Counted from the stretch's first letter, positions 1 to 64,000 are shown. The stretch is 64,000 nt of DNA from Verrucomicrobiia bacterium (GCA_035532155.1 DATKRN010000022.1:8078-72077), one strand, 5' to 3'. The notes: generated by a model not told the origin, from the letters alone. Numbers and translations are program-made.

Positions 1-3000
1 CGCGGCCGACGCTGCCCACCCCGGCGCACACCGACCGACGCGAGCAGCCGTGGTCGGGATCGAGGCAGGTCCAGTGGGCGTGGCGGGGCTGTGCCGGGAA
101 GCGGCCGGAGGCGATCCGGCGGCCCTCCTGCTCGAACCGGTCGACGAAGCTCCCGAGCGCGGCCGCGGGGAGCTCGCGCAGCTCGTCCGCCTCGTGCGGG
201 GGCAGCGGCCGGTCCCCGTCGATCCGCAGCCCGCGACGGTCGAGCGGACGGTCGGGCCATCGCACCGAGGCGGGAGAGTGCCCCACATACCAGGTGCGGG
301 CGAGCGCGGGAACGATGGCCGGGAGCGGAGTCACCGCCCCCCGGGCGAGCGCCAGAGCGTAGACCGGCAGCTGCCAGTCGGAGGGGCCCTCCTGGTCGCT
401 GCCGTGGATCGCCGCCAGGATCGCCCCGCGGGCGGGGACTGCACGGGCGGTCTTGTAGTCGAGCACCTCGACCGCGCCCTCGTCGAGGGAGCGGACCCGG
501 TCGATCCGCCCCCGCAGCTCCAGCCCCTCCAGCGCCAGGCGAAAGTCAAGCTCCACCCCGAGCGTCTCCCCCACGCCGCCCCCGACCGCGACCCAGTGGC
601 GGGCGTAGCGGTCGACCAGCCGGCGCAACCACGCCTCGGCCGCCCGCAGCTCCAGTCGCCCGGGGATCTCGGGAGCCAGCCAGGGGAGGATGTGTCGCTC
701 CAGACACTCGTCGGCCGCGGCGCGAAAGCGGTCGGGATCAGCCCGCCAGCTGGCCTCGACCCGGTGGAGCTGCTCCAGCAGCCGGTGGGCGGCCTCGCCG
801 CGCAGCTGGGCCGGGGTGGGCGGGCCGGGGCGGACGACGCGGTGGTAGTAGAGGCGCCGGGGACACGCGAGCCATTCGTTGAGAGCGGTGGTGGAGAGCT
901 GGAGCGGTGCCGACCCGACCGCCGGGGCGCCCTCCACGGGGTCGAACTCCGGCAGCGTGGCCAGCAGGCGGCCGAGGTCCAGCTGCGGCAGGGCGACCGC
1001 CTCGGGCCGGAGCGCCGGGCGGGCGGTCACGGCCGCGGCGAGCGCCGCCGCGAGGTCACTGCGCGTGAGGTCCGGGAGCGCGGGAACAGCCCGCTCGACC
1101 ACCCCGGCCGCTCGCAGAGGCCGGAGCAGGGACGAGGGCTGCGCCACCCGCCCGTCGTACCGCTCGGCGTAGGTGCAGGTGACAGCCTGGGTGGCCCGCG
1201 TGAGCGCCACCACCAGGTGGCGGGCCTCCTCCTCCCCCTGGCGGTCGACCTCCAAGATGGTGTCCTGCAGCTCGGGCACCCGCTCCAACAAGAGCGCCAG
1301 CTCGTCGGGGGCGAGCAGACCCAGGGGGCGGGCCCTGGCCGGGAAGATCCCGACGGCACAGCCCGCCACGAAGACCCGCGCAAAGGCGAGCCCGCGGGCC
1401 TGGCGGATGGTGAGCAGGTGGACCGCATCGCGATCGGGATCGGGCTCGTCGTCCTCCTCGACGGCGCGTTGCAGCGCCACCTCTAGGAGGTCGAGGGCCA
1501 CCTCGAGCGTCGGCGGCCGCCCCCGCAGGCGCGCCTCGACATCGGTGATCGCGCGCAGCGCCGCGGTCACCCCCCGGAGCACCGCGGCCAGCACCGGATC
1601 GGCCGGGGCGGCGGCAAAGAGCCCGGTCGCCGCCGCCACCTGGCCCACCCAGATCAGCAGTCTGTGGGGATCCACAGGACCGGGACTGAGAGCCGTTGCA
1701 GCCGCCTGGGCCCGCGCCAGCCGGCGCGCGAGCCGGCGCAGCTCGGCCCGCAGCGTCCCGTCCGCCTCCCTCCCCTCGCGCTGGACGGATTGCGCCTGCG
1801 CCTCGGCGAGCTCCACCCGCACGGTGCGGAGCAGGTCGGAGCCGTGGGCGCCGCTGCGCCGCCGCAGCCAGCGCCGGGCCGCTGGCGACAGCCCGCCCCA
1901 AGCGGCCTCCAGCAGGGTGGCGACGCGCTGCGGGTCGGCGGGTGCGGCGGACCAGCGCAGCCAGGCGCGCAGGGACCCCAGGGCGGGGTGGCGACTCCAG
2001 CCCAACCGTCCGGCACCGCACGGGACCCCGGTCAGGGCGAGGGCCTCCACGAAGACCGGCCCGAGCGGGGAGACTCCGCGCAGCAGGATCGCCACGTCGG
2101 CATAGCGCCCCGACCCCTGAAGCACCCAGGCCTTGATGGCACGCGCCACCCCGAGCGCTTCGGCGGACTCGTCCTCGGCCCGCCAGATCTCCACCGCCGG
2201 CCCGACCCCGGGGAGCGCGCTCCCGGCCGGGGAGGCCGGCTCCCCGGCGGCTCGCGACAGGGCGATCGGGTCGAGCGCCGCCGCCGCCGCCAGCACCGCC
2301 GGAGGCCGGCGCCGCGACTCCGGCAGGACCCAGTCCGCGACCGCCAGCGAAAGGGGCAGCTCCTCCTCGAACCAGCGAGCGCTGCCACCCCCCGCGCCGC
2401 CGAGCGCCTGGCGGGGATCTCCCGCCACCGCCAGCCGCCCCGGCGGGGGCAGCCCGAGGGCGAGTGCGCGCACGAGATGGAACTGAGCCGGACCCCAGTC
2501 CTGGGCATCGTCGATGAGGGCCGCGTCGAAGCGGGCGGCGACCCGCGACGGATCCTCCAGCAGATGCTCGGCGGCCAGCGCCACCGCGCCGTCGAGGTCG
2601 ATGGCGCGGGCGGACTCGAGCACGTCCTGGCTGCGGGCGGCGATCACCGCGAGCTCCGCCAGCGCCACCGGCGCCCCGTGGAGCCGCGCCGCCAGGAGGC
2701 CGGGGCCGACCAGAGCCTGCCGGAGCGCCGCCACCGCCCGGCTGGCGTCCTCGATGCAGGCGGCGTCGGCGTGGAGGGGCGCGAGGCGGGGAAGCTGGCG
2801 GCGCGCCCGCTCCAGGGTCGCGCGCGCCGCCAGCCAGGTGCCGAACCCGGTGAGCACCTGCGGCCCCGGCCCGGCATCCTCGCGCGACCCGATCACCCAG
2901 CGGGCCAGATCGCCAAGGGTCCAGACGACCGCGAGCGGCTCGGCTCCCGGAGCGGACCGAGTCAGCCTCCGGCTAACATCGGCCCGAGCCCGGCTCGAGT

Positions 3001-3151
3001 CGACCACCACCAGAATGCGGGCGGGGTCCGTGCCCCCGGCAACGAGATCCCGGTGGAGGCGAGCGAGCAGATCGGTCTTGCCGGCAGCGGGACCGCCGAG
3101 GATCCGCACCGGGCCCCGCAGCGGTGGCGGCGGCGCGTCGGTCTCGATCAC
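1..3151 (-). CDS. UvrD-like helicase fused to a RecB/Cas4-type PD-(D/E)XK nuclease (AddA/AdnB-like). Partial: the C-terminus runs off the window start.
   Basis: The minus-strand frame is open from 3151 to the window edge, so it is absent from the ORF track. The N-terminus reads VRILGGPAAGKTDLL (Walker A) by reverse-complementing ~3060-3151. The nuclease motif ...GRIDRV...EVLDYKTAR... is read directly at ~440-520, followed by a Cys-rich tail (C-x6-C-x5-C) typical of Fe-S nuclease domains. The GTG start overlaps the TGA stop of the upstream TetR gene (GTGA). Confidence 0.6.
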   Translation of the reverse strand, partial: MIETDAPPPPLRGPVRILGGPAAGKTDLLARLHRDLVAGGTDPARILVVVDSSRARADVSRRLTRSAPGAEPLAVVWTLGDLARWVIGSREDAGPGPQVLTGFGTWLAARATLERARRQLPRLAPLHADAACIEDASRAVAALRQALVGPGLLAARLHGAPVALAELAVIAARSQDVLESARAIDLDGAVALAAEHLLEDPSRVAARFDAALIDDAQDWGPAQFHLVRALALGLPPPGRLAVAGDPRQALGGAGGGSARWFEEELPLSLAVADWVLPESRRRPPAVLAAAAALDPIALSRAAGEPASPAGSALPGVGPAVEIWRAEDESAEALGVARAIKAWVLQGSGRYADVAILLRGVSPLGPVFVEALALTGVPCGAGRLGWSRHPALGSLRAWLRWSAAPADPQRVATLLEAAWGGLSPAARRWLRRRSGAHGSDLLRTVRVELAEAQAQSVQREGREADGTLRAELRRLARRLARAQAAATALSPGPVDPHRLLIWVGQVAAATGLFAAAPADPVLAAVLRGVTAALRAITDVEARLRGRPPTLEVALDLLEVALQRAVEEDDEPDPDRDAVHLLTIRQARGLAFARVFVAGCAVGIFPARARPLGLLAPDELALLLERVPELQDTILEVDRQGEEEARHLVVALTRATQAVTCTYAERYDGRVAQPSSLLRPLRAAGVVERAVPALPDLTRSDLAAALAAAVTARPALRPEAVALPQLDLGRLLATLPEFDPVEGAPAVGSAPLQLSTTALNEWLACPRRLYYHRVVRPGPPTPAQLRGEAAHRLLEQLHRVEASWRADPDRFRAAADECLERHILPWLAPEIPGRLELRAAEAWLRRLVDRYARHWVAVGGGVGETLGVELDFRLALEGLELRGRIDRVRSLDEGAVEVLDYKTARAVPARGAILAAIHGSDQEGPSDWQLPVYALALARGAVTPLPAIVPALARTWYVGHSPASVRWPDRPLDRRGLRIDGDRPLPPHEADELRELPAAALGSFVDRFEQEGRRIASGRFPAQPRHAHWTCLDPDHGCSRRSVCAGVGSVGR

Positions 3152-3888
3152 GGCCGCGGGCTGACGCCCTCCGGTACGGATCGTGGAGGCCGGCGGTCCG
3201 CTGGTTCCGGGGAGGTCGCGGCCAGCGCCCGCAGCGGCTCGAGCCGGACGAACCGGCTGAGCTCGCCGGCCAGGGTCGGCAGGTCGCACTCAGGGTGCAG
3301 CCGCATCGCCACCCCCTCCACCAGAGCGCAGAGGGCATCCCCGGCCCACTCCGGCATCCCCTCCACCGATCCCACCGACGCCGCCAGGCAGGCGGCGCCG
3401 ACGCCGTGCCGAGCGGCGTCGATGCGCTCGGTGACGGAGAGGTCGGTGCCATCGACGGCCCGGAACAGCAGCCGAAACGCGACCGGGTGGCCGCGGGCGA
3501 AGTCGAGATAGACCATGAACTGGTGGGCGAGCCCGGCCGATCCCTCCCCCGGCGCCGCCACCCCGAGGCGATCGAGCAGCAGCCGGCAGTGCTGCTCGAC
3601 CACCGCCATCAGGGCGGCCCGCTTGTTGGGGAAGTACTGGTAGATGAGCGGCTTGCTCACCCCCGCGGTGGCGGCGATCGAGTCCATCGTGGTGGCGACC
3701 ACGCCATCGCGTGCGAACGCGATCAGGGCCGAGTCGATGATCTGGGCGCGGCGATCGTCCCGGCTGAGTCGCAGCGCCCGCGACCGTGCCGGCGTGGCCC
3801 GCGATCCGCGCAGGCGCCGCGTGACTCGCCCGATGGTCTCGACGGCCGGCACCGCCGGCCAGCGCGACACCGGCAGCTCGCCTCCCAT
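3148..3888 (-). CDS. TetR/AcrR family transcriptional regulator
   Basis: Six-frame ORF with the N-terminal HTH signature ...ALIAFARDGVVATTMDSIAATAGVSKPLIYQYFPNKRAAL. The start codon is uncertain (possibly internal). Its stop overlaps the downstream helicase-nuclease start. Confidence 0.8.
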   Translation of the reverse strand: MGGELPVSRWPAVPAVETIGRVTRRLRGSRATPARSRALRLSRDDRRAQIIDSALIAFARDGVVATTMDSIAATAGVSKPLIYQYFPNKRAALMAVVEQHCRLLLDRLGVAAPGEGSAGLAHQFMVYLDFARGHPVAFRLLFRAVDGTDLSVTERIDAARHGVGAACLAASVGSVEGMPEWAGDALCALVEGVAMRLHPECDLPTLAGELSRFVRLEPLRALAATSPEPADRRPPRSVPEGVSPRP

Positions 3889-3918
3889 CCTGGGCCGAGA
3901 TCATACAAGGACGCCGAC

Positions 3919-3934
3919 GTGGCCCGCCGGCCAC
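3919..3934. promoter_or_regulatory. Inverted repeat GTGGCC-N4-GGCCAC in the divergent TetR/SBP intergenic region. Candidate TetR operator.
   Basis: Read directly in the 110-bp intergenic region between the divergent starts at 3888 and 3999. Confidence 0.3.
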
Positions 3935-3998
3935 CTGCGTGGCGCCCTGATATCCTGTCGAGACCCTGTCGGGATGGGGCGGGGAGGAGGGTCGCGAC

Positions 3999-5820
3999 CG
4001 TGAGTCGACCAGGACTGCGACGGGCCACGGGAGCGGCCGCGGTGGTGGCGGGGGCGCTGGTCCTCAGTGCCACCATGGGAGTCGCCGCCGGTGCCCGCGA
4101 GGGGATCTCCGCGCGAGCGACCGGGGGCACCGTTCGCTTCGCCCTGCCGCCGGCGGTGACCCCGACCTACATCTACCCGCTCTACCCCTTCGCCGACTAC
4201 ACGTATGCCAATCAGAGCTTCTTCGAAGCGCTGATGTACCGGCCGCTGTACGCGTTCGGCGACAACGGCTCGCCCCTGCTCAACCGGAGCGCGAGTCTGG
4301 CCGATCCCCCCTCGTTCTCCAACGGCGGCCGCACCGTCACGATCACGCTGAAGCCGTACCGCTGGTCGGACGGGCGTCCGCTGACCTCGCGGGACGTCGA
4401 ATTCTGGGAGAACCTGGTGGTGGCCAACAAGGCCGACTTCGGCCCCTATGTGCCCCACAACTATCCCGACAACGTGGTCTCCGCCACCTACCCGGCCCCG
4501 AACCGCTTCACCCTCACCTTCAATCGCGCCTACAACCACTTCTGGCTCCTCTACAACGAGCTCAGCCAGATAACGCCGATGCCCCAGCACGTCTGGGACC
4601 GGGTCAGCCTGACTGGGCCGGCCGGCAACCTGGACCAGACTCACGCCGGGGCGGTGGCGGTGAACCGGTTCCTGACCCGTCAGGCGAGTCAGCTCGACTC
4701 GTATGGCCGCAACCCGCTCTGGCGGGTGGTGGACGGCCCCTGGCGACTCAGCGCCTACACGCCAGCCACCGGCTTCTCGGTGTTCACCCCCAACCCGGCC
4801 TACTCCGGTCCTGACCGGCCCCGGATCCGCCGCTTCGAGGAGGTGCCCTTCACCAGCGACGCGGCGGAGTTCAACGCCCTGCGCGCCGGCACCATCGACT
4901 ACGGCTACCTACCCCTATTCGATCTCAGCCAGCGGAGCTACTTCGAGCACCACGGATACCGGGTGTCGGCCTGGCCGCTGTGGGCGTTCGACAACCTCAC
5001 CCTCAACTTCGGCAATCCCCGGCTGCGGCCGATCCTGGGCCAGCTCTATGTCCGCCAGGCGCTGCAGCACCTGGTCGATCAGCCCAGCTACATCCGCCAC
5101 ATCTTCCACGGCTATGCGGTGCCCACCTACGGGCCAGTGCCGCAGCAGCCGGTCACCCCCTTCGTCAGCCCGCAGGAGCGCCGCAACCCTTACCCCTTCA
5201 GCATCGCCGCCGCCCGAGCCCAGCTGGCCGCCCATGGCTGGCGGGTGGTTCCCGACGGGCGCTCGGTCTGCCAGCGGGCCGGCACGGGACGTCAGCAGTG
5301 CGGCGCTGGGATCGCGGCCGGCACCGCGCTCAGCCTCAACTTCGAATACCCCAGCGGGAGCGTCGCCGCCACCCAGGAGGCGCAGGCCTACAAGTCGGCG
5401 GCCGCGGCCGCCGGGATCCAGGTCCAGCTCGCCTCGCTGCCGCTCAACACCATCAACTCGCAGGGCGACTACTGCCCCGGGGCGGGATGCAAGTACGCGC
5501 TGCTCAGCTACGGCCTGGTGGGCTGGGACTACGGCCCCGACTACTACCCAACCGGGGGCGAGATCATCGGCACCGGCGCCAGCGGCAACAGCGGCGCCTA
5601 CAGCGACCCCATCAACGACCGCAACATCGCCGCCACCCATGTCGAGCCCGGGCTGGGTCCGCTCTACCGCTACCAGAACTATGTCGCGACCCAGCTGCCC
5701 CTCCTGTTCTTCCCCACCCCGGTGTTCCAGGTCTCGGTGATCCGGGACACCCTCCAGGGTGTCGGCCCCCAGTCACCCCTGACCACCATCAGTCCCCAGA
5801 GCTGGTCGCTGAGCGGCTGA
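3999..5820 (+). CDS. ABC transporter substrate-binding protein, family 5 (peptide/oligopeptide-type), secreted
   Basis: This is the C-terminal 607 aa of ORF 3124..5820. A GTG start is preceded by GGGGAGGAGG. An RR-containing signal-like N-terminus is followed by family-5 SBP-like sequence. No permease or ATPase genes are adjacent (orphan). Confidence 0.75.
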
Positions 5821-5821
5821 G

Positions 5822-5837
5822 CCCCGGCGCCCCGGGG
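5822..5837. terminator. GC-rich hairpin (CCCCGG-cgc-CCGGGG) between convergent genes. Candidate bidirectional terminator.
   Basis: Stem-loop read directly. No U-tract, as is common in high-GC genomes. Confidence 0.25.
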
Positions 5838-5847
5838 AGCGGTCGGC

Positions 5848-6150
5848 TCAGTCGACGCCGCCGGCGACCAACTGGCGCTGCACCACCTCCTGCAGCGCAA
5901 ACACCAGGTCCAGGGCCTGCGCGGTCGAGCCGGACTCGGACGCCAGCGCCCGCTCGGCGGGCAGGATCGCCTCCTGCATCGACGCCAGCAGCTGCCAGCA
6001 GGGGATGGGGCAGCGATCGTGATGGCGCAGGTTCGCGCTCTCCAGCTCCCACAGCAACGAGTCCAGCTGCGCCAGCCAGGCGCGTCCGGTCACCCTCGTC
6101 CCCGCCAGGGAGGGAGCGGCCAGGGTGAGCGGGCGACGCGGAAGGTTCAC
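5848..6150 (-). CDS. Small hypothetical protein (~100 aa), translationally coupled to the upstream DUF1707/LiaF-like gene
   Basis: This is the C-terminal part of ORF 5848..6528. It reads as non-repetitive helical sequence (...LAQLDSLLWELESANLRHH...ALDLVFALQEVVQRQLV). A candidate GTG at 6148-6150 overlaps the TGA of the upstream gene. Confidence 0.35.
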   Translation of the reverse strand: MNLPRRPLTLAAPSLAGTRVTGRAWLAQLDSLLWELESANLRHHDRCPIPCWQLLASMQEAILPAERALASESGSTAQALDLVFALQEVVQRQLVAGGVD

Positions 6151-6881
6151 GTCTCCTCGTCCCCGCCGCCGCGCCAGCGCTGCTGGTGGCGCCACGCCCG
6201 GACCTGATGCCAGGGCGTCGCCTCCCCCGCCCACGATCGCGAAGCCGCCGCAGCAGCCTGCGGGTGCTCCCGCCCGGAGCCAGCCGGCTGCTGGCTGCGC
6301 ACCCTCACCTCCCCCATCAGCGCCAGCGCCCTCACCCGCACCAGCGGGGTCCCGGGGCGCACCGGCACGGGGGCGAGGTGGAGCTGCTTGCCGCCCATGA
6401 TCGCCAGTCCCTGGAGATCGACATCCACCCCCTCGGGCACGACGATGTCGACGCCGCCCATCAGGGCGAGCACGTCGACGACGACCTCGGGAGCGTCGAT
6501 CGTCGCCTGGCGGAGGTCGAGGACACATTCCCCCATCACCGCGGCCACCACGCTGTGCGCGTGGACCCGCCAGCGACCCTGCCGGCTGACCCGCGACATC
6601 ACCGCCAGGGTGAGGTGCACCGCGCGCCGGCGCGACGCGTGACCCGCCCCGGCGAAGACGGCCACCGGCTCGGGATCGGCCGGCAGCCCCTCCAGCACCG
6701 CCGCCAGCTCGGCGTAGCTGCGCGCCGCGTAGGCGGCTCCGGAACGGTCCGCCAACTCGCCGAATGTGAGCCGTCCCTGGGCGCAGGATTCGCGCAGACG
6801 GTCCACCGCCCGCTCGCGGTCGACGTCAGCGACCAGCACGGTCGCCCGGCCCCCGACAGCTCCCGGCGGCTGCGTGGACAT
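6147..6881 (-). CDS. DUF1707 domain protein with a LiaF-like (DUF2154) C-terminal domain. Envelope-stress-associated family.
   Basis: ORF 6147..6881. The N-terminus ...DVDRERAVDRLRESCAQGRLTFGELADR... is DUF1707-like. The central region ...VVAAVMGECVLDLRQATIDAPEVVVDVLALMGGVDIVVPEGV... is LiaF-like. ATG start with a GGGAGGAG RBS. Confidence 0.65.
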   Translation of the reverse strand: MSTQPPGAVGGRATVLVADVDRERAVDRLRESCAQGRLTFGELADRSGAAYAARSYAELAAVLEGLPADPEPVAVFAGAGHASRRRAVHLTLAVMSRVSRQGRWRVHAHSVVAAVMGECVLDLRQATIDAPEVVVDVLALMGGVDIVVPEGVDVDLQGLAIMGGKQLHLAPVPVRPGTPLVRVRALALMGEVRVRSQQPAGSGREHPQAAAAASRSWAGEATPWHQVRAWRHQQRWRGGGDEET

Positions 6882-7034
6882 CGACCGCTCCTCCCTGTCG
6901 ATGCACGGCGGACGAGGGTCCCGACGGTGGGCGCGAGCCCGGTGCGCCCGCGGCGGGTGGCAGGATTATAGGCGCACCGTCCCCCGTCTCCGTGCGCTCG
7001 TGACACGCGCGCGCGGACCGGGCGCCGGCCCGCT

Positions 7035-8200
7035 TCAGTCCCCGGCGAGTCCCCCGCAACCGTGGTAGCCGGGGTCGTCGATCGTCTCCGCCCGGCGCGC
7101 CAGGCACAGCGGTCGGACGGTGTCGCACATCACCGCCAGCTCGTCGGGTGCGGTGCGCCCGAGCGCGGCCTCCCGCAGTCCCGGCTGCGGCCCGTGGGCC
7201 AGCCGGGAGGAATGCAGGGTGATCGATCCCGGCGCCACACCGCGGCGGGAGCCGACGCTCCCCGCGACGTAGTAGAGGACGTCTTCGGAATTGAGGTTGG
7301 CGGGGTCGTAGGGAATCGGGACCGCGAGCGCCTCCCAGTCCAGCCGGCGCGAACCGCAGGAGCAGCGGACAAAGCCGCGGCCCTCGACGGTCTGGTGGGC
7401 GGGCGGTGGCACGTGAACGCGGCCGGCCACCAGCTCGAAATCAGCAATGTTGAGGGTCAACGGGTACAGCGACCCGTCCCAGCCGACGACATCGAAGGGA
7501 TGATGACGGAGCCGGGAGGACTGCAGGCCGCCGCGGATGCGCACGCGCAGGTGTGCTCGCCCTCCTCGCCGTCGGTGGGCAGCGGCGTCGGCGGGTGGCA
7601 ATCGCGATGGTAGGAGGGCGCCCCTCGAGCAGCTGGCCCGAGGGAGTGCGGTAGCGCCGCGGGATCGTGATCACGCCGGGGCTGGTCAACTCAACGTGGA
7701 GCTGCGGGCCCTCAGGTTGGAAGCGGTCGGTCGTCCCCCGCGGGATCACGCGGTAGTCGCCGCCGCCGTAGGCGAGGTCGCCGAAGACGGTGGCGAGCAC
7801 CCCCTCTCACCGATGCACGAACACCACCTCGTCACCCTCGCTATTGCGGTAGCACCACGGCATCGGCTCCATGCAGTGGCGCAGCGCCACCTCGACGTCG
7901 TCGTTCCGGACCCGGGTGCGCGGCCGCCGCACCGGGTCCGCCTGGGCGCCAGCACGCCGGTGCGCAGGGGGTGATGGAGGTGACGGAGAGGGACCCACTC
8001 GTCATGCGCGGTCGGCTCCCAGTCCTGGCTAGCCGTGTAGCCGAGGGGCGGACTCGGGCGGGAGAGGGTCGACTCATCGCCGCTGACCCCCTCCAGCCCA
8101 TCACCTCCGCGCAGAGCAGGCGCCCCTCCCAGCGGAGCTGGGTGGGGCGCTGGGCGGGGAGCTCGCCCCGCTGCTGGTACACGGGCATCCGAACCGTGCC
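7035..8200 (-). pseudogene. hmgA: Homogentisate 1,2-dioxygenase (hmgA) remnant. N-terminally truncated, with an in-frame TGA and at least one frameshift.
   Basis: HGO-like segments lie in three frames. ORF 7807..7998 reads ...EPMPWCYRNSEGDEVVFVH-R-stop. ORF 7441..7800 reads ...LATVFGDLAYGGGDYRVIPRGTT...RYRTPSGQLLEG. ORF 7035..7601 reads ...HHPFDVVGWDGSLYPLTLNIADFE...GSITLH...HGPQPG...DELAVM. The TGA at 7807-7809 lies in the same frame between the first two segments. A frameshift occurs around 7540-7610. There is too little room for a full N-terminus before the FAH gene. Confidence 0.6.
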
Positions 8201-8204
8201 GCCC

Positions 8205-9052
8205 AAGGGGCCGGGATCCCGTCCTGGGATTCCAGCCGGCTCCGGGAGCGCGATCGCGGGCGCACCCGCTGCCGCAGGTGCCGGTGGCGAGGACATCGCC
8301 GCAGACGGCCCGGCTGCCCCGGCTGGCCTGGGCCAGCATCTCCCCGCAGCTCCAGGGGAGGTCGGCCAGCCAAGCCCTCGACGGCGGCCGGCCGGAGACC
8401 GTGGCGGTCATCTCCAGCTCGCAGCCCCCGCCCCGGCGGCGGTCATGGAGCTCGTCGGGCGTCACCCGGTAGGGGCCGAGGCTGGTGGCGAAGTCGTTGG
8501 CCGTGACCGCTCCCAGCCCGACCGGTCGCTCTGCCCGCTGCAGGTCGCGCGCGCTCCAGTCGTTGCAGATGCAGAGGCCGGCCAGGTGCCGCTCGGCCCG
8601 GTCGGGGCTGAGGTCGTGCCCCTCCCGCCCGACCACCGCGGCCATCTCCAGCTCGAAGTCGAGCTCGCGGCAGCCGGGCGGCGCCGTCACCGGGGTCCCG
8701 TCGCCCACCACCACGTGGGGAGTGCTGACGTAGAAGCCGGGTCCCGGTACCACGCGGGTTCGACCACCAGGCCGCGCGCCCCCCACCTGGTGAGCACCTG
8801 CGCCTCGAAGGCGTAGCAGTCACGCAGCGCCGGGGGGCGCGGGACCGGCGCCAGCCGCACCACCTCGGCCAGCGCAACCACCTCGCCGGGGTCGCGACCG
8901 GCCCGCTCGCCGGCCGCCGCCAGCCGCTCTTCGTGATCACCCAGCAGGTCAACCAGGCCAGGGCTCGCCTCCCATCCCTGCAGGCGGTCATTCAGCACCA
9001 GCCGGACCCTCTCGTCGGCCGAATCGAGAGGACGGGAGGTGGCCCAGCGCAC
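8205..9052 (-). pseudogene. Fumarylacetoacetate-hydrolase (FAH) family protein, split by a 1-nt frameshift in a G/C run
   Basis: The N-terminal fragment is ORF 8687..9052 (...ALRDCYAFEAQVLTRWGARGLVVEPAWYR then out of frame). The remainder lies in ORF 7746..8786 (...VVPGPGFYVSTPHVVVGDG...LDFELEMAAVVGREG...NDWSARDLQ...GDVLATGT). The junction is at ccgggtcccgg (~8743-8753). The exact C-terminal end is unclear. Confidence 0.45.
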
Positions 9053-9189
9053 CGCGACTCAGCTGCTCGTCAGCCGGGGCGGGCCGCCCCGGGGACTTCA
9101 CCGGCGGCCAGAGCCCAGTCCAGACCGGCCCATCTCACCGGTGTAGGAGGGGGCGCAGCGCCGCCCCCCGCGTCCCCTACGATGCCCGG

Positions 9190-9627
9190 ATGAGTTCCGA
9201 CCCACCCCCCAGCGCCGGTCTCCCCGAGTTCGCTCCCGGACCGCTCTCGCTGGGGTTCGACCAGCTGCTCGGGTCCGAGATCATCGAGGCCGGTCCGGGA
9301 CGCGTCCACCTGCGGCTGGTGCTGACGCCAGCCCACCACCAGCCGTTCGGGATCGTGCACGGGGGCGTGCACGCCGCCCTCGCCGAGAGCGCGGCCTCGA
9401 TCGCGGCCAGCTTGAATGCGGGGCGGATCGCGGTCGGCATCAGCAACCACACGAGCTTTTTGCGCGCCGTTCGCGACGGGGTCCTGGACGCCGTCGCCAC
9501 CCCGGTCCACACCGGGCGGCGGGTCCAGCTGTGGGAGGTCGCCATCCACCGTGGCGAGGAGCTCGTCGCCAGTAGCAGGGTGCAGCTGTTCGTGCTGGGG
9601 GACCCGGGCCAGCCCGGCAGCGCCTGA
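9190..9627 (+). CDS. PaaI/4HBT family hotdog-fold thioesterase
   Basis: ORF with ...PFGIVHGGVHAALAESAASIAAS..., characteristic of PaaI-type thioesterases. Confidence 0.75.
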   Translation: MSSDPPPSAGLPEFAPGPLSLGFDQLLGSEIIEAGPGRVHLRLVLTPAHHQPFGIVHGGVHAALAESAASIAASLNAGRIAVGISNHTSFLRAVRDGVLDAVATPVHTGRRVQLWEVAIHRGEELVASSRVQLFVLGDPGQPGSA

Positions 9628-9643
9628 GCACCCCGGCCCCCGC

Positions 9644-12418
9644 CTACGCCGTTGAGGTGGGCTGCGCCCCCAGCACCGCCTGCGCCGCCGCGAGTCGAGC
9701 CGCCGGCACCCGGAACGGGGAGCAGGAGACGTAATCCAGCCCGATCCGCTCGCAGAGCGTGATCGAGGCCGCGTCGCCGCCGTGCTCTCCGCAGATCCCG
9801 ATCTCGATGTCGGGCCGAGTCGCCCGCCCCTGTTCGACCGCGATCGCCATCAGCTGGCCCACGCCGTCCGGGTCGAGGTGCTCGAACGGATTGGCGGGTA
9901 GCACCCCGTCCCGCACGTACTGGCCGAGGAACTTGCCCTCCGCGTCGTCGCGCGAGACCCCATAGGTCATTTGGGTGAGGTCGTTGGTGCCGAAGGAGAA
10001 GAACTCGGCCGCCTCCGCGATCTGGCCGGCGGTGAGGGCGGCCCGGGGAACTTCGATCATGGTCCCGATCTTGATCGACAGGCGCGTGCTGTGCTCGCCG
10101 GCGACCGCCTGCAGGGTGGCCTCGATCACGGCCCGCGTGCGACGCAGCTCCTCGACGTGACCGACCAGCGGCACCATGATCTCCGGGACCGCGCGAACGC
10201 CGCGGCGACGGAGCTCGCAGGTGGCCTCCGCGATCGCCCGGGTCTGCATCTCGATGATCTCCGGGTAGAGCAGTCCCAGGCGACAGCCGCGCAGGCCCAG
10301 CATCGGATTCTGCTCGCGCAGATCCTCGACCGCCGCCAGCAGCTGCTCGGCGTGCGCCAGCTCGGCGCCGTGCTCGCCTCGCCCGCGGCGCTCCGAGACC
10401 TCGACCAAAAGGGCGTCGTGGTTGGGCAGGAACTCATGCAGCGGCGGGTCGATCAGGCGGATGATCACCGGCAGGCCCCGCATCGCCTCCAGGATCCCGA
10501 TGAAGTCCTGGCGCTGGAAGGGCAGCAGCTCGGCCAGGGCTTCGCGGCGTCCCTGGGGAGTGGCGGCCAGGATCATCGCCTGCACGTGCGGCAGCCGGTC
10601 CTGCTGCATGAACATGTGCTCGGTTCGGCACAGGCCCACACCCCGGGCGCCGAAGTCCCGGGCGCGCCGGGCGTCCTCGGGGGTGTCCGCGTTGGCGAAG
10701 ACGCCCAGCCGGCGGACCCGGTCGGCGAGACTCAGGAGCTGGCGCAGGTCACCCGAGACGGCCGGCTCCACCGTCGGCACCTCCCCCAGGATGACCCGAC
10801 CGGTGGTGCCGTCGAGGGTGAAGACCTCACCCTCGCGCAGGGTCACCCCTCCGGCGGTGAACTGGCGCCGGCGCAGGTCGACGGTCACCGACTCGGCGCC
10901 GGAGACACACGGCTTGCCCATCCCGCGCGCCACCACCGCCGCGTGCGAGGTGCGGCCGCCGCGAGCCGTGAGCACCCCCTCGGCGGCGATCATGCCGTGG
11001 ACGTCGTCGGGGTTGGTCTCCACCCGCACCAGGATGCACGGCGTCCCGGCCCGGGCCATCGCCTCGGCGCGGTCGGCGTCAAACACCGCCGCCCCGGTCG
11101 CCGCCCCCGGGGATGCCGCCAGGCCGGTGGCGAGCACCTGCACCGGGGCCCGGGGGTCGAGGCCGCGATGCAGCAGCTGGTCGATCTGGTCGGGCTCAAC
11201 CCGCAGCAGCGCCTCGTCGCGGGTGATGAGGCGCTCGCGCAGCATGTTCACCGCGATCCGCACCGCCGCCTGGGCGGTGCGCTTGGCGGTGCGCGTCTGG
11301 AGCATGTAGAGATGGCCGCGCTCGATCGTGAACTCCATGTCCTGCACGTCGCGGTAGTGGGCCTCCAGCCGCCGGGCGATCCGCTCGAACTCGCGGTAGA
11401 CCGCCGGCAGCTGCTGGCGCAGGGTCGCGATCGGCTGGGGCGTGCGGATTCCCGCCACCACATCCTCGCCCTGGGCGTTGAGCAGGTACTCGCCGAACAC
11501 ACCGCGCTCCCCGGTGGCGGGGTCGCGGGTGAAGGCGACGCCGGTGCCGGAGGTCTCCCCCATGTTGCCAAACACCATCATCTGGACATTGACCGCGGTG
11601 CCCAGGGTGTGGGGGATGTGGTTGTACTCCCGGTAGGCGATCGCGCGGCGCGTGTTCCAGGAGCGGAACACGGCCCCGATCGCGTGCTCCAGCTGGCGCA
11701 TCGGGTCGTCGGGGAACTCCTCCCCGGTGGCGCTGCGCACCAGCTGACGCATCCGCGCCACCAGCCGCTCCAGCGGGGCCACCCCGAGGTCGGCGTCGGT
11801 GGCGGCGCGGGCGCGTCGCTTGGCCTCGGCGAGCGCCTCCTCGAAGGGTTGCGGGTCCGCCCCCAGCACGATCTTGGCGAAGAGCTGGATGAAGCGACGG
11901 TAGGCGTCGAGCGCGAAGCGGCGGTCGCCGGTCCGCTGGGCGAGCCCCTCCAAGGTGGTGGGGGTGAGCCCGAGGTTCAGCACCGTGTCCATCATCCCGG
12001 GCATGGAGAACGCCGCCCCCGAGCGCACCGAGACCAGCAGCGGATCCGCGGGGTCGGCGAACTGGCGGCCGGCCGCCCGCTCCAGCCACCGCAGTCCCGC
12101 CTGGACCTCCTCCCAGAGCCCGGCGGGGAGCCGGTTGCCCGCCCCCAGGAAGGCCAGGCAGGCCTCGGTCGTGATCGTGAAGCCGGGCGGGACCGGCAGG
12201 CCGGCGCGGGTCATCTCCGCCACCCCGGCGCCCTTGCCTCCGAGCAGCGAACGCATCTCGCGCCCGCCCTCGTCGAACCGCCACACCCAGTGCCGGCCGG
12301 CGCGGGCGCGGGTCCGCCGGGGGGACCCGGCGCCGGCGGGCTCGCGGCTCGGACGGCGGGGACCGGGGCTCTCGGGTCGCTGGGTCGCGCGCTTGGGGGC
12401 CGCCTTGGGCGCCATCAC
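9644..12418 (-). CDS. ppdK: Pyruvate, phosphate dikinase
   Basis: This is the C-terminal ~924 aa of ORF 9644..12835. It carries WVWRFDEGGREMRSLLGGKGAGVAEM, a PEP-utilizing phosphohistidine region, and the TIM-barrel C-terminus ...GICGEHGGD.... The start is chosen at the ATG giving MAPKAAPK; the upstream 139 codons are Arg-rich read-through. Confidence 0.85.
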   Translation of the reverse strand: MMAPKAAPKRATQRPESPGPRRPSREPAGAGSPRRTRARAGRHWVWRFDEGGREMRSLLGGKGAGVAEMTRAGLPVPPGFTITTEACLAFLGAGNRLPAGLWEEVQAGLRWLERAAGRQFADPADPLLVSVRSGAAFSMPGMMDTVLNLGLTPTTLEGLAQRTGDRRFALDAYRRFIQLFAKIVLGADPQPFEEALAEAKRRARAATDADLGVAPLERLVARMRQLVRSATGEEFPDDPMRQLEHAIGAVFRSWNTRRAIAYREYNHIPHTLGTAVNVQMMVFGNMGETSGTGVAFTRDPATGERGVFGEYLLNAQGEDVVAGIRTPQPIATLRQQLPAVYREFERIARRLEAHYRDVQDMEFTIERGHLYMLQTRTAKRTAQAAVRIAVNMLRERLITRDEALLRVEPDQIDQLLHRGLDPRAPVQVLATGLAASPGAATGAAVFDADRAEAMARAGTPCILVRVETNPDDVHGMIAAEGVLTARGGRTSHAAVVARGMGKPCVSGAESVTVDLRRRQFTAGGVTLREGEVFTLDGTTGRVILGEVPTVEPAVSGDLRQLLSLADRVRRLGVFANADTPEDARRARDFGARGVGLCRTEHMFMQQDRLPHVQAMILAATPQGRREALAELLPFQRQDFIGILEAMRGLPVIIRLIDPPLHEFLPNHDALLVEVSERRGRGEHGAELAHAEQLLAAVEDLREQNPMLGLRGCRLGLLYPEIIEMQTRAIAEATCELRRRGVRAVPEIMVPLVGHVEELRRTRAVIEATLQAVAGEHSTRLSIKIGTMIEVPRAALTAGQIAEAAEFFSFGTNDLTQMTYGVSRDDAEGKFLGQYVRDGVLPANPFEHLDPDGVGQLMAIAVEQGRATRPDIEIGICGEHGGDAASITLCERIGLDYVSCSPFRVPAARLAAAQAVLGAQPTSTA

Positions 12419-12657
12419 CTGCCTCCACGCAGAGCCGCTCCACCACCACCGGCAACCGTGAGCGGATCGACCCGCCTTGCGCTGCCTGCTCCCCCGCCGG
12501 CGAGTGTAGCGAAGCGCCGGTCGGCCCCGGGGCAGGGCCCCCGACCGGGAGCGGCCCGAGGCCCCGGCGCCCCGGCGGGCCGATCGGGTTCGGTGCCAGC
12601 GGATCTTGGGCACCGCTCTGACCTCGGACCGTCGCGAGCGGTGGGAGCCCGGCCCGG

Positions 12658-13536
12658 ATGACCGACGGGACCCGCCGGCTGATCGGGGGGTTGACCCTGG
12701 CCGGCCTTCTGATCGGGGTGGGGGCGGGCTCGCGCCGCCGAGCGCCCGCCGACCGGACCGGTGGCTGGCGCCCCCGCTCGGGTCTCGATTCCAGTACCAG
12801 CTCCAGACCTCGTCGTCGCCGGCCCTTGCCGGCACCGGGGGGATCGAAGTCGGGCTCTGCGCCCGCCCCGCCGAGGGTGGCGCCTGCGTCCGACCGCGGG
12901 TCTTTCGGCATCGACGTCTACGGTCCCGATGGGAGGACCCCCAACCGGGCGGCGGTCCGCGCCATCCGCGCCCGGGGCGGCTCTACCATCTGCTACGTGG
13001 ACGCGGGCACGTGGGAGAGCTGGCGTCCCGACGCGGCGCGGTTTCCCCGCCACCTTCGGGGCCGGCCCAACGGGTGGCCGGGGGAGCACCGGCTCGACAT
13101 CCGCCAGACCGGAGAACTGCTGCCGCTGATGGCCGCCCGGGTGGCCCGCTGTCGGAGCGCCGGCTTCGAGGGCGGCGAGGTCGACAATGTCGATGGGTTC
13201 GCCAACGCCACCGGCTTTCCGCTCACCTCCGCCCAGCAGCTCCGCTACAACCGCGACCTGGTCGCGCTCGCCCACCGCCAGGGGCTCGCCGCCGGACTCA
13301 AGCACGACCTCGGACAGGTGCGGGCGCTCCCGCCCGCTGTCGACGTCGCCATCGACGGGCAGTGCGCGCAGTACGCGGAGTGCGATCGTCTCCGGCCCTT
13401 CCTGGCCGCCCACAAGGCCGGGTTCGAGATCGAGTACACCCTGGCCCCCGCTCGCTTCTGCCCGGCCGCCGCGGGACGGAGCGCAGGCGCCAAGCGGCCC
13501 GCCCTGCGCGCCCGGCCGTGGACGCCGTGCCGCTGA
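12658..13536 (+). CDS. Glycoside hydrolase family 114 (endo-alpha-1,4-polygalactosaminidase-like), membrane-anchored
   Basis: ORF carrying ...FGIDVYGPDGRTPNRAAVRAIRARGGSTICYVDAGTWESWRPDA...GFEGGEVDNVDGF...QCAQYAECD.... The N-terminus has a hydrophobic anchor. A WQWQL-like upstream motif (RWLAPPLGSRFQYQLQ) sits in a different frame (ORF 12606..13592), suggesting a possible N-terminal frameshift. Confidence 0.6.
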   Translation: MTDGTRRLIGGLTLAGLLIGVGAGSRRRAPADRTGGWRPRSGLDSSTSSRPRRRRPLPAPGGSKSGSAPAPPRVAPASDRGSFGIDVYGPDGRTPNRAAVRAIRARGGSTICYVDAGTWESWRPDAARFPRHLRGRPNGWPGEHRLDIRQTGELLPLMAARVARCRSAGFEGGEVDNVDGFANATGFPLTSAQQLRYNRDLVALAHRQGLAAGLKHDLGQVRALPPAVDVAIDGQCAQYAECDRLRPFLAAHKAGFEIEYTLAPARFCPAAAGRSAGAKRPALRARPWTPCR

Positions 13537-13588
13537 GGCCGGCCCCGGCCCCCACCGGGGACCGCAGCCCGCTGAAGGCCGCGCCCCG

Positions 13589-14926
13589 ATGATGGCCACC
13601 GCCCGCTCGCCGGATGACGGCCGACCGCTGGCGCTCGACCTCTTGCCCGACACCGCCGAGGTGACCCCATCGGGGGAGCTGCGGGTGGGAGGCGTCGACC
13701 TCCTGGAGGTGGCGCGGATCGTGGGCACGCCCTGCTATGTCTACGACGAGGCCACCCTGTGGGCCCGCTGTCGGGCCACGGTGCAGGCCTGGCCCGGCGG
13801 CGCCGCCTACTCGTCGAAGGCGTTCAGCTGCGTCGCGATGGACCGGCTGGCTGCCGGGGCGGGGCTGCGGGTGGATGTCGCCAGCCTGGGCGAGCTCCAG
13901 GTCGCCCTCGCCGCCGAGGTGGCGCCCGAGTTGATCGTCTGCCACGGCAACAACAAGTCCGACGCCGAGCTCCAGCTGGCGCTCGCCCGGGGCGTGGGGC
14001 GGATCGTGGTCGACTCGTTCGACGAGATCGATCGGCTCGAGCGGCTGGTCGCGGCGGGACCGTACTCAGCCCCCGGGGTGTGGTTGCGGGTGACCCCAGG
14101 GGTGGACCCCCACACCCATCGGGCGGTGGCGACCGGGCAGCTCGACTCCAAGTTCGGGCTGCCGGTGGACGGCGGCCTGGCGGACGCCGCCTTGGACCGC
14201 CTGGCCCGCTCGCGCCGGCTGCGCCTGGTGGGCCTGCACACCCACATCGGCAGCCAGGTGGTCGAGCTGGAGCCCTTCCGGGTCGCCGCCCAGCGGGTGG
14301 CCCGGGTCGCGGTCGCGCGCCGGCTCGCCGAGCTCTGCCTGGGGGGCGGACTCGGGGTCGCGTCGGTGACCGGCGAGCTTGTGCCCACCCTCTCCGACTG
14401 GGCCGAGGCCGGCGAGCGCGGCTGCCGGGAGGCGGGGCTTCCCCACGATATCCACCCATCCGCGGAATTCGGGCGGGCGGTGGTGGCCCGGGCGGGCCTC
14501 ACCCTCTACACGGTGGGGACGATCAAGCGGCTCCCCCACGGGCGCACCTTCGTGTCGGTCGACGGGGGGATGGGCGACAACCCCCGACCCGCGCTCTACG
14601 GCAGTCGCTACGAGGCGTTCCTGCCCCGCGACCCCTTGGCCCCCCGCGGGCTGCCGGCCGATGTGGTTGGCCATCACTGCGAGTCCGGCGACGTGCTGGT
14701 CCGGGACGGGTGGCTGCCGCGGGACACAAAGGTGGGCGACTGCCTGGCGGTGCCGGTGACCGGTGCCTACGCTCACGCCATGGCGTCGACCTACAACCGG
14801 GTGCCCCGGCCCCCGGTGGTGTTCCTCGCCGAGGGCCGGGTCCGCCAGGTGGTTCGGCGCGAGACGGTGGAGGACATCCTGCGGCTGGAATCGGATCTGC
14901 AGCTGGCGCGGGGCGCCCGCGGCTGA
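13589..14926 (+). CDS. lysA: Diaminopimelate decarboxylase
   Basis: This is the C-terminal 445 aa of ORF 13187..14926. It is a PLP-dependent fold III decarboxylase (...CYVYDEATL...YSSKAF...HTHIGSQ...GGGLGV...CESGD...). ATG at 13589 with a GAAGG RBS. Confidence 0.85.
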   Translation: MMATARSPDDGRPLALDLLPDTAEVTPSGELRVGGVDLLEVARIVGTPCYVYDEATLWARCRATVQAWPGGAAYSSKAFSCVAMDRLAAGAGLRVDVASLGELQVALAAEVAPELIVCHGNNKSDAELQLALARGVGRIVVDSFDEIDRLERLVAAGPYSAPGVWLRVTPGVDPHTHRAVATGQLDSKFGLPVDGGLADAALDRLARSRRLRLVGLHTHIGSQVVELEPFRVAAQRVARVAVARRLAELCLGGGLGVASVTGELVPTLSDWAEAGERGCREAGLPHDIHPSAEFGRAVVARAGLTLYTVGTIKRLPHGRTFVSVDGGMGDNPRPALYGSRYEAFLPRDPLAPRGLPADVVGHHCESGDVLVRDGWLPRDTKVGDCLAVPVTGAYAHAMASTYNRVPRPPVVFLAEGRVRQVVRRETVEDILRLESDLQLARGARG

Positions 14927-15044
14927 CCCTCGCGGGCAGCCGCAGGCGCGGACGGGACCGCCGGGACCGGTGCTACTGTGATTACATCGGCACCCCGGCG
15001 GTGGCGATCAGGAATGCACGTCCACCCGCCTGAGGATCCGCTCG

Positions 15045-16943
15045 ATGGGCATGCACGCAGGGGCCAGCGGACACGGAGGGGCGGGACGGTTTGCCCGCGG
15101 GGTCGGGCGCGGTCCCCAGCCCCAGGACCTGCGCCCGGTGCGACGCAGCACCGTGCTCCGGGTGGCGCGGCTGTTCCAGGCCTACCGTCGCCAGGTCCTG
15201 ATCGTGCTCCTGATCCTGGTGGTGGTGGCGCTGCTGGGGGTGGTCAACCCCTACATGCTGAAGCTCATCATCGACGTCGCGTTCCTCCACCACAGCATGC
15301 GGCTGCTGCTGATCTTCGTCGCCATCATGCTGATCACGCCGGTGATCAGCACCGCCCTGGGGGTGTGGCAGACCTATCTCAACGCGATCGTGGGCCAGCG
15401 GGTGATGCAGGACCTGCGGCTCGCCCTCTACACCCACCTGCAGCGGCTGCCGCTGCGCTTCTTCACCGCCACCCGTACCGGCGAGATCCAGTCGCGCCTC
15501 GCCAACGACATCGGCGGGGTCGACAGCGTGATCACCAACACCGCGACCTCGATCGTCTCCAACCTGACCCGCGCCGCGGCCACGATCGTGGGCATGCTGG
15601 TGCTCAGCTGGCAGCTGACCGCGCTCTCGCTGGCGCTGCTGCCGGTGTTCCTCTACGTCACCGTGCGGGTCGGCGAGGTTCGCCGCCGGGTCAGCGGCGA
15701 GACCCAAGAGACCCTGGCCGACCTCTCCGCGCTCGCCGAGGAGACGCTCTCGGTGAGCGGCATCCTGCTCACCAAGGTCTTCGGGCGCGAGTCGTTCGCG
15801 CGCCAGCGCTACGCTCGCGAGACCGGCCGCCTCACCCAGCTGATGATCCGCCAGCAGATGGTGGGACGCTGGTTCTTCGGGTTCATCTCGACCTTCTTCT
15901 CGATCATCCCCGCGCTGGTCTATCTCGCCGCCGGGGCGATGCTGTTCGGCTCCCACCCCGCCGGGCATGCGGCCTTCGCCACCAGCGGGGCCGACTCCAT
16001 CGGCACGATCGTGGCCTTCACCACGCTCCAGTCGGGGCTCTTCTTCCCGCTCGGCCAGCTGCTCAACATCCAGGTGGAGATCCAGGGCGCCTTCGCCCTC
16101 TTCGACCGCATCTTCGAGTACATCGACATCCCCCTCGAGATCACCGAGCGTCCCGGGGCGCTGGCGATCCCCAGCCAGGAGATCCGGGGGGCGGTGAGCT
16201 TCGAGCACGTACGCTTCCACTACCAGCCGGGCCAGGGCGTGGCCGCGATCGACGAGGTCTCGTTTCGCGCCGAGCCCGGCCAGCTGGTCGCGCTGGTGGG
16301 TCCCAGCGGGGCCGGCAAGACCACCCTCACCTACCTGCTCGCCCGCCTCTACGACGTCGACGCCGGACACGTGCGGGTGGACGGACACGACCTCCGCGAC
16401 CTCACCTTGGCCACCGTCCAGGGGGCGATGGCGATCGTGACCCAGGAGGTGTTTCTCTTCCACAGCACGATCCGCGAGAACCTGCTGGTGGGCAAGCCCG
16501 ACGCCACCGCCGAGGAGGTGGAGGCGGCCGGCCGCGCCGCCGCCATCCATGACCGGATCATGGAGCTGCCCCAGGGCTACGACACGGTCGCCGGCGAGCG
16601 CGGGTATCGGCTGAGCGGGGGCGAGAAGCAACGGATCGCGCTCGCCCGGGCGATCCTCAAGGACCCCCGGATCCTGGTGCTGGACGAGGCCACCTCCGCG
16701 CTCGACACTCACAGCGAGCGGCTGGTCCAAACCGCCCTCGACCGGCTGATGGCGGGCCGGACCACCCTGGCGATCGCCCACCGTCTCTCCACCGTGATGG
16801 CGGCCGACCAGATCCTGATGCTGGAGCGGGGCCGGATCGTGGAGCGCGGCACCCATGCCCAGCTGCTGGCCGCGAACGGCGCCTACAGCCGACTGTACCT
16901 CAGCCAGTTCGCCGGCCAACCGAGCGAGGCCGCCGCCAGCTGA
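15045..16943 (+). CDS. ABC transporter, fused permease/ATP-binding exporter (MsbA/MdlB-like)
   Basis: Six TM helices followed by Walker A GPSGAGKTT, signature LSGGEKQRIALARA, and Walker B ILVLDEATSALD. The true start may be an internal start codon. Confidence 0.85.
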   Translation: MGMHAGASGHGGAGRFARGVGRGPQPQDLRPVRRSTVLRVARLFQAYRRQVLIVLLILVVVALLGVVNPYMLKLIIDVAFLHHSMRLLLIFVAIMLITPVISTALGVWQTYLNAIVGQRVMQDLRLALYTHLQRLPLRFFTATRTGEIQSRLANDIGGVDSVITNTATSIVSNLTRAAATIVGMLVLSWQLTALSLALLPVFLYVTVRVGEVRRRVSGETQETLADLSALAEETLSVSGILLTKVFGRESFARQRYARETGRLTQLMIRQQMVGRWFFGFISTFFSIIPALVYLAAGAMLFGSHPAGHAAFATSGADSIGTIVAFTTLQSGLFFPLGQLLNIQVEIQGAFALFDRIFEYIDIPLEITERPGALAIPSQEIRGAVSFEHVRFHYQPGQGVAAIDEVSFRAEPGQLVALVGPSGAGKTTLTYLLARLYDVDAGHVRVDGHDLRDLTLATVQGAMAIVTQEVFLFHSTIRENLLVGKPDATAEEVEAAGRAAAIHDRIMELPQGYDTVAGERGYRLSGGEKQRIALARAILKDPRILVLDEATSALDTHSERLVQTALDRLMAGRTTLAIAHRLSTVMAADQILMLERGRIVERGTHAQLLAANGAYSRLYLSQFAGQPSEAAAS

Positions 16944-16945
16944 GC

Positions 16946-16962
16946 GGGCCGCCCCGCGGCCC
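16946..16962. terminator. GC hairpin (GGGCCG-ccccg-CGGCCC) between the convergent ABC exporter and glyQS
   Basis: Read directly in the 30-bp convergent intergenic gap. Confidence 0.25.
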
Positions 16963-16973
16963 GGACGCCGGGG

Positions 16974-18323
16974 TCAGGGCTCGAGCCCGAGCCGCTCCCG
17001 GCACACCTCGACCAGGCGGTCGAGCCCGACCCGCACCTGGGCCATGCTGTCGCGCTCGCGGATGGTGGCAGCCCGGTCGCTCAGGCTGTCGAAATCCACC
17101 GTGACGCACAGGGGCGTGCCGATCTCGTCCTGGCGCCGATAGCGCCGGCCGATCGACTGGGTCTCGTCGTAGTCGGTGGCGAGCACGCGGCGCAGGTCGG
17201 CCTCCACCGCCCGGGCGGGCCCGACCAGGTCAGTGTGCTTGGAGAGGGGCAGCACCGCCACCTGGTAGGGAGCCACCGATGGCGCCAGCCGGAGCACCAC
17301 CCGGCGCTCGCCGCGCACCTCCTCCTCGGCGTAGGCGTCGAGCAGGACGGTGAGCGCAGTGCGATCGACTCCCACCGCCGGCTCGACCACGAACGGCAGC
17401 AGCGGCTGACCGGTGGCGGGGTCGGGGACGGCGAGGTCCTTGCCGCTCACCTCCTGGTGGCGGCGGAGGTCGTAGTCCCCCCGCCGCGCGATCCCCTCCA
17501 ACTCCCCCCATCCGAATGGGAAGCGGTACTCGATGTCGCTGGCGCCGAGGGCGTAGTGGGCCAGTTCCGCGGGCGCGTGGGGCCGCAGCCGCAGGTTCTC
17601 AGGGCGGATCCCGAGCTGACTGAACCACTCCATCTGGTCGTGGCACCAGTACTCGAACCACGGCTCGTCCTCACCCGGCGCGCAGAACCACTCCATCTCC
17701 ATCTGCTCGAACTCGCGCGAGCGGAAGATGAAGTTTCCCGGCGAGATCTCATTGCGGAAGCTGCGCCCGATCTGGGCGATTCCGAAGGGGAGCCGCTGGC
17801 GAGCGCTCTGGAGAACATTCTTGAAGTTGACAAACATCCCCTGCGCCGTCTCCGGACGCAGATAGACTCGGGTGCTGTCGTCCTCCACCGGGCCCACGAA
17901 GGTCTTGAACATGAGGTTGAACCGGCGCACCACCGAGAGCGGTCCGCCGCAGTGGGGACAGCGATCCCCCTCGAGCTGGTCCTGGCGCCACCGCATGTGG
18001 CAGCTGCCCAGGCAGTCCACCAGGGGGTCGGTGAAGGCATCGACGTGGCCCGAGGCGACCCAGACACGGGGGTTCATCAGGATCGCGCACTCGATGCCCT
18101 CGACGTCCGGGCGCAGCTCGACCACGCGGCGCCACCAGGACTCGCGCACGTTGCGCCGCAGCCTCACCCCCAAGGGTCCGTAGTCCCAGACCGCATTGAG
18201 GCCGCCGTAGATCTCGCTGCTGGGGAAGACGAACCCCCGTCGCTTGGCCAGCGACGTCAGCTTCTCGATCACGCTCTGGCCCCCGCCCACGGGGGGGGGC
18301 AGCGGCTCGGTCGCGTCGGTCAC
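16974..18323 (-). CDS. glyQS: Glycine--tRNA ligase (class II, alpha2 type)
   Basis: ...IEKLTSLAKRRGFVFPSSEIYGGL..., class II motifs, and an anticodon-binding C-terminus. A GTG start at 18323 is preceded by GGAGGAG. Upstream in-frame codons are Ala/Pro-rich read-through. Confidence 0.85.
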   Translation of the reverse strand: MTDATEPLPPPVGGGQSVIEKLTSLAKRRGFVFPSSEIYGGLNAVWDYGPLGVRLRRNVRESWWRRVVELRPDVEGIECAILMNPRVWVASGHVDAFTDPLVDCLGSCHMRWRQDQLEGDRCPHCGGPLSVVRRFNLMFKTFVGPVEDDSTRVYLRPETAQGMFVNFKNVLQSARQRLPFGIAQIGRSFRNEISPGNFIFRSREFEQMEMEWFCAPGEDEPWFEYWCHDQMEWFSQLGIRPENLRLRPHAPAELAHYALGASDIEYRFPFGWGELEGIARRGDYDLRRHQEVSGKDLAVPDPATGQPLLPFVVEPAVGVDRTALTVLLDAYAEEEVRGERRVVLRLAPSVAPYQVAVLPLSKHTDLVGPARAVEADLRRVLATDYDETQSIGRRYRRQDEIGTPLCVTVDFDSLSDRAATIRERDSMAQVRVGLDRLVEVCRERLGLEP

Positions 18324-18399
18324 GGGCTCCTCCAGCTGCGCCGGCCGACCGGCTGCCACCGGGGCGCCATTGTACGGGCTCGTCTCCCCCCGGGCGGCC

Positions 18400-19800
18400 T
18401 CAGTGGCGGTAAAGGCGCTCCGCCAGGGTGCGGCCGGAGGGCGGGCGCCCGCTGCGGTCGGCACGCCGGTCCACCGCCAGCAGCGCGCGCTGTATATAGC
18501 GGACGCCGGCGAAGCGCAGCGGCTCCGGCTCCCACCGCGGCGAGCGGTGGCCGATGTAGGCGAGGCCGGTACGCTCCGACTCGCGGCCCAAAGCCAGCTC
18601 GGCTACGGTGCGCCCGAAGAGGTTGGTGGTGCTGACCCCGTCGCCGACGTACCCGCCGGCCACGATCACGCCGCCCGCCCGGTCGTGCCGAATGGCGGGA
18701 GTGAAATCGCGGGGGACTCCGACCACGCCCGCCCACCCGTGGGTGAAGCGCGCCTGGGCCAGTGCCGGAAACCAGCGACGCGCCTGGGCCTGGAGGCGAC
18801 CCTGGGTGCGCCGGTCGCGCTCCATGTGGGCGGGGATGCGCGAGCCGTAGTGATAGGGAGCTCCCCGTCCGCCGAAGAGGATCCGGTCGTCCGCGGTGCG
18901 CTGCAGGTAGTCGACCGCCAAGTGGTAGGAGGAGAGGCATTCGGCCCCGCTCCATCCGATCTCGCGCCACAGCGACGGCGCGAGCGGTTCGGTGAGCACG
19001 ATCGTCGATGTCATCGGCAGCAGACGCCGGCGGAATCCGGGCAGACCCACGCCGTAGGCCTCGGCGGCGACCACCACGGTGGCGGCGCTGATCCGCCCCC
19101 GGGCGGTGCGCAGGGCCGCCGGCCGCCCGGGCTCGACCGCCTCCACCCGCGTGTGCTCCAGGATGCGCCCGCCGAGCCGCTCCACGGTGCGCGCCAGCTG
19201 GCGGACCAGGCGCCCGGGGTGGATCCGAGCGCACTGGGGGTGGAGCACCGCGCCGATGGCACCGGGGATCCGAACCCGCTGGGCCAGCTCGACCGCGTCC
19301 AGCACCCGCCGGCCGTCGCCGGGACGGGAGCCGATCGCCTCCGCCTCCAGCAGGGGTCGGTGCTGAGGACCGAGGGCGATGTGGAGCGCCCCCACCTTGC
19401 GAAAGTGGCAGTCGATCCCCTCCCGCTCCGCCACCCGGCCCACCTCGTCGACGGCGTCGCCGAGGTGGCTCATCAGCCGCCGGGCGGCGTCCGGTCCGTG
19501 TCGCTGGGCCAGCTGAGCCTCCTCCACCGGATAGAAGGCACTGCACCAGCCGCCGTTGCGTCCCGAGGCGCCGTAGCCGGCGATCTCCTGCTCCACCACC
19601 GTCACCTGCAGCTGAGGATCCAGCTGCAGCAGGTAGTAGGCGGTCCACAGCCCGGTGAACCCGCCCCCGAGGATCGCGACGTCGCACCGGACATCGCCGT
19701 CCACTCCCGGGCGGGGGGTGAGATCGTCGGCAGCGGTCGCCAACCAGAAGCTCTGCTGGGTGTAGTCGGTGAGCATGGGCGTCCCCTCGATGGTGGGCAC
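18400..19800 (-). CDS. FAD-dependent oxidoreductase (DadA/gamma-glutamylputrescine-oxidase-like)
   Basis: N-terminal Rossmann fold DVAILGGGFTGLWTAYYL...GRNGGW, with an amine-oxidase-like remainder. Confidence 0.75.
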   Translation of the reverse strand: MPTIEGTPMLTDYTQQSFWLATAADDLTPRPGVDGDVRCDVAILGGGFTGLWTAYYLLQLDPQLQVTVVEQEIAGYGASGRNGGWCSAFYPVEEAQLAQRHGPDAARRLMSHLGDAVDEVGRVAEREGIDCHFRKVGALHIALGPQHRPLLEAEAIGSRPGDGRRVLDAVELAQRVRIPGAIGAVLHPQCARIHPGRLVRQLARTVERLGGRILEHTRVEAVEPGRPAALRTARGRISAATVVVAAEAYGVGLPGFRRRLLPMTSTIVLTEPLAPSLWREIGWSGAECLSSYHLAVDYLQRTADDRILFGGRGAPYHYGSRIPAHMERDRRTQGRLQAQARRWFPALAQARFTHGWAGVVGVPRDFTPAIRHDRAGGVIVAGGYVGDGVSTTNLFGRTVAELALGRESERTGLAYIGHRSPRWEPEPLRFAGVRYIQRALLAVDRRADRSGRPPSGRTLAERLYRH

Positions 19801-19890
19801 CGCGCGGGGTCACGGTCGCCCAGCCGGTGACGCCCGATCCCGGCGGCGGGGGGGCGCCGCGGGCAGCCGCCCGCGGCGCCCGGCCCCGGG

Positions 19891-21726
19891 CTACTTAGTG
19901 TAGTACCAGTCGTTCGGGTAGATGTTCAGATAGGGGTCCTGGGGCGCGACCCCATCCAGGTTCTTCTTGACCGCCGAAATCCGGAACACCGGCATCGGCA
20001 GGAAGATCTCGTACTGCTGCGTCGTCATGTAGTTCTCGTAGGCGGCGAAGGTGGTGAAGTCAGAATGGGTGTGGGTGGCGTTGATCAGCTGCTGCAGGTG
20101 GGGGTCGCAGAGGTCGGAGTAGTTGCCGCTGGCGTTGCAGCCGAACGGCGCCCCGCCGGTGGGATACCAGCCCGGCCAGCCCCAGGGCCAGAACTCGATC
20201 GAGTAGTTGAGCTGCCACGAGCAGCTCGTGGCCTGGATGCAGGCTCCCTCCAGCGACACCTCCTCGCCGGCGTTGACGATCTTGAGGATGAGGTTGATCC
20301 CCACCAAAGAGAAGCTCGACTTCAGCAGCTGCACCATCTCCGAGTTCATGGTGGTGGCGGTCTGCGCCAGCAGGGTGAACTGCAAGGGAGCCCCTTTGTG
20401 CACCCCGACCCCGCATTCGCTGGCGCTGGTGCCGGGACGCTGGCAGGTGGAGGTGCCGTTGGGGACAACCCTCCAGCCGTGCGCCTTGAGCAGCTGCTTG
20501 GCACTGGACACGCTGTAGGGGTAGGGGTCGTCGCGCTCGAAGGCGGTGACCAGGGGGTTGTTGTAGCCCGGGTCGGGCACCGGTCCGGCGGCGTAGTAGC
20601 CGAGCCCATGCTCGACGTTCTTCAGGATCGAGCTCATGTTGACGAGATGGGTCATCGCCTGGCGGACGTAGAGCTGCTTGAGGATGGGGGTCTGCGGATC
20701 CTTGGGCGCGTAGCTGAAGATGATGCCGCCCCACGTGTCCTGGCCCCAGTTGATGATTTTGTACCCCTTGGCCTTGAGGGCCGGGATGGTGCTGCGGTCG
20801 TTGAGCGGGACGTAGCCGTAGTCGAGCTGACCGGACTCCAGCGCATTGAACTCGGCGCTGTCACTGGTGAACGGAACCTCGACGAACTCTTTGATCTTGG
20901 GCTTGGTCGCCCCCGAGTAGCGGAGGTTGGGCGCGAAGGCGACGTAGCTGTTGGTGGGCTCGTAGGACTTGATCTCCCAGGCCCCGTCGACCACCTTCCA
21001 GAGCGGGTTGCTGGCGTAGGTGGCCACCGTCTTGGTCTGCGCCATGAGGTAGGTGTACACCTTGGCGGCGCCGGCCGCGGTCCGATCGTAGTTGCCCACC
21101 GGGCTGCTGGCCGAGGTCTTGTCCCAGGCATGCTGCGGGATCGGCGTGATCTGGCTCAGCTGGTTGCCCAGCACCCAAGTGTGGCTGTAGGTGCCGTTGA
21201 ACGTGATCGAGAACTTGGACGCCGAGAGGTAGCGGATGCTCTTGATGTTGTCGGGGAAGTGACCCGGGACATAGGCGGGCCAGTTGGTCTTCTCCGCCTT
21301 CAGCAGGTTGATCCAGAATTCGATGTCACGGGTCGTCACCGGCCGGCCGTCCGACCAGCGCCAGGGCTTGAGGGTCATGGTCGCGACCGTGTCCCCGCCC
21401 GTGCTGCTCCACACCGGCGCGTAGCCAAGGCTGTGGCGCGGGCTGAACACCGGCTTTCCGTTCTGGCCCCAGATATAGAGCGGACGCCACATGAGGTAGG
21501 TGAACCAGGGGACATAGCCGACGTCCCAGTAGGCGCCGGTGAACATCGGGAACAGGAAAGTGGGTCCCTCTCCGACGTAGCCGGCGAAGCGGACGACGCC
21601 ACCGGACGCCGCCGGCGCAGGTGTCGGGGTCGCCTTGATCGCGGTGGCGCCGCAGCCCGCCAGCACCACGGCCATCGCCGCCACGCTCAGCAGGGCCCGG
21701 CGCCCCCCTCCCAACCAACGGGTCAT
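19891..21726 (-). CDS. ABC transporter family-5 substrate-binding lipoprotein, paralog of 3999..5820
   Basis: Lipobox LAGCG. Many shared blocks with the first SBP (TLKPWRWSDGRP, LSQITPIPQH, FTSDSAEFNAL, QLYVRQA, HGWRVVP). Visibly lower GC and K/N/I/Y-richer codon usage than its surroundings. Strong RBS AGGAGG. No adjacent permeases. Confidence 0.8.
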   Translation of the reverse strand: MTRWLGGGRRALLSVAAMAVVLAGCGATAIKATPTPAPAASGGVVRFAGYVGEGPTFLFPMFTGAYWDVGYVPWFTYLMWRPLYIWGQNGKPVFSPRHSLGYAPVWSSTGGDTVATMTLKPWRWSDGRPVTTRDIEFWINLLKAEKTNWPAYVPGHFPDNIKSIRYLSASKFSITFNGTYSHTWVLGNQLSQITPIPQHAWDKTSASSPVGNYDRTAAGAAKVYTYLMAQTKTVATYASNPLWKVVDGAWEIKSYEPTNSYVAFAPNLRYSGATKPKIKEFVEVPFTSDSAEFNALESGQLDYGYVPLNDRSTIPALKAKGYKIINWGQDTWGGIIFSYAPKDPQTPILKQLYVRQAMTHLVNMSSILKNVEHGLGYYAAGPVPDPGYNNPLVTAFERDDPYPYSVSSAKQLLKAHGWRVVPNGTSTCQRPGTSASECGVGVHKGAPLQFTLLAQTATTMNSEMVQLLKSSFSLVGINLILKIVNAGEEVSLEGACIQATSCSWQLNYSIEFWPWGWPGWYPTGGAPFGCNASGNYSDLCDPHLQQLINATHTHSDFTTFAAYENYMTTQQYEIFLPMPVFRISAVKKNLDGVAPQDPYLNIYPNDWYYTK

Positions 21727-21922
21727 TCAGGTATCCTCCTGGACCGAGGGCGCTCTCGCGGACGGACCCGCAGATTCCACGACCCGCCCTCCCGCGTCAA
21801 GCCGACGGCCGCTGTCCGTCGCTTGCAGCACGGCTGCAAGGTTTGCCGAGGATGGTACGAAGCCCCCTGGGTGGTGTCAAGTAGGCGAGGGAGCCGCACC
21901 CCGGGGCAGCCCTCTGGGACGG

Positions 21923-22897
21923 TCAGGGAGAGGGCGCGGGCGCCCCGCCCCGGAGCACCGGGACCCGGACGGCGGGCGGACGACCGGCCAGGACCCCGAG
22001 CGTGATGGCCACGCCGCCAACCAGCTGGAGCGGGCGGATCGGCTCACCGATCAGCGCCGCCGCGAACACGATCCCGAGGAAGGGCTGGGTGTAGCCATAG
22101 ACGGAGGTCCGGGTGGGGCCGAGGCGCTCCAGTCCTGTGTAGTAGAGCCATCCGCTCAGGGTGACCGCTGCCAGCGCGCTGAACGCCAGCAGGCCGAGGA
22201 CACCTGAATCGAACCGGGCGGGCGCGACCACCGCCTCCACGATCCCGAGCGGGGCCAGGCCGATGCTGCCCACCAAGCTCACCATCGCCGCCAGCGCGAG
22301 CGGCGGATGGCGGGAGAGGAGGGGCGAGATGAGCAGGAGGTAGGCGGTCCAGCTGACGGGCAGTCCCAACCCCACCAGGTCGCCCGCGACCGAGGAGCGG
22401 CCGTGGGCTCCGGTGAGGACCACCAGCCCGAGGCCGGCGAGGCCCACCCCGAGCCCGGCCCAGACCCGAGTTGAGAGCCGCTGCCGGCGCCGCCAGGCGA
22501 GCCAGCCGGCGACCCCGAGCGGCGCGGTGCCGGCGAGCAGGGAGACGTTGTCCGCGCTGGTGAGGCGCAGGGCCCAGGTGAACGAGACCTGGTTGATGAC
22601 CACCCCGCAGCCGGCCGCCAGCGTCAGCTGGGCCAGCTCCCGGCCCCGCGGCCATCGCAGCGGGCCCTCGCGCCAGCGCGCGAGGGCCGCCAGCAGGCCG
22701 GCCCCCAGCACCCAGCGCAGCGCCGAGAACGTGAGCGGGCCGACGGGGCCGACGGCCAGCTTGGTGACGACGACGTTGGCGCTCCAGATGACGTAGGTGA
22801 CCAGTACCAGCCCGTCGCCCCAGCCGGCTCCCCCCGGCAGCGCGCGGCCCGGGAGCGGCAGCCGGCCCGCGCCTGCCTGCTGCCTCACCACGCCCAC
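21923..22897 (-). CDS. EamA/DMT superfamily transporter (10 TM)
   Basis: ORF hydropathy shows two EamA repeats. Confidence 0.7.
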   Translation of the reverse strand: MGVVRQQAGAGRLPLPGRALPGGAGWGDGLVLVTYVIWSANVVVTKLAVGPVGPLTFSALRWVLGAGLLAALARWREGPLRWPRGRELAQLTLAAGCGVVINQVSFTWALRLTSADNVSLLAGTAPLGVAGWLAWRRRQRLSTRVWAGLGVGLAGLGLVVLTGAHGRSSVAGDLVGLGLPVSWTAYLLLISPLLSRHPPLALAAMVSLVGSIGLAPLGIVEAVVAPARFDSGVLGLLAFSALAAVTLSGWLYYTGLERLGPTRTSVYGYTQPFLGIVFAAALIGEPIRPLQLVGGVAITLGVLAGRPPAVRVPVLRGGAPAPSP

Positions 22898-22958
22898 GGT
22901 AGCGGAGCCGCCCGGGAGACTGGGTGGGGGGCGCGACGGAGGCTGTTACGATCGGAGC

Positions 22959-25148
22959 ATGCTGCGCCTGCATGACACGCTGGCGCGCGGCGTACGCCCG
23001 GTGGAGCCGGCCGAGCCCGGCCGGCTTGGCCTCTACAGCTGTGGACCGACCGTGTATCGCTCCGCGCACATCGGCAACCTGCGCACCTACCTGCTCGCGG
23101 ACTGGATCAAGCGCACCGCCCGCGGCGCCGGCCTCGAGGTCCGTCACGTCAAGAACATCACCGATGTCGGCCACATGCGCCAGGAGCTGGCCGAGCGCGG
23201 CGGCGACAAGGTGATCGCGGCGGCGCTGGCCGCGGGCCGCACCCCGCAGGCGATCGCGCGGGCCTACGAGGACGAGTTCCACGCCGACGAGGCGGCCCTT
23301 CTGATCGGGCCCGCGGACGTCTTCCCCCGCGCCACCGAGCATGTGCCCGCGATGCTGGACCTGGTGGCGCGGCTGCTGGCCCGCGGGCTCGCCTACCAGG
23401 CTCAGGGCTCCGTCTACTTCGACACCAGCGCCTGGCCCGACTACGGTCGCCTCTCCGGCAACCTGGCCCCCGCGCAGCTGGCCGCGGCCGCCGGCGAGGC
23501 CGACCCGCTAAAGCGCCACCCCGGCGACTTCTCGCTCTGGCGGGCCGCCGAGCCCGGGCGCCGGCTGATGGTGTGGGAGAGTCCCTACGGGCCCGGGTTC
23601 CCGGGCTGGCACATCGAGTGCTCGGCGATGGCGATGGCGCACCTGGGCGAGACGTTCGACCTCCACACCGGCGGCGTCGACAACATCTTCCCCCACCACG
23701 AGGACGAGCGCGCCCAGAGCGAGGGCGCCACCGGGCGACCGTTCGCGCGCGCCTGGGTCCACGGCCAGCACCTACTCGCCGACGGCCTCAAGATGGCCAA
23801 GTCGACGGGCAACGTGTACACCCTCGCCGAGCTGCGCCGGCGCGGCTACGATCCGCTCGCCTTCCGATATCTGTGCGCCACCGTCCACTACCGGACCCCC
23901 CTCCACTTCACCCTGGCCACCCTGGCGGGCGCACAACGGGCGCTGCAGCGGCTGCGCGCCGTGGTCGCCGCGGGGCGGCGCGACGGCGCCGCCGACCGCG
24001 ATCCCGAGCCCCAGGTGGGGGCCCGGCTCCGCGCCGAGGTGCAGCGCCTGCTGGAGGACGACCTCGGGGTGCCGGCGGCGCTCGCCACCTGCTGGCGGCT
24101 GGTGCGCCACGACCCCGCCGGGCCCCCCGCCAAGTCGCTCGCCCTGCTCGGGGTCGAGCCGCTCCTCGGTCTCGGGCTGGACCAACCGGCGTCGCCCCCG
24201 GCACCGGACTCCGGCTGGCGCCGCGATCGGCTGGCCCGGGAGCGGGCCCGGGCGTCGGGCGGCTGGGAAGCGGCCGACCGCGCTCGTGTGCGGCTGGCTC
24301 GGGGTGGAGTCGTGCCCGAGGATGGGCCCACCGGGACCCGGTACCGCGCCGCCACCGCACTCGACCGCCGCCGCGGCCTGATCTCCAGCCCCGCGGAGGT
24401 CGAGGATGGTCGCGAACGACCCGATCGCGTCGAGGTCACGGTCAGCCTGGTCTGCAACGGCCCCGCCCCCGATGCGGTTCGCTGCGTGGAGAGCCTGCTG
24501 GCGCACCGCGGGCCCAGGGGCGTCGAGATCGTGGCGCTCGACAACGGCGCCGACCCCGACACCGGCGCCGCGCTGGACCGACTGGCGGCGGATCACCCCG
24601 CGGTGCTGGCTCTCCACGCCGACCACCGCCTGGGCGAGGGAGCGGCCCGCAACTGCACCCTGCGCGCGGCCACCGGGCGGGTGGTTCTGCTCGCCGACAC
24701 CGGGCTGGAGGCGGTCGGCGACTGCTTCACCCCGCTGCTGGCGGCGCTGGCCGACCCCGAGGTGGGAGCGGTCGGACGCTTCGGGGTGCGCTCCCGGGAC
24801 ATGCGCGAGTTCACCCTCTCGGATGCGGTCACGGTCGACGCCGTCGAGGGGTACTGCCTCGGGTTCGCCCGGCATCGGCTCCTCGAGATCGGCCTGCTCG
24901 ACGAGCGCTACCGGTTTTACCGACTGCTCGACTTCGATTGGTCGATGCGGCTGCGCGCCCACGGGCTGGAGAATCGGAGGATCCCCGACCTGCCGGTGCG
25001 AATGCACCTTCACCGGGGCTGGGAGGAGACCGAGCCGGAGGAGCGCGAGCGGCTGAGCCGAGCTAACTTTCGCCGCTTCTACGACCGCTGGCACCATCGT
25101 CAGGATCTGCTTATCAGCGCAACGGACCCGCCGCCGCGGTCGGGGTGA
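22959..25148 (+). CDS. cysS: Fusion protein: N-terminal cysteinyl-tRNA synthetase-like enzyme (catalytic and anticodon-binding-like regions), C-terminal GT2-family glycosyltransferase domain
   Basis: Single uninterrupted ORF (22797..25148). ATG at 22959 gives MLRLHDTLARG... Class I motifs are HIGN (HIGH-like) and KMAKS (KMSKS). Zn/Cys-binding residues are conserved (SCGPTVY, WHIECSAM, FPHHEDE). A CysRS-like C-terminus reads ...DDLGVPAALA...GW..DRLARERARASGGWEAADRARVRLARGGVVPEDGPTGTRY. It then continues in frame into a GT-A/GT2 domain (...VSLVCNGPAPD...VEIVALDNGADPDTG...RNCTLRAATGRVVLLADTG...DFDWSMRL...). Confidence 0.7.
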   Translation: MLRLHDTLARGVRPVEPAEPGRLGLYSCGPTVYRSAHIGNLRTYLLADWIKRTARGAGLEVRHVKNITDVGHMRQELAERGGDKVIAAALAAGRTPQAIARAYEDEFHADEAALLIGPADVFPRATEHVPAMLDLVARLLARGLAYQAQGSVYFDTSAWPDYGRLSGNLAPAQLAAAAGEADPLKRHPGDFSLWRAAEPGRRLMVWESPYGPGFPGWHIECSAMAMAHLGETFDLHTGGVDNIFPHHEDERAQSEGATGRPFARAWVHGQHLLADGLKMAKSTGNVYTLAELRRRGYDPLAFRYLCATVHYRTPLHFTLATLAGAQRALQRLRAVVAAGRRDGAADRDPEPQVGARLRAEVQRLLEDDLGVPAALATCWRLVRHDPAGPPAKSLALLGVEPLLGLGLDQPASPPAPDSGWRRDRLARERARASGGWEAADRARVRLARGGVVPEDGPTGTRYRAATALDRRRGLISSPAEVEDGRERPDRVEVTVSLVCNGPAPDAVRCVESLLAHRGPRGVEIVALDNGADPDTGAALDRLAADHPAVLALHADHRLGEGAARNCTLRAATGRVVLLADTGLEAVGDCFTPLLAALADPEVGAVGRFGVRSRDMREFTLSDAVTVDAVEGYCLGFARHRLLEIGLLDERYRFYRLLDFDWSMRLRAHGLENRRIPDLPVRMHLHRGWEETEPEERERLSRANFRRFYDRWHHRQDLLISATDPPPRSG

Positions 25149-25163
25149 CCCGCCCGGGCGCGC

Positions 25164-25814
25164 TCAGGCGCTCGCGCCCGGCTCCAACAGGGCGAAGCGA
25201 CACCACAGGCTGACCGTGACGGTCTCCTCCCCCGCCTCCACCGCCATCGCCGCCGTCCCGGCGAGGGCGCGCCGATGGTTGCCCGGCACCGGCGCCGAAC
25301 CGTCCTCACCCGCCTCCACCACCCGCAGGACCGGACCCAGCCGGTGGCCCAATCCGACTGCCAGGGCGGTCGCCTGGGCGACCGCCCGCTCGAGAGCCAG
25401 GGTGCGGGCGCGGGCGCGGGCCGGGGCGGAGTCCGCCACCGTCCAGGCCAGGCCCCCGACAGTGAGACTGGTCGGCAGAGCGGATGCCACGGCATCGAGG
25501 ACAGGCCCGACGGCGGCCAGCTCGTCGAGCTGAACCACCAGCCCGTGGACGGCGCGGAACCCGGCCGGCTGACGCCCCCGGGGGTCGTGGATCGGGTGCA
25601 GCTGCACGGTCGAGGTCTGGCGGTCGAGAGCGGGGATGGCGGCCGCATCCAGGCAGTCCCGCAGGCGCTGCGAGTCGTCGGCCAGCTGCCGCAGCGCCAG
25701 GCCCGGGGTGGTGGCCCTGCACTCGACCCCGAGGGTGAGGCGCACCCGGTCCGGCGGGACCCGCGCCTCGCCGGTCGCGGTGACCTCGACCAACGGCGTG
25801 CGGCGCCCCCCCAT
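25164..25814 (-). CDS. SIMPL (DUF541) domain protein
   Basis: This is the C-terminal 216 aa of ORF 25164..26159, starting at ATG (MGGRRTPLVEVTATGEARV...). The upstream codons are compositional read-through. No signal peptide is evident. Confidence 0.55.
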   Translation of the reverse strand: MGGRRTPLVEVTATGEARVPPDRVRLTLGVECRATTPGLALRQLADDSQRLRDCLDAAAIPALDRQTSTVQLHPIHDPRGRQPAGFRAVHGLVVQLDELAAVGPVLDAVASALPTSLTVGGLAWTVADSAPARARARTLALERAVAQATALAVGLGHRLGPVLRVVEAGEDGSAPVPGNHRRALAGTAAMAVEAGEETVTVSLWCRFALLEPGASA

Positions 25815-26183
25815 CGGGGAGCCAGCGTAGCAGACGGCCAGCCGCCGGCTCGGCTCGGGCGGCTCCGATCGTCGCCGTCCGAGCCCCGCCGCTCCCGCTC
25901 GGCCTCCTCGGCGTCGCGCTGAGAGGAGACCGAGGCGAGATCGTCGGCCGCCAGCCGGCCACGCCGGCGGGGGCGCGGGGCTCGAGCTCGAGGCCGCGAC
26001 CCCGAGCCTGCGGCTGGTGGTCGAGACCGGGCCCTCGTCGACGCCCCCTGCGACCCACGCTGCAGCACACGGCCAGCAGTCAGGACGCCACGGCCGGGGG
26101 GGCGGCAGGGGACACGAGGTAGGCGCGCCGGCGGTCCCGGGCCACGCGGCGGACCCCAAAGCCGGCCGGGCCGGTGGCGCTCG

Positions 26184-26942
26184 TCATCCCGGGGGCCGCA
26201 GGAAGCGTAGCAGCGCCGCCGCTCGCAGGGGCCGGTCGAGGTGATGGCCGAGGTGGGCCACCAGCAACGCCTCCAGCTCATCACGCAGACCCGCGGTCCA
26301 GCGGACGTGGTCGTACAGCTCCCGATCACCGGCCGCCATGCGGCGCAGCAGCCGCAGCGTGGCCGCATGACAGGCGAGGGCGGAGGGGTCGAGATCGGCG
26401 CAGCGCCCCTGGATGACGCCGCCCCGACCCGGCGCAAAGGCGGCATCGCCGTTCACCAGGGGCCCGCCGCACGCGGCGCAGCGGTCGACCACCGGGCGGT
26501 AGCCGACCTGGTCCGCCGCCTCCAGCGCGAACCAGGCCAGCTCCGCCCGGGCGTCCCGCCTGGGATCGGCCACCTGGGTCAGCGTGGTGGCCACCAGCGA
26601 ATACAGGCGCGGCTGCGCATGCGCCTCCTCCAGGACCGCGTCCGCGACCCCTGCGACCACCCCCGCACAGGCGGTGCGGGTCAGATCGTGGCCGGGCCAG
26701 GGCCGGCTGAGGCGCTCGGCCTGGGTCACCACCACGAGCCCCCCCCGGCCCGGGGCGAGCTGGAGGGAGCAGCGCGAGAAGAGGTCGAGGGCGGGGCTGA
26801 GGCGGGATCGAGGGCGGCGCGCGCCCCGCACGATCGCACCCACCTTCCCGTGTCCACCGGTGAACAAGGTGAGGATGCGATCGGCGTCGGCGTAGTCCAC
26901 CCGGCGCAGGACGATCCCCTCATCGCGGAACGGCAGCGCCAT
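26184..26942 (-). CDS. recO: DNA repair protein RecO
   Basis: N-terminal OB fold (...EGIVLRRVDYADADRILTLFT...) and a Cys4 zinc motif CAACGGP...C. Confidence 0.85.
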   Translation of the reverse strand: MALPFRDEGIVLRRVDYADADRILTLFTGGHGKVGAIVRGARRPRSRLSPALDLFSRCSLQLAPGRGGLVVVTQAERLSRPWPGHDLTRTACAGVVAGVADAVLEEAHAQPRLYSLVATTLTQVADPRRDARAELAWFALEAADQVGYRPVVDRCAACGGPLVNGDAAFAPGRGGVIQGRCADLDPSALACHAATLRLLRRMAAGDRELYDHVRWTAGLRDELEALLVAHLGHHLDRPLRAAALLRFLRPPG

Positions 26943-26953
26943 CGGGGCCGGGG

Positions 26954-28357
26954 TCAGCCCCGGTCCGGTGCGTCCGGAGGCGGCGGATCGGCCGCGGCGG
27001 CCAGCGGAGCCGCCGGCACCTCCGCCCCGAGGGTCGGGACGGAGGTGCCCCCCGTCCTTCCGTCGAGGTCCTCCTCGTCCACCTCCGGCGGCGCGAAGGG
27101 GCGGGCGCCGCGCACCCGGACGGTGCGGATCGACTGGCGCCGCACGGACTCGACGGTGAGGGTGACGTCGGGCTCGACGGCGATCGTGTCGCCGACGGTC
27201 GGGATCCGCCCGAGCCGCGCGTACACGTATCCCCCGAGGGAGTCGAAGTCGTCCCCGGTCAGCTGCAGGTGAAGCAGTTCGTTGACGTCATCCAGACTGG
27301 CCCGCGCGCTCACCAGCGCCTCGGCGGGAGCGATGATCTGGACCTCCTCCGCCTCGGCCTGGTCGTACTCGTCGCGGATCGGACCGACGATCTCCTCCAG
27401 GACATCCTCGATCGTGGCCAGGCCGGCGGTGCCCCCGTACTCGTCCACCACGATGGCCAGGTGGACGTTCTCCCGCTGCATCTCGTGGAGCAGCTCGCCG
27501 ACGCGCTTGGACTCGGGAGTGAAGTGCGCCGGCCGAGCGACCTCCCGCAGGGAAGGTTCGCCCGAGTCGCCTCCAGCGCGGGTGCGCGCCCGGAGCAGGT
27601 CCTTGGCGTAGACGACCCCGACGATGTTGTCGACGGTCTCCTCGAAACAGGGGATCCGGCTGTGGCCGTGCGTGAGGACCAGCTGGATGGCGTCGGCGAG
27701 CGGGCGTGCGACCTCGATCGCGACCATCTCGACCCGGGGCACCATCACCTCGCGGACGGCCTTGTCGGTCATCTCGAAGATGCCATGGATCATCTCGCGC
27801 TCGCCCTCCTCGACCACGCCCTCCTCCTCCCCCACCGCGACCAGCATCTTCAGCTCGTCTTCGGTGAGGAAGGGCCCGCGCGCGGCGGAGCGGCCGGCGC
27901 GCGCGCCGGTGAGCAACCCGGTGACCAGCGTCAGCAGCCGCACTCCTGGCGCCAGCACCCAGGTCAGCCCCGCCACCGGGCGCACCAGCACCGCGGCCAC
28001 CCGGTCAGCGTGCTGCAGAGCGTACGACTTGGGGCCGATCTCACAGGCGATCAGCACCACCACCGACAGCGTCACCGTCGACCAGAACGCGGCCGAGTGC
28101 CCGAAAGCCTGGACCGCCAGCAGGGTGGCGCAGGTAGAGGCGACGATCACCGCGACCGTGTTGGTGACCAGAATCGCCCCGAGGTAGGCGTTGGGCCGGT
28201 GGTGCAGTCGATCGATCGCGACCGCGGTGGGGTCGCCCTCCTCCCGCCGGGCCCGCAGCCGGATGCGGCTCAGCGAGGTGAGGCTGGTCTCGGCGCTAGC
28301 CGCGAAGGCGGCCGCGAGCAGGGCCACCACCAAGATGGCGATCAGGGGGGCGCTCAC
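26954..28357 (-). CDS. Hemolysin-family CorC/HlyC (TlyC) protein: DUF21 membrane domain, CBS pair and CorC_HlyC domain
   Basis: ORF 26954..28456. The GTG at 28357 gives VSAPLIAILVV... (DUF21 TM region). It carries CBS domains and a C-terminus ...DDFDSLGGYVYARLGRIPTVGD.... It lies immediately upstream of recO. Confidence 0.7.
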   Translation of the reverse strand: MSAPLIAILVVALLAAAFAASAETSLTSLSRIRLRARREEGDPTAVAIDRLHHRPNAYLGAILVTNTVAVIVASTCATLLAVQAFGHSAAFWSTVTLSVVVLIACEIGPKSYALQHADRVAAVLVRPVAGLTWVLAPGVRLLTLVTGLLTGARAGRSAARGPFLTEDELKMLVAVGEEEGVVEEGEREMIHGIFEMTDKAVREVMVPRVEMVAIEVARPLADAIQLVLTHGHSRIPCFEETVDNIVGVVYAKDLLRARTRAGGDSGEPSLREVARPAHFTPESKRVGELLHEMQRENVHLAIVVDEYGGTAGLATIEDVLEEIVGPIRDEYDQAEAEEVQIIAPAEALVSARASLDDVNELLHLQLTGDDFDSLGGYVYARLGRIPTVGDTIAVEPDVTLTVESVRRQSIRTVRVRGARPFAPPEVDEEDLDGRTGGTSVPTLGAEVPAAPLAAAADPPPPDAPDRG

Positions 28358-28667
28358 CGGTCCGGCGCGACCCGCGAGGGGTGATCCGGCGACCCCGCCG
28401 AGTGGCGCAGGTCCGCCGCGGCGCGGGCATGCCGCACGGGTGCGCCGGCGGCGCACCCCTGCCCGCCGTCCCCACAGCCTTCCCGCGGGACCCGCGATCG
28501 TCGTCCGGGCGAGCCGGGGCCCATCTCGACGGGCAGTCTACCAGTCCGGCGCTGGTGCTCCCGGTGCGCCCCGGCGGTGCGAGAGAGCCGCCCGGGTCGG
28601 CATGGGTGGGCGGGGGACCGGCGCGGCCGCCCGGGGCCGGAGCGCGCGCGGGTCGTAGGGGTGAGCC

Positions 28668-29722
28668 TCAGGATCGTGGGCGACCTCGGACCCTGGCTCG
28701 GATCCCGGGACGTGGGCGGCTCCGCCGGGGTACGCCGACGACGATCCCGTGGCCACCCCCCCTGGTGCAGCGAGCGGTACGGTCCTTCGAGATTGGTGAC
28801 CCGCGCGAGGGGGCGAGGCCACCGAGCGCCCTGTGGGCGCGACGGGGATCGTAGGTGTGCGGCCAGCGCGGCAGCGCGTGGGCGCGGGCGGTGTGGGAGA
28901 GGTAGCGGCGGATGTGGGCCCCCTCATCCAAGAAGCTCCGGTGGGAGCGCTTGACCGTGCCGTAGCTCTGAAGGTGGTAGGGGCGCCGGTGGGTGGTGGG
29001 GGTCGCGGCCGGGCCGGGGCGACGTCGTAGCTGCCATAGCCGGCGCGGTTGTCGGGGAGGACACGGTGGGCAGGGACGCCAGGGGTGGTCCAAAAGGCCA
29101 CCGCCTGGCCCCAGCAGGCCGCGCAGGTGGTCGCCCGCTCAGCGGCCAGGATCTCGGTGGGGGCCACCCAGGCGTGATCGTCCCGCGCCGAGGGCAGCAA
29201 CTCATCGCCGCCGGCGCGCCGGCCCACGCGGTGGTGGCGGCCCCAGGCCCCGCCCCAGCGCTCGATGGCCCCCAACCCTATGGAGTCCGGCCCCGCGTCG
29301 TGACGTCGACGGGGATGCGCTCCCCGGGGGCGGCGTGCTCGTAGTGGCGCATCACCCGGCCGGTGGGCCGGTCCCGCCAGCGCACCCGGTTGAGCCCGAG
29401 GCGGACCAGCACGCGGTGCACGGTGGAGGCGGCCAGCCCGAGGGCCGGGCCGATCCGGGCCCCACGTGCGCGTGCGCCGCAGCGGCGCGATCCGGTGCTC
29501 GAGGCGCCGGGCCAGCCGGCGCGAGCTGTGCCGGAGCACTGAGGGCCGGTCGCGCAGGCCCTCGACCCCCTCCGCCTGGTACCGGGCCCACCACCGGGAC
29601 GCCGGGGGCCGGGAGATCCCCATCTCCGCCGCGCTATGGGCGATCGGGCGGGCGTCCGTGGGGATCCGCTCGCGGAGCCAGAGCCGGCCCGCCGGGGTCA
29701 CGCGTGGGCTAGGCTGGGGCAT
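28668..29722 (-). mobile_element. IS481-family transposase, degraded (pseudogene, multiple frames)
   Basis: ORF 28538..29722 has the N-terminal HTH ...AAEMGISRPPASRWWARYQAEGVEGLRDRPS..., then a DDE-core remnant (...DELLPSARDDHAWVAPTEIL...RVLPDNRAGYGSYD...). The C-terminal ...TVKRSHRSFLDE...YDPRRAHRALGGL lies in a different frame (ORF 28668..29093). No clean inverted repeats were identified. Confidence 0.55.
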
Positions 29723-30373
29723 GAGAGCCTCCTGCGTGGGGGCTGGCAGTGCTCCACCTACGCTCGGAGACTCTCTTCCTCCCTGTCAACAACCTCCGTG
29801 GGCACTGCAGCTAGCCTGCTTTCCGGCGGACGATCTGAAGGATGGCCTCAGTTCGCGCCGAACCCTCGCCTCCAAGGGGACGACCCGTCTGACCACCGGG
29901 CACGCGCTCTGGCCCGGGCAGCCCGGAAATGTTGCCGATCCTGTATCGCCACGATGGGCCGCATCCGAGCTGCTTTGAGATCCTCGTCCGGCATCTGGGA
30001 CCGGCAGGCGCGTGCCCGGCCGCCATCACCTCGACCGTCACTGCGTTTATGAATGGGCAGGTCCGGGCGGGTGGCAGTCCAGACGTGCTGCCGCCGCGGT
30101 CCATCACCGGGGCGCTGCTCGCACTCATAGCCGAGATGGCGCCGGTGCTCGGTCACACCGCCTGCTCCGCTGAGCTGCCCAGCAACGGTCGCTTCAAGCG
30201 GCTAGACGTCGACGGCACTCCTTGGAGACCCGCCGGCTCCGCCTCACGCGGGACTTCGGCCGGGTCGCGGCTCACCTCCGCGGCCGCCCGCAATGGCTCA
30301 GGCTGCGCCGGCTGCGGGCACGTCGCAGTCGGCCCATCGCCCCCGTCGCCGGTCCGTCTGGCGCCCCTGTGAG

Positions 30374-30529
30374 CTACCAGTAGTACCACCGCCCGCCGCG
30401 GGGGCGGAACGCAAAGCCGACAAGCCACAGGATCAGAGCGATGACGGCGATGATCCACAGGAGGTGAATCGAGATTCCGACACCGAAGAGGATAGCGACC
30501 AGCACGAGGAAGCCGAGCAGCGCGATCAC
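30374..30529 (-). CDS. Small membrane protein (51 aa), lmo0937-like family
   Basis: Below the ORF-track size cutoff. Reverse-complementing 30374-30529 gives V/MIALLGFLVLVAILFGVGISIHLLWIIAVIALILWLVGFAFRPRGGRWYYW-stop (two TM, LWLVGF motif). Its GTG overlaps the TGA of the upstream gene. Confidence 0.45.
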   Translation of the reverse strand: MIALLGFLVLVAILFGVGISIHLLWIIAVIALILWLVGFAFRPRGGRWYYW

Positions 30530-30861
30530 ACGTCACCACCCACCAGGGGCCGCCCCTGAGATGACGGGCCGCGATTCGCCATCAGCATGATCAGGCGAGC
30601 CACGATCCACGCGCCGATCGTGTACACGATGATGGCCACGACATCAGCCCAGTGGGTCACGTGGCCGGTGGTAAGGGTCTGCTCGGAGAACGTCCCTTGG
30701 AATGGCGCCGCGATGGAGCCGGCCACCTGGGCGACGAATGAGACGAATCCGGTCTCGTTGGCGGCCAGGATCTTGAAGACGAAGTCCATGGCCAGTACGA
30801 TGTCCACGATCCCGATCGCGAGCCACACAGCCTGGGTCCAGCGCGGACCGGTGTTCAGCAC
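30526..30861 (-). CDS. YggT-like small integral membrane protein
   Basis: ORF 30526..30861 (...WLAIGIVDIVLAMDFVFKILAANETGFVSFVAQVAG...). GC is lower than the window average. GTG start without a clear RBS. Confidence 0.4.
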   Translation of the reverse strand: MLNTGPRWTQAVWLAIGIVDIVLAMDFVFKILAANETGFVSFVAQVAGSIAAPFQGTFSEQTLTTGHVTHWADVVAIIVYTIGAWIVARLIMLMANRGPSSQGRPLVGGDV

Positions 30862-30975
30862 GGTCGTGCGCGTGCGCCGGAATCGCTCGCGGGATTGGAT
30901 GGGGAGTCCAGGTGCGCTCGGTGGCGACGTCGACGACTGCTCGACGATCGCCTCCTCAGTTTGAACGTCGCGACT

Positions 30976-30979
30976 CTAA
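30976..30979. repeat. Target-site duplication CTAA (left copy) of the IS5-family element. The right copy is at 32348-32351.
   Basis: Identical tetranucleotides immediately outside both terminal inverted repeats. YTAR-type targets are typical of IS5-group elements. Confidence 0.55.
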
Positions 30980-32347
30980 CAGGGTGCTGAAAAACCAGCC
31001 ATCATCACCGGCCCCCGAGCGCTCTCGGATGTGAGAGTCTTGGTCCAGCGAGTTGGTCTGAGGAGGACAGGTGATGCGGGGACCGGTGATCTACCAGACG
31101 GCGATGCTGTCCGCCGTCACCACCGAGGATCTGGTACCCACGGACCACCCCATTCGCCGGATCAAGCCGGTGGTGGACGCCATCCTGGTCGACCTCGAGC
31201 CCACCTTCCGGCAGATGTACTCGGTCATCGGGCGGCCGAGCATCCCGCCCGAGCATCTGCTCAAGAGCACGGTGCTGATGGCGATGTACTCGGTGCGGAG
31301 CGAGCGCCAGTTCTGTGAGCGGCTCCAGTACGACATGCTGTTCCGCTGGTTTCTCGACCTGGGCATCGAAGACCGTGTCTTCGTCCCCACCACCTTCACC
31401 AAGAACCGCGAGCGGCTGCTCACCCACGAGGGGGCGGACACGTTCTTCCAGGCCTCGGTGGAGCAGGCGCGGCTGCGCGGCTACGTCTCGGACGAGCATT
31501 TCACCGCCGACGGCAGCCTGCTCGAGGCATGGGCCTCGGTCAAGAGCTTCACGCCCCGCACCGAGAGCGGCCACGGGTCGGCCGCCAGCGGTGGCGGCGC
31601 TGGGCGCGATCCCGAGGTGGACTTCCACGGGGAGAAGCGGAGCAACGCGACCCATCAGTCCACCACCGATCCCGAGGCCTTGCTGATGCGCAAGAGCAAG
31701 GCCCACGCGGCCAAGCTCTCCTACGCCGATCACGTCCTGATGGAGAACCGCTCCGGCCTCATCGTCGCGACGGAACTCACCCCGGCGACCGGGTACGCCG
31801 AGCGCGACACCGCGATCGCGCTGCTCACGCGGCTGCCCGGCGCGGGCCGGCAGCGCCGCACCCTCGGCGTCGACAAGGGGTATGACACCCGTGACTTCGT
31901 GAAGGGGTGCCGCGCGCTCAAGGTCACCCCTCACGTGGCCCAGAATGTGAGCGGGCGCCGCAGCGCCATCGACGACCGGACCACCCGCCATACGGGATAC
32001 GCGGTCAGCCAACGGATCCGCAAGCGGGTGGAGGAGATCTTCGGCTGGAAGAAGACCGTGGGCGGCTGCCGCAAGCTTCGCTTCGTGGGCCGGAAGCGCA
32101 ATCGCATCTGGACCCTGTTCAGCGGAGCGACGTTCAACCTCACCCGGATCGCCACCCTCGATCGTGACGCCGCCCTCCGGGCGGCATGAGGGCGCCGGGA
32201 GCGGCCGCGCGGAGCGAGCCGGGGGCTCCGGCGGGCGGTCCAGCCGCCACCCCGGAGGCCGCCACGGGGCGACGAGCGCCTCGGGCCGCTGACCGCGACC
32301 AGCTTGGCGGCCCAGACATCTCGTGAGGTCGCTATTTCAGCACCCTG
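30980..32347. mobile_element. IS5-family insertion sequence (~1.37 kb), intact
   Basis: Perfect 13-bp terminal inverted repeats CAGGGTGCTGAAA at 30980-30992 and (reverse complement) 32335-32347. One transposase ORF. Flanked by 4-bp direct repeats CTAA at 30976-30979 and 32348-32351. Confidence 0.7.
31071..32189 (+). CDS. IS5-family (DDE_Tnp_1) transposase
   Basis: ORF with an RBS GGAGGA upstream, a DDE-type core (...GVDKGYDTRDF...), and the C-terminal ...EEIFGWKKTVGGCRKLRFVGRKRN.... Confidence 0.85.
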   Translation: MMRGPVIYQTAMLSAVTTEDLVPTDHPIRRIKPVVDAILVDLEPTFRQMYSVIGRPSIPPEHLLKSTVLMAMYSVRSERQFCERLQYDMLFRWFLDLGIEDRVFVPTTFTKNRERLLTHEGADTFFQASVEQARLRGYVSDEHFTADGSLLEAWASVKSFTPRTESGHGSAASGGGAGRDPEVDFHGEKRSNATHQSTTDPEALLMRKSKAHAAKLSYADHVLMENRSGLIVATELTPATGYAERDTAIALLTRLPGAGRQRRTLGVDKGYDTRDFVKGCRALKVTPHVAQNVSGRRSAIDDRTTRHTGYAVSQRIRKRVEEIFGWKKTVGGCRKLRFVGRKRNRIWTLFSGATFNLTRIATLDRDAALRAA

Positions 32348-32994
32348 CTAATCCATGGCTATCGCCTCCTTGGATGCGGCAACGCGAGCTCCCTCCAAAC
32401 CCTTGGGTGAGGAAACCATGCGATTTTGGCGGCCACCGAGGAGTGCCCCGCGCTCACTGGTCATCAGTAATCCAATCATATCTCGAAGGGTCATCCTCAA
32501 TCGAGGATCGTCTGTCGGAACGAGGGCGTCGGTCTGCTGGCGTGCCGAGCGGACGACCACCTCGGGGCTGGCTCCCACGCGGATTGGGATCAGCGCGCCA
32601 ATCGCTTGTACGAAGCCGTCGACCTGATGGATGCTCGGCGACTTGGCGATCGGGCGCCGGATCGGGGCCTTGTGGCCTGAGCTGACCGAGCGGCAGGGCC
32701 GGTGATCAGATAGACCACGCCCTCGCCCCGGTCGTGCAGCGCACGGTGCTCGCTGGCGTGACTGATGGCGTCCGAGTTCACGGCGCCGAGGCCCCGGCGG
32801 TAGGCCAAGCTGCCAAGGGCGTGCAGCCCCGCGTGGTCCTCGACCTGGTGGCTGCCTGACTCCACCACGACGCGGGCGGTCTTGGTCGCCTTCATCTGCG
32901 ACCCGCCTACCTGGTTGGAGTGGCTGCCGTCTCGACCACACCGGTGTCCCTCTCCGGAGGGAATTTCTGCAGCTTCACACCCCGCGATCGTCAA
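32348..32994 (-). other. Coding remnant(s) between prs and the IS5 element. Two overlapping partial frames. The downstream frame's TAG stop lies within the CTAA target duplication.
   Basis: ORFs 32590..32994 and 32348..32941 sit in different frames; both read as plausible protein in parts. The function was not recognised. Possibly one frameshifted gene. Confidence 0.25.
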
Positions 32995-33013
32995 CCCCCG
33001 TGAAGGCTGGCAG

Positions 33014-33965
33014 CTAGCGGAACAGCTCGGAGACGCTGCGGCCCTCGTGCACCCGCACGATCGCCTCCGCGATCAGGGGCGCGACCGAGACCTGACGGAG
33101 CTTGGGGAAGCGGAGCGCCCCGCTGGGCAAGGGGATGCTGTCGGTCACGACCACCTCGTCGATGGGCGCATCGCTGAGCCGCTCCAGCGCCCCCTCGGCG
33201 AGCACCCCGTGGGTGGCGAGCACGTCCACCGAATGCGCCCCCTTGGAGCGGAGCGCGTGAGCGGCGCCGACCAGAGTGGCCCCGGTGCCCACCAGGTCAT
33301 CCACCACCACGCAGGAGCAGCCCTCGACGTCGCCGATCACGTTGACGATCTCGACGTCGTCGTCGCGCGGACGGCGCTTGTCAATGATCGCCAGCGGCCG
33401 GTCGAGCCGGCGCGCGATCGAACGGGCCCGGGCGGTACCGCCGACGTCCGGCGACACCACCACCAGATCGTCCTCGGGGTGACGCTCCTGGATGTGGCCG
33501 GCGAGGATCTTGCTGGCGGTGAGGGAGTCCACCGGGATGTCGAAGAAGCCCTGGATCGCCTCGGCGTGCAGATCGAGTGCGATCACTCGCTGCGCCCCCG
33601 CCACCTGCACGAAGTTCGCCATCAGCTTGGCCGATATGGGGTCGCGGGGCTGGGTCTTCTTCTCCTTGCGGGCGTAGCCGTAGTAGGGGATCACGGCATT
33701 GATGCGCGCGGCGCTGGCGCGACGCAGGGCGTCGAGAATGATGAAGAGCTCCATGTAGGTGTTATTGACCGGGTGGCAGGTCGGCTGGATCAGGAAGACG
33801 TCGTGCTCGCGCACCGATGCCGCGATTTTCACGTCGAACTCCCCGTCGGCGAAGCGGGTGACCGCCATCGGGGTCAGCGGCAGCCCCACCTCGGCCGCGA
33901 TCCGGCGCCCCAGCTCGGGATGGGCGGTTCCGCAGAGCAGCATGAGGCTGTCATCCGCGTGACTC
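33014..33965 (-). CDS. prs: Ribose-phosphate pyrophosphokinase
   Basis: This is the C-terminal 317 aa of ORF 33014..35812 from ATG (MSHADDSLMLLCG...). PRPP synthetase motifs are present (...DLHAEAIQGFFDIPVD...VVSPDVGG...VDDLVGTGATL...). RBS GGGAGGGG. Confidence 0.85.
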
Positions 33966-35415
33966 ATCCCGGTTCCCCTCCCGGTGTCCGGTCCGCCGCC
34001 CGGGCCGGCGGCCGAGCCTCCCCATTGTCGCGGCTCGCCGGTGCGCGCCGCCCGGCGCGCCGCGCGACCCAGCCGAGCAGGGTGCGCTGGCGAGCCCGTG
34101 CCAGCCCGAGTGACCCCGCCGGGACGTCCCGGGTGATCACTGAGCCGGCCCCGGTATAGGCGCCAGCGCCGACGGTCACCGGGGCCACCAGGATGGTGTC
34201 GCTGCCGACGCGGGCCCCGTCGCCAATGACGGTGGCGTGCTTGTCCCGACCGTCCCAGTTGGCGGTGATCGTCCCGGCACCCACGTTCACGTCGCGGCCC
34301 AGGGTGGCGTCCCCGAGGTAGGTGAGGTGGGGGACCAGGCTGTGCGGGCCGACCCGGCTGCGCGCCACCTCGGTGAAGGTGCCGAGACGGCTGTGGTCCT
34401 CCAGCACCGACCCCGGGCGGATCCGATTGAAGGGTCCGATCGTGACCCCGTCGCCGAGGCGGCAACCGGCGAGGTGGGCGGTGGCGATCCGGCAGCGGTC
34501 GCCGGCCTCGGTGTCCTCCAGCTGGGCGAAGGGGCCGACCACGCAGGCGCGTCCGAGACGAGTCCGCCCGGCCAGCACGCTCCCCGGCCGGAGCACGGAG
34601 TCGGGCCCCACCTCGACGCCGGCGTCGACGTAGGTGGTGGCCGGGTCCTCCACCGTGACCCCGCTGCGCATGAGCCGGGTCAGCACCCGCCGGCGCAGGC
34701 TCGCCGCCGCCGCCGCGAGCTGGACCCGATCGTTGACCCCCAGCATCTCCTCGGGGTCGCCGAGCTCGACGGTGGCGACCCGGCCCAGCCGCGCGGGCGC
34801 GTCGGTGAGGTAGATCTCCTGCTGGGCGTTGTCGCTGCCAAGCCGATCCAGCGCATCCCAGAGTGCGGCGGGGGCGAAGACGTAGGCCCCGGTGTTCACC
34901 TCCACGGTCGGACCGGGGCCCGGGTCGGGTCGCGGCAGCGCGGGCAGGTCTGGCTCCTCCACCACCCTCACGAAGGCGCCCTCGGGGTCGCGGAGCACCC
35001 GCCCGTAGCCCGTGGGGTCGGCCGTCATCGCGGTGAGCAGGACCGCGTCGACGCCGCCCGCCTCGAAGCGGTCCAGCAGCCGCCGGACGGTCTCGCTTCG
35101 CAGCAAGGGGACATCTCCGTAGAGGACCACCACGGGGTCGTCCCCGGCCAGCAGCGGCCGGGCGGCCCGCACCGCGTCGCCGGTCCCGCGAGGCTCGGGT
35201 TGCTCGACGACGGTCGCCCGACCCTCGAGGTGCTGGCGGAGCGCCTGCGCCCCGGGGGCGACCACCACCACCGGCGGGAGCGGCCCCGCGTCGCGAGCCG
35301 CCTCCAGCACCCAGTCGATCAGCGGGAGGCCGCAGGCGGGATGGAGCACCTTGGGCAGTTGGGAGCGCATCCGGGTGCCGCGGCCGGCCGCCAGGATCAC
35401 CACGCGCGCGGCCAT
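33964..35415 (-). CDS. glmU: Bifunctional UDP-N-acetylglucosamine pyrophosphorylase / glucosamine-1-phosphate N-acetyltransferase
   Basis: N-terminus ...VVILAAGRGTRMRS..PKVLHP.... C-terminal left-handed beta-helix hexapeptide repeats. Overlaps the prs start. Conserved glmU-prs order. Confidence 0.85.
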   Translation of the reverse strand: MAARVVILAAGRGTRMRSQLPKVLHPACGLPLIDWVLEAARDAGPLPPVVVVAPGAQALRQHLEGRATVVEQPEPRGTGDAVRAARPLLAGDDPVVVLYGDVPLLRSETVRRLLDRFEAGGVDAVLLTAMTADPTGYGRVLRDPEGAFVRVVEEPDLPALPRPDPGPGPTVEVNTGAYVFAPAALWDALDRLGSDNAQQEIYLTDAPARLGRVATVELGDPEEMLGVNDRVQLAAAAASLRRRVLTRLMRSGVTVEDPATTYVDAGVEVGPDSVLRPGSVLAGRTRLGRACVVGPFAQLEDTEAGDRCRIATAHLAGCRLGDGVTIGPFNRIRPGSVLEDHSRLGTFTEVARSRVGPHSLVPHLTYLGDATLGRDVNVGAGTITANWDGRDKHATVIGDGARVGSDTILVAPVTVGAGAYTGAGSVITRDVPAGSLGLARARQRTLLGWVARRAGRRAPASRDNGEARPPARAADRTPGGEPG

Positions 35416-35534
35416 CGGCTCGTCCTCCCCGCGCCCGCCTCCGGGGGGGGCGACCCCGCCGGAGGCGGGCGCCCGCCAGCGGGGCGGAGTATACCCGGGC
35501 CCGCCGCGACCGGCCGGAAGGGTATCCTCCCGGC

Positions 35535-36344
35535 GTGGCAGGCGCCGACGAGGCGGAGCAAGGGCCGTGCGTGCGTCGCGACCAGCCCGCGGCGGGAGTG
35601 GTGCGGCTCACCCTCGACCGCCCGGAGCAGCGCAACGCCCTGACCCACGAGATGGGGGCCGCGCTCCGCGCGGAATGTGCGCGGATCCGCGAGGAGGCCA
35701 CCGCCCGGGCGGTGGTGGTGACCGGGACCGGGCCGGCGTTCTGCGCCGGGGCCGACCTCGGGGCACTGGGCCGCAGCGGCGACGGCTGGGACCAGCGCCG
35801 CCAAGCGCTCACCGCCTACTATCGCGCCTTCCTCGATCTGCGCGACCTCCCCATCCCCTCGGTGGCGGCAGTCGGCGGTGCCGCGGTCGGCGCCGGTCTC
35901 AACCTCGCGCTCAGCTGCGATCTGCGGGTGGCGGGCCGACGGGCGCGCTTCGCGGCCTCGTTTGTGCGGGTGGGAATTCACCCCGGCGGCGGTTGCACCT
36001 GGTTCCTCACCCAGACCGTGGGGCCGGCGCGCACCCGCGAGCTGCTCCTGCTGGGTGAGATGGTGGACGCCGAGAGGGCGGAGCGGATCGGGCTCGTCAA
36101 CCGCGTGGTGGACGACGACCGAGTTCAGGCCGAGGCGGTCTCCCTGGCCGCCCAGCTCGCCGCCGGCCCCGGCGACGTGGTCCGCAACATCCGGCAGGCG
36201 GTGACACTGGCCCAGTCGCACGGGCTCGACGCGGTGGTGGCGTTCGAGACCGGGGCGCAGGCCGCCTCGCTCATGTCCGAGGACGCCCGCGAGGGTTGGC
36301 AGGCGTTCTTGGAGAAGCGTAGGGCGGTGTTCGGCCCGCGCTGA
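35535..36344 (+). CDS. Enoyl-CoA hydratase/isomerase (crotonase) family protein
   Basis: ...VVVTGTGPAFCAGADLG...AAVGGAAVGAGLNLALSCDLRVA.... The start codon is uncertain (GTG at 35535 or an internal GTG). Confidence 0.7.
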   Translation: MAGADEAEQGPCVRRDQPAAGVVRLTLDRPEQRNALTHEMGAALRAECARIREEATARAVVVTGTGPAFCAGADLGALGRSGDGWDQRRQALTAYYRAFLDLRDLPIPSVAAVGGAAVGAGLNLALSCDLRVAGRRARFAASFVRVGIHPGGGCTWFLTQTVGPARTRELLLLGEMVDAERAERIGLVNRVVDDDRVQAEAVSLAAQLAAGPGDVVRNIRQAVTLAQSHGLDAVVAFETGAQAASLMSEDAREGWQAFLEKRRAVFGPR

Positions 36345-36347
36345 CGG

Positions 36348-37841
36348 TCAGAAGAGCCCCGGCACCAGCGGCGCCGGGGTGAGGTGGCGGGCGCGGATCA
36401 GGCTGACCAGCCGCTGCAGCTCGCCCGTGAGCCCCGGATCCCAGTGCAGCAGGATGATCTCGCCGGCCTCAAGCGGCTCGCCGTTCCAAGTTTGGATGCG
36501 CCCGTTGGTATCCGTGGCGCTCCAGAGCACGATTCCTCGCAGCCCCGCCAGCCGGGCCGCCCGCAGCACCGACGGGTCGGCGTCTCCGTAGGGGGGCCGG
36601 CCCAGCGTGGGGGACCTCCCCAGCCACCGCTGCAACCGCACCCGGTTGGCGGCCCACTGCAGCAGGGCGCCGCGGGGCGTCAGGGTGTTGAGGTCGGGGT
36701 GGGACACCGTGTGGTCCTCGATCACCCCCCCGGCGGCCACGAAGGCCCGCCAGAAGGGAATGTCCTCGCGGACCGCGTCCGCGATCAGGAAGGTGGTGAT
36801 GGGGAGGTGGAAGCGGCGCATCAGCCGGAGCACCCCTACGCTGGGAAACCAGCCGTCGTCGATGGTGATGTAGAGGCGACCCCTGGCCGGGTTCCCGAAG
36901 GAGTAGACCGGAATCGTCGGACCGGGTGGAGACCCGGGCCGCCCCCCTCGCGGCCGCCGGGCGCGGCGGCCGGGTGATCGGCGCGGGGAGGGCAGCAGGA
37001 GCGCGACCGCCCCGGAGGCGACCAAAGCCCCGTCGCGTCCCGCCAGCGGCGCGGCCGCGGGCACGACCACCCTGAGCCGGCCGCCCCGGGGCCACCCCGA
37101 GCGGGGCACGAAGCGTAGCGTCGAGGTGCCCACCGTCTCCCACCGGCCCGCCACCGCCGGGGCGAGCGGTAGGCCGGCCCGGCCTCGCCCCCAGCGAATC
37201 GGCTGAGCGAACCGCACCAGCAGCGGGGTGCGCCGGCCCAGGCGCGCCGGGCCGGCGGTCCACGCGACCGCCGCCAGCGGTGGAATCCGGACCACCAGCT
37301 GGGTCTGCTCACCGTCCCGGGCGGTGACCCGCAGGCGCAGCCGCTGCGGTCGCGCGGTGCGCGCCAGCCGAACCGCCGTCCCGGTGGCGGCAACCACCCC
37401 GGGCGCGGCGCGACCGGGGGCAGCGAGCACCGCCCCGACCCGGACGTCGAAGCGAAGCTCCAGCGTGCGGGCCGCGAGCCGACTCAGGCGCAGCTGGGGA
37501 GCGGGTGGGACCCGCAGCGTGACCAGCTCCGTTCGCGGCGGCAGACCCGCCAGCTCCACCCGCTCGCGCACGCGTTCGCCGGGACGGAGCTGCTGGACGG
37601 CGTGCTGACCCCGCCGTCTCCCCGCCAGCTCGAGCCCCGCGTGGTCGAGGAGCCAGCCCGCCAGCGGCCCCGACCCGACGGCCAGGCCCAGCTGCAGCCG
37701 GTTGTCGGCGGGGCGCAGGCGCCAGCTCAGGCGGGGCTGGCCGACCGCCACCGCGACTCCGAGCAGGGCGACCCCGGCGAGCCCAGCCAGCGTGACAACC
37801 GCCGCCCGCCGGCGCGGACGTCGGCCCCCCGGCCCCGGCAC
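36348..37841 (-). CDS. Membrane-anchored polysaccharide deacetylase (CE4/NodB) family protein
   Basis: This is the C-terminal part of ORF 36348..38813. The GTG at ~37841 follows GGAGG. A TM anchor ...AAVVTLAGLAGVALLGVAVAVG is followed by an extracellular region and a C-terminal NodB domain (...RLYITIDDGWFP...IEDHTVSHPDL...). The upstream 320 codons overlap nth and are an artefact. Confidence 0.65.
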   Translation of the reverse strand: MPGPGGRRPRRRAAVVTLAGLAGVALLGVAVAVGQPRLSWRLRPADNRLQLGLAVGSGPLAGWLLDHAGLELAGRRRGQHAVQQLRPGERVRERVELAGLPPRTELVTLRVPPAPQLRLSRLAARTLELRFDVRVGAVLAAPGRAAPGVVAATGTAVRLARTARPQRLRLRVTARDGEQTQLVVRIPPLAAVAWTAGPARLGRRTPLLVRFAQPIRWGRGRAGLPLAPAVAGRWETVGTSTLRFVPRSGWPRGGRLRVVVPAAAPLAGRDGALVASGAVALLLPSPRRSPGRRARRPRGGRPGSPPGPTIPVYSFGNPARGRLYITIDDGWFPSVGVLRLMRRFHLPITTFLIADAVREDIPFWRAFVAAGGVIEDHTVSHPDLNTLTPRGALLQWAANRVRLQRWLGRSPTLGRPPYGDADPSVLRAARLAGLRGIVLWSATDTNGRIQTWNGEPLEAGEIILLHWDPGLTGELQRLVSLIRARHLTPAPLVPGLF

Positions 37842-37912
37842 CCCTCGACCTCCCCCTGGCGGCCCCAACCCATCCGGCCTCTGCGCGGGCAACGGGACCC
37901 GAGCCCCGGCGG

Positions 37913-38599
37913 TTACGCGGGCAGCCGCCCCGAGGTCGCCCGCCGGCCCCGAGCGAGCGGGGAGCCCGGACACCAAGCCACCAGCAGGCAGGCGGAGCAG
38001 CGCGGCCGGTTGGCGATGCAGACCCGCCGACCGTGCTCGATCAGGCGCAGACCGACGCGGGTCCACTGCGAGCGGGGCAGCATCGCACACACCTGCTGCT
38101 CGATCGCCACCGGGTCGCGAGTGGCGACCACGCCGAGGAGATTGGTGAGTCGGATGACGTGGGTGTCGACCGCCAGCCCAGGAATGCCGAAGCCCACGCC
38201 GAGGACGACATTGGCCGTCTTGCGCCCGACCCCGGGCAGCCGGGTCAGCTCGGCCATGTGGCGGGGCACGGCACCCTGATGGCGCTGCTCCAGGGCGAGG
38301 CCGAGCGCCACCAGGGTGCGCGCCTTGACCCGAAAGAACCCCGTCGGCCGGATCAGCGCCTCCAGCTCGATCACATCCGCCCGGGCGAGGTCCCGGGCGG
38401 ACGGGAAGCGGGCGAACAGCCCGGGGGTGACCTGGTTCACCCGCTCGTCGGTGGTCTGGGCGGAGAGCACGGTCGCCACCAACAGCTGGAGGGGTCCGTC
38501 GTGGACCAGGGCACAGCGGCCGGGGTACGCGCTGGCGAGAGCGCGGCACGCGGCCCGGGCACGGCCCGCCGGCGTGCGCGGTCGAGACGCCGAGGCCAT
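37913..38599 (-). CDS. nth: Endonuclease III
   Basis: HhH-GPD motif (...LPGVGRKTANVVL...) and an Fe-S cluster C-x6-C-x2-C-x5-C (CIANRPRCSACLLVAWC). Confidence 0.85.
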   Translation of the reverse strand: MASASRPRTPAGRARAACRALASAYPGRCALVHDGPLQLLVATVLSAQTTDERVNQVTPGLFARFPSARDLARADVIELEALIRPTGFFRVKARTLVALGLALEQRHQGAVPRHMAELTRLPGVGRKTANVVLGVGFGIPGLAVDTHVIRLTNLLGVVATRDPVAIEQQVCAMLPRSQWTRVGLRLIEHGRRVCIANRPRCSACLLVAWCPGSPLARGRRATSGRLPA

Positions 38600-38688
38600 C
38601 GGGCCATCCTACCCACCCCGGGGGCTGCCCCGACCCCGCAGCGCCGGGCTCCCGAGGGGAGCACCCGGAGCCGGTATCCTCAGGGGCC

Positions 38689-39177
38689 ATGGGGCGCACA
38701 CGGCGCGCGCGCGCAGGGTGGATCCCGCGCCGGCTGCCCGCCCTGGCGGGTGCCCTCGGGCTGGCGCTGGCGCTCGCCGGGTGCGGGGCCTTCGGCTCGG
38801 TGGGAAACCCCACCGACGCCCATGTGCCGTTCGCGCCCGGCGCGGTGCCGCCTCACAGCGCGACCAACCTCGCCCTGCGCCCCCTCCCGGGGCCGCTGGC
38901 GCACCCCGACTACACGGTGATCATCTACCACAGCGTCAACACCGTCGGCGAGTTCGCCCCCGAGAACCTCACCGTCCCGGTCGGGTCGAGCGTCCAGTGG
39001 GTGTGGACCGATCACTACGATCTCCACAATGTGTGGTGGATCGATCAGACCCTCGTCAACTCCCCCACCCGGGGCTCCGGATTCCGCTGGGCGGTCCGGT
39101 TCACCCACCGCGGGGTGTACGAGTACTACTGCACGCTCCACCCGGGCATGATCGGCCGGGTGGTGGTCACCGGCTAG
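38689..39177 (+). CDS. Cupredoxin (plastocyanin/azurin-like type-1 copper) lipoprotein
   Basis: Lipobox LAGCG. Type-1 Cu ligand pattern ...H...C-x2-H-x4-M (YEYYCTLHPGMIGRVVV). Confidence 0.7.
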   Translation: MGRTRRARAGWIPRRLPALAGALGLALALAGCGAFGSVGNPTDAHVPFAPGAVPPHSATNLALRPLPGPLAHPDYTVIIYHSVNTVGEFAPENLTVPVGSSVQWVWTDHYDLHNVWWIDQTLVNSPTRGSGFRWAVRFTHRGVYEYYCTLHPGMIGRVVVTG

Positions 39178-39178
39178 G

Positions 39179-39670
39179 GTGGCGAGCTGGGTGCCGCGGC
39201 GGCGGGGGCTGGCCGTCGCCCTGATCCTGCTGGCGCTTCCCCTGGCCGCCTGCGCCCCCTCCCGAATCGCCGCCCGCGCGGCCCTGGAGCAGTTCCTCCA
39301 GGACGTCCACGCCCACGAGTCCGCCTACGCCTACACGCTGCTCGCCCCCGCCGCCGCTGCCCGCACCTCATTCGATGCGTTCAATCGGGCCGTCAGCGCC
39401 AGCCACGCCACCTTCCAGGTGGTCGGGGTGCGGAGCACCTCGGCCGGACGTGCCCGCGCAGTGGTCGTGGCCCACCTTCCCGGGGGCCAGCGGCGCCGCC
39501 TAGCGGTGACGATCATCGAGGTGGGCACCGGTGGAGACTGGATGGTGTCGGCCCCCTTCGCCACCTTGGGCGCGGTCGCAGTGCAGCTCCTCGGCTCCGC
39601 GTCCCCGTGCCCGCCGGCGGGCTGGACCGGCTATCCGCCCCGGCCCGCGCGGGCGGCCTGCGCACCCTAG
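39179..39670 (+). CDS. Hypothetical lipoprotein
   Basis: ORF beginning immediately after the cupredoxin stop. Lipobox LAAC. Confidence 0.45.
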   Translation: MASWVPRRRGLAVALILLALPLAACAPSRIAARAALEQFLQDVHAHESAYAYTLLAPAAAARTSFDAFNRAVSASHATFQVVGVRSTSAGRARAVVVAHLPGGQRRRLAVTIIEVGTGGDWMVSAPFATLGAVAVQLLGSASPCPPAGWTGYPPRPARAACAP

Positions 39671-39841
39671 CCACCGGACAACGGGAAGGGCCGGCGGTCC
39701 GCTCGGGCGCGCGCAGCGCCCGCATCGGGGTCCGGCGAGCCTGAGGCCTGCTCCCGTCGCTGGGGGCGGGCGCTCACCCCGACCCGATGCCCGCCGCTGG
39801 CGCCGGGGCGCCGGGCGGAAGCGCCGGGCGGCGGTGACCGG

Positions 39842-40276
39842 CTAGTCGAGGTCGGGCGCGTCCCCGGGCCAGCCCCCAGGTGGCGGCGAGGCGGGACCGG
39901 GCACACGCGCGAGGTCGGCCGGATCAAGCAGCAGCAGCAGCTGGTCGCCGACTCCAGCCCGGCGCAGTCGGTCCCACCCCGCCGCCTCGTCGGCGTCGAT
40001 CGTCAGCACCACGCTGCCGTGCTCCACTCGGCTGCTCCACCCAAGGGCTTCCAGCCGACGGACCACGTCGACGGCGAGGGTCAGGCGGTGCTGGAGCAGC
40101 TGCTTGACCGCCGCCAGCCGCACCGAGACGGGCATCCGGTCAGCGGTGGGGCGGTCGGCGAAGGCGAAGGAATGCATCTCGTAGTAGCGCACCAGCCACA
40201 CCGGCAGCGGCTCACGGCTGACCTCCTCCACGTCCTCGTCGAGGGTGCGCAGCGGGCACAGCCGGAGCTGCATCAC
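39842..40276 (-). CDS. Hypothetical soluble protein, last gene of the Rieske/cyt b/CydA-like operon
   Basis: ORF 39842..40276. Its GTG start overlaps the TGA of the upstream CydA-like gene (GTGA). Confidence 0.4.
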   Translation of the reverse strand: MMQLRLCPLRTLDEDVEEVSREPLPVWLVRYYEMHSFAFADRPTADRMPVSVRLAAVKQLLQHRLTLAVDVVRRLEALGWSSRVEHGSVVLTIDADEAAGWDRLRRAGVGDQLLLLLDPADLARVPGPASPPPGGWPGDAPDLD

Positions 40277-41645
40277 TCGCCACCGAGGATGAGGTTGGCT
40301 CCGGTGGCCGCCCCCCCCTGGGCGGGTCCGGTGGTGGCGGGGGGCACGAAGTTCTGCTGCTGGTTGATGAGCATGTGGTTGGTGATGAGGAAGGGGCCCC
40401 GGGCATCCTCACGGATGTAGCCCATGAGGGCCATGATCAGGCTCACCGCCACCCCCATGGTGATGAGCGCCAGCGCCTGGCTGCGGCGTGCCTCCCCCCA
40501 GCGCAGGTGGCCCCGGCTCACCTCGCGCAGGAAGACCGTCACCGCGGTGATGCTGACGAAGGTGAACGCCACCAGGGCGGTGAGCTTCCAGGGGATCATC
40601 GCCCCGAAGGGGATGAGCAGTCCGCCGTTCCAGATCGGCACGTTGGCGTTGGCGGCGAAGACCTGCTCGTAGCTCCAGGCCAGTGACGAGGGTGTGGCCC
40701 CCAGCAGCCAGGCCCCCATCGAGAGCACGGCGCAGAGCGCCAGGGTGGGAGAGCGGATCCCGCTGCTGCGCACGCGCCGCCAGAAGAAGAAGATCCCGGC
40801 GGTGAGGATCAGTCCCAGCAGGAACATCTGGAACAGGAAGGCGACGCTGAGACCGCCCAGCATCATGTCGTACCAGCTGGCGTAGGCGTGGAGCTGGATC
40901 TCCTTGGCGTACTCCCAGCCGACCAGCGGCTGGAGCGCGGTGAACGCGATCGCGATGACCGCTCCGATGGCCCCCATCCAATCCGCATAGCTGCGCTGCT
41001 GCGGGGTCCGCGCGCGCAGCACCCGCCACCCTGCCACGATCGCGATCAAGGCTCCGGTGAAGGCCACGTTGCCGATCAGGCGATGCACCTCCAGGGGGAT
41101 CAGGGTGGGGTTGAGCAGGATCAGGGGGAGGTTGAAGGCGGGCCGCGGCGTGAGCATGTAGGAGGCCACGAAGTTGATCGCCAGCATCTGCACGAAGAGG
41201 TCGACCGCGAGCACCAGCCCGAGGCCGATCCGCAGGGGACGGACGCGGCCCAGCCGGTCCCACCCGACGTAGAGGGTGTAGAGCGCCATGATCTCGAGAG
41301 CGAACGCGCCCGCCTCGATCACCAGCGGCCAGAACATGATCCGCAGCAGCTTCACCCAGAAGTGGCTCCACAGACCGGTGAACAGGATCATCATCGCGAA
41401 GATCGCCAGCGCCGCCCCGATCGAGAAGACCACCGCCATCGTCTTGACCATCCCTCGGGCGAAGCGGGTCTGACGCTCGTCCTTGCGGACCATGCCGAGG
41501 AAATCGAAGAGGGTCATCACGAGCGCGCCCCCCTGCTGGAAGGCGGCGAACTGGATGTGCGCCAGCATCAGCAGGCCAACCAGCGCGGTGGCCACCCCGG
41601 TGGAGATGCCCACCGGGACGAGATGCGGGGCAAGGGCGAGGGTCA
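40273..41645 (-). CDS. Cytochrome bd ubiquinol oxidase subunit I-like (CydA-like) polytopic membrane protein
   Basis: This is the C-terminal ~457 aa of the chimeric ORF 40273..43071. ...FWPLVIEAGAFALEIMALYTLYVGWDRLGRV... matches the CydA ...PLAIEGLMAFFLE...FFFGWDRLGKV block. ...ALMGYIREDARGPFLI... resembles the periplasmic ...AEYGRQPWAI motif. A GTG start ~16 nt downstream of the cyt b stop follows GGAGG. No cydB is adjacent. Confidence 0.6.
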
Positions 41646-41663
41646 GGGGCACGGAGCCTCCGA

Positions 41664-42878
41664 TCAGAGGTTGAAGAGACGGTTGACGGCGAGCAGCGCC
41701 TCGAAGATGAGGAACAGGAGCGTGAACAGGGCGGGCACCATCAGCTGGGGCCGCTTCCAGGGCTCCCGATCCGGAGAGCGGTCGAGGAAGGGGACCAGGA
41801 TCAGCAGCGTGCTGGCCAGCCCGGGGATGACGAAGACCCCGACCGGGATCATCCACGCCTGCGGGAACTGCACCAACAGCTGGTCCAGCGGCAGGAAGAA
41901 CCACTCCGGGGTGGGCACGTAGGTGAGCGAGGCGGGGTTGGCGGGCGCCTCCAGCGGCGAGCCGACCACCACCGCCATCACGAAGATGACCAGCACCAGC
42001 AAAAAGGAGATGATCGCGTCCTTGCCCACCTGGGAGGGGAAGAACTCGTCGAGGTCGTCGGGGACCGCATAGCCGGGGTCGGAGGGGACAGCCGGGTAGG
42101 GGGGCTCCGCCCGCAGCACGCGCTCCGCTCGCTCCCGCTCCGACTCGCCGGGGTCGTTGCGGTAGTTCACCCACGAGCCATGCTCGCCGTGGCGGCGAAG
42201 CAGGTAGAGGTGGACCACGATCAGCGGAACCAAGAGCGCGGGGAGCAGCCAGATGTGGATGGCAAAGGTGCGGGTCAGGGTCACCGGACCGACCTGATTG
42301 CCCCCCCGCCAGATCTCCTGCAGCCAGTGCCCCAGCCCGGGGACGTAACTCAGCACATGGGTGGTGACCACCGTGGTCCAATAGGCGGCCTGGTCCCAGG
42401 GCAGCATCGCCCCCGTGATCCCGAGAGCGAGCACCAGCAGGAAGAGCATGACTCCGGTGATCCAGTTGAGCTCGCGCGGCTTCTTGTACGAGCCGCTGAC
42501 GAAGGTGCGCACCATGTGCAGGCCGATCACCAGCAACAGAACGTAGGCGCCCCACAGGTGCATCCCCCGCACGATGGCGCCGAACTCGTCGTGGTGGGCC
42601 AGGTAGTTGAGGCTCTCCCAGGCCTCGGTGGTGGAGGGCACATAGCTCCACAGCAAGAACATGCCGGTCACGATCTGGAGCGCGATGATGATGAGGGTGG
42701 CGCTGCCCAGGGTGTAGGCCCAGGCGCCCCGTCGCGGCACCGCCTCGTAGAGGCCCTTGTAGGCGAGGTCGGTGATCCCCATCCGCTCGTCCACCCACCG
42801 ATAGGCGATCGCCAGCGGCCGGGATATCGGATGGGTCAGCCGCCCCGCCAGCTTGGATCGGGTCGACTCGCGGGCCAT
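41664..42878 (-). CDS. qcrB: Cytochrome b (b6-like N-terminal four-helix core plus a subunit-IV-like C-terminus), quinol:acceptor reductase subunit
   Basis: ORF with ...YTLGSATLIIIALQIVTGMFLLWSYVP...MHLWGAYVLLLVIGLHMVRTF...PEWFFLP.... Confidence 0.85.
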   Translation of the reverse strand: MARESTRSKLAGRLTHPISRPLAIAYRWVDERMGITDLAYKGLYEAVPRRGAWAYTLGSATLIIIALQIVTGMFLLWSYVPSTTEAWESLNYLAHHDEFGAIVRGMHLWGAYVLLLVIGLHMVRTFVSGSYKKPRELNWITGVMLFLLVLALGITGAMLPWDQAAYWTTVVTTHVLSYVPGLGHWLQEIWRGGNQVGPVTLTRTFAIHIWLLPALLVPLIVVHLYLLRRHGEHGSWVNYRNDPGESERERAERVLRAEPPYPAVPSDPGYAVPDDLDEFFPSQVGKDAIISFLLVLVIFVMAVVVGSPLEAPANPASLTYVPTPEWFFLPLDQLLVQFPQAWMIPVGVFVIPGLASTLLILVPFLDRSPDREPWKRPQLMVPALFTLLFLIFEALLAVNRLFNL

Positions 42879-42881
42879 CCT

Positions 42882-43373
42882 CTAGGCCTCGGTCAGCCGG
42901 TCGCGCACGTACAGGGTCTCCCCCGCCAGCTTGTGCTGGTAGCGGAAGAGGGGCTTGGGTGGTGGGCCGCCGACGTTGGTGCCGGTGATCGAGTAGAAGC
43001 CGCCGTGGCAGGGGCAGAGGAACTGCTGCAGGTCGATGTCCCAGTGCACATCGCACTGCATGTGGGTGCACACGTTGGAGAGCGAGAGGACCTGGAGCTG
43101 ATTGCCGACGTTGAGCTTGACGACGTACACGATCCTGGCCACCGGGGGCACCTTCCAGGCCTGGGTGGTGGGCATCTGCACCACGTAGGCGGTGGGCAGC
43201 CCTACCGGCACCTGGCTGATGTCACCCACCCGCACCCAGGGGTGGGAGCGCCGGGTGAAGATCGGCTGCAGCACCTCGCCGACGATGGGCGCCGCGATCA
43301 GCAGGGTGATGCCCGCGCCGGCGAGGTTGGTCGCCAGCACCATGAAGCGGCGGCGCGAGATCCGGGTGCCCAC
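42882..43373 (-). CDS. qcrA: Rieske [2Fe-2S] iron-sulfur protein with a Tat signal
   Basis: N-terminal twin-arginine RRRFM. Rieske boxes CTHMQC and CPCHGG. Confidence 0.85.
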   Translation of the reverse strand: MGTRISRRRFMVLATNLAGAGITLLIAAPIVGEVLQPIFTRRSHPWVRVGDISQVPVGLPTAYVVQMPTTQAWKVPPVARIVYVVKLNVGNQLQVLSLSNVCTHMQCDVHWDIDLQQFLCPCHGGFYSITGTNVGGPPPKPLFRYQHKLAGETLYVRDRLTEA

Positions 43374-43374
43374 C

Positions 43375-43608
43375 TCAGGCGCCTCCCTGCCCGATCGGGA
43401 CCACCACCAGCGCGATCAGCATCCCCAGCACGAACACCAAGCTGAGCACGGTCACCGACCCCGCCGCGGTCGCGGCGAGGTGGTCGCCGGCGCGCCAGAG
43501 GACCCGGAGCCGGCGCAGCACCAGCCAGGCTCCGACCAGCAGCACCACGAACAGCGACGTGATCACGATCCCGAGGAACCAGGCCGTCTCGAAGTCCTGG
43601 TAGTTCAA
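43375..43608 (-). CDS. Small two-TM membrane protein (77 aa) within the respiratory operon
   Basis: ORF 43375..43608. Sits 1 nt upstream of the Rieske start. Confidence 0.4.
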   Translation of the reverse strand: MNYQDFETAWFLGIVITSLFVVLLVGAWLVLRRLRVLWRAGDHLAATAAGSVTVLSLVFVLGMLIALVVVPIGQGGA

Positions 43609-43633
43609 CGCGATGCCCCCACGCCGCAGCGGA

Positions 43634-44902
43634 TCACGGCAGCACGCCGCGCGGGGGGTCGAAGTTCTGGGTCGCGGTGTGCAGGCTCATGAGGCAGCTG
43701 CTCTGGCCGCTGGGGGCGTCGATGGCGCAGGGCAGCTTGACGTTCTCTTTGATCACCCCCATGTACAGGCTGAGCGCGAGCGCCGCCACCGCCACCACCG
43801 GGATCAGGCGGCCGGCCGGCCCCGGCAGCCCCAGGGTGGCGGCCCCGCGCCGGTGCTCGGCAATGAAGCGCGCCAGATGCACCGCGGTGGCGGCGAAGGC
43901 CACCAGCAGCAGCGAATAGCGGAGCGCCACCAGCCCGCTCGGGATCACCACCGCGGGCATGGCGGCGCCCGCCATGCCGAGCAGGGCCACCACCGTGAGC
44001 CCGGCCCCCGCCCGGCTGCCGCGGGCGGCGGGGCTGTGCTGCCAGAAGACCAGGTTCGCCCCCACCACCACCACTGCCAGCAGGCCCACCTGCCCCACCA
44101 GCATCACCCCCGAGCCGCCGGTCGTGAGGTTGGCGAAGGCCGGTCCCGAGCTCTGCTGGAGGGTGGCGGCGAGCAGGAAGCCGGTCACCGGCTGCGCCAC
44201 GAGGAAGGTCGCGCCGATTGCGAAGTTGACCCGGGCCGCCCAGCGCTGGAAGGCCACCTCGGCGGGGTCGGTGGCACGCCCCAGCCGCCAGACCGCGATG
44301 GCGGCGAGCAGGAGGGCCGGCCACGAGAGGTTGGCGGCGGCGTAGTGGAGCAGCAGCCAGGGGTAGCTGGGGCTGAAGGCGGCCGAGCTGGCGTGAACCG
44401 ATCCCGGGGTGAGAGCGAAGCTGTCCAGCTCCACGATGGTGAACAAGAAGATGTACTGCACGGCCGCGAAGGCGAAGCCGATGGCGAGGTGGAGCCGGGG
44501 GGAGATCTGGTCCCAGCGGTAGACGTACAGCAGCATCAGCGGGATGCCGATAAAGAAGCTGCCGAAGGCGATCGTCAGCGGCAGCAGCAGCAGGTTCAGC
44601 AACGTCCCGATCAAGTTCCCGTAGATCCCGGTGAGGAGCACCACCGCGAAGACCGCCCAGGTGGCGCCGAAGCTGTAGAGGTACGCGGTCGCATGCGCCA
44701 GGCTGCGGGCGTAGCGGAGGTGGCGGGGGTCACCCCCGCGCCGACGCCCGGCCAGTTCCATGAAGGGCGCCAGCGCGCTGGCGCCGAGGATGAAGCCAAC
44801 CAGGGCGATGTGGATCAGAAAGGTGGCGCCGATGGCGGCGGCGGCCCCGACCGACCCCAGCGGCAGATGGGGGACCGGGGTCGGGAATGCGGAGAGGGGC
44901 AC
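43634..44902 (-). CDS. Second CydA-like (cytochrome bd subunit I-like) polytopic membrane protein
   Basis: ORF 43634..45040. ...LYVYRWDQISPRLHL... is the GWDRLG-equivalent. ...LYMGVIKENVKLPCAI... is the GRQPW-equivalent. The N-terminal helix contains His (FLIHIALVGF). The start is uncertain: GTG at 44902 with a GAGG RBS is preferred over 45040, which would crowd the divergent holA start. Confidence 0.5.
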   Translation of the reverse strand: MPLSAFPTPVPHLPLGSVGAAAAIGATFLIHIALVGFILGASALAPFMELAGRRRGGDPRHLRYARSLAHATAYLYSFGATWAVFAVVLLTGIYGNLIGTLLNLLLLPLTIAFGSFFIGIPLMLLYVYRWDQISPRLHLAIGFAFAAVQYIFLFTIVELDSFALTPGSVHASSAAFSPSYPWLLLHYAAANLSWPALLLAAIAVWRLGRATDPAEVAFQRWAARVNFAIGATFLVAQPVTGFLLAATLQQSSGPAFANLTTGGSGVMLVGQVGLLAVVVVGANLVFWQHSPAARGSRAGAGLTVVALLGMAGAAMPAVVIPSGLVALRYSLLLVAFAATAVHLARFIAEHRRGAATLGLPGPAGRLIPVVAVAALALSLYMGVIKENVKLPCAIDAPSGQSSCLMSLHTATQNFDPPRGVLP

Positions 44903-45060
44903 GCCGTACCTCACTGGCGGGGCGGGCGGCGGGAGCACGAGCCGACGCGGCGCAGGGGCCCGGGGCGCCCCGAGCCAGACACATGCTGACGGGGACCCCC
45001 CGTGGCTCGCAAGCCCGACCGCTGCTGGGGGCGGCGCCACCAGCGTCCATACTGGAGCCG

Positions 45061-46074
45061 ATGACAGGTCCCGCGGGCGGGGACGGGCCGGCCGGTGTGG
45101 TGGTCCTGATTCACGGTGACGAGCCCTTCCTCGTGGATCGCTGCGTCGCCGAGATGGTGGGCGGCTGGCGTGGCGGGCTCACCAACCCGATGAACGACGA
45201 GGTCTTCCGGGCACCGGCGGTCCTCGACGAGCTCCGTCAGAGTCTGGCCACCCCGGCCTTCCTCGACCCCCACCGCGTGATCCTGGTCTGGGACCCGCCC
45301 GCGTGCATCGCCTCCGGTCGCCGCCTCGCCGACGCCCCCCGACTGGTGGCGGCGCTGACCGACCGCGACCCGACTGCAGCCGTCTGCCTGGCGATCCACG
45401 GCACCCTCGCCGCGAGCAATCCCGTGCTCATCTTCGTGCGTCGGGTCGGCACGGTGCGCCTGGTCAATCGGCCGCGGGGTCGCGCCCTCGATGTCCACCT
45501 CGACACCGAGCTCGGCCGTCACGGATTGCGCTGCGGGACGGCGGCCCGGGCCCGGCTCCGCGCTCTGGCCGCGGCCGATCTCGGGCAGCTCGACCAAGAG
45601 GTCGAGAAGCTGTCGGTGGCAGCCGGGCCAGGCGGCCGAATCGACCCCGCCACGGCCGATGCCCTGATCGCCGACGGCGGTCGCAGCGAGATCTACCACC
45701 TGCTGGACGCTGTGATGGAGGGAGCGGCGCCGGCGCTGGGGCACCTCGCCGACCTGGAGCGCCGGCGGGCGGCGCCACCCCCGCTGCTGGTTGCCAGCCT
45801 GGGCCGCTGGCTGCGCGAGCTGCTCCAGCTGCACGCCCAGACCGAGCGCGGCATCCCTGTCAGCCGAGCCGCCACCGGGCGCCCCCCCTGGATGCTCGCG
45901 AGGCTCGAGCGCCAGGTGCGCCAGACCGACCCGGCCGCGCTGGCGACCGCCCTGGAGCGCCTGGCCGACCTCGACTGGGCGATCCGCACCGGGGAGGTGG
46001 ATCCTCCGCTGGGCCTGCAGGCCTTCGTCGCAGGGCTGGCCAGCGGCACCGGTCCGGCCCACCGGTCCGCGTGA
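45061..46074 (+). CDS. holA: DNA polymerase III subunit delta
   Basis: ATG at 45061 with a GGAG RBS (...VVVLIHGDEPFLVDR...). The upstream in-frame codons of ORF 44887..46074 are read-through. Confidence 0.75.
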   Translation: MTGPAGGDGPAGVVVLIHGDEPFLVDRCVAEMVGGWRGGLTNPMNDEVFRAPAVLDELRQSLATPAFLDPHRVILVWDPPACIASGRRLADAPRLVAALTDRDPTAAVCLAIHGTLAASNPVLIFVRRVGTVRLVNRPRGRALDVHLDTELGRHGLRCGTAARARLRALAAADLGQLDQEVEKLSVAAGPGGRIDPATADALIADGGRSEIYHLLDAVMEGAAPALGHLADLERRRAAPPPLLVASLGRWLRELLQLHAQTERGIPVSRAATGRPPWMLARLERQVRQTDPAALATALERLADLDWAIRTGEVDPPLGLQAFVAGLASGTGPAHRSA

Positions 46075-46093
46075 GACGCGGCCGGCCGCTGGG

Positions 46094-46582
46094 TCACTCC
46101 GTCGGGCGCTGCTTGGGTCCAGACGTACGGGAGGAGGCCGGGCGCGCCGCCACCTGGCGGGTGGCGCGGGTCTGTGACTTGGCGCCCGCGCGCGGCGACT
46201 TGCCCTTGACGGGCGCGCCCCGGGCGCCCCGCACGCCGCCGGTTCCCGGAGCCGCGCCGCGGGCGCGGCCGCTGCCCTTGGCATGGGACGGGGCAGCCAG
46301 CTCGGGGTTCGCGACCACTGCGGCGGCCCGAGCCGCCATCCGCATGAGACGCGACTTCCGGCGCGCCGCGTTGCGTCGGTGCAGCACCCCGTGGCCGGCC
46401 GCCTTGTCCAGCGCCGACACGGCGGCGCTGACCAGCACCGCGGCCGGCTCCAGCTCCTGGGCCACCAGATCCCGGCGCGCCCGCGCGACCGCAGTGCGGA
46501 CCGCGGACCGCACCGCCCGGTTGCGCAGGTGGCGGCGCTCTGCGGCGCGGATGCGCTTGCGAGCGGATCGGGAGTTGGCCAT
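46094..46582 (-). CDS. rpsT: 30S ribosomal protein S20 with a ~75-aa Ala/Arg/Lys/Gly-rich C-terminal extension
   Basis: ATG at 46582 gives MANSRSARKRIRAAERRHLRNRAVRSAVRTAV..., the S20 signature. The ORF continues ~75 aa beyond normal S20 length with a basic low-complexity tail. Convergent with holA. Confidence 0.8.
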   Translation of the reverse strand: MANSRSARKRIRAAERRHLRNRAVRSAVRTAVARARRDLVAQELEPAAVLVSAAVSALDKAAGHGVLHRRNAARRKSRLMRMAARAAAVVANPELAAPSHAKGSGRARGAAPGTGGVRGARGAPVKGKSPRAGAKSQTRATRQVAARPASSRTSGPKQRPTE

Positions 46583-46747
46583 TGAGGAGCGCCTCAGACT
46601 AGCGCGGGCTGACGAAAGCGGGTCTCCGGCTGGGAGATCCCTCAGGGCACACCGACGCTCCGCAGCGGCGGCGCGCCTCGCGTCGGCGGAGTATAGCAAG
46701 CCGAGGCAGGCTCCGCGGACGGGCCGGGGCAGGAGAGAATCTTCACC

Positions 46748-47665
46748 ATGTGGACAGCCCGGCGCGCCTGCGCCAAGGTCAACCTCGCGCTGGAGGTGCT
46801 CGGCCGCCGCGCCGACGGCTTCCATGACCTCGCCGCCGTCTCCCAGACGATCGACTGGGGCGATCTCGTCGCGGTTGAGCGCGGACCGGTCGACCCCCTC
46901 TCACCCGTGCCATCCGATGACCCCCGCGCGTGGGTGGTGATCGTGACTGGGGAGCTGGCGCCTGCGCTGGCGACCGACCACGAGCCCAACCTCGTGGCGC
47001 GGGCCGGGCTGGCGCTGGCGCGCGCCGGCCACGCGCCCGTCGGCGGCCGGATCTGGCTGGTCAAGCGCGTGCCGGTCGGCAGCGGCCTCGGGGGAGGGTC
47101 AGCGGACGCCGCAGCCGCACTCCGCCTGCTCAGCCCCGGGCTGCCAGAGCCCGAGCTGGCCCGCCTGGGGCTGACCCTGGGAGCCGACGTCCCCTTCGCC
47201 CTGCTCGGCGGGACCGCCCGGCTGGCCGGGGTGGGAGAGCGGCTGGAACCCCTGCCCCCTCCCCCTCCCAGCTGGTGTGTGATCGCCGTGCTCGGCCGGG
47301 TCCTCACCGCGGCCGTCTATCGGACCCTCACCCCCGCCGACCACACCTCCGGCGAGCGGGTCGCCCGGGTGGCCGGGGCGCTGCGCTCCGCCACTGCGAT
47401 CGACCCGGACTGGCTCGGGAGCGGGTTGGAGCCGGGGGCCTGGCGGGCCCAGCCCGCCCTGGCTCGGGCCGCCGGCCGACTGCGGGCCGCCACCCACCCG
47501 ACCACCTGGGCCCTCACGGGCAGCGGGGGAGCCTACTTCAGCCTGGAACCCGACCGGGAGCGGGCCGTGGGCCTGGTCGAGGCCGCCCGCGCAGCGGTGC
47601 CCCAAGCCCGGGTGAGGCTGGCCCGGACGGTGGGCCCGACTCGGCCCATGCCCGGGAGCGCGTGA
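46748..47665 (+). CDS. ispE: 4-diphosphocytidyl-2-C-methyl-D-erythritol kinase
   Basis: GHMP kinase motif PVGSGLGGGSADAAAAL. N-terminus ...KVNLALEVLGRRADGFHDL.... Confidence 0.85.
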   Translation: MWTARRACAKVNLALEVLGRRADGFHDLAAVSQTIDWGDLVAVERGPVDPLSPVPSDDPRAWVVIVTGELAPALATDHEPNLVARAGLALARAGHAPVGGRIWLVKRVPVGSGLGGGSADAAAALRLLSPGLPEPELARLGLTLGADVPFALLGGTARLAGVGERLEPLPPPPPSWCVIAVLGRVLTAAVYRTLTPADHTSGERVARVAGALRSATAIDPDWLGSGLEPGAWRAQPALARAAGRLRAATHPTTWALTGSGGAYFSLEPDRERAVGLVEAARAAVPQARVRLARTVGPTRPMPGSA

Positions 47666-49101
47666 CGCCCGCCGGGCCCACCGGAGCCGCTCGCCCCCCG
47701 ACGGGCCGCGCCGCCTGGCGCCTGCGCGCGGCCGTGACCGCCGGCCGCCTGACCGGCGCCGCGTCACGGTCGCTGGGACAAGGAGGGGGGACGACCCTGC
47801 CCGGGGATGTGGCCCGCGCGATCGACCCCGGGGTCCTCTCGGCGCTCGCCCGGCAGGCCCGCCACGGCACCGTGCTCGTGAGCGGGACCAACGGCAAGAC
47901 CACCACCACCGCCTTGGTGCGCGCCGCCGCCCGCGCCTCCGGGCGCACCGTGGTCGCCAACCCGAGTGGCGCCAACCTCGTCTTCGGGCTGACGGCGGCG
48001 GCGGTCCAGGCGGCGCCACCCAGCGGGAAGCTGGTGGCGGACTGGCTCGTGTTCGAGGTCGACGAACTCAGCCTGCCCCAGGCGGTGGACGAGCTGCAGC
48101 CCCGCTGCCTCACCCTCCTCAACCTCTACCGCGACCAGCTGGACCGCTCCTTTGAACTGCACCAGGTCGCGGCCCGGCTGCAGCGGGCGGTCGAGCACCT
48201 TCCTGCTGGGGCGGTGTGCATCGCCAACGCCGACGATCCCGCTCTCGCCGCTCTCGCCGCGGGAGCGCGCGAGGTGCGCTTCTTCGGGATCGACGACCAC
48301 GCCCTGGCGCGGGACCGGCTGGCTGCCGGTGCCGACGCGCGGCTCTGTCCCCGCTGCGGCGCCGTCCTCCATTTCCGCGCGGTTCTCTATGCCCACTGCG
48401 GGACCTATCACTGTCCCGGGTGCGGGTGGGCGCGGCCGCACCCGGACTGGGCCGCGGAGGGGGTGAGGCTGGCGGGCCTCGAGTCGGTACGGTTCTCGAT
48501 CCACGCCGCCGGCGCCGTGACCGCGATCACGCTGCCGCTCGGCGGGATGTTCAGCGTCGCCAACGGCCTGGCGGCCTTCGCCACCTGCGAGGTGATGGGG
48601 GTGCCCACCTCGACGACTGTCCGCGCCCTCGCCGCCGCGGTGCCGGCCTTCGGACGGGGCGAGCGAATCGAGCTCGAGGGAGGGGCGGTCCGTCTCCTCC
48701 TCGCCAAGAACCCCGCGGGGATGGACGAGGCGCTGCTCGCCGCCGTGGCCGAGCGGCCGGCCGCGATCGCCCTCGGCCTCAACGACGGGATCGCCGACGG
48801 GCGCGACGTCTCCTGGATCTGGGACGCCGACCTTTCCCCGTTGCTGGGCGCCGCCGCCCCCCAGGTGGTGGTGGTCACAGGAACCCGGGCGGCCGACCTC
48901 TGCCTGCGTCTCAAGTACGCCGGACTGCCGCCGGAGCGCATCCGACTCGCCGAGACGCCGGCGGCCGCACTGGACGCCCTGCTGGCGGCGGGCCGGGGGG
49001 CGGGGGCGGCACCTGCCCTGCTGACGTACACCGCCGCTCTCGGCTGGTACGCTGAGCTGACCCGCCGGGGCGCCGTCAGTCCCTACTGGTCGCGAGCGTG
49101 A
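47662..49101 (+). CDS. murT: Lipid II isoglutaminyl synthase subunit MurT (Mur-ligase-family)
   Basis: The GTG at 47662 overlaps the ispE TGA. ...GTVLVSGTNGKTTTTAL... (Mur ligase P-loop). Cys-rich C-x2-C...C-x2-C segment. DUF1727-like C-terminus. Confidence 0.8.
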   Translation: MTPAGPTGAARPPTGRAAWRLRAAVTAGRLTGAASRSLGQGGGTTLPGDVARAIDPGVLSALARQARHGTVLVSGTNGKTTTTALVRAAARASGRTVVANPSGANLVFGLTAAAVQAAPPSGKLVADWLVFEVDELSLPQAVDELQPRCLTLLNLYRDQLDRSFELHQVAARLQRAVEHLPAGAVCIANADDPALAALAAGAREVRFFGIDDHALARDRLAAGADARLCPRCGAVLHFRAVLYAHCGTYHCPGCGWARPHPDWAAEGVRLAGLESVRFSIHAAGAVTAITLPLGGMFSVANGLAAFATCEVMGVPTSTTVRALAAAVPAFGRGERIELEGGAVRLLLAKNPAGMDEALLAAVAERPAAIALGLNDGIADGRDVSWIWDADLSPLLGAAAPQVVVVTGTRAADLCLRLKYAGLPPERIRLAETPAAALDALLAAGRGAGAAPALLTYTAALGWYAELTRRGAVSPYWSRA

Positions 49102-49907
49102 CGGGGCCGCGGCGGCTGCGCCTGGGCCACCTCTACCCGGTCCAGATGAGTCTTTACGGTGACGGGGGCAACATCCTCTGCCTGCGGCAGCGTGCCGCCT
49201 GGCGCGGGTGGACCCTGGAGGTGGTGCCGCTCGGACTGGGCGCCGAGGACGGACGCCGAGCCGCCACCTGCGACGGCTTCTTCTTCGGGGGCGGGCAGGA
49301 CCGCGACCAGGCCCGGGTGGCCGACGACCTGCTCGCCTTCAAGGCCGGTCCCCTGGGTGCCGCGGTGGCGACGGGCCGGCCCCTGCTGGCGGTGTGCGGC
49401 GGCTACCAGATGCTGGGGACCCACTACCGCACCCTGGAGGGCGTGGTCGTCCCGGGGCTGGGCCTGCTCGACCTGCACACGATCGCCGGACGTCGCCGCG
49501 CAGTTGGGAATGTCGTGGTGGCGCCGGACCCTGCCCTGGGCGGGGGGACGCTGCTGGTCGGGTTCGAGAACCACAGTGGCCGCACCTTTCTCGGCCCCCG
49601 ACTTCGGCCGCTGGGGCGCACGGTGGTGGGCGCCGGCAACAACGGCGTCGACAGCGGGGAGGGCGTCCTCGCTGGCAGCGTCATCGGCACCTACCTCCAC
49701 GGGCCGCTGCTGCCCCGCAATCCCGACCTCGCCGACTGGTGGCTCGCCCGCGCGATCGCCCCGGGAGATCCCCAGCCGCTGCTCCTCCTCGACGACACCG
49801 CCGAGCGGGTGGCCCGGGAGCGCGCGGTGCGCCAGGCGCACCGGGAGCGGAGCGGGTGGCGCCGGGCCGGGTGGCGCCGGGCGGTCAGAATCCGGCCGGG
49901 ACGGTGA
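49098..49907 (+). CDS. gatD: Glutamine amidotransferase GatD (CobQ/CobB-type), partner of MurT
   Basis: The GTG overlaps the murT TGA. ...LLAVCGGYQMLG... (catalytic Cys) and ...YLHGPLL... (His). Confidence 0.8.
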   Translation: MTGPRRLRLGHLYPVQMSLYGDGGNILCLRQRAAWRGWTLEVVPLGLGAEDGRRAATCDGFFFGGGQDRDQARVADDLLAFKAGPLGAAVATGRPLLAVCGGYQMLGTHYRTLEGVVVPGLGLLDLHTIAGRRRAVGNVVVAPDPALGGGTLLVGFENHSGRTFLGPRLRPLGRTVVGAGNNGVDSGEGVLAGSVIGTYLHGPLLPRNPDLADWWLARAIAPGDPQPLLLLDDTAERVARERAVRQAHRERSGWRRAGWRRAVRIRPGR

Positions 49908-50913
49908 GCGGATGCGCCGACGAGCCGGTCAACTGGGACAGCGGCCGGGAGCGGGTGGGAGCCGTGATGCTGGGCACCCTGCCGTAGTCGAACCAGTGCA
50001 TGGCGAGCGTGACCGCGATCCCGAGCGTGCCGCTCGGGATCGCCGGCGAAGGGAGGGCCGGCGAGGGGGTGGAAGCCGCGGCGGTCGGGCGAGCGGACGC
50101 GCTCGGCGCGGGGGCCAGCGACCGCAGCACCTGGCCGATGGTGCTGAGGTTGAGGGTGCCACCTGCGGTGGCCTCCACTCGATCGAGCCGACCCGTCGCG
50201 CGCGCTACCCACAGGTCCACTCCCAGCGCGGGGCTGGCGACGGCGCCGGGGAGCAGCGCCAGGTCGGGCCGGAGCGCCTCGGCGCCCGGCAGCAAGCCCA
50301 GCCCCGCGAGCGCCTGCTGCCAGAAGCGGGAGAGGGAGGCCGCCGTGGCGGCCCCGGCGTAGTGCTGGGTGGCGACGCCATCGGTGGTCGCGGGCCCGAG
50401 GTCGCGCAGCGGGACCAGCGACGGGGCCTCGGTGGCGAGCCGCTGCACCAGCGCGAGCACCGCCTGCACCCCCCCCCGGCTCCGGGACGGGACAGTCGCC
50501 CGGTACCAGGGACCGCCGGGGAGCGACAGGTACCCCACCCCCTGCACCCACTCGACCTGGACCGCCGGGACGCCGAGGGCGGGCACCGAGATGGTCGCCT
50601 CCGCGGTCTGCGCCCCGGCCTTGACCCCGGTGATGTCGATGCTGAGGTGATCCCCGATCCGCGCCAGCTGGGCGCGGGCCGCTGGCGACAGCCCGAGCAG
50701 GCCCGCCGGGTCGAGGCTCACGGTCACGGCGGCGGAGTAGCGGTAGGTGAGCGCGAGCACCTGCCGGTCGGCGGCGGCGACCACGTGCCGGGGACTGCGC
50801 GCTCCCACCCGGGACGGCCCGGCCGCCGGGCCGCAGGCGGCCAGGGGGATCGCCACCAGGACCGCGGCCATCGCCACCGCCCGGACCCCCGCGCGACCGG
50901 AACGCGCTTGCAT
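49885..50913 (-). CDS. Hypothetical lipoprotein
   Basis: The ATG at 50913 gives MQARSGRAGVRAVAMAAVLVAIPLAACG (lipobox), followed by a Pro/Ala-rich C-terminal half. Confidence 0.5.
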   Translation of the reverse strand: MQARSGRAGVRAVAMAAVLVAIPLAACGPAAGPSRVGARSPRHVVAAADRQVLALTYRYSAAVTVSLDPAGLLGLSPAARAQLARIGDHLSIDITGVKAGAQTAEATISVPALGVPAVQVEWVQGVGYLSLPGGPWYRATVPSRSRGGVQAVLALVQRLATEAPSLVPLRDLGPATTDGVATQHYAGAATAASLSRFWQQALAGLGLLPGAEALRPDLALLPGAVASPALGVDLWVARATGRLDRVEATAGGTLNLSTIGQVLRSLAPAPSASARPTAAASTPSPALPSPAIPSGTLGIAVTLAMHWFDYGRVPSITAPTRSRPLSQLTGSSAHPLTVPAGF

Positions 50914-50999
50914 CTCGGACCATCCTACCCCACCATCGGAGAGCACCCCGGCGGGCGGCCGACACCGGTCGGATCGTCCCCCCCTCTGGAGAGACACCG

Positions 51000-53099
51000 A
51001 TGCAGACGCAGGCGGCCGGCGCTGTCGGCGTCACCCCGGACGCCATCGACGACCCGGCCAGCTACCTCAACCGCGAGCTGAGCTGGCTGGACTTCAACGC
51101 CCGCGTGCTGGCGGAGGCGCAGGATCCGCGCGTCCCGCTGCTGGAACGGCTCCGCTTCATCGCGATCACGGCGAACAATCTCGACGAGTTCTACATGGTG
51201 CGGGTGGCCGGCCTCAAGCGCCAGGCGGCCGAGCGCGTCCAGGCGACCCACGCCGACGCCATGCCCGCACACGACCAGCTGGCGGCGATCCGCGAACGGT
51301 CCGCTGTGATGGTGGCCGAGCAGATGCGCTGCCTCACCGAGGAGCTCGCCCCCCAACTCGCGGCCCGGAGCATCCGCCTGATCCTCCCCGACATCCCGCT
51401 GACCGACGCCGAGGCCCGCGCCTGCCGCGAGTACTTCGACCGCCAGCTGTATCCCCTGCTCACCCCGCTGGCAGTGGACCCGGCCCACCCCTTCCCTTAC
51501 CTCAGCAACCTCTCGCTCTCGCTGGCGGTCCTGCTGCGGGATCCTGATGAGAGGACCACCCACTTCGCCCGGGTCAAGGTCCCCTCAGCGGTGCCGCGCT
51601 TCTTCTGTCTGCCCGACCGCACCGCCTTCATCCCGCTGGAGCGGATCATCGCGGACCACCTCGCCGAGCTCTTTCCGGGGATGGCGATCCTGGCCCACTC
51701 CGAGTTCCGGGTCACCCGAGACGCCGACCTCGACGTGGACGAGGACGAGCCCAATCTCCTCTCCGCGATCGAGCAGGAGCTGCGCGAGCGCCGGTTCGGG
51801 GCGATCGCGCGGCTGGAGGTCGCCGCCAGCATTCCGGCGGAGATCCGGACCATGCTCCAGGACGAGCTCGAGCTCGAAGAGGACGACATCCAAGCGGTCG
51901 AGGGGCTCTTGGATTGCACCGGACTCGAGAGCGTGCTGGCGCGACTCGAGCGACCGGAGCTGTCCTACCCTCGCTTTACCCCGTCGACGCCGCCGCGGGT
52001 GCTCACGGTCCAGGATCAGGACACCGACCTATTCGCGATCCTGCGGCGGGGGGACCTGTTCGTCCACCATCCCTACGACTCCTTCGCCGCGACCACCGAG
52101 CGCTTCATCGACCAGGCGTCGCGCGACCCGCGCGTGGTGGCGATCAAGCAGACGCTCTACCGCACCAGCGGAGACACCCCGATCATCGACGCCCTGACGC
52201 GGGCCGCCGAGGACGGCAAGCAGGTGGTGGTGCTGGTGGAGATCAAAGCCCGCTTCGACGAGCAGAACAACATCCGCTGGGCGCGCCAGCTGGAGCGGGT
52301 GGGTGCCCACGTCGCCTATGGAGTTGCCGGCCTCAAGACCCACGCCAAGCTGTCCTTGGTGGTGCGCCAGGAGGAGACCGGCGTCCACCACTACGCCCAC
52401 ATCGGCACGGGGAACTACAACGCGCTCACCGCCCGGCTCTACACCGACTTCGGCCTGCTCACCGCCGACCCCCGCCTGACGGGCGAGATCGCCGATGTCT
52501 TCAACTACCTCACCGGCTACTCCCGCAAGCGCGACTACACCGAGCTCTGGGTGGCGCCCATCAACGTGATGGAGCACCTGGAGACCGCGATCGACCAGGA
52601 GATCGCGCACCAGCGCGCCGGCCGGCCCGCCGGGATCCTGATCAAGGTCAATGCCATCGCCGACGAGCGCGCCATCCGGGCGCTCTACCGGGCCTCCTCC
52701 GCAGGCGTGCCGATTCGGGTGCTCGCGCGCGGCATCTGCGCGCTGGTGCCGGGGGTCCCCGGACTCAGCGAGACGATCGAGGTCCACAGCGTGATCGGGC
52801 GCTTCCTGGAGCACTCGCGCGCCTTCGTCTTCACCGCCGGCGGCGAACCCACCTGCTACGTCGGGTCCGCCGACCTGCTCGGCCGCAACCTCTACCGCCG
52901 GGTCGAGTGCGTGATCCCGGTGCGCGACCCCGCCGCCGCCGCGGAGTTGCGCCAGGTCCTGGAGCTCTACTGGGCCGACCGCCGCCAGAGCTGGCGGCTG
53001 GGATCGGACCGGCGCTGGGTCCGCATCGACCCGCTCACGACAGCTCCCGGCGTGCAGGAACGGCTGGTGGAGCGCGTCCGCGCCCGCCCGCTCCCATGA
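51000..53099 (+). CDS. ppk1: Polyphosphate kinase 1
   Basis: 699 aa. N-terminal ...YLNRELSWLDFNARVLAEA..., and two PLD-like HKD domains (...HAKLSLVVR..., ...HSRAFVF...). Confidence 0.9.
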   Translation: MQTQAAGAVGVTPDAIDDPASYLNRELSWLDFNARVLAEAQDPRVPLLERLRFIAITANNLDEFYMVRVAGLKRQAAERVQATHADAMPAHDQLAAIRERSAVMVAEQMRCLTEELAPQLAARSIRLILPDIPLTDAEARACREYFDRQLYPLLTPLAVDPAHPFPYLSNLSLSLAVLLRDPDERTTHFARVKVPSAVPRFFCLPDRTAFIPLERIIADHLAELFPGMAILAHSEFRVTRDADLDVDEDEPNLLSAIEQELRERRFGAIARLEVAASIPAEIRTMLQDELELEEDDIQAVEGLLDCTGLESVLARLERPELSYPRFTPSTPPRVLTVQDQDTDLFAILRRGDLFVHHPYDSFAATTERFIDQASRDPRVVAIKQTLYRTSGDTPIIDALTRAAEDGKQVVVLVEIKARFDEQNNIRWARQLERVGAHVAYGVAGLKTHAKLSLVVRQEETGVHHYAHIGTGNYNALTARLYTDFGLLTADPRLTGEIADVFNYLTGYSRKRDYTELWVAPINVMEHLETAIDQEIAHQRAGRPAGILIKVNAIADERAIRALYRASSAGVPIRVLARGICALVPGVPGLSETIEVHSVIGRFLEHSRAFVFTAGGEPTCYVGSADLLGRNLYRRVECVIPVRDPAAAAELRQVLELYWADRRQSWRLGSDRRWVRIDPLTTAPGVQERLVERVRARPLP

Positions 53100-53103
53100 T
53101 CGC

Positions 53104-53514
53104 ATGACGATCGCGGAGGCGCTCGACTTTCTGCGCCAGCATCCACGCGCGGTTTTGGCCACGGTGCGCCGGGATGGGGGCCCGCAGCTGTCCCCGGTGG
53201 TGGCAGCCGTGGATGACGACGCGAGCGTGCTGGTCAGCACCCGGGAGACCGCGGTGAAGACCCGCAACGTCGCGCGCCGGCCGATGGCAAGCCTGCTGGT
53301 GCTGACGGAGAGCTTCTTCGGCGCCTGGGCGACGATCGAGGGCGCGGTCACGGTGGAGCGTCTGCCCGAGGCGCTCTCGACCCTGGAGCGCTACTACCGG
53401 CTGGTGCGGGGGGAGCACCCGAACTGGGAGGAGTACCGCCGCGCGATGAAGCAGGAACGGCGGGTGATCCTGCGGCTGCGCCCCACCGCGGCCGGCCCGA
53501 GGCAGCTGGGCTGA
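53104..53514 (+). CDS. PPOX-class (pyridoxamine 5'-phosphate oxidase-like) F420/FMN-binding split-barrel protein
   Basis: ...HPRAVLATVRRDGGPQLSPV... pattern. Confidence 0.65.
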   Translation: MTIAEALDFLRQHPRAVLATVRRDGGPQLSPVVAAVDDDASVLVSTRETAVKTRNVARRPMASLLVLTESFFGAWATIEGAVTVERLPEALSTLERYYRLVRGEHPNWEEYRRAMKQERRVILRLRPTAAGPRQLG

Positions 53515-53555
53515 GCGGGCGGATCGCCCCCGGCTCCGGGGGTGCTCCCGATCCG

Positions 53556-54311
53556 ATGACCCAGGTGGGGGCCGCGGCAGCGGCCCTGATCCCGCCCGGG
53601 ATCTGCCTCGGGATCGGCTCCGGGCGGACCGTCGCCAGCTTCCTGGGTGCGCTGGCTCCCCGGATCGCGGCGGGGCTTGGGGTGGCCGGAGTGTGCGCCT
53701 CGCTCGCGTCCGAGGAGCTGGCCCGCCAGGCAGGGGTGGAGGTCATCGATGGGGTGAGGACCCCGCTCGACCTCGACATCGACGGGGCCGACGAGATCGA
53801 CTCGGAACTGGGATGCCTCAAGGGCGGGGGGGGGGCGCTGCTGCGCGAGAAGGTGATCGCGGTCAACAGCCGTCGGCTCTGGATCCTTGTCACCAGCGAC
53901 AAGCGGGTAGCCCGGCTGGGCTCCGCCCGACCGCTCCCGGTGGAAGTGCTCCCCTTCGGCTGGGAGTGGACGGCTGAGCGGCTGCGCGACCTCGGCCTGG
54001 AGCCGGCCCGACGCGGCGGTGAGCACCCGCTGCGGACCGACAACGGCAATTTCGTGCTCGACTGCACGTCGGTCGGGGGTCTGCCCGACCCGGCCGGCCT
54101 GGATCGCTCGCTCAGCGGGGTGCCCGGCGTGGTGGGACATGGGCTGTTCCTGAAGCTCGCCACCGCCGCGCTGGTCGCCGACGGGGAGCAGGTGACCCGG
54201 CTCGGTGATCTCGATGCCCGCCGTGGGGCCCCGGCTGCTCGGAGCGACCCCGTCAGCGGTCCTGCGGGTCGGCCGTCCCCCGACCACGCCACCGACCCAG
54301 ACCCCAGCTGA
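53556..54311 (+). CDS. rpiA: Ribose-5-phosphate isomerase A
   Basis: ...IGIGSGRTVA...DGADEID...LKGGGGALLREK.... Has a ~40-aa C-terminal tail overlapping the convergent gene. Confidence 0.8.
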   Translation: MTQVGAAAAALIPPGICLGIGSGRTVASFLGALAPRIAAGLGVAGVCASLASEELARQAGVEVIDGVRTPLDLDIDGADEIDSELGCLKGGGGALLREKVIAVNSRRLWILVTSDKRVARLGSARPLPVEVLPFGWEWTAERLRDLGLEPARRGGEHPLRTDNGNFVLDCTSVGGLPDPAGLDRSLSGVPGVVGHGLFLKLATAALVADGEQVTRLGDLDARRGAPAARSDPVSGPAGRPSPDHATDPDPS

Positions 54312-54774
54312 GCGCGAGCGGCACCCCGACCGCGCCGAGCGCGGTCAGCACCGCGATCCCGTTGGGAAGCTGGCGGCTGCTCTCCATCCCGATGAAGGAG
54401 AACACGGCCGCCAGCACCGACGCCACCACCACGATCACAAAGGCGATCCAGAAGACCAGCAGCTGGTGCTCTTCGCGGCTGAGCAGGAAGCCCGGCCAGC
54501 GTCCCCGAATGAATCGATAGACGTACACGCCGGTGAGCCCGTTGAGGGCCAGGCTGCTGATGAAGGCGCTGATCGCGATCCCCAACCGGAAGGCGCCCAG
54601 GTGGAGGATCACCCAGGCGGACGCGTTCACGACCAGCAGTCCCACCGGGGTGGCGAGGCCGATGATCGGCAGGACGCAGGTACGGCGGTCCTGAGGCAGG
54701 GGGACGTAGAGGCCGCCACCGACCCCGCGCCGGGCACGCCGTCCCGGCTGACGGTCCGGCCCCTGCTGCTTCAT
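54253..54774 (-). CDS. Hypothetical membrane protein (4 TM)
   Basis: ORF 54253..54774 hydropathy. Function unknown. Confidence 0.4.
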   Translation of the reverse strand: MKQQGPDRQPGRRARRGVGGGLYVPLPQDRRTCVLPIIGLATPVGLLVVNASAWVILHLGAFRLGIAISAFISSLALNGLTGVYVYRFIRGRWPGFLLSREEHQLLVFWIAFVIVVVASVLAAVFSFIGMESSRQLPNGIAVLTALGAVGVPLALSWGLGRWRGRGTADPQDR

Positions 54775-54903
54775 CGCGCCCGCGTGGCCCCCATGCGGCG
54801 TCGCCGGCCCGGCGCCGGGCCGGGGCCCGGGCGGTCACCCACAGCCTACGGGAGCGCGCGGACGGACCCCGGTCCGCCCGCGCGGGGATGATGGCGAGAA
54901 CCG

Positions 54904-56079
54904 ATGGACCCGCTCGATCTCGTCGTGCTCGTCTTGCTGGTGCTGGCGGCCGGTGCCGGGCACCGCCGCGGCCTCTCCCTGGTGGGCATGTCCCTGGTCG
55001 GCCTGCTCGCCGGGGTCGCCGCCGGGGCGATGCTCGCCACGGTGGTTCCGATGCACCTTAGCGGGCTCTCGGTGACGGCGCGGTCGGCGGTGGCGATCGG
55101 ACTGCTAGTGGGGGGAGCCATGATCGGCAACGCGGCCGGGGGTGTGATCGGCGTGCGCCTCAGACGCTCGGCGCTTCGCACCCCGCTGGGACGGCTGGAC
55201 TCCTGGCTGGGGTCCGCCGCCGGAGCGGCCGCGACCCTACTCCTCGTCTGGCTGCTCGGACTGGTCTTCTCCACTGGTCCGATCGCCCCGCTCAGCGCGC
55301 AGATCCAGGGGTCCGTGATCCTGCGGAGCCTGGACGCCCACGTCCCGCGACCTCCCGGCGTCTTCGCCGCGCTCCAGCAGCTGCTCGCCGGGGTGCCGTT
55401 CCCCGAGGTGTTCGTGAACCTGGTGCCGTCCCTGCCGGGCCCGGTGCCGCTCCCCGGCAGCCTGCTGGCACACCCGGGCGTCCGCCAGGGCATCGCCGCC
55501 ACCGTGCGGGTGGTCAGCAGCGGCTGCGGGGGCATCGAGGAAGGCAGCGGCTTTCCGATCGCGCCGGATCGGATCCTCACCAACGCCCATGTGGTGGCCG
55601 GATCCACCTTGGTCGCGGTCCAGCCGCCGACGGGGGGCACGCTGAGCGCCACCGTGGTCCTGTTCGACCCCCGGCGTGACCTGGCGGTCCTGCGCGTGCC
55701 CGGCCTCGACCTCGCCCCGCTGCGGTTCGCGCCGGACCGGGGCCGGGGCAGCAGCGGCGCCGTGATCGGCTACCCCGGAGGTGGCCCGGAGCGGGCGGTG
55801 CCGGCGGCGGTGCGGGGCACCCTCGACGCGGTGGGCCGGGACATCTACGCGGCAGCGATCGTGACGCGCCAGATCGAGGTGCTGGACGCCCAGATCCGTC
55901 CCGGCAACTCGGGGGGGCCCTTCCTCTCCCCGGGCGGGCGCGTCCTGGGAGTGGTCTTCGCCAAGTCGACGGTGACCCCCGATCTCGGTTTTGCCCTCAG
56001 CAGCCGCGAGGTGGAACCCGATGTCCGCGGGGCCGGCCGGCGCCGCCGCCCGGTGTCCACCCAGGGGTGCGTGTCCTGA
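54904..56079 (+). CDS. MarP-family membrane-anchored serine protease (CvpA-like TM domain plus trypsin-like S1 domain)
   Basis: Four N-terminal TM helices, then ...RVVSSGCGGIEEGSGFPIAPDRILTNAHVV...DLAVLRV...GNSGGPF... (His/Asp/Ser triad). Confidence 0.75.
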   Translation: MDPLDLVVLVLLVLAAGAGHRRGLSLVGMSLVGLLAGVAAGAMLATVVPMHLSGLSVTARSAVAIGLLVGGAMIGNAAGGVIGVRLRRSALRTPLGRLDSWLGSAAGAAATLLLVWLLGLVFSTGPIAPLSAQIQGSVILRSLDAHVPRPPGVFAALQQLLAGVPFPEVFVNLVPSLPGPVPLPGSLLAHPGVRQGIAATVRVVSSGCGGIEEGSGFPIAPDRILTNAHVVAGSTLVAVQPPTGGTLSATVVLFDPRRDLAVLRVPGLDLAPLRFAPDRGRGSSGAVIGYPGGGPERAVPAAVRGTLDAVGRDIYAAAIVTRQIEVLDAQIRPGNSGGPFLSPGGRVLGVVFAKSTVTPDLGFALSSREVEPDVRGAGRRRRPVSTQGCVS

Positions 56080-56096
56080 CCGCCGGCCTGGCGGAG

Positions 56097-56155
56097 TAAC
56101 TAGACAGACTAGTGAGATAGCCTACGAAGGTAGTCTATCGAGGTAGACTGGGGCG
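56097..56155. promoter_or_regulatory. AT-richer intergenic region with repeated TAGAC/AGTCTA half-sites, including the perfect inverted repeat AGTCTA-N6-TAGACT. Candidate MarR operator/promoter.
   Basis: Read directly at 56101-56149, immediately upstream of the MarR start. Confidence 0.3.
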
Positions 56156-56652
56156 TGGACACGCTGATCCCGCCGGGCGACAAGGGAGCGGCACCCGCCG
56201 CCCCGCCTCCGCCAGCCCCCCGCCGCCCGGCCGGGGTGGCGGCTCTCGCGGACGAGCTGCGCCCGGTGCTGGTTCGGCTCGGGCGCCGGCTCCGCCAGGA
56301 GCCGGTGGTGCCCGGGCTGGGGGCGTCGCATGCCGCGGTGCTGGGCGCGCTCGGGCACGGACCGATCACGGTCGGGGAGCTGGCCGCTCGGGAGCAGATG
56401 CGGGTTCCGTCGATCATCGTGCTCCTGTCCCAGCTGGAGGCCCGGGGCCTGGTCCGGCGCGGCCCCGACCCCAGCGACGGACGCCGGGTGTGGATCACGC
56501 GCACCGAGGACGGCGACCGCCTGGCGCTGGCGGCGCGACGCGCGCGCACCGCCTGGCTGGCGGCCCAGCTGCAGCGGCTGACCCGATCCGAGCGACTGCT
56601 GGTGGCGCAGGCGCTGCCGGCCCTCGAGCGGCTGCTCGCCGACGAGGTCTGA
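56155..56652 (+). CDS. MarR family transcriptional regulator
   Basis: Winged-helix region ...ITVGELAAREQMRVPSIIVLLSQLEARGLVRR...DGRRVWITRTEDG.... Confidence 0.8.
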   Translation: MDTLIPPGDKGAAPAAPPPPAPRRPAGVAALADELRPVLVRLGRRLRQEPVVPGLGASHAAVLGALGHGPITVGELAAREQMRVPSIIVLLSQLEARGLVRRGPDPSDGRRVWITRTEDGDRLALAARRARTAWLAAQLQRLTRSERLLVAQALPALERLLADEV

Positions 56653-56655
56653 GGG

Positions 56656-57902
56656 TGGCCCTGCGCGACGTCGGACAGCGCACCTTCCTCGCCCTGGGCA
56701 CCTACAACTACCGCCTCTTCTTCGCCGGGCAGCTGGTGTCGGTGACCGGCAGCTGGATGCAGACGACGGCCCAGGCGTGGCTGATCCTGCAGCTGACCCA
56801 CTCGCCGTTCATGCTGGGGCTGCTCATCACCGTGCAGTTCCTGCCGGTCTCGGTGGCCGGCCCGCTGGGCGGCATCGTCGCCGACCGGCTGCCCAAGCGC
56901 ACCGTCCTGATCGGGACCCAGAGCGCCTTCGCGGTGGCGGCGGCCGTGCTCGCCGGCCTGACCTGGGCCGGCCACCCCCACCCCATGCTCATCTTCGTCA
57001 TCGTCTTCGCCTTCGGGGTCATCAACGTGGTCGACGGGCCTACCCGCCAGGCCTTCGTGACCGAGATGGTGGGCCGGCCCCAGCTCTCCAATGCGGTGGC
57101 GCTCAATTCGCTGGTCTTCAACTCGGCCCGGGTGGTGGGTCCGGCGGTGGCGGGCGTGCTGATCGGCACCACCGGCGTGGCCTGGTGCTTCACCCTCAAC
57201 GCCGCCTCCTACCTGGCCGTGATCGTCGGCATCTGGCTGATCCGGAGCGACCAGCTGCACCGCCCGGTTCCCGCGCGCCCCACGCCGAGCGGGGCGCTGC
57301 GCCAGCTCCGCGAAGCCCTGGTGTACGTGCGCCAGACTCCCGATCTCGGGCTCGCGATCGGGCTCGCCGCGGTGGTCTCGACGTTCACTCTCAACTTCTC
57401 CATCTTCCTGCCGGCACTGGCCCGGGAGACCCTCAAGGTGGGAGCCACCGGCTACGGACTGCTGAGCGCGGCGCTCGGAGTGGGCGCGCTCGCGGCCGCG
57501 CTCGCGGTCGCCTACCGAGGGCGGGCCGACTGGCGCGGGCTGCTCACCGGCTGCGCGACCCTGGGCGTGTTCATGGTGCTCGCCGGCCGGGCTCCCACCC
57601 TGCCCCTGGCGATGATCTGCCTGGCGCTGACCGGCGCCGGCATGATCACCTACACGGCGATGACCAACAGCCTCATCCAGCTGCGCACCCCGGCCCACCT
57701 GCGCGGGCGGGTGATGGGCCTCTACCTGTGGATCTTCCTCGGGACCGCCCCGATCGGGAGCCTCGCGACCGGAGCGGTCGAGCAGGCGGGGGGCGCCCCC
57801 CTGGGAATGGCGGTGGGAGGCCTGCTCGCGGTCGGCACGGCTTTGGCCGGGGTGCTGCTGCTGGCGCGTCGCCGGCGCGCGCCACTGCGCTTCGCCGCCT
57901 GA
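56656..57902 (+). CDS. MFS transporter (efflux type), downstream of MarR
   Basis: The GTG at 56656 is just after the MarR stop. 12 TM. The in-frame upstream part of ORF 56490..57902 overlaps marR and is an artefact. Confidence 0.75.
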
Positions 57903-57920
57903 CCTCGGCGGAGCCGGCGC

Positions 57921-58736
57921 TCAGTCGGTCGCGGCCGGTCCGGGTCCGCTCTCCGGGAGCGGGCTCCCGAGGGCGTGGTAGCCCCCGTCCACGTGGAGCA
58001 GCTCGCCGGTGGTCGCCGTCAGGTAGTCGGAGAGCAGCACCGCCGCGGCCCGCGCCACCGGCCTGAGGTCGCGGGCGTCCCACCCGAGCGGGGCCTGGGC
58101 CGCCCAGCGCACCGGAAAGATCTCGAAGCCGGGGATCCCCTTGGCGGACATCGTGACCAGCGGGCCGGCCGCGATCGCGTTCACCCGGATCCGGTGGCGT
58201 CCCAGGTCGCGGGCCAGGTAGCGGACGACCGCCTCCAGCCCCGCCTTGGCCACCCCCATCCAATCGTAGTGGGGCCAGGCGACCCGCGCGTCGAAATCCA
58301 GCGTCACGATGCTGCCGCCGCGGGCGCGCATCAGCGGCAAACAGGCCCGGGCGAGGGCCTGGAGTGAGTAGGTGGAGATCTGGAGCGCGGACGCCACCGA
58401 CGTCCAGGGGGTCTCCAGGAAGTTGCCCCCGAGGGCATCGGGCGGGGCATTCCCGATCGAATGGACGATCCCGTCCAGATGGTCGCCGCCAGCGGTGAGC
58501 GCGGTGGTCAGACTCTCGAAATCCTCCGATCGGGTCACGTCGAGTTCGAGAATGGGCGGGACCGGGCGGAACCGCCGGGCGGTCCGCTCGGTGAGCGACC
58601 GAGCCCGCCCGAACGACGTGAGCACGATCTCCGCACCCTCCGCCTGCAGCTCGACCGCGATCGCCGAGGCGATCGAGCTCGGGGTGAGGACCCCGGTCAC
58701 TAGGATCCGCCGATCGTCAAGCAGCCCCATCGCCAT
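57921..58736 (-). CDS. fabI: Enoyl-[acyl-carrier-protein] reductase [NADH] (InhA-like)
   Basis: SDR fold (...ILVTGVLTPSSIASAIA...). Catalytic Y...K (...YDWMGVAKAGLEAVVRYLA...). Confidence 0.85.
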   Translation of the reverse strand: MAMGLLDDRRILVTGVLTPSSIASAIAVELQAEGAEIVLTSFGRARSLTERTARRFRPVPPILELDVTRSEDFESLTTALTAGGDHLDGIVHSIGNAPPDALGGNFLETPWTSVASALQISTYSLQALARACLPLMRARGGSIVTLDFDARVAWPHYDWMGVAKAGLEAVVRYLARDLGRHRIRVNAIAAGPLVTMSAKGIPGFEIFPVRWAAQAPLGWDARDLRPVARAAAVLLSDYLTATTGELLHVDGGYHALGSPLPESGPGPAATD

Positions 58737-58858
58737 CTCCCGCTCGCGTAAGGTCGGCTCGCCGGCGGCACCACGCCGCCCACCTGACCCGGGAAGGGTA
58801 GCGGGCGCCGAGGTCGCCAGGACGGCTCGCCTCGGGCCCGCGGCTAGAATCGGGTGCC

Positions 58859-59878
58859 GTGTCCATGGCGAGCGACCCGCCCCGGCGTCGGCGCGCCGGG
58901 CTGCGGGCGAGCGGAGGGGGCTCCACCCGCAGCCGGTGGGGCCGCCGGCTCACCGTTGCCGGGTTCGTCCTATCGGGCCTCTGCGGCGTGTTCTTCTACT
59001 TCCTCCCGGTGCTGACCACCGCCCTCCATGACACCGGCCAGGCGCGACCGGCGACCGACCCTGGAGCCGCAGCCGCGCCGGCTCCGGGGTCGGGTCAGCC
59101 CTTCACGGTGCTGCTGCTCGGGTCGGACAACGACAAAAAGTTCGTCGCCGCCCACATCCTCACTCAGACCATGATCTTGGTCCGGGTGGTCCCCGCCACC
59201 CACGCGGTGTGGATGCTGTCGCTGCCCCGCGACCTGTGGGTCCCGATCTCCACCGGCGGGTCCGCCAAGATCGACGCGGCTTACGAGCTGGGTGGGCCGG
59301 CGAGCGCGATCGCGACCGTGCAGCAGGACTTCCATGTGCATGTCGACTACTACGCGTGGGTGGGCCTCAACGGGCTGGTCGACCTGATCAATCGCCTGGG
59401 AGGCATCGACCTGATCGCCCAGATGCCGGTGCTGGACGACTTCTACCCGGCCGACCTCGCCGGAGGGGACCCCTACGGCTACCGTCGGGTAGCGGTCCTG
59501 CCCGGGCCGCAGTTCGACTCCGGACTGCTCTCGCTCGAGTACGTCCGCTCCCGGCACGGCGACCTGCTGGGGGACATCGCCCGGTCCAAGCGCCAGCAGG
59601 AGCTGCTGGTCGACCTGCGCGCCGCCGCCCACGCGGTCAGCCTGGCCGACCTCCCGTCGTTGATCAGCGCCCTGAACGGCCAGTTTCACACCGACCTCGG
59701 GCTGGGTCAGGTCTCCGCCCTGCTCCCCCTGGCACGGGGCATCACCTCGGCCGACGTCCACGAGCTGGTGATGCTGCCGCCCGACTTCAGCTACGGGGTG
59801 GCCGACGGCGAGGACGTCCTGTTCCCCAACTGGTCCGCGATCCAGCAGCTGGTGGCACGGGGGTTCCCCAGCTCGTGA
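58859..59878 (+). CDS. LytR-CpsA-Psr (LCP) family cell-wall glycopolymer ligase
   Basis: TM anchor then ...FTVLLLGSDNDKKF...ILVRVVPATHAVWMLSLPRDLWVPI...GGIDLI.... Confidence 0.8.
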   Translation: MSMASDPPRRRRAGLRASGGGSTRSRWGRRLTVAGFVLSGLCGVFFYFLPVLTTALHDTGQARPATDPGAAAAPAPGSGQPFTVLLLGSDNDKKFVAAHILTQTMILVRVVPATHAVWMLSLPRDLWVPISTGGSAKIDAAYELGGPASAIATVQQDFHVHVDYYAWVGLNGLVDLINRLGGIDLIAQMPVLDDFYPADLAGGDPYGYRRVAVLPGPQFDSGLLSLEYVRSRHGDLLGDIARSKRQQELLVDLRAAAHAVSLADLPSLISALNGQFHTDLGLGQVSALLPLARGITSADVHELVMLPPDFSYGVADGEDVLFPNWSAIQQLVARGFPSS

Positions 59879-60897
59879 CCCTCCGTCGCTCCGTCCGGAT
59901 CCTTAGGGCGGGCCTGCTGATCGTGGTGATGGGGGGGTTCGGACTCGGGGTCTGGCGCCTGCTCGGCGCCTTCCAGACCCACTTTCTCACCGGGGTGCGC
60001 CCGGACCAATCGCAAGCCCTCGTCAGCCTGCCGGGCACGGTCGTGCTGGCCCAGGGCGGGACCTTGTATCGCCTCCGTGGGGAGTCGTTCACCGCCATCA
60101 CCGGCAGGTCCGGACGCTGGACCCAACCCACCTTGGTCCCCGGCGGCGGGCTGATCGCCGTGTCCCAGACGATCGACTACTCGAACCTCGTGCAGTTGGC
60201 GTCGAACCGCCGCGATCGCCGCCTCCTCACCCACAACGCTGCCCCGGTCCAGGCGGACAACCACTGGGCCTACTATCCCCGGGTCAGTGCCGACGGGCGC
60301 AGCGTCTTCTATGCCTACGACCTTCACGACCCGGCGGCCAGCTACGATGTGACCTTCGCGATCATGAGCCAGCCGCTCGCGGGCGGCACGCCGACGCAAT
60401 GGACCACCCCCAACCCCTACACGGGCGGGGACGTCCAGCCCGTCCCGCTCCCGGGAGGGGGGCTGATCTACTCCAAGTGGGCGATCGACAGCACGGGGCA
60501 CACCTACTCACAGCTGTGGCTGCAGTCGGGGCCCGGGCAGCTCGGGGTCCCCCTCACCACCCCGACCTCCAATTGTCAGGAGCCGGCGCTGGCGCCGACG
60601 GGACACCTGCTCGCGATGATCTGCGTGGACGCCCGCACCCAGCAGGACACCCTCGCCGTGGCCGGGTTCAACGGTCACAGCCTGGGGCCCCGGCGCACCC
60701 TCGCCACCGGCCCCCTGCCGGCCAGTCCCACCTGGTCGCCGTCCGGCACCCAGCTCCTCTACCTCGCCCCGGCAGGCAGGCTCGGCCCCTTCCAGCTCTG
60801 GTGGCTGCGCACTCCGCTGGCGCGTCGGCCCGGGGCGCCGGTCCAGGTCACCAGCGGGCTCGACCTCACGGCGACCTCGGCGGTCGCCTGGAAGTAG
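59875..60897 (+). CDS. TolB/WD40-like beta-propeller repeat protein, membrane-anchored
   Basis: The GTG at 59875 overlaps the LCP gene's TGA. Contains PD40-like repeats. The in-frame upstream part of ORF 59209..60897 is an artefact. Confidence 0.6.
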   Translation: MTLRRSVRILRAGLLIVVMGGFGLGVWRLLGAFQTHFLTGVRPDQSQALVSLPGTVVLAQGGTLYRLRGESFTAITGRSGRWTQPTLVPGGGLIAVSQTIDYSNLVQLASNRRDRRLLTHNAAPVQADNHWAYYPRVSADGRSVFYAYDLHDPAASYDVTFAIMSQPLAGGTPTQWTTPNPYTGGDVQPVPLPGGGLIYSKWAIDSTGHTYSQLWLQSGPGQLGVPLTTPTSNCQEPALAPTGHLLAMICVDARTQQDTLAVAGFNGHSLGPRRTLATGPLPASPTWSPSGTQLLYLAPAGRLGPFQLWWLRTPLARRPGAPVQVTSGLDLTATSAVAWK

Positions 60898-60901
60898 GGC
60901 G

Positions 60902-61120
60902 GTGGCCACCTCATCGGTCAGCAGCGTGGTCGAGGTGGGTGCGCTGATCGTGGCGGTCTACACGGTGGCGCGGCTTCGGCCCCGGCCGGGCCGCGGCTGG
61001 CGGCTCCGGCGCCCGACTCCGCCCGATCGGGCACAGGGCTCGACGCCGCGCGACGGCCCCGCCGACCCCGCCGACCCCGCCGACGGGGGTGGCGATTCGG
61101 GGCCTGGACCACCGCTCTGA
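60902..61120 (+). CDS. Possible small single-TM protein
   Basis: Short ORF with a hydrophobic N-terminus and a low-complexity tail. Weakly supported. Confidence 0.2.
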   Translation: MATSSVSSVVEVGALIVAVYTVARLRPRPGRGWRLRRPTPPDRAQGSTPRDGPADPADPADGGGDSGPGPPL

Positions 61121-61208
61121 GCCCGAGCCTCCGACCGTCCCGAGATTGGACGACCGTGCGCCCGTCGCCTATCGTGGGCGCGATGCACGGTCGCGATCGG
61201 TCCAGGCC

Positions 61209-62255
61209 ATGAGCGCGCAGGCCGGGGCACGCCGACGGCTCCCGCGCCCCCGCCTCGGGACATGGCTGTCGGTGGTGGTCGGCCTGGCCGCCGTGGCCGC
61301 GCTGATCGTGCTCATCAATCCCGCCCTGCTGGGGCGAGCCCTGGAGCACTTCCAGCTGGAGCTGATTCCGGCCATCGTGATCGCTTCGCTCGGGTACTAC
61401 GTCCTCCAGGGGGTGCGCTGGCAGTTCCTGCTGCGGGACGCGGCGGTCCGCCTGCCGATGACCGGAACCGTCCTGCTCAACCTGGCCGGTCAGGCGACCA
61501 CGCTGCTCCCCCTGGGCGAGCTCACGCGCGCGGTACTGGTGGCCCAGGCCGCCGAGGCTGACTTCGGCGACGTCCTCGCCACCGTCACCGTGCAGGAGCT
61601 GATCTACACCCTACTTCTGATCGTGCTGGCGGTTCCGGGGCTGTTCGAGTTCCACCTCTCCCCCGCCATCCCGTTCGCGGCTCTCGCCGCCGCCTGTCTC
61701 GCCCTCGGGATCCTGACCATCCCGCCGCTATTTCGACGGGTCCATGGCCTCGTGACCAGAATTCCCGGGCTGGCCCGATTCGCCGGCCCACTCGACCAGC
61801 TCCAGCAGGAGACGGTGGAGTTGCTCCACCGCCCGGACACCGCCGGCTGGTCGCTGATCAGCGTGGTGCAGGCGGCGGCGATGGTTACCGCGTTCTGGCT
61901 GGTGGTTATCGCACTCGCCCCGGGCAGCCTCTCCTGGCCTGAGGCGGCGTCGATCTACGCGCTCGCCAGCATCGCCGGCGCGGTCAGCCTCATCCCCGGG
62001 GGGATCGGCGCCTCCGAGGCGGCGCTGGCGGGCCTGCTGATCGCAGCCGGGCTGACCCCGGCCAGCGCCACCGGAGTGGCCCTGATGCAACGGCTCGCCG
62101 ACAAGGGCCTCGCCACGCTGAGCGGCTTCGTCGCCTACGCGATCGCCCGCCCCCGCTATCACCTCTCCGGGCTGTTTGCGCTGCGACCGCGCGGGGGCGG
62201 GAGCGGCGGCGCGGTCGCCGGCGGCCTCGCGGCCGACTCCGCCACGCCGTCCTGA
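61209..62255 (+). CDS. UPF0104 / lysylphosphatidylglycerol-synthase-TM-region-like (flippase-like) membrane protein
   Basis: The ATG at 61209 gives MSAQAGARRRLP.... Eight TM. ...SLIPGGIGASEAALAGLL... motif. Confidence 0.65.
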   Translation: MSAQAGARRRLPRPRLGTWLSVVVGLAAVAALIVLINPALLGRALEHFQLELIPAIVIASLGYYVLQGVRWQFLLRDAAVRLPMTGTVLLNLAGQATTLLPLGELTRAVLVAQAAEADFGDVLATVTVQELIYTLLLIVLAVPGLFEFHLSPAIPFAALAAACLALGILTIPPLFRRVHGLVTRIPGLARFAGPLDQLQQETVELLHRPDTAGWSLISVVQAAAMVTAFWLVVIALAPGSLSWPEAASIYALASIAGAVSLIPGGIGASEAALAGLLIAAGLTPASATGVALMQRLADKGLATLSGFVAYAIARPRYHLSGLFALRPRGGGSGGAVAGGLAADSATPS

Positions 62256-62429
62256 CTCCATCCGCTACCGTGAGCGGCGCGGCTGATCGGGCGCGGTCCC
62301 GGGGCCGGTCGGCGACGCACGGGGCTGCTGGCCCAGCCCGGACGGGCGAGAGCGGAGGCGTGGGGTGGTGATCGAGGACGTGCGCGCCGGCCCGATCCGG
62401 CGTGCGCGCGGGACCGGGTTCCGAGGTCG

Positions 62430-64000
62430 GTGACCGCCGGGCTTCTCACCCTCTACTGGGTCCTCGTTCTGGGCGCGGGGGCGACGGCCGTGGGGCTGGT
62501 CGATTACCCCTGGCGCTGGCCGGAGCGCGCGGCGCTCAGCCTGGTCGCCGGACTCGTCCTCGGCACCCTGGCGGGCTATCTGCTCGCCTTCGGACCCGGG
62601 GTCTCTCCCGCCAGCGCGCTCGGCGGACCGCTGCTGGTGTGGCTGCTGGCGGCTCTGGTCGCCCGACGACGGGGGCGGCGGCCCCTGGGGCCGTGGGTGG
62701 AAGAGGGGCGGCGCTGGGCCCGCGCGCTGCGCTCCGGCTCGCTGCCGGAGGTCGAGATCGGGACCGGCCTGGTGCTGCTGGTCATCGGCATGGTCCTACT
62801 GGCGGTCATCCAGCGCGCGCTCATGCCCGGTCCGGGCGGGACCGTCACCACCGGCTACGACCCCACCTGGGATGACTGGTCGGTGCACCTGAGTTACGCC
62901 GAGTACTTCGCCTTCAGCCACCACTGGCCCCCGATCGACAGCCTGGCAGCCGGGCAGGTGCTCCGCTACCCGTTCATGGCCGACCTCCAGTCCGCGTTCC
63001 TGCGGGTGCTGGGGCAGGACCTCGCCGGCGCGCTGACCCTGCCGTCGTGGCTGGTCAGCTGGGCGGCGACCATCCTCATCTGGAGCGTCGGTCGGCGCCT
63101 GCTGGGGTCGCGACTGGCGGCGACCCTGGCGGTCCTGCTGGTGCTCCTGGGCGGCAGCCTCGGGTTTGCGCGCCTCTACCCGGACGCGTGCCGATTCGAG
63201 ACCCCCCAGGTGGCCGGAGCCGCCGCGCTGGTGCCGGCGAGTGCATGCTCCGGGCTGGCGACCGCCTCCCCCACGACCCTGGACGCGGTGGTGCGGGTGC
63301 TGCCCCGGGTCCTCGGTCACCTTCCGCGCAGCTACGACAGCTCTCCCGGGCTCGCCAGTGGCGCGGCGCCTCCCTTCCCGGACATCCAGCTCTACACGCC
63401 GCTGATCCTCTACTGGCTCGCCCAGCGCGACTACGACTACGGGGTGGCCATCCTCGCCACCCTGCTGCTGGGCGGCTGGATCGCCCTGCGCGAGCGCCGG
63501 CACGACCTGGCAGTGGCGGTCGGGGTGCTGGGAGCCGCGCTCTCGTTCTTCAACCCGTTCGGGTGGATCGCCGCCGTCATGATCGCGTGCGGCTGGTGGG
63601 CGCTGACGCGGCGGCGCGAGGCGGGGCTGGTGCTCGCGCCGCTGCTGCTCGGGGGACTGCCCTGCGAAGTCTTCGACGCGATCGGACCCCACGGACAGCT
63701 GAACGGGCCAGTGGGCGAGAACGTCTTCCCCGTGTTTCAGCTCGGCTGGTGGTCCAACCTCGGCGCCGTCTGCACCGGCGCCCAGCTCCACCACGGGGCG
63801 GCCTGCGTCGGCCTGTACCTCCACGGGGTGAACCCGCTCACCCTGGTCGCCTTCGCGATCAAGACCATGGCGGGTGGCAGCTTCTGGGCCAACCTCGTCC
63901 ATTTCTGGCTGCTCAACACCGGGGCGTTCTTGCCGCTCTGCGCTGCCGCCGCCGGCCTGGCCCTGCTGGCGCGCCGTCGCGGGCGCGTGCTCCGCGTGCT
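62430..64000 (+). CDS. Large polytopic membrane protein, possibly a GT-C-type glycosyltransferase. Partial: runs off the window end.
   Basis: This frame is not in the ORF track because it has no stop before the window end. My manual translation from GTG at 62430 (GAGG RBS) gives >520 hydrophobic-rich codons with no stop (VTAGLLTLYWVLVLGAGATAV...YPFMADLQSAF...). Confidence 0.5.
   Translation, partial: MTAGLLTLYWVLVLGAGATAVGLVDYPWRWPERAALSLVAGLVLGTLAGYLLAFGPGVSPASALGGPLLVWLLAALVARRRGRRPLGPWVEEGRRWARALRSGSLPEVEIGTGLVLLVIGMVLLAVIQRALMPGPGGTVTTGYDPTWDDWSVHLSYAEYFAFSHHWPPIDSLAAGQVLRYPFMADLQSAFLRVLGQDLAGALTLPSWLVSWAATILIWSVGRRLLGSRLAATLAVLLVLLGGSLGFARLYPDACRFETPQVAGAAALVPASACSGLATASPTTLDAVVRVLPRVLGHLPRSYDSSPGLASGAAPPFPDIQLYTPLILYWLAQRDYDYGVAILATLLLGGWIALRERRHDLAVAVGVLGAALSFFNPFGWIAAVMIACGWWALTRRREAGLVLAPLLLGGLPCEVFDAIGPHGQLNGPVGENVFPVFQLGWWSNLGAVCTGAQLHHGAACVGLYLHGVNPLTLVAFAIKTMAGGSFWANLVHFWLLNTGAFLPLCAAAAGLALLARRRGRVLRV

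Follow-up and report, generated by a model that had tools for sequence, protein, structure and literature searches.

How might a Rieske/cytochrome b module be joined to cytochrome bd-like subunits in an operon that encodes no c-type cytochrome? The question is raised by six minus-strand genes in the stretch of DNA that we analyzed (64,000 nucleotides; hereafter, the window), in which two CydA-like proteins flank a Rieske protein and a cytochrome b. A first-pass annotation, made from the sequence of the window, stated that the encoded system matches neither the standard bc1/b6f complex nor the standard bd oxidase, and proposed that a Rieske/b core is hard-wired to bd-like subunits.

Organization of the operon

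Gene calling recovered all six open reading frames where the first-pass annotation had placed them (39842-44902; Table 1) and in the order that it gave: a CydA-like protein, a 77-aa protein with two transmembrane (TM) segments, a Tat-Rieske protein, cytochrome b, a second CydA-like protein, and a soluble protein of 143/144 aa. For the downstream CydA-like gene, a start at 41652 is more likely than the one first assigned, at 41679, and yields a 459-aa product as in an identical database protein; residues below are numbered accordingly (numbers counted on the 468-aa version are higher by 9). With start sites backed by homologues, the genes are separated by 25, 1, 3, 11, and -1 nt, within the claimed limit of 25 nt, and GGAGG-like Shine-Dalgarno motifs lie upstream of most of the starts. 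From this spacing we infer that the six genes are co-transcribed. A motif scan bore out the claim that CXXCH is absent from all six products; the motif was found in none of the 48 genes called in the whole 64-kb window. Similarly, neither cydB, whose absence had been claimed, nor a cytochrome c gene was present within 10 kb on either side of the operon. A cupredoxin gene overlooked in the annotation lies 664 nt past the end of the operon, on the opposite strand and convergent with it.

In a survey of gene neighborhoods, the interleaved Rieske/cytochrome b/CydA-like order was conserved in about 80 related loci, almost all from MAGs of Dormibacterota, the soil phylum to which we also assign the window operon, and the operon gene order was kept in these 80 loci wherever the contig extends that far. 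On its own, adjacency that is conserved among the related genomes of a single clade carries little evidential weight. Genes for desulfoferrodoxin and universal stress protein adjoin distant relatives of the operon. The two small operon proteins matched no Pfam or NCBIfam model. Hydrophobic segments of the 77-aa protein span residues 12-30 and 52-70, and a profile search detected a homologue at the corresponding position of 51 of the 80 loci; loci L083 and L084 have one too. The 143/144-aa protein has no TM segment, and its homologue directly follows the second CydA-like gene in 49 of the 77 loci with enough flank, and also in L083.

Table 1. Features of the operon and of the convergent gene pair next to it, with positions counted from the first nucleotide of the window.
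Feature	Coordinates	Strand	Length (aa)	Basis or remark
OR-N5b-like CydA paralogue, operon gene 1	43634..44902	-	422	Pfam PF01654
Membrane protein, conserved small subunit	43375..43608	-	77	Two TM segments
Rieske [2Fe-2S] protein, predicted Tat-exported, b6f-like	42882..43373	-	163	PF00355, RR motif
Cytochrome b, fused b6-like and subunit-IV-like, ~7 TM	41664..42878	-	404	PF00033/PF13631/PF00032
OR-N5a-like CydA paralogue, candidate O2-reducing subunit	40273..41652	-	459	Pfam PF01654
Soluble protein	39842..40276	-	143/144	Start overlaps N5a stop codon
Lipoprotein	39179..39670	+	163	1 nt after cupredoxin stop
Type-1 copper (cupredoxin) lipoprotein	38689..39177	+	162	PF00127

Two CydA paralogues of the OR-N5 type

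Both large membrane proteins matched the Pfam Cyt_bd_oxida_I model above threshold and thus belong to the CydA family rather than to a transporter family. Both matches are confined to the N-terminal half of the 418-position profile, to positions 6-237 in the downstream protein (E = 9.6e-17) and 6-239 in the upstream one (E = 1.2e-11), and the two proteins are 26% identical (E = 1e-19). A family profile of the downstream protein matched CydA of G. thermodenitrificans (1.5e-13), and a profile built from 11 homologues of the upstream protein matched CydA of the M. smegmatis bd-II oxidase (9r2g_A; 1.2e-11) and of G. thermodenitrificans (5doq_A; 1.6e-9). The AlphaFold model of the downstream protein (pLDDT 78, pTM 0.81) contains ten long helices, and the top 10 Foldseek matches to it in the PDB were all CydA chains (probability 1.00). 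Of the two hallmark blocks on which the first-pass annotation had relied, GWDRLG is exact in the downstream paralogue only, the upstream one reading YRWDQISP, and the resemblance to GRQPW is weak (IREDARGPF, IKENVKLP), although a Glu aligning with E445 is indeed present in both.

An operon type in which OR-N5a and OR-N5b accompany petA/B/D was defined from genome sequences by Murali, Gennis and Hemp (2021). In the downstream, N5a-like protein, H32, E113, H190, and E415 occupy the positions of H19, E99, H186, and E445 and are conserved in 80, 81, 82, and 81 of 82 sequences, respectively; E120 aligns with E107, where 54 of the 82 have Glu. The spacing of 7 between E113 and E120 is that of G. thermodenitrificans and one residue closer than in E. 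coli. The OR-N5a reference has the same set (H24, E104, E111, H183, and E406; Murali et al., 2021, Table S6), and our residue numbers stand at a near-constant offset of 7-9 from those reference numbers. At the H126 position, where the reference has His (H132), the window protein has Arg (Arg in 51 and His in 31 of 82 relatives); because proton-channel residues vary within OR-N (Murali et al., 2021), we treated this as variation and not as exclusion. The upstream, N5b-like protein retains H31, H138, and H186 at the H19, H126, and H186 positions (65, 65, and 64 of 65 sequences), and both glutamates are replaced, by A112 at E99 (Ala in 62 of 65) and G119 at E107 (Gly in 31, Thr in 18). Its E386 aligns with E445 (Glu in 48, Thr in 16, Ala in 1). 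The OR-N5b reference likewise keeps the H19 and H186 equivalents and carries A115 and T122 at the glutamate positions and Ser, Glu, or Thr at that of E445, but it has Asn at the H126 position (Murali et al., 2021).

These residue signatures together with the operon context, rather than a tree, support placing the window operon in the already published OR-N5a/b plus petA/B/D type. Murali et al. (2021) list Dormibacterota as positive for OR-N. An N5b paralogue and petA, petB, and petD counterparts accompany N5a, with petB and petD fused here as a single cytochrome b gene. Both CydA-like proteins agree with the reference in having about 10 TM helices and no Q-loop, and they lie three genes apart; the accession numbers of the reference pairs (Rubrobacter xylanophilus WP_143528031/WP_143528035; 'Chloroflexi bacterium' TMC48000/TMC47996) are four apart, which would fit three genes in between. 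Identity between the paralogues is slightly lower than the 28-32% reported for the reference pairs (Murali et al., 2021). Word-indexed database searches returned only Dormibacterota-type relatives, and two members of the window protein family, 'Chloroflexi bacterium' TMG36897.1 and TMF58576.1, may come from the same MAG set as one reference pair, given their matching accession series and organism label. The 143/144-aa protein, the 77-aa subunit, and the linked cupredoxin are not mentioned in the accessible text of Murali et al. (2021).

Compared with canonical bd oxidases (CydAB(X) of E. coli bd-I; G. thermodenitrificans), the window pair shares the CydA fold, the first four helices with the H19/E99/E107 site, and the H186 and E445 equivalents, and a heterodimer of related membrane subunits is expected. 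In contrast to canonical qOR (CydAB) enzymes, it lacks CydB, the Q-loop quinol site, and the Met of a His/Met-ligated haem b558, as no residue of the N5a-like protein aligns with M393, and it has ten helices instead of nine. In the N5a-like protein, a short conserved segment joins the helix pair that would flank the Q-loop, in place of a long hydrophilic loop. Since the paralogues are without a quinol-binding Q-loop, their electrons must come from an external module. The N5b-like protein is presumably a pseudo-symmetric partner in the place of CydB.

The surroundings of the active site thus differ from those of a canonical bd oxidase, and the lack of a Met393 equivalent (haem b558 ligand) and the Arg at H126 in N5a speak against a quinol:O2 reaction. 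Together with the absent Q-loop, they would suit a pair that reduces NO, peroxide, or another oxidant, or else a low-yield O2-scavenging or protective device that is not energy-conserving; the desulfoferrodoxin and universal stress protein genes beside distant relatives also suit organisms that meet O2 as a stress. We regard this explanation as quite improbable, since the two conserved Glu residues and the haem ligands are similar to those found in bd enzymes that reduce O2 (Murali et al., 2021, Table S6) and no nitrogen-oxide or peroxide genes linked to the operon were found in the window. Furthermore, Dormibacterota are scored positive in the first two columns of the table in Murali et al. 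(2021), taken here as the quinol-oxidising bd subfamilies qOR1 and qOR2, and are in this respect unlike strict anaerobes.

Rieske protein and cytochrome b

The Rieske protein matched PF00355 (E = 3.2e-7) and the NCBIfam models for the b6f iron-sulfur subunit (1e-14, under their cut-offs), and among PDB entries it is closest to b6f and Rieske-I proteins. Among 72 homologues, no variation is seen in the cluster ligands and disulphide Cys (C102, H104, C107, C120, C122, and H123) or in the RR at residues 7-8, and box II reads CPCHGG, with Gly and not Ser in 72 of 72. Cytochrome b matched PF00033 (5e-45), PF13631 (1.4e-40), and PF00032 (3.4e-4), and its closest PDB match is cytochrome b6 (1vf5_A; 7.5e-45). 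All four haem-ligand His residues (H107, H121, H208, and H223) are invariant in 72 relatives, and in the Qo motif, PEWF, Trp and Phe are kept in 72 of 72, Pro in 70, and Glu in 67. Thr stands at the position of b6 Cys35 (haem ci), which is Thr, Ser, or Ala across homologues.

The module accordingly resembles b6f and Bacillota-type bc complexes in its Tat-Rieske protein, in a cytochrome b nearest to b6 that continues into a subunit-IV-like part, in its four haem His ligands, and in a PEWY-type Qo motif. It differs from them in having no c-type subunit, whether c1, f, or a fused c, no haem ci Cys, and no recognisable small subunits of the PetG/L/M/N type. These profile matches, the absence of cydB and cytochrome c, and the order kept in some 80 loci all support the initial view that the operon encodes neither of the two standard complexes.

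Physical coupling and the carrier slot in related loci

That the Rieske/b core is hard-wired to the bd-like subunits, as first proposed, finds support in the interleaved gene order and in a natural fusion. A 1096-aa polypeptide encoded on three contigs (P0257) consists of cytochrome b, cytochrome c, an N5a-like part, and a second cytochrome c, and a Rieske gene directly precedes its gene. This domain arrangement argues for physical coupling of the cytochrome b and CydA-like modules. In another relative (P0097), a cytochrome c domain is attached to the C terminus of the N5a-like protein. These fusions put periplasmic cytochrome c domains before and after the N5a-like part, which requires an even number of helices with both termini outside.

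The same observations bear on whether one transcript simply carries two independent enzymes, one a small complex of Rieske protein and cytochrome b, the other a CydAA'-type oxidase that has a donor of its own. Operons are often of mixed function, and OR-N3a/b and OR-N4a/b pairs occur alone, without partner subunits (Murali et al., 2021). We nevertheless find this very unlikely, as the Rieske and cytochrome b genes sit between the CydA paralogues, an interleaving kept in the 80 loci where the contig reaches, as the paralogues, having no Q-loop, depend on an external donor, and as cytochrome b and the N5a-like part form one polypeptide in P0257.

Although 'no c-type cytochrome' holds for the window, it does not hold for related operons, in which a cytochrome c or cupredoxin gene can directly follow the second CydA-like gene. 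In L053, L059, and L073, this slot is taken by a cupredoxin homologue oriented like the operon, and in L084 by a cytochrome c; at other loci no carrier follows N5a, and a homologue of the 143/144-aa protein or the end of the operon is found instead. In the clade of the window, the cupredoxin gene is convergent and just downstream of the operon. The window cupredoxin matched PF00127 (E = 3.1e-8; 34.4 bits against a cut-off of 21.2), and its LAGC lipobox and predicted copper ligands (the His in DLHNV and the C-x2-H-x2-M in YYCTLHPGM) are kept in 21 of 21 sequences of the clade, itself included. It is a candidate for the periplasmic electron carrier of the module. The neighboring 163-aa lipoprotein gene adjoins the cupredoxin gene in about 20 loci of this clade and, only 1 nt away, is probably co-transcribed with it; a weak precomputed Mtb12_C match is on record (for a gene called as 159 aa), and our own Pfam scan gave sub-threshold matches only. 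Since a cupredoxin lies within the fetched flank of only 23 of 80 loci, and the in-operon copy of L059 has lost its copper ligands, a carrier encoded in cis is not obligatory.

A one-electron periplasmic carrier repeatedly encoded with the module, and the lack of a c1 or f subunit in the operon, are also what one would expect of a complex III, i.e., a quinol:cupredoxin or quinol:cytochrome c oxidoreductase in which the CydA-like pair are haem-b relays that replace c1/f, and from which the cupredoxin would take electrons to a separate terminal oxidase encoded elsewhere in the genome. In P0257, the two c-type haem domains on either side of the CydA-like part could serve output as well as input. 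However, a mere relay would not need the residues that bd oxidases use at the site of O2 reduction, and N5a retains them: the equivalents of H19 and E445 and both glutamates of the proton channel. In addition, many of the related operons lack a carrier gene in their vicinity. We therefore judge a relay role for the pair to be unlikely.

Discussion

Our preferred reading, which we hold to be probable, is that the locus belongs to the OR-N5 branch and that its mechanism is that of a c-cytochrome-free quinol:O2 oxidoreductase supercomplex. The sequences show the genes and their order, the families, the retained cofactor ligands, the coupling of both modules in a fused relative, and the recurrent carrier slot; for this most likely function we infer which haems are bound, the route of the electrons, the role of O2 as acceptor, and the conservation of energy. 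Cytochrome b would take up quinol, probably menaquinol, at its Qo site and oxidise it; one electron would enter the bL/bH chain of a Q cycle, and the second would pass to the Rieske cluster at the outer membrane face. As cytochromes c1 and f are missing, the next acceptor of the Rieske electron would be the b558-like haem of the N5a/N5b pair, reached directly or via the neighboring lipoprotein cupredoxin, and from there the electron would move on to a bd-type di-haem site in N5a. There, O2 would be reduced with protons drawn from the cytoplasm via the two conserved glutamates. The more specific proposal, in which the six products and the cupredoxin make up one c-cytochrome-free respiratory supercomplex whose Rieske/b part feeds the bd-type O2 site through a copper centre, is put forward only tentatively.

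Obligatory wiring of a Rieske/b quinol-oxidising module to a terminal oxidase is familiar from actinobacterial bcc-aa3 and from SoxM of Sulfolobus, where a bound carrier (the di-haem cc and the copper protein sulfocyanin, respectively) takes the place of a diffusing cytochrome c. The window module would follow the same concept, with an oxidase part from the bd superfamily instead of the haem-copper one. Quinol had already been inferred as the electron donor of the OR-N5 module by Murali et al. (2021). In Nitrospirales, OR-N5 CydAA' genes lie downstream of a quinol-oxidising ACIII (PMC12342949), so that the same bd-like subfamily stands beside a quinol-oxidising module, but the partner there is ACIII and not Rieske/cytochrome b.

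Murali et al. (2021) had already catalogued this operon type; what is added here is the recurrent cupredoxin/cytochrome c partner slot and the natural cytochrome b/cytochrome c/CydA-like fusions, which together provide a concrete, testable wiring diagram. Culturable carriers of the operon type exist, e.g., Rubrobacter. If the proposed reading is true, the enzyme would pair a proton-motive Q cycle with a bd-type oxidase, merging complex III and bd oxidase as a single energy-conserving enzyme and adding a third quinol-oxidase architecture beside the haem-copper and canonical bd ones. The active site of a bd oxidase requires neither copper nor haem c, and bd oxidases often have a high affinity; to our knowledge, no Q-cycle/bd-oxidase hybrid has been characterised. 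Dormibacterota are abundant, uncultured soil bacteria. A working quinol:O2 supercomplex of this kind would bear on how they respire, and its copper-linked form, if real, may be widespread in this phylum.

Operon anatomy and neighborhood

The first-pass annotation had read this operon as a Rieske/cytochrome b core hard-wired to two CydA-like proteins, without CydB or a c-type cytochrome. ORFs, Pfam matches and spacing agree on six minus-strand genes at 39842-44902 with the products listed in the table, with intergenic gaps of 25, 1, 3, 11 and -1 nt and, ahead of most gene starts, a purine-rich Shine-Dalgarno-like motif. The start of the 459-aa protein is the same in the identical database protein HUY96866.1. 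Both large proteins match Pfam Cyt_bd_oxida_I (422-aa protein: E = 1.2e-11; 459-aa protein: E = 9.6e-17), each over the N-terminal half of the model only, and NCBIfam models for b6f-type Rieske and b6 proteins were matched with every score below the equivalog cut-off.

Genes of the Rieske/cytochrome b/CydA-like operon
Product	Position	Strand	Family or motif
Membrane protein, 422 aa (N5b-like)	43634-44902	-	Pfam Cyt_bd_oxida_I
77-aa protein	43375-43608	-	two hydrophobic segments
Rieske protein, 163 aa	42882-43373	-	Pfam Rieske; RRRF Tat motif
Cytochrome b, 404 aa	41664-42878	-	Pfam Cytochrome_B + Cytochrom_B_C
Membrane protein, 459 aa (N5a-like)	40273-41652	-	Pfam Cyt_bd_oxida_I
Soluble protein, 143/144 aa	39842-40273/40276	-	

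The CXXCH motif is absent from all six products and from all 48 genes called by third-position GC across the whole window. Neighbors were inventoried from the called genes and from precomputed Pfam matches for the identical contig: holA, rpsT, ispE and murT/gatD lie upstream and divergent, while a lipoprotein gene and a Copper-bind protein gene, then nth, lie downstream and convergent. No cydB or cytochrome c gene was found among these neighbors. Gene content, family matches and the absence of CXXCH, cydB and cytochrome c thus confirm the initial observation; neither an assignment to transporters nor an adjacent cydB or cytochrome c gene, either of which would have refuted it, was found. A promoter and terminator scan gave nothing beyond shuffle expectation; its three "terminators" were all intragenic, and it carried no information on the operon boundaries.

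Window GC is ~74%, and the lower GC of the operon (0.68-0.69 vs ~0.75 in the flanks) suggested horizontal transfer. We rejected this explanation, since the five membrane-protein genes measured have a third-position GC of at least 0.94 and a second-position GC of 0.43-0.54, as expected from a large share of hydrophobic codons. Elsewhere in the window, a transposase gene (31071-32189; DUF772 and DDE_Tnp_1), probably an insertion sequence, lies where GC is 0.68-0.69 (30-34 kb) vs ~0.75 around, and a 783-aa ORF (22797-25148) carries both the catalytic domain of a cysteinyl-tRNA synthetase and a family-2 glycosyltransferase domain, which may be a real fusion or an artifact of start/stop calling.

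The two CydA-like proteins

The downstream (N5a-like) and upstream (N5b-like) proteins share 26% identity along their whole length (E = 1e-19) and are paralogues. A phmmer search of the PDB with a single N5a-like sequence returned no match, so family profiles were needed; these match solved CydA chains (5doq_A, 1.5e-13; 9r2g_A, 1.2e-11). The AlphaFold model of the 459-aa protein has ten long helices (pLDDT 78, pTM 0.81), and every one of its ten top-scoring Foldseek matches in the PDB is a CydA chain. An unrelated transporter family was rejected for the large proteins, as Pfam, profile and fold matches were to CydA only.

Residues were mapped through profile alignments to solved CydA chains and by hhalign against E. 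coli CydA, and conservation was counted in 82 N5a-like and 65 N5b-like relatives. In the N5a-like protein (459-aa numbering), H32, E113, E120, H190 and E415 correspond to H19, E99, E107, H186 and E445 of E. coli CydA; Arg occupies the H126 position, and no residue aligns with Met393. The spacing of its Glu pair, E113/E120, is one residue shorter than in E. coli and the same as in G. thermodenitrificans. The N5b-like protein has H31, H138 and H186 at the H19, H126 and H186 positions, and E386 at that of E445, while Ala replaces the E99 Glu and Gly the E107 Glu. One N5b-like protein (locus L005:3759-5021) carries Met for His at the H186 equivalent (LLLMYAGG).

In place of a Q-loop, N5a residues about 246-270 form the segment YAKEIQLHAYASWYDMM, which hardly varies among N5a proteins of the Dormibacterota type (82 sequences: Glu in 81, His in 77, Met-Met in 81) and is not conserved in two fused relatives, P0097 and P0257. 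The sixth ligand that the b558-like haem lacks could come from this segment, which might alternatively serve for docking.

Relation to the OR-N5 class

A preprint by Murali, Gennis and Hemp (bioRxiv 10.1101/2021.01.16.426971) divides the bd superfamily into qOR, OR-C and OR-N, of which OR-N is without a quinol site, infers quinol as the donor for the OR-N5a/b pairs encoded with petA/B/D, and scores Dormibacterota as OR-N positive. Its Table S6 gives H183, no Met, E406, H24, E104 and E111 for OR-N5a, and H202, no Met, S405 (S/E/T), H34, A115 and T122 for OR-N5b. As far as that table goes, the downstream protein matches the OR-N5a pattern with a near-constant offset, and the upstream protein matches the OR-N5b pattern, including the Ala. 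Both OR-N5 reference pairs in the same source, WP_143528031/WP_143528035 from Rubrobacter xylanophilus and TMC48000/TMC47996 from a "Chloroflexi bacterium", have accessions four apart, which would fit three genes between paralogues, as in the window. In Nitrospirales, according to a 2025 study (PMC12342949), CydAA' genes of OR-N5 lie downstream of ACIII. By signatures, helix number and operon context, rather than by tree, the window paralogues would belong to OR-N5.

The Rieske/cytochrome b module

The closest match of the operon's cytochrome b is cytochrome b6 (1vf5_A, 7.5e-45), from which it differs in having Thr at the position of the haem ci Cys. Across 72 relatives the four haem-ligand His are invariant and the Qo motif PEWF nearly so; the Rieske protein, likewise in 72 relatives, keeps its twin Arg, both disulphide Cys and all four cluster ligands without exception. 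Judging from these residues, the module looks competent. Rieske box II reads CPCHGG; a box II with Gly for Ser would accompany a lower-potential, menaquinol-type cluster.

Distribution of the operon

By name, the proteins closest to the 459-aa one come from Dormibacterota or Dormibacteria, and a scan with one genome per species recovered 80 loci, nearly all in Dormibacterota MAGs, "Chloroflexi bacterium CF_xx" soil MAGs among them. In all 80, wherever the contig is long enough, the order CydA-like, (small protein), Rieske, cytochrome b, CydA-like is constant. The operon is also present on the complete Dormibacterota chromosomes OY969577.1 and OY970307.1. The small 2-TM protein was found by profile search in 51 loci. 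A homologue of the 144-aa protein directly follows N5a in 49 of the 77 evaluable loci, as counted with a profile built from trimmed matches and scoring only matches downstream of N5a; matches of a first profile in 77 loci were discarded as out-of-frame stop-to-stop ORFs overlapping the N5a gene in high-GC DNA.

Some loci have further features: a tandem duplicate of the 144-aa-type gene after N5a (L030:8371-8742 and 8895-9290), a stand-alone receiver-domain protein and an ABC transporter ATPase following the operon (L038, L064 and L083, e.g., L083:13065-15193), or a convergent CRP/FNR-type regulator with a transglutaminase-like domain (L059, L073). Several operon-bearing MAGs carry odd labels (Verrucomicrobiae, Micrarchaeia, Micrarchaeaceae, Acidiferrales, Nanopelagicaceae, Binatus, Eisenbacteria), namely the window's own contig (a 100% identical match), L001, L024, L029, L031, L042 and L044; all except the Verrucomicrobiae record bear SMAG isolate names. 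With proteins 39-100% identical to the window's, these labels look like taxonomic mislabels. A literature search on Dormibacterota respiratory chains found nothing specific.

Natural fusions

The N5a family is small, since out of 1.84 billion representative proteins its profile drew only 982 at E <= 1e-3, of which 119 reached E <= 1e-30. Fusions occur among the matches. In P0097, a cytochrome c domain is attached to the C-terminus of an N5a-like protein. P0257 (1096 aa), found on three independent contigs (e.g., L085:3994-7284, L086:3745-7035), joins in one chain cytochrome b (4-337), a first cytochrome c (CSSCH at 371), a linker rich in Pro and Ala, an N5a-like CydA at 563-994 and another cytochrome c (CSGCH at 1030), with a Rieske gene directly ahead. 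Its layout implies that both ends of the ten-helix N5a-like protein are periplasmic. No N5b-like gene was found near P0257 in L085 or L086; desulfoferrodoxin and Usp genes lie upstream.

P0257, a Rosetta-stone fusion, speaks for the bd-like subunit and the Rieske/b module acting as one physical unit. Two independent enzymes sharing one transcript would be the least likely reading, because the genes are interleaved and the modules are found fused. Together, conserved interleaving and this fusion support the proposal that a Rieske/b core would be wired to bd-like subunits.

A carrier slot after N5a

At a distance of 664 nt from the operon end, in convergent orientation, lies the gene for a lipoprotein of 162 aa that matches the plastocyanin/azurin family (PF00127) above cut-off; a second lipoprotein gene comes next. 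All 21 sequences of the window clade, with the window protein counted, retain the LAGC lipobox of the 162-aa protein and its four ligands (His, Cys, His, Met). Taken alone, adjacency within one clade is weak evidence for a link. A same-strand cupredoxin gene also comes straight after N5a in three further lineages (L053:~8263-8652, L059:5328-5873, L073:2409-2861), and in L084 (9428-9934) the slot holds a monohaem cytochrome c lipoprotein overlapping the N5a stop. In the L059 copy none of the copper ligands is left (YYSSYNSGE vs YxCxxHxxM). A literature search for a cupredoxin link with bd-like proteins found nothing specific. A rival to a single coupled enzyme remains, namely a complex III with the cupredoxin as its electron acceptor, supplying a distant oxidase.

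Proposed mechanism

With the anatomy, ligand conservation, module coupling and carrier slot observed here, a quinol:O2 oxidoreductase supercomplex has the most support as a model; its haem content, electron path, acceptor and energy conservation we infer. Quinol would be oxidized at Qo, with a Q cycle via bL and bH. The Rieske electron would pass to a b558-like haem of N5a/N5b, directly or via the cupredoxin, which would stand in place of the c-type haem found in relatives. The di-haem site of N5a would be where O2 is reduced, and an E113/E120 channel would supply the protons. This last step has an alternative, in which the acceptor is not O2 or the role is protective.

The operon is a new Dormibacterota member of a catalogued, biochemically uncharacterized type, OR-N5 plus Rieske/b, and its novelty is limited accordingly. 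Modest additions to it are the fusion proteins and the slot taken by a cupredoxin or cytochrome c partner, and they give a sharper, testable model.
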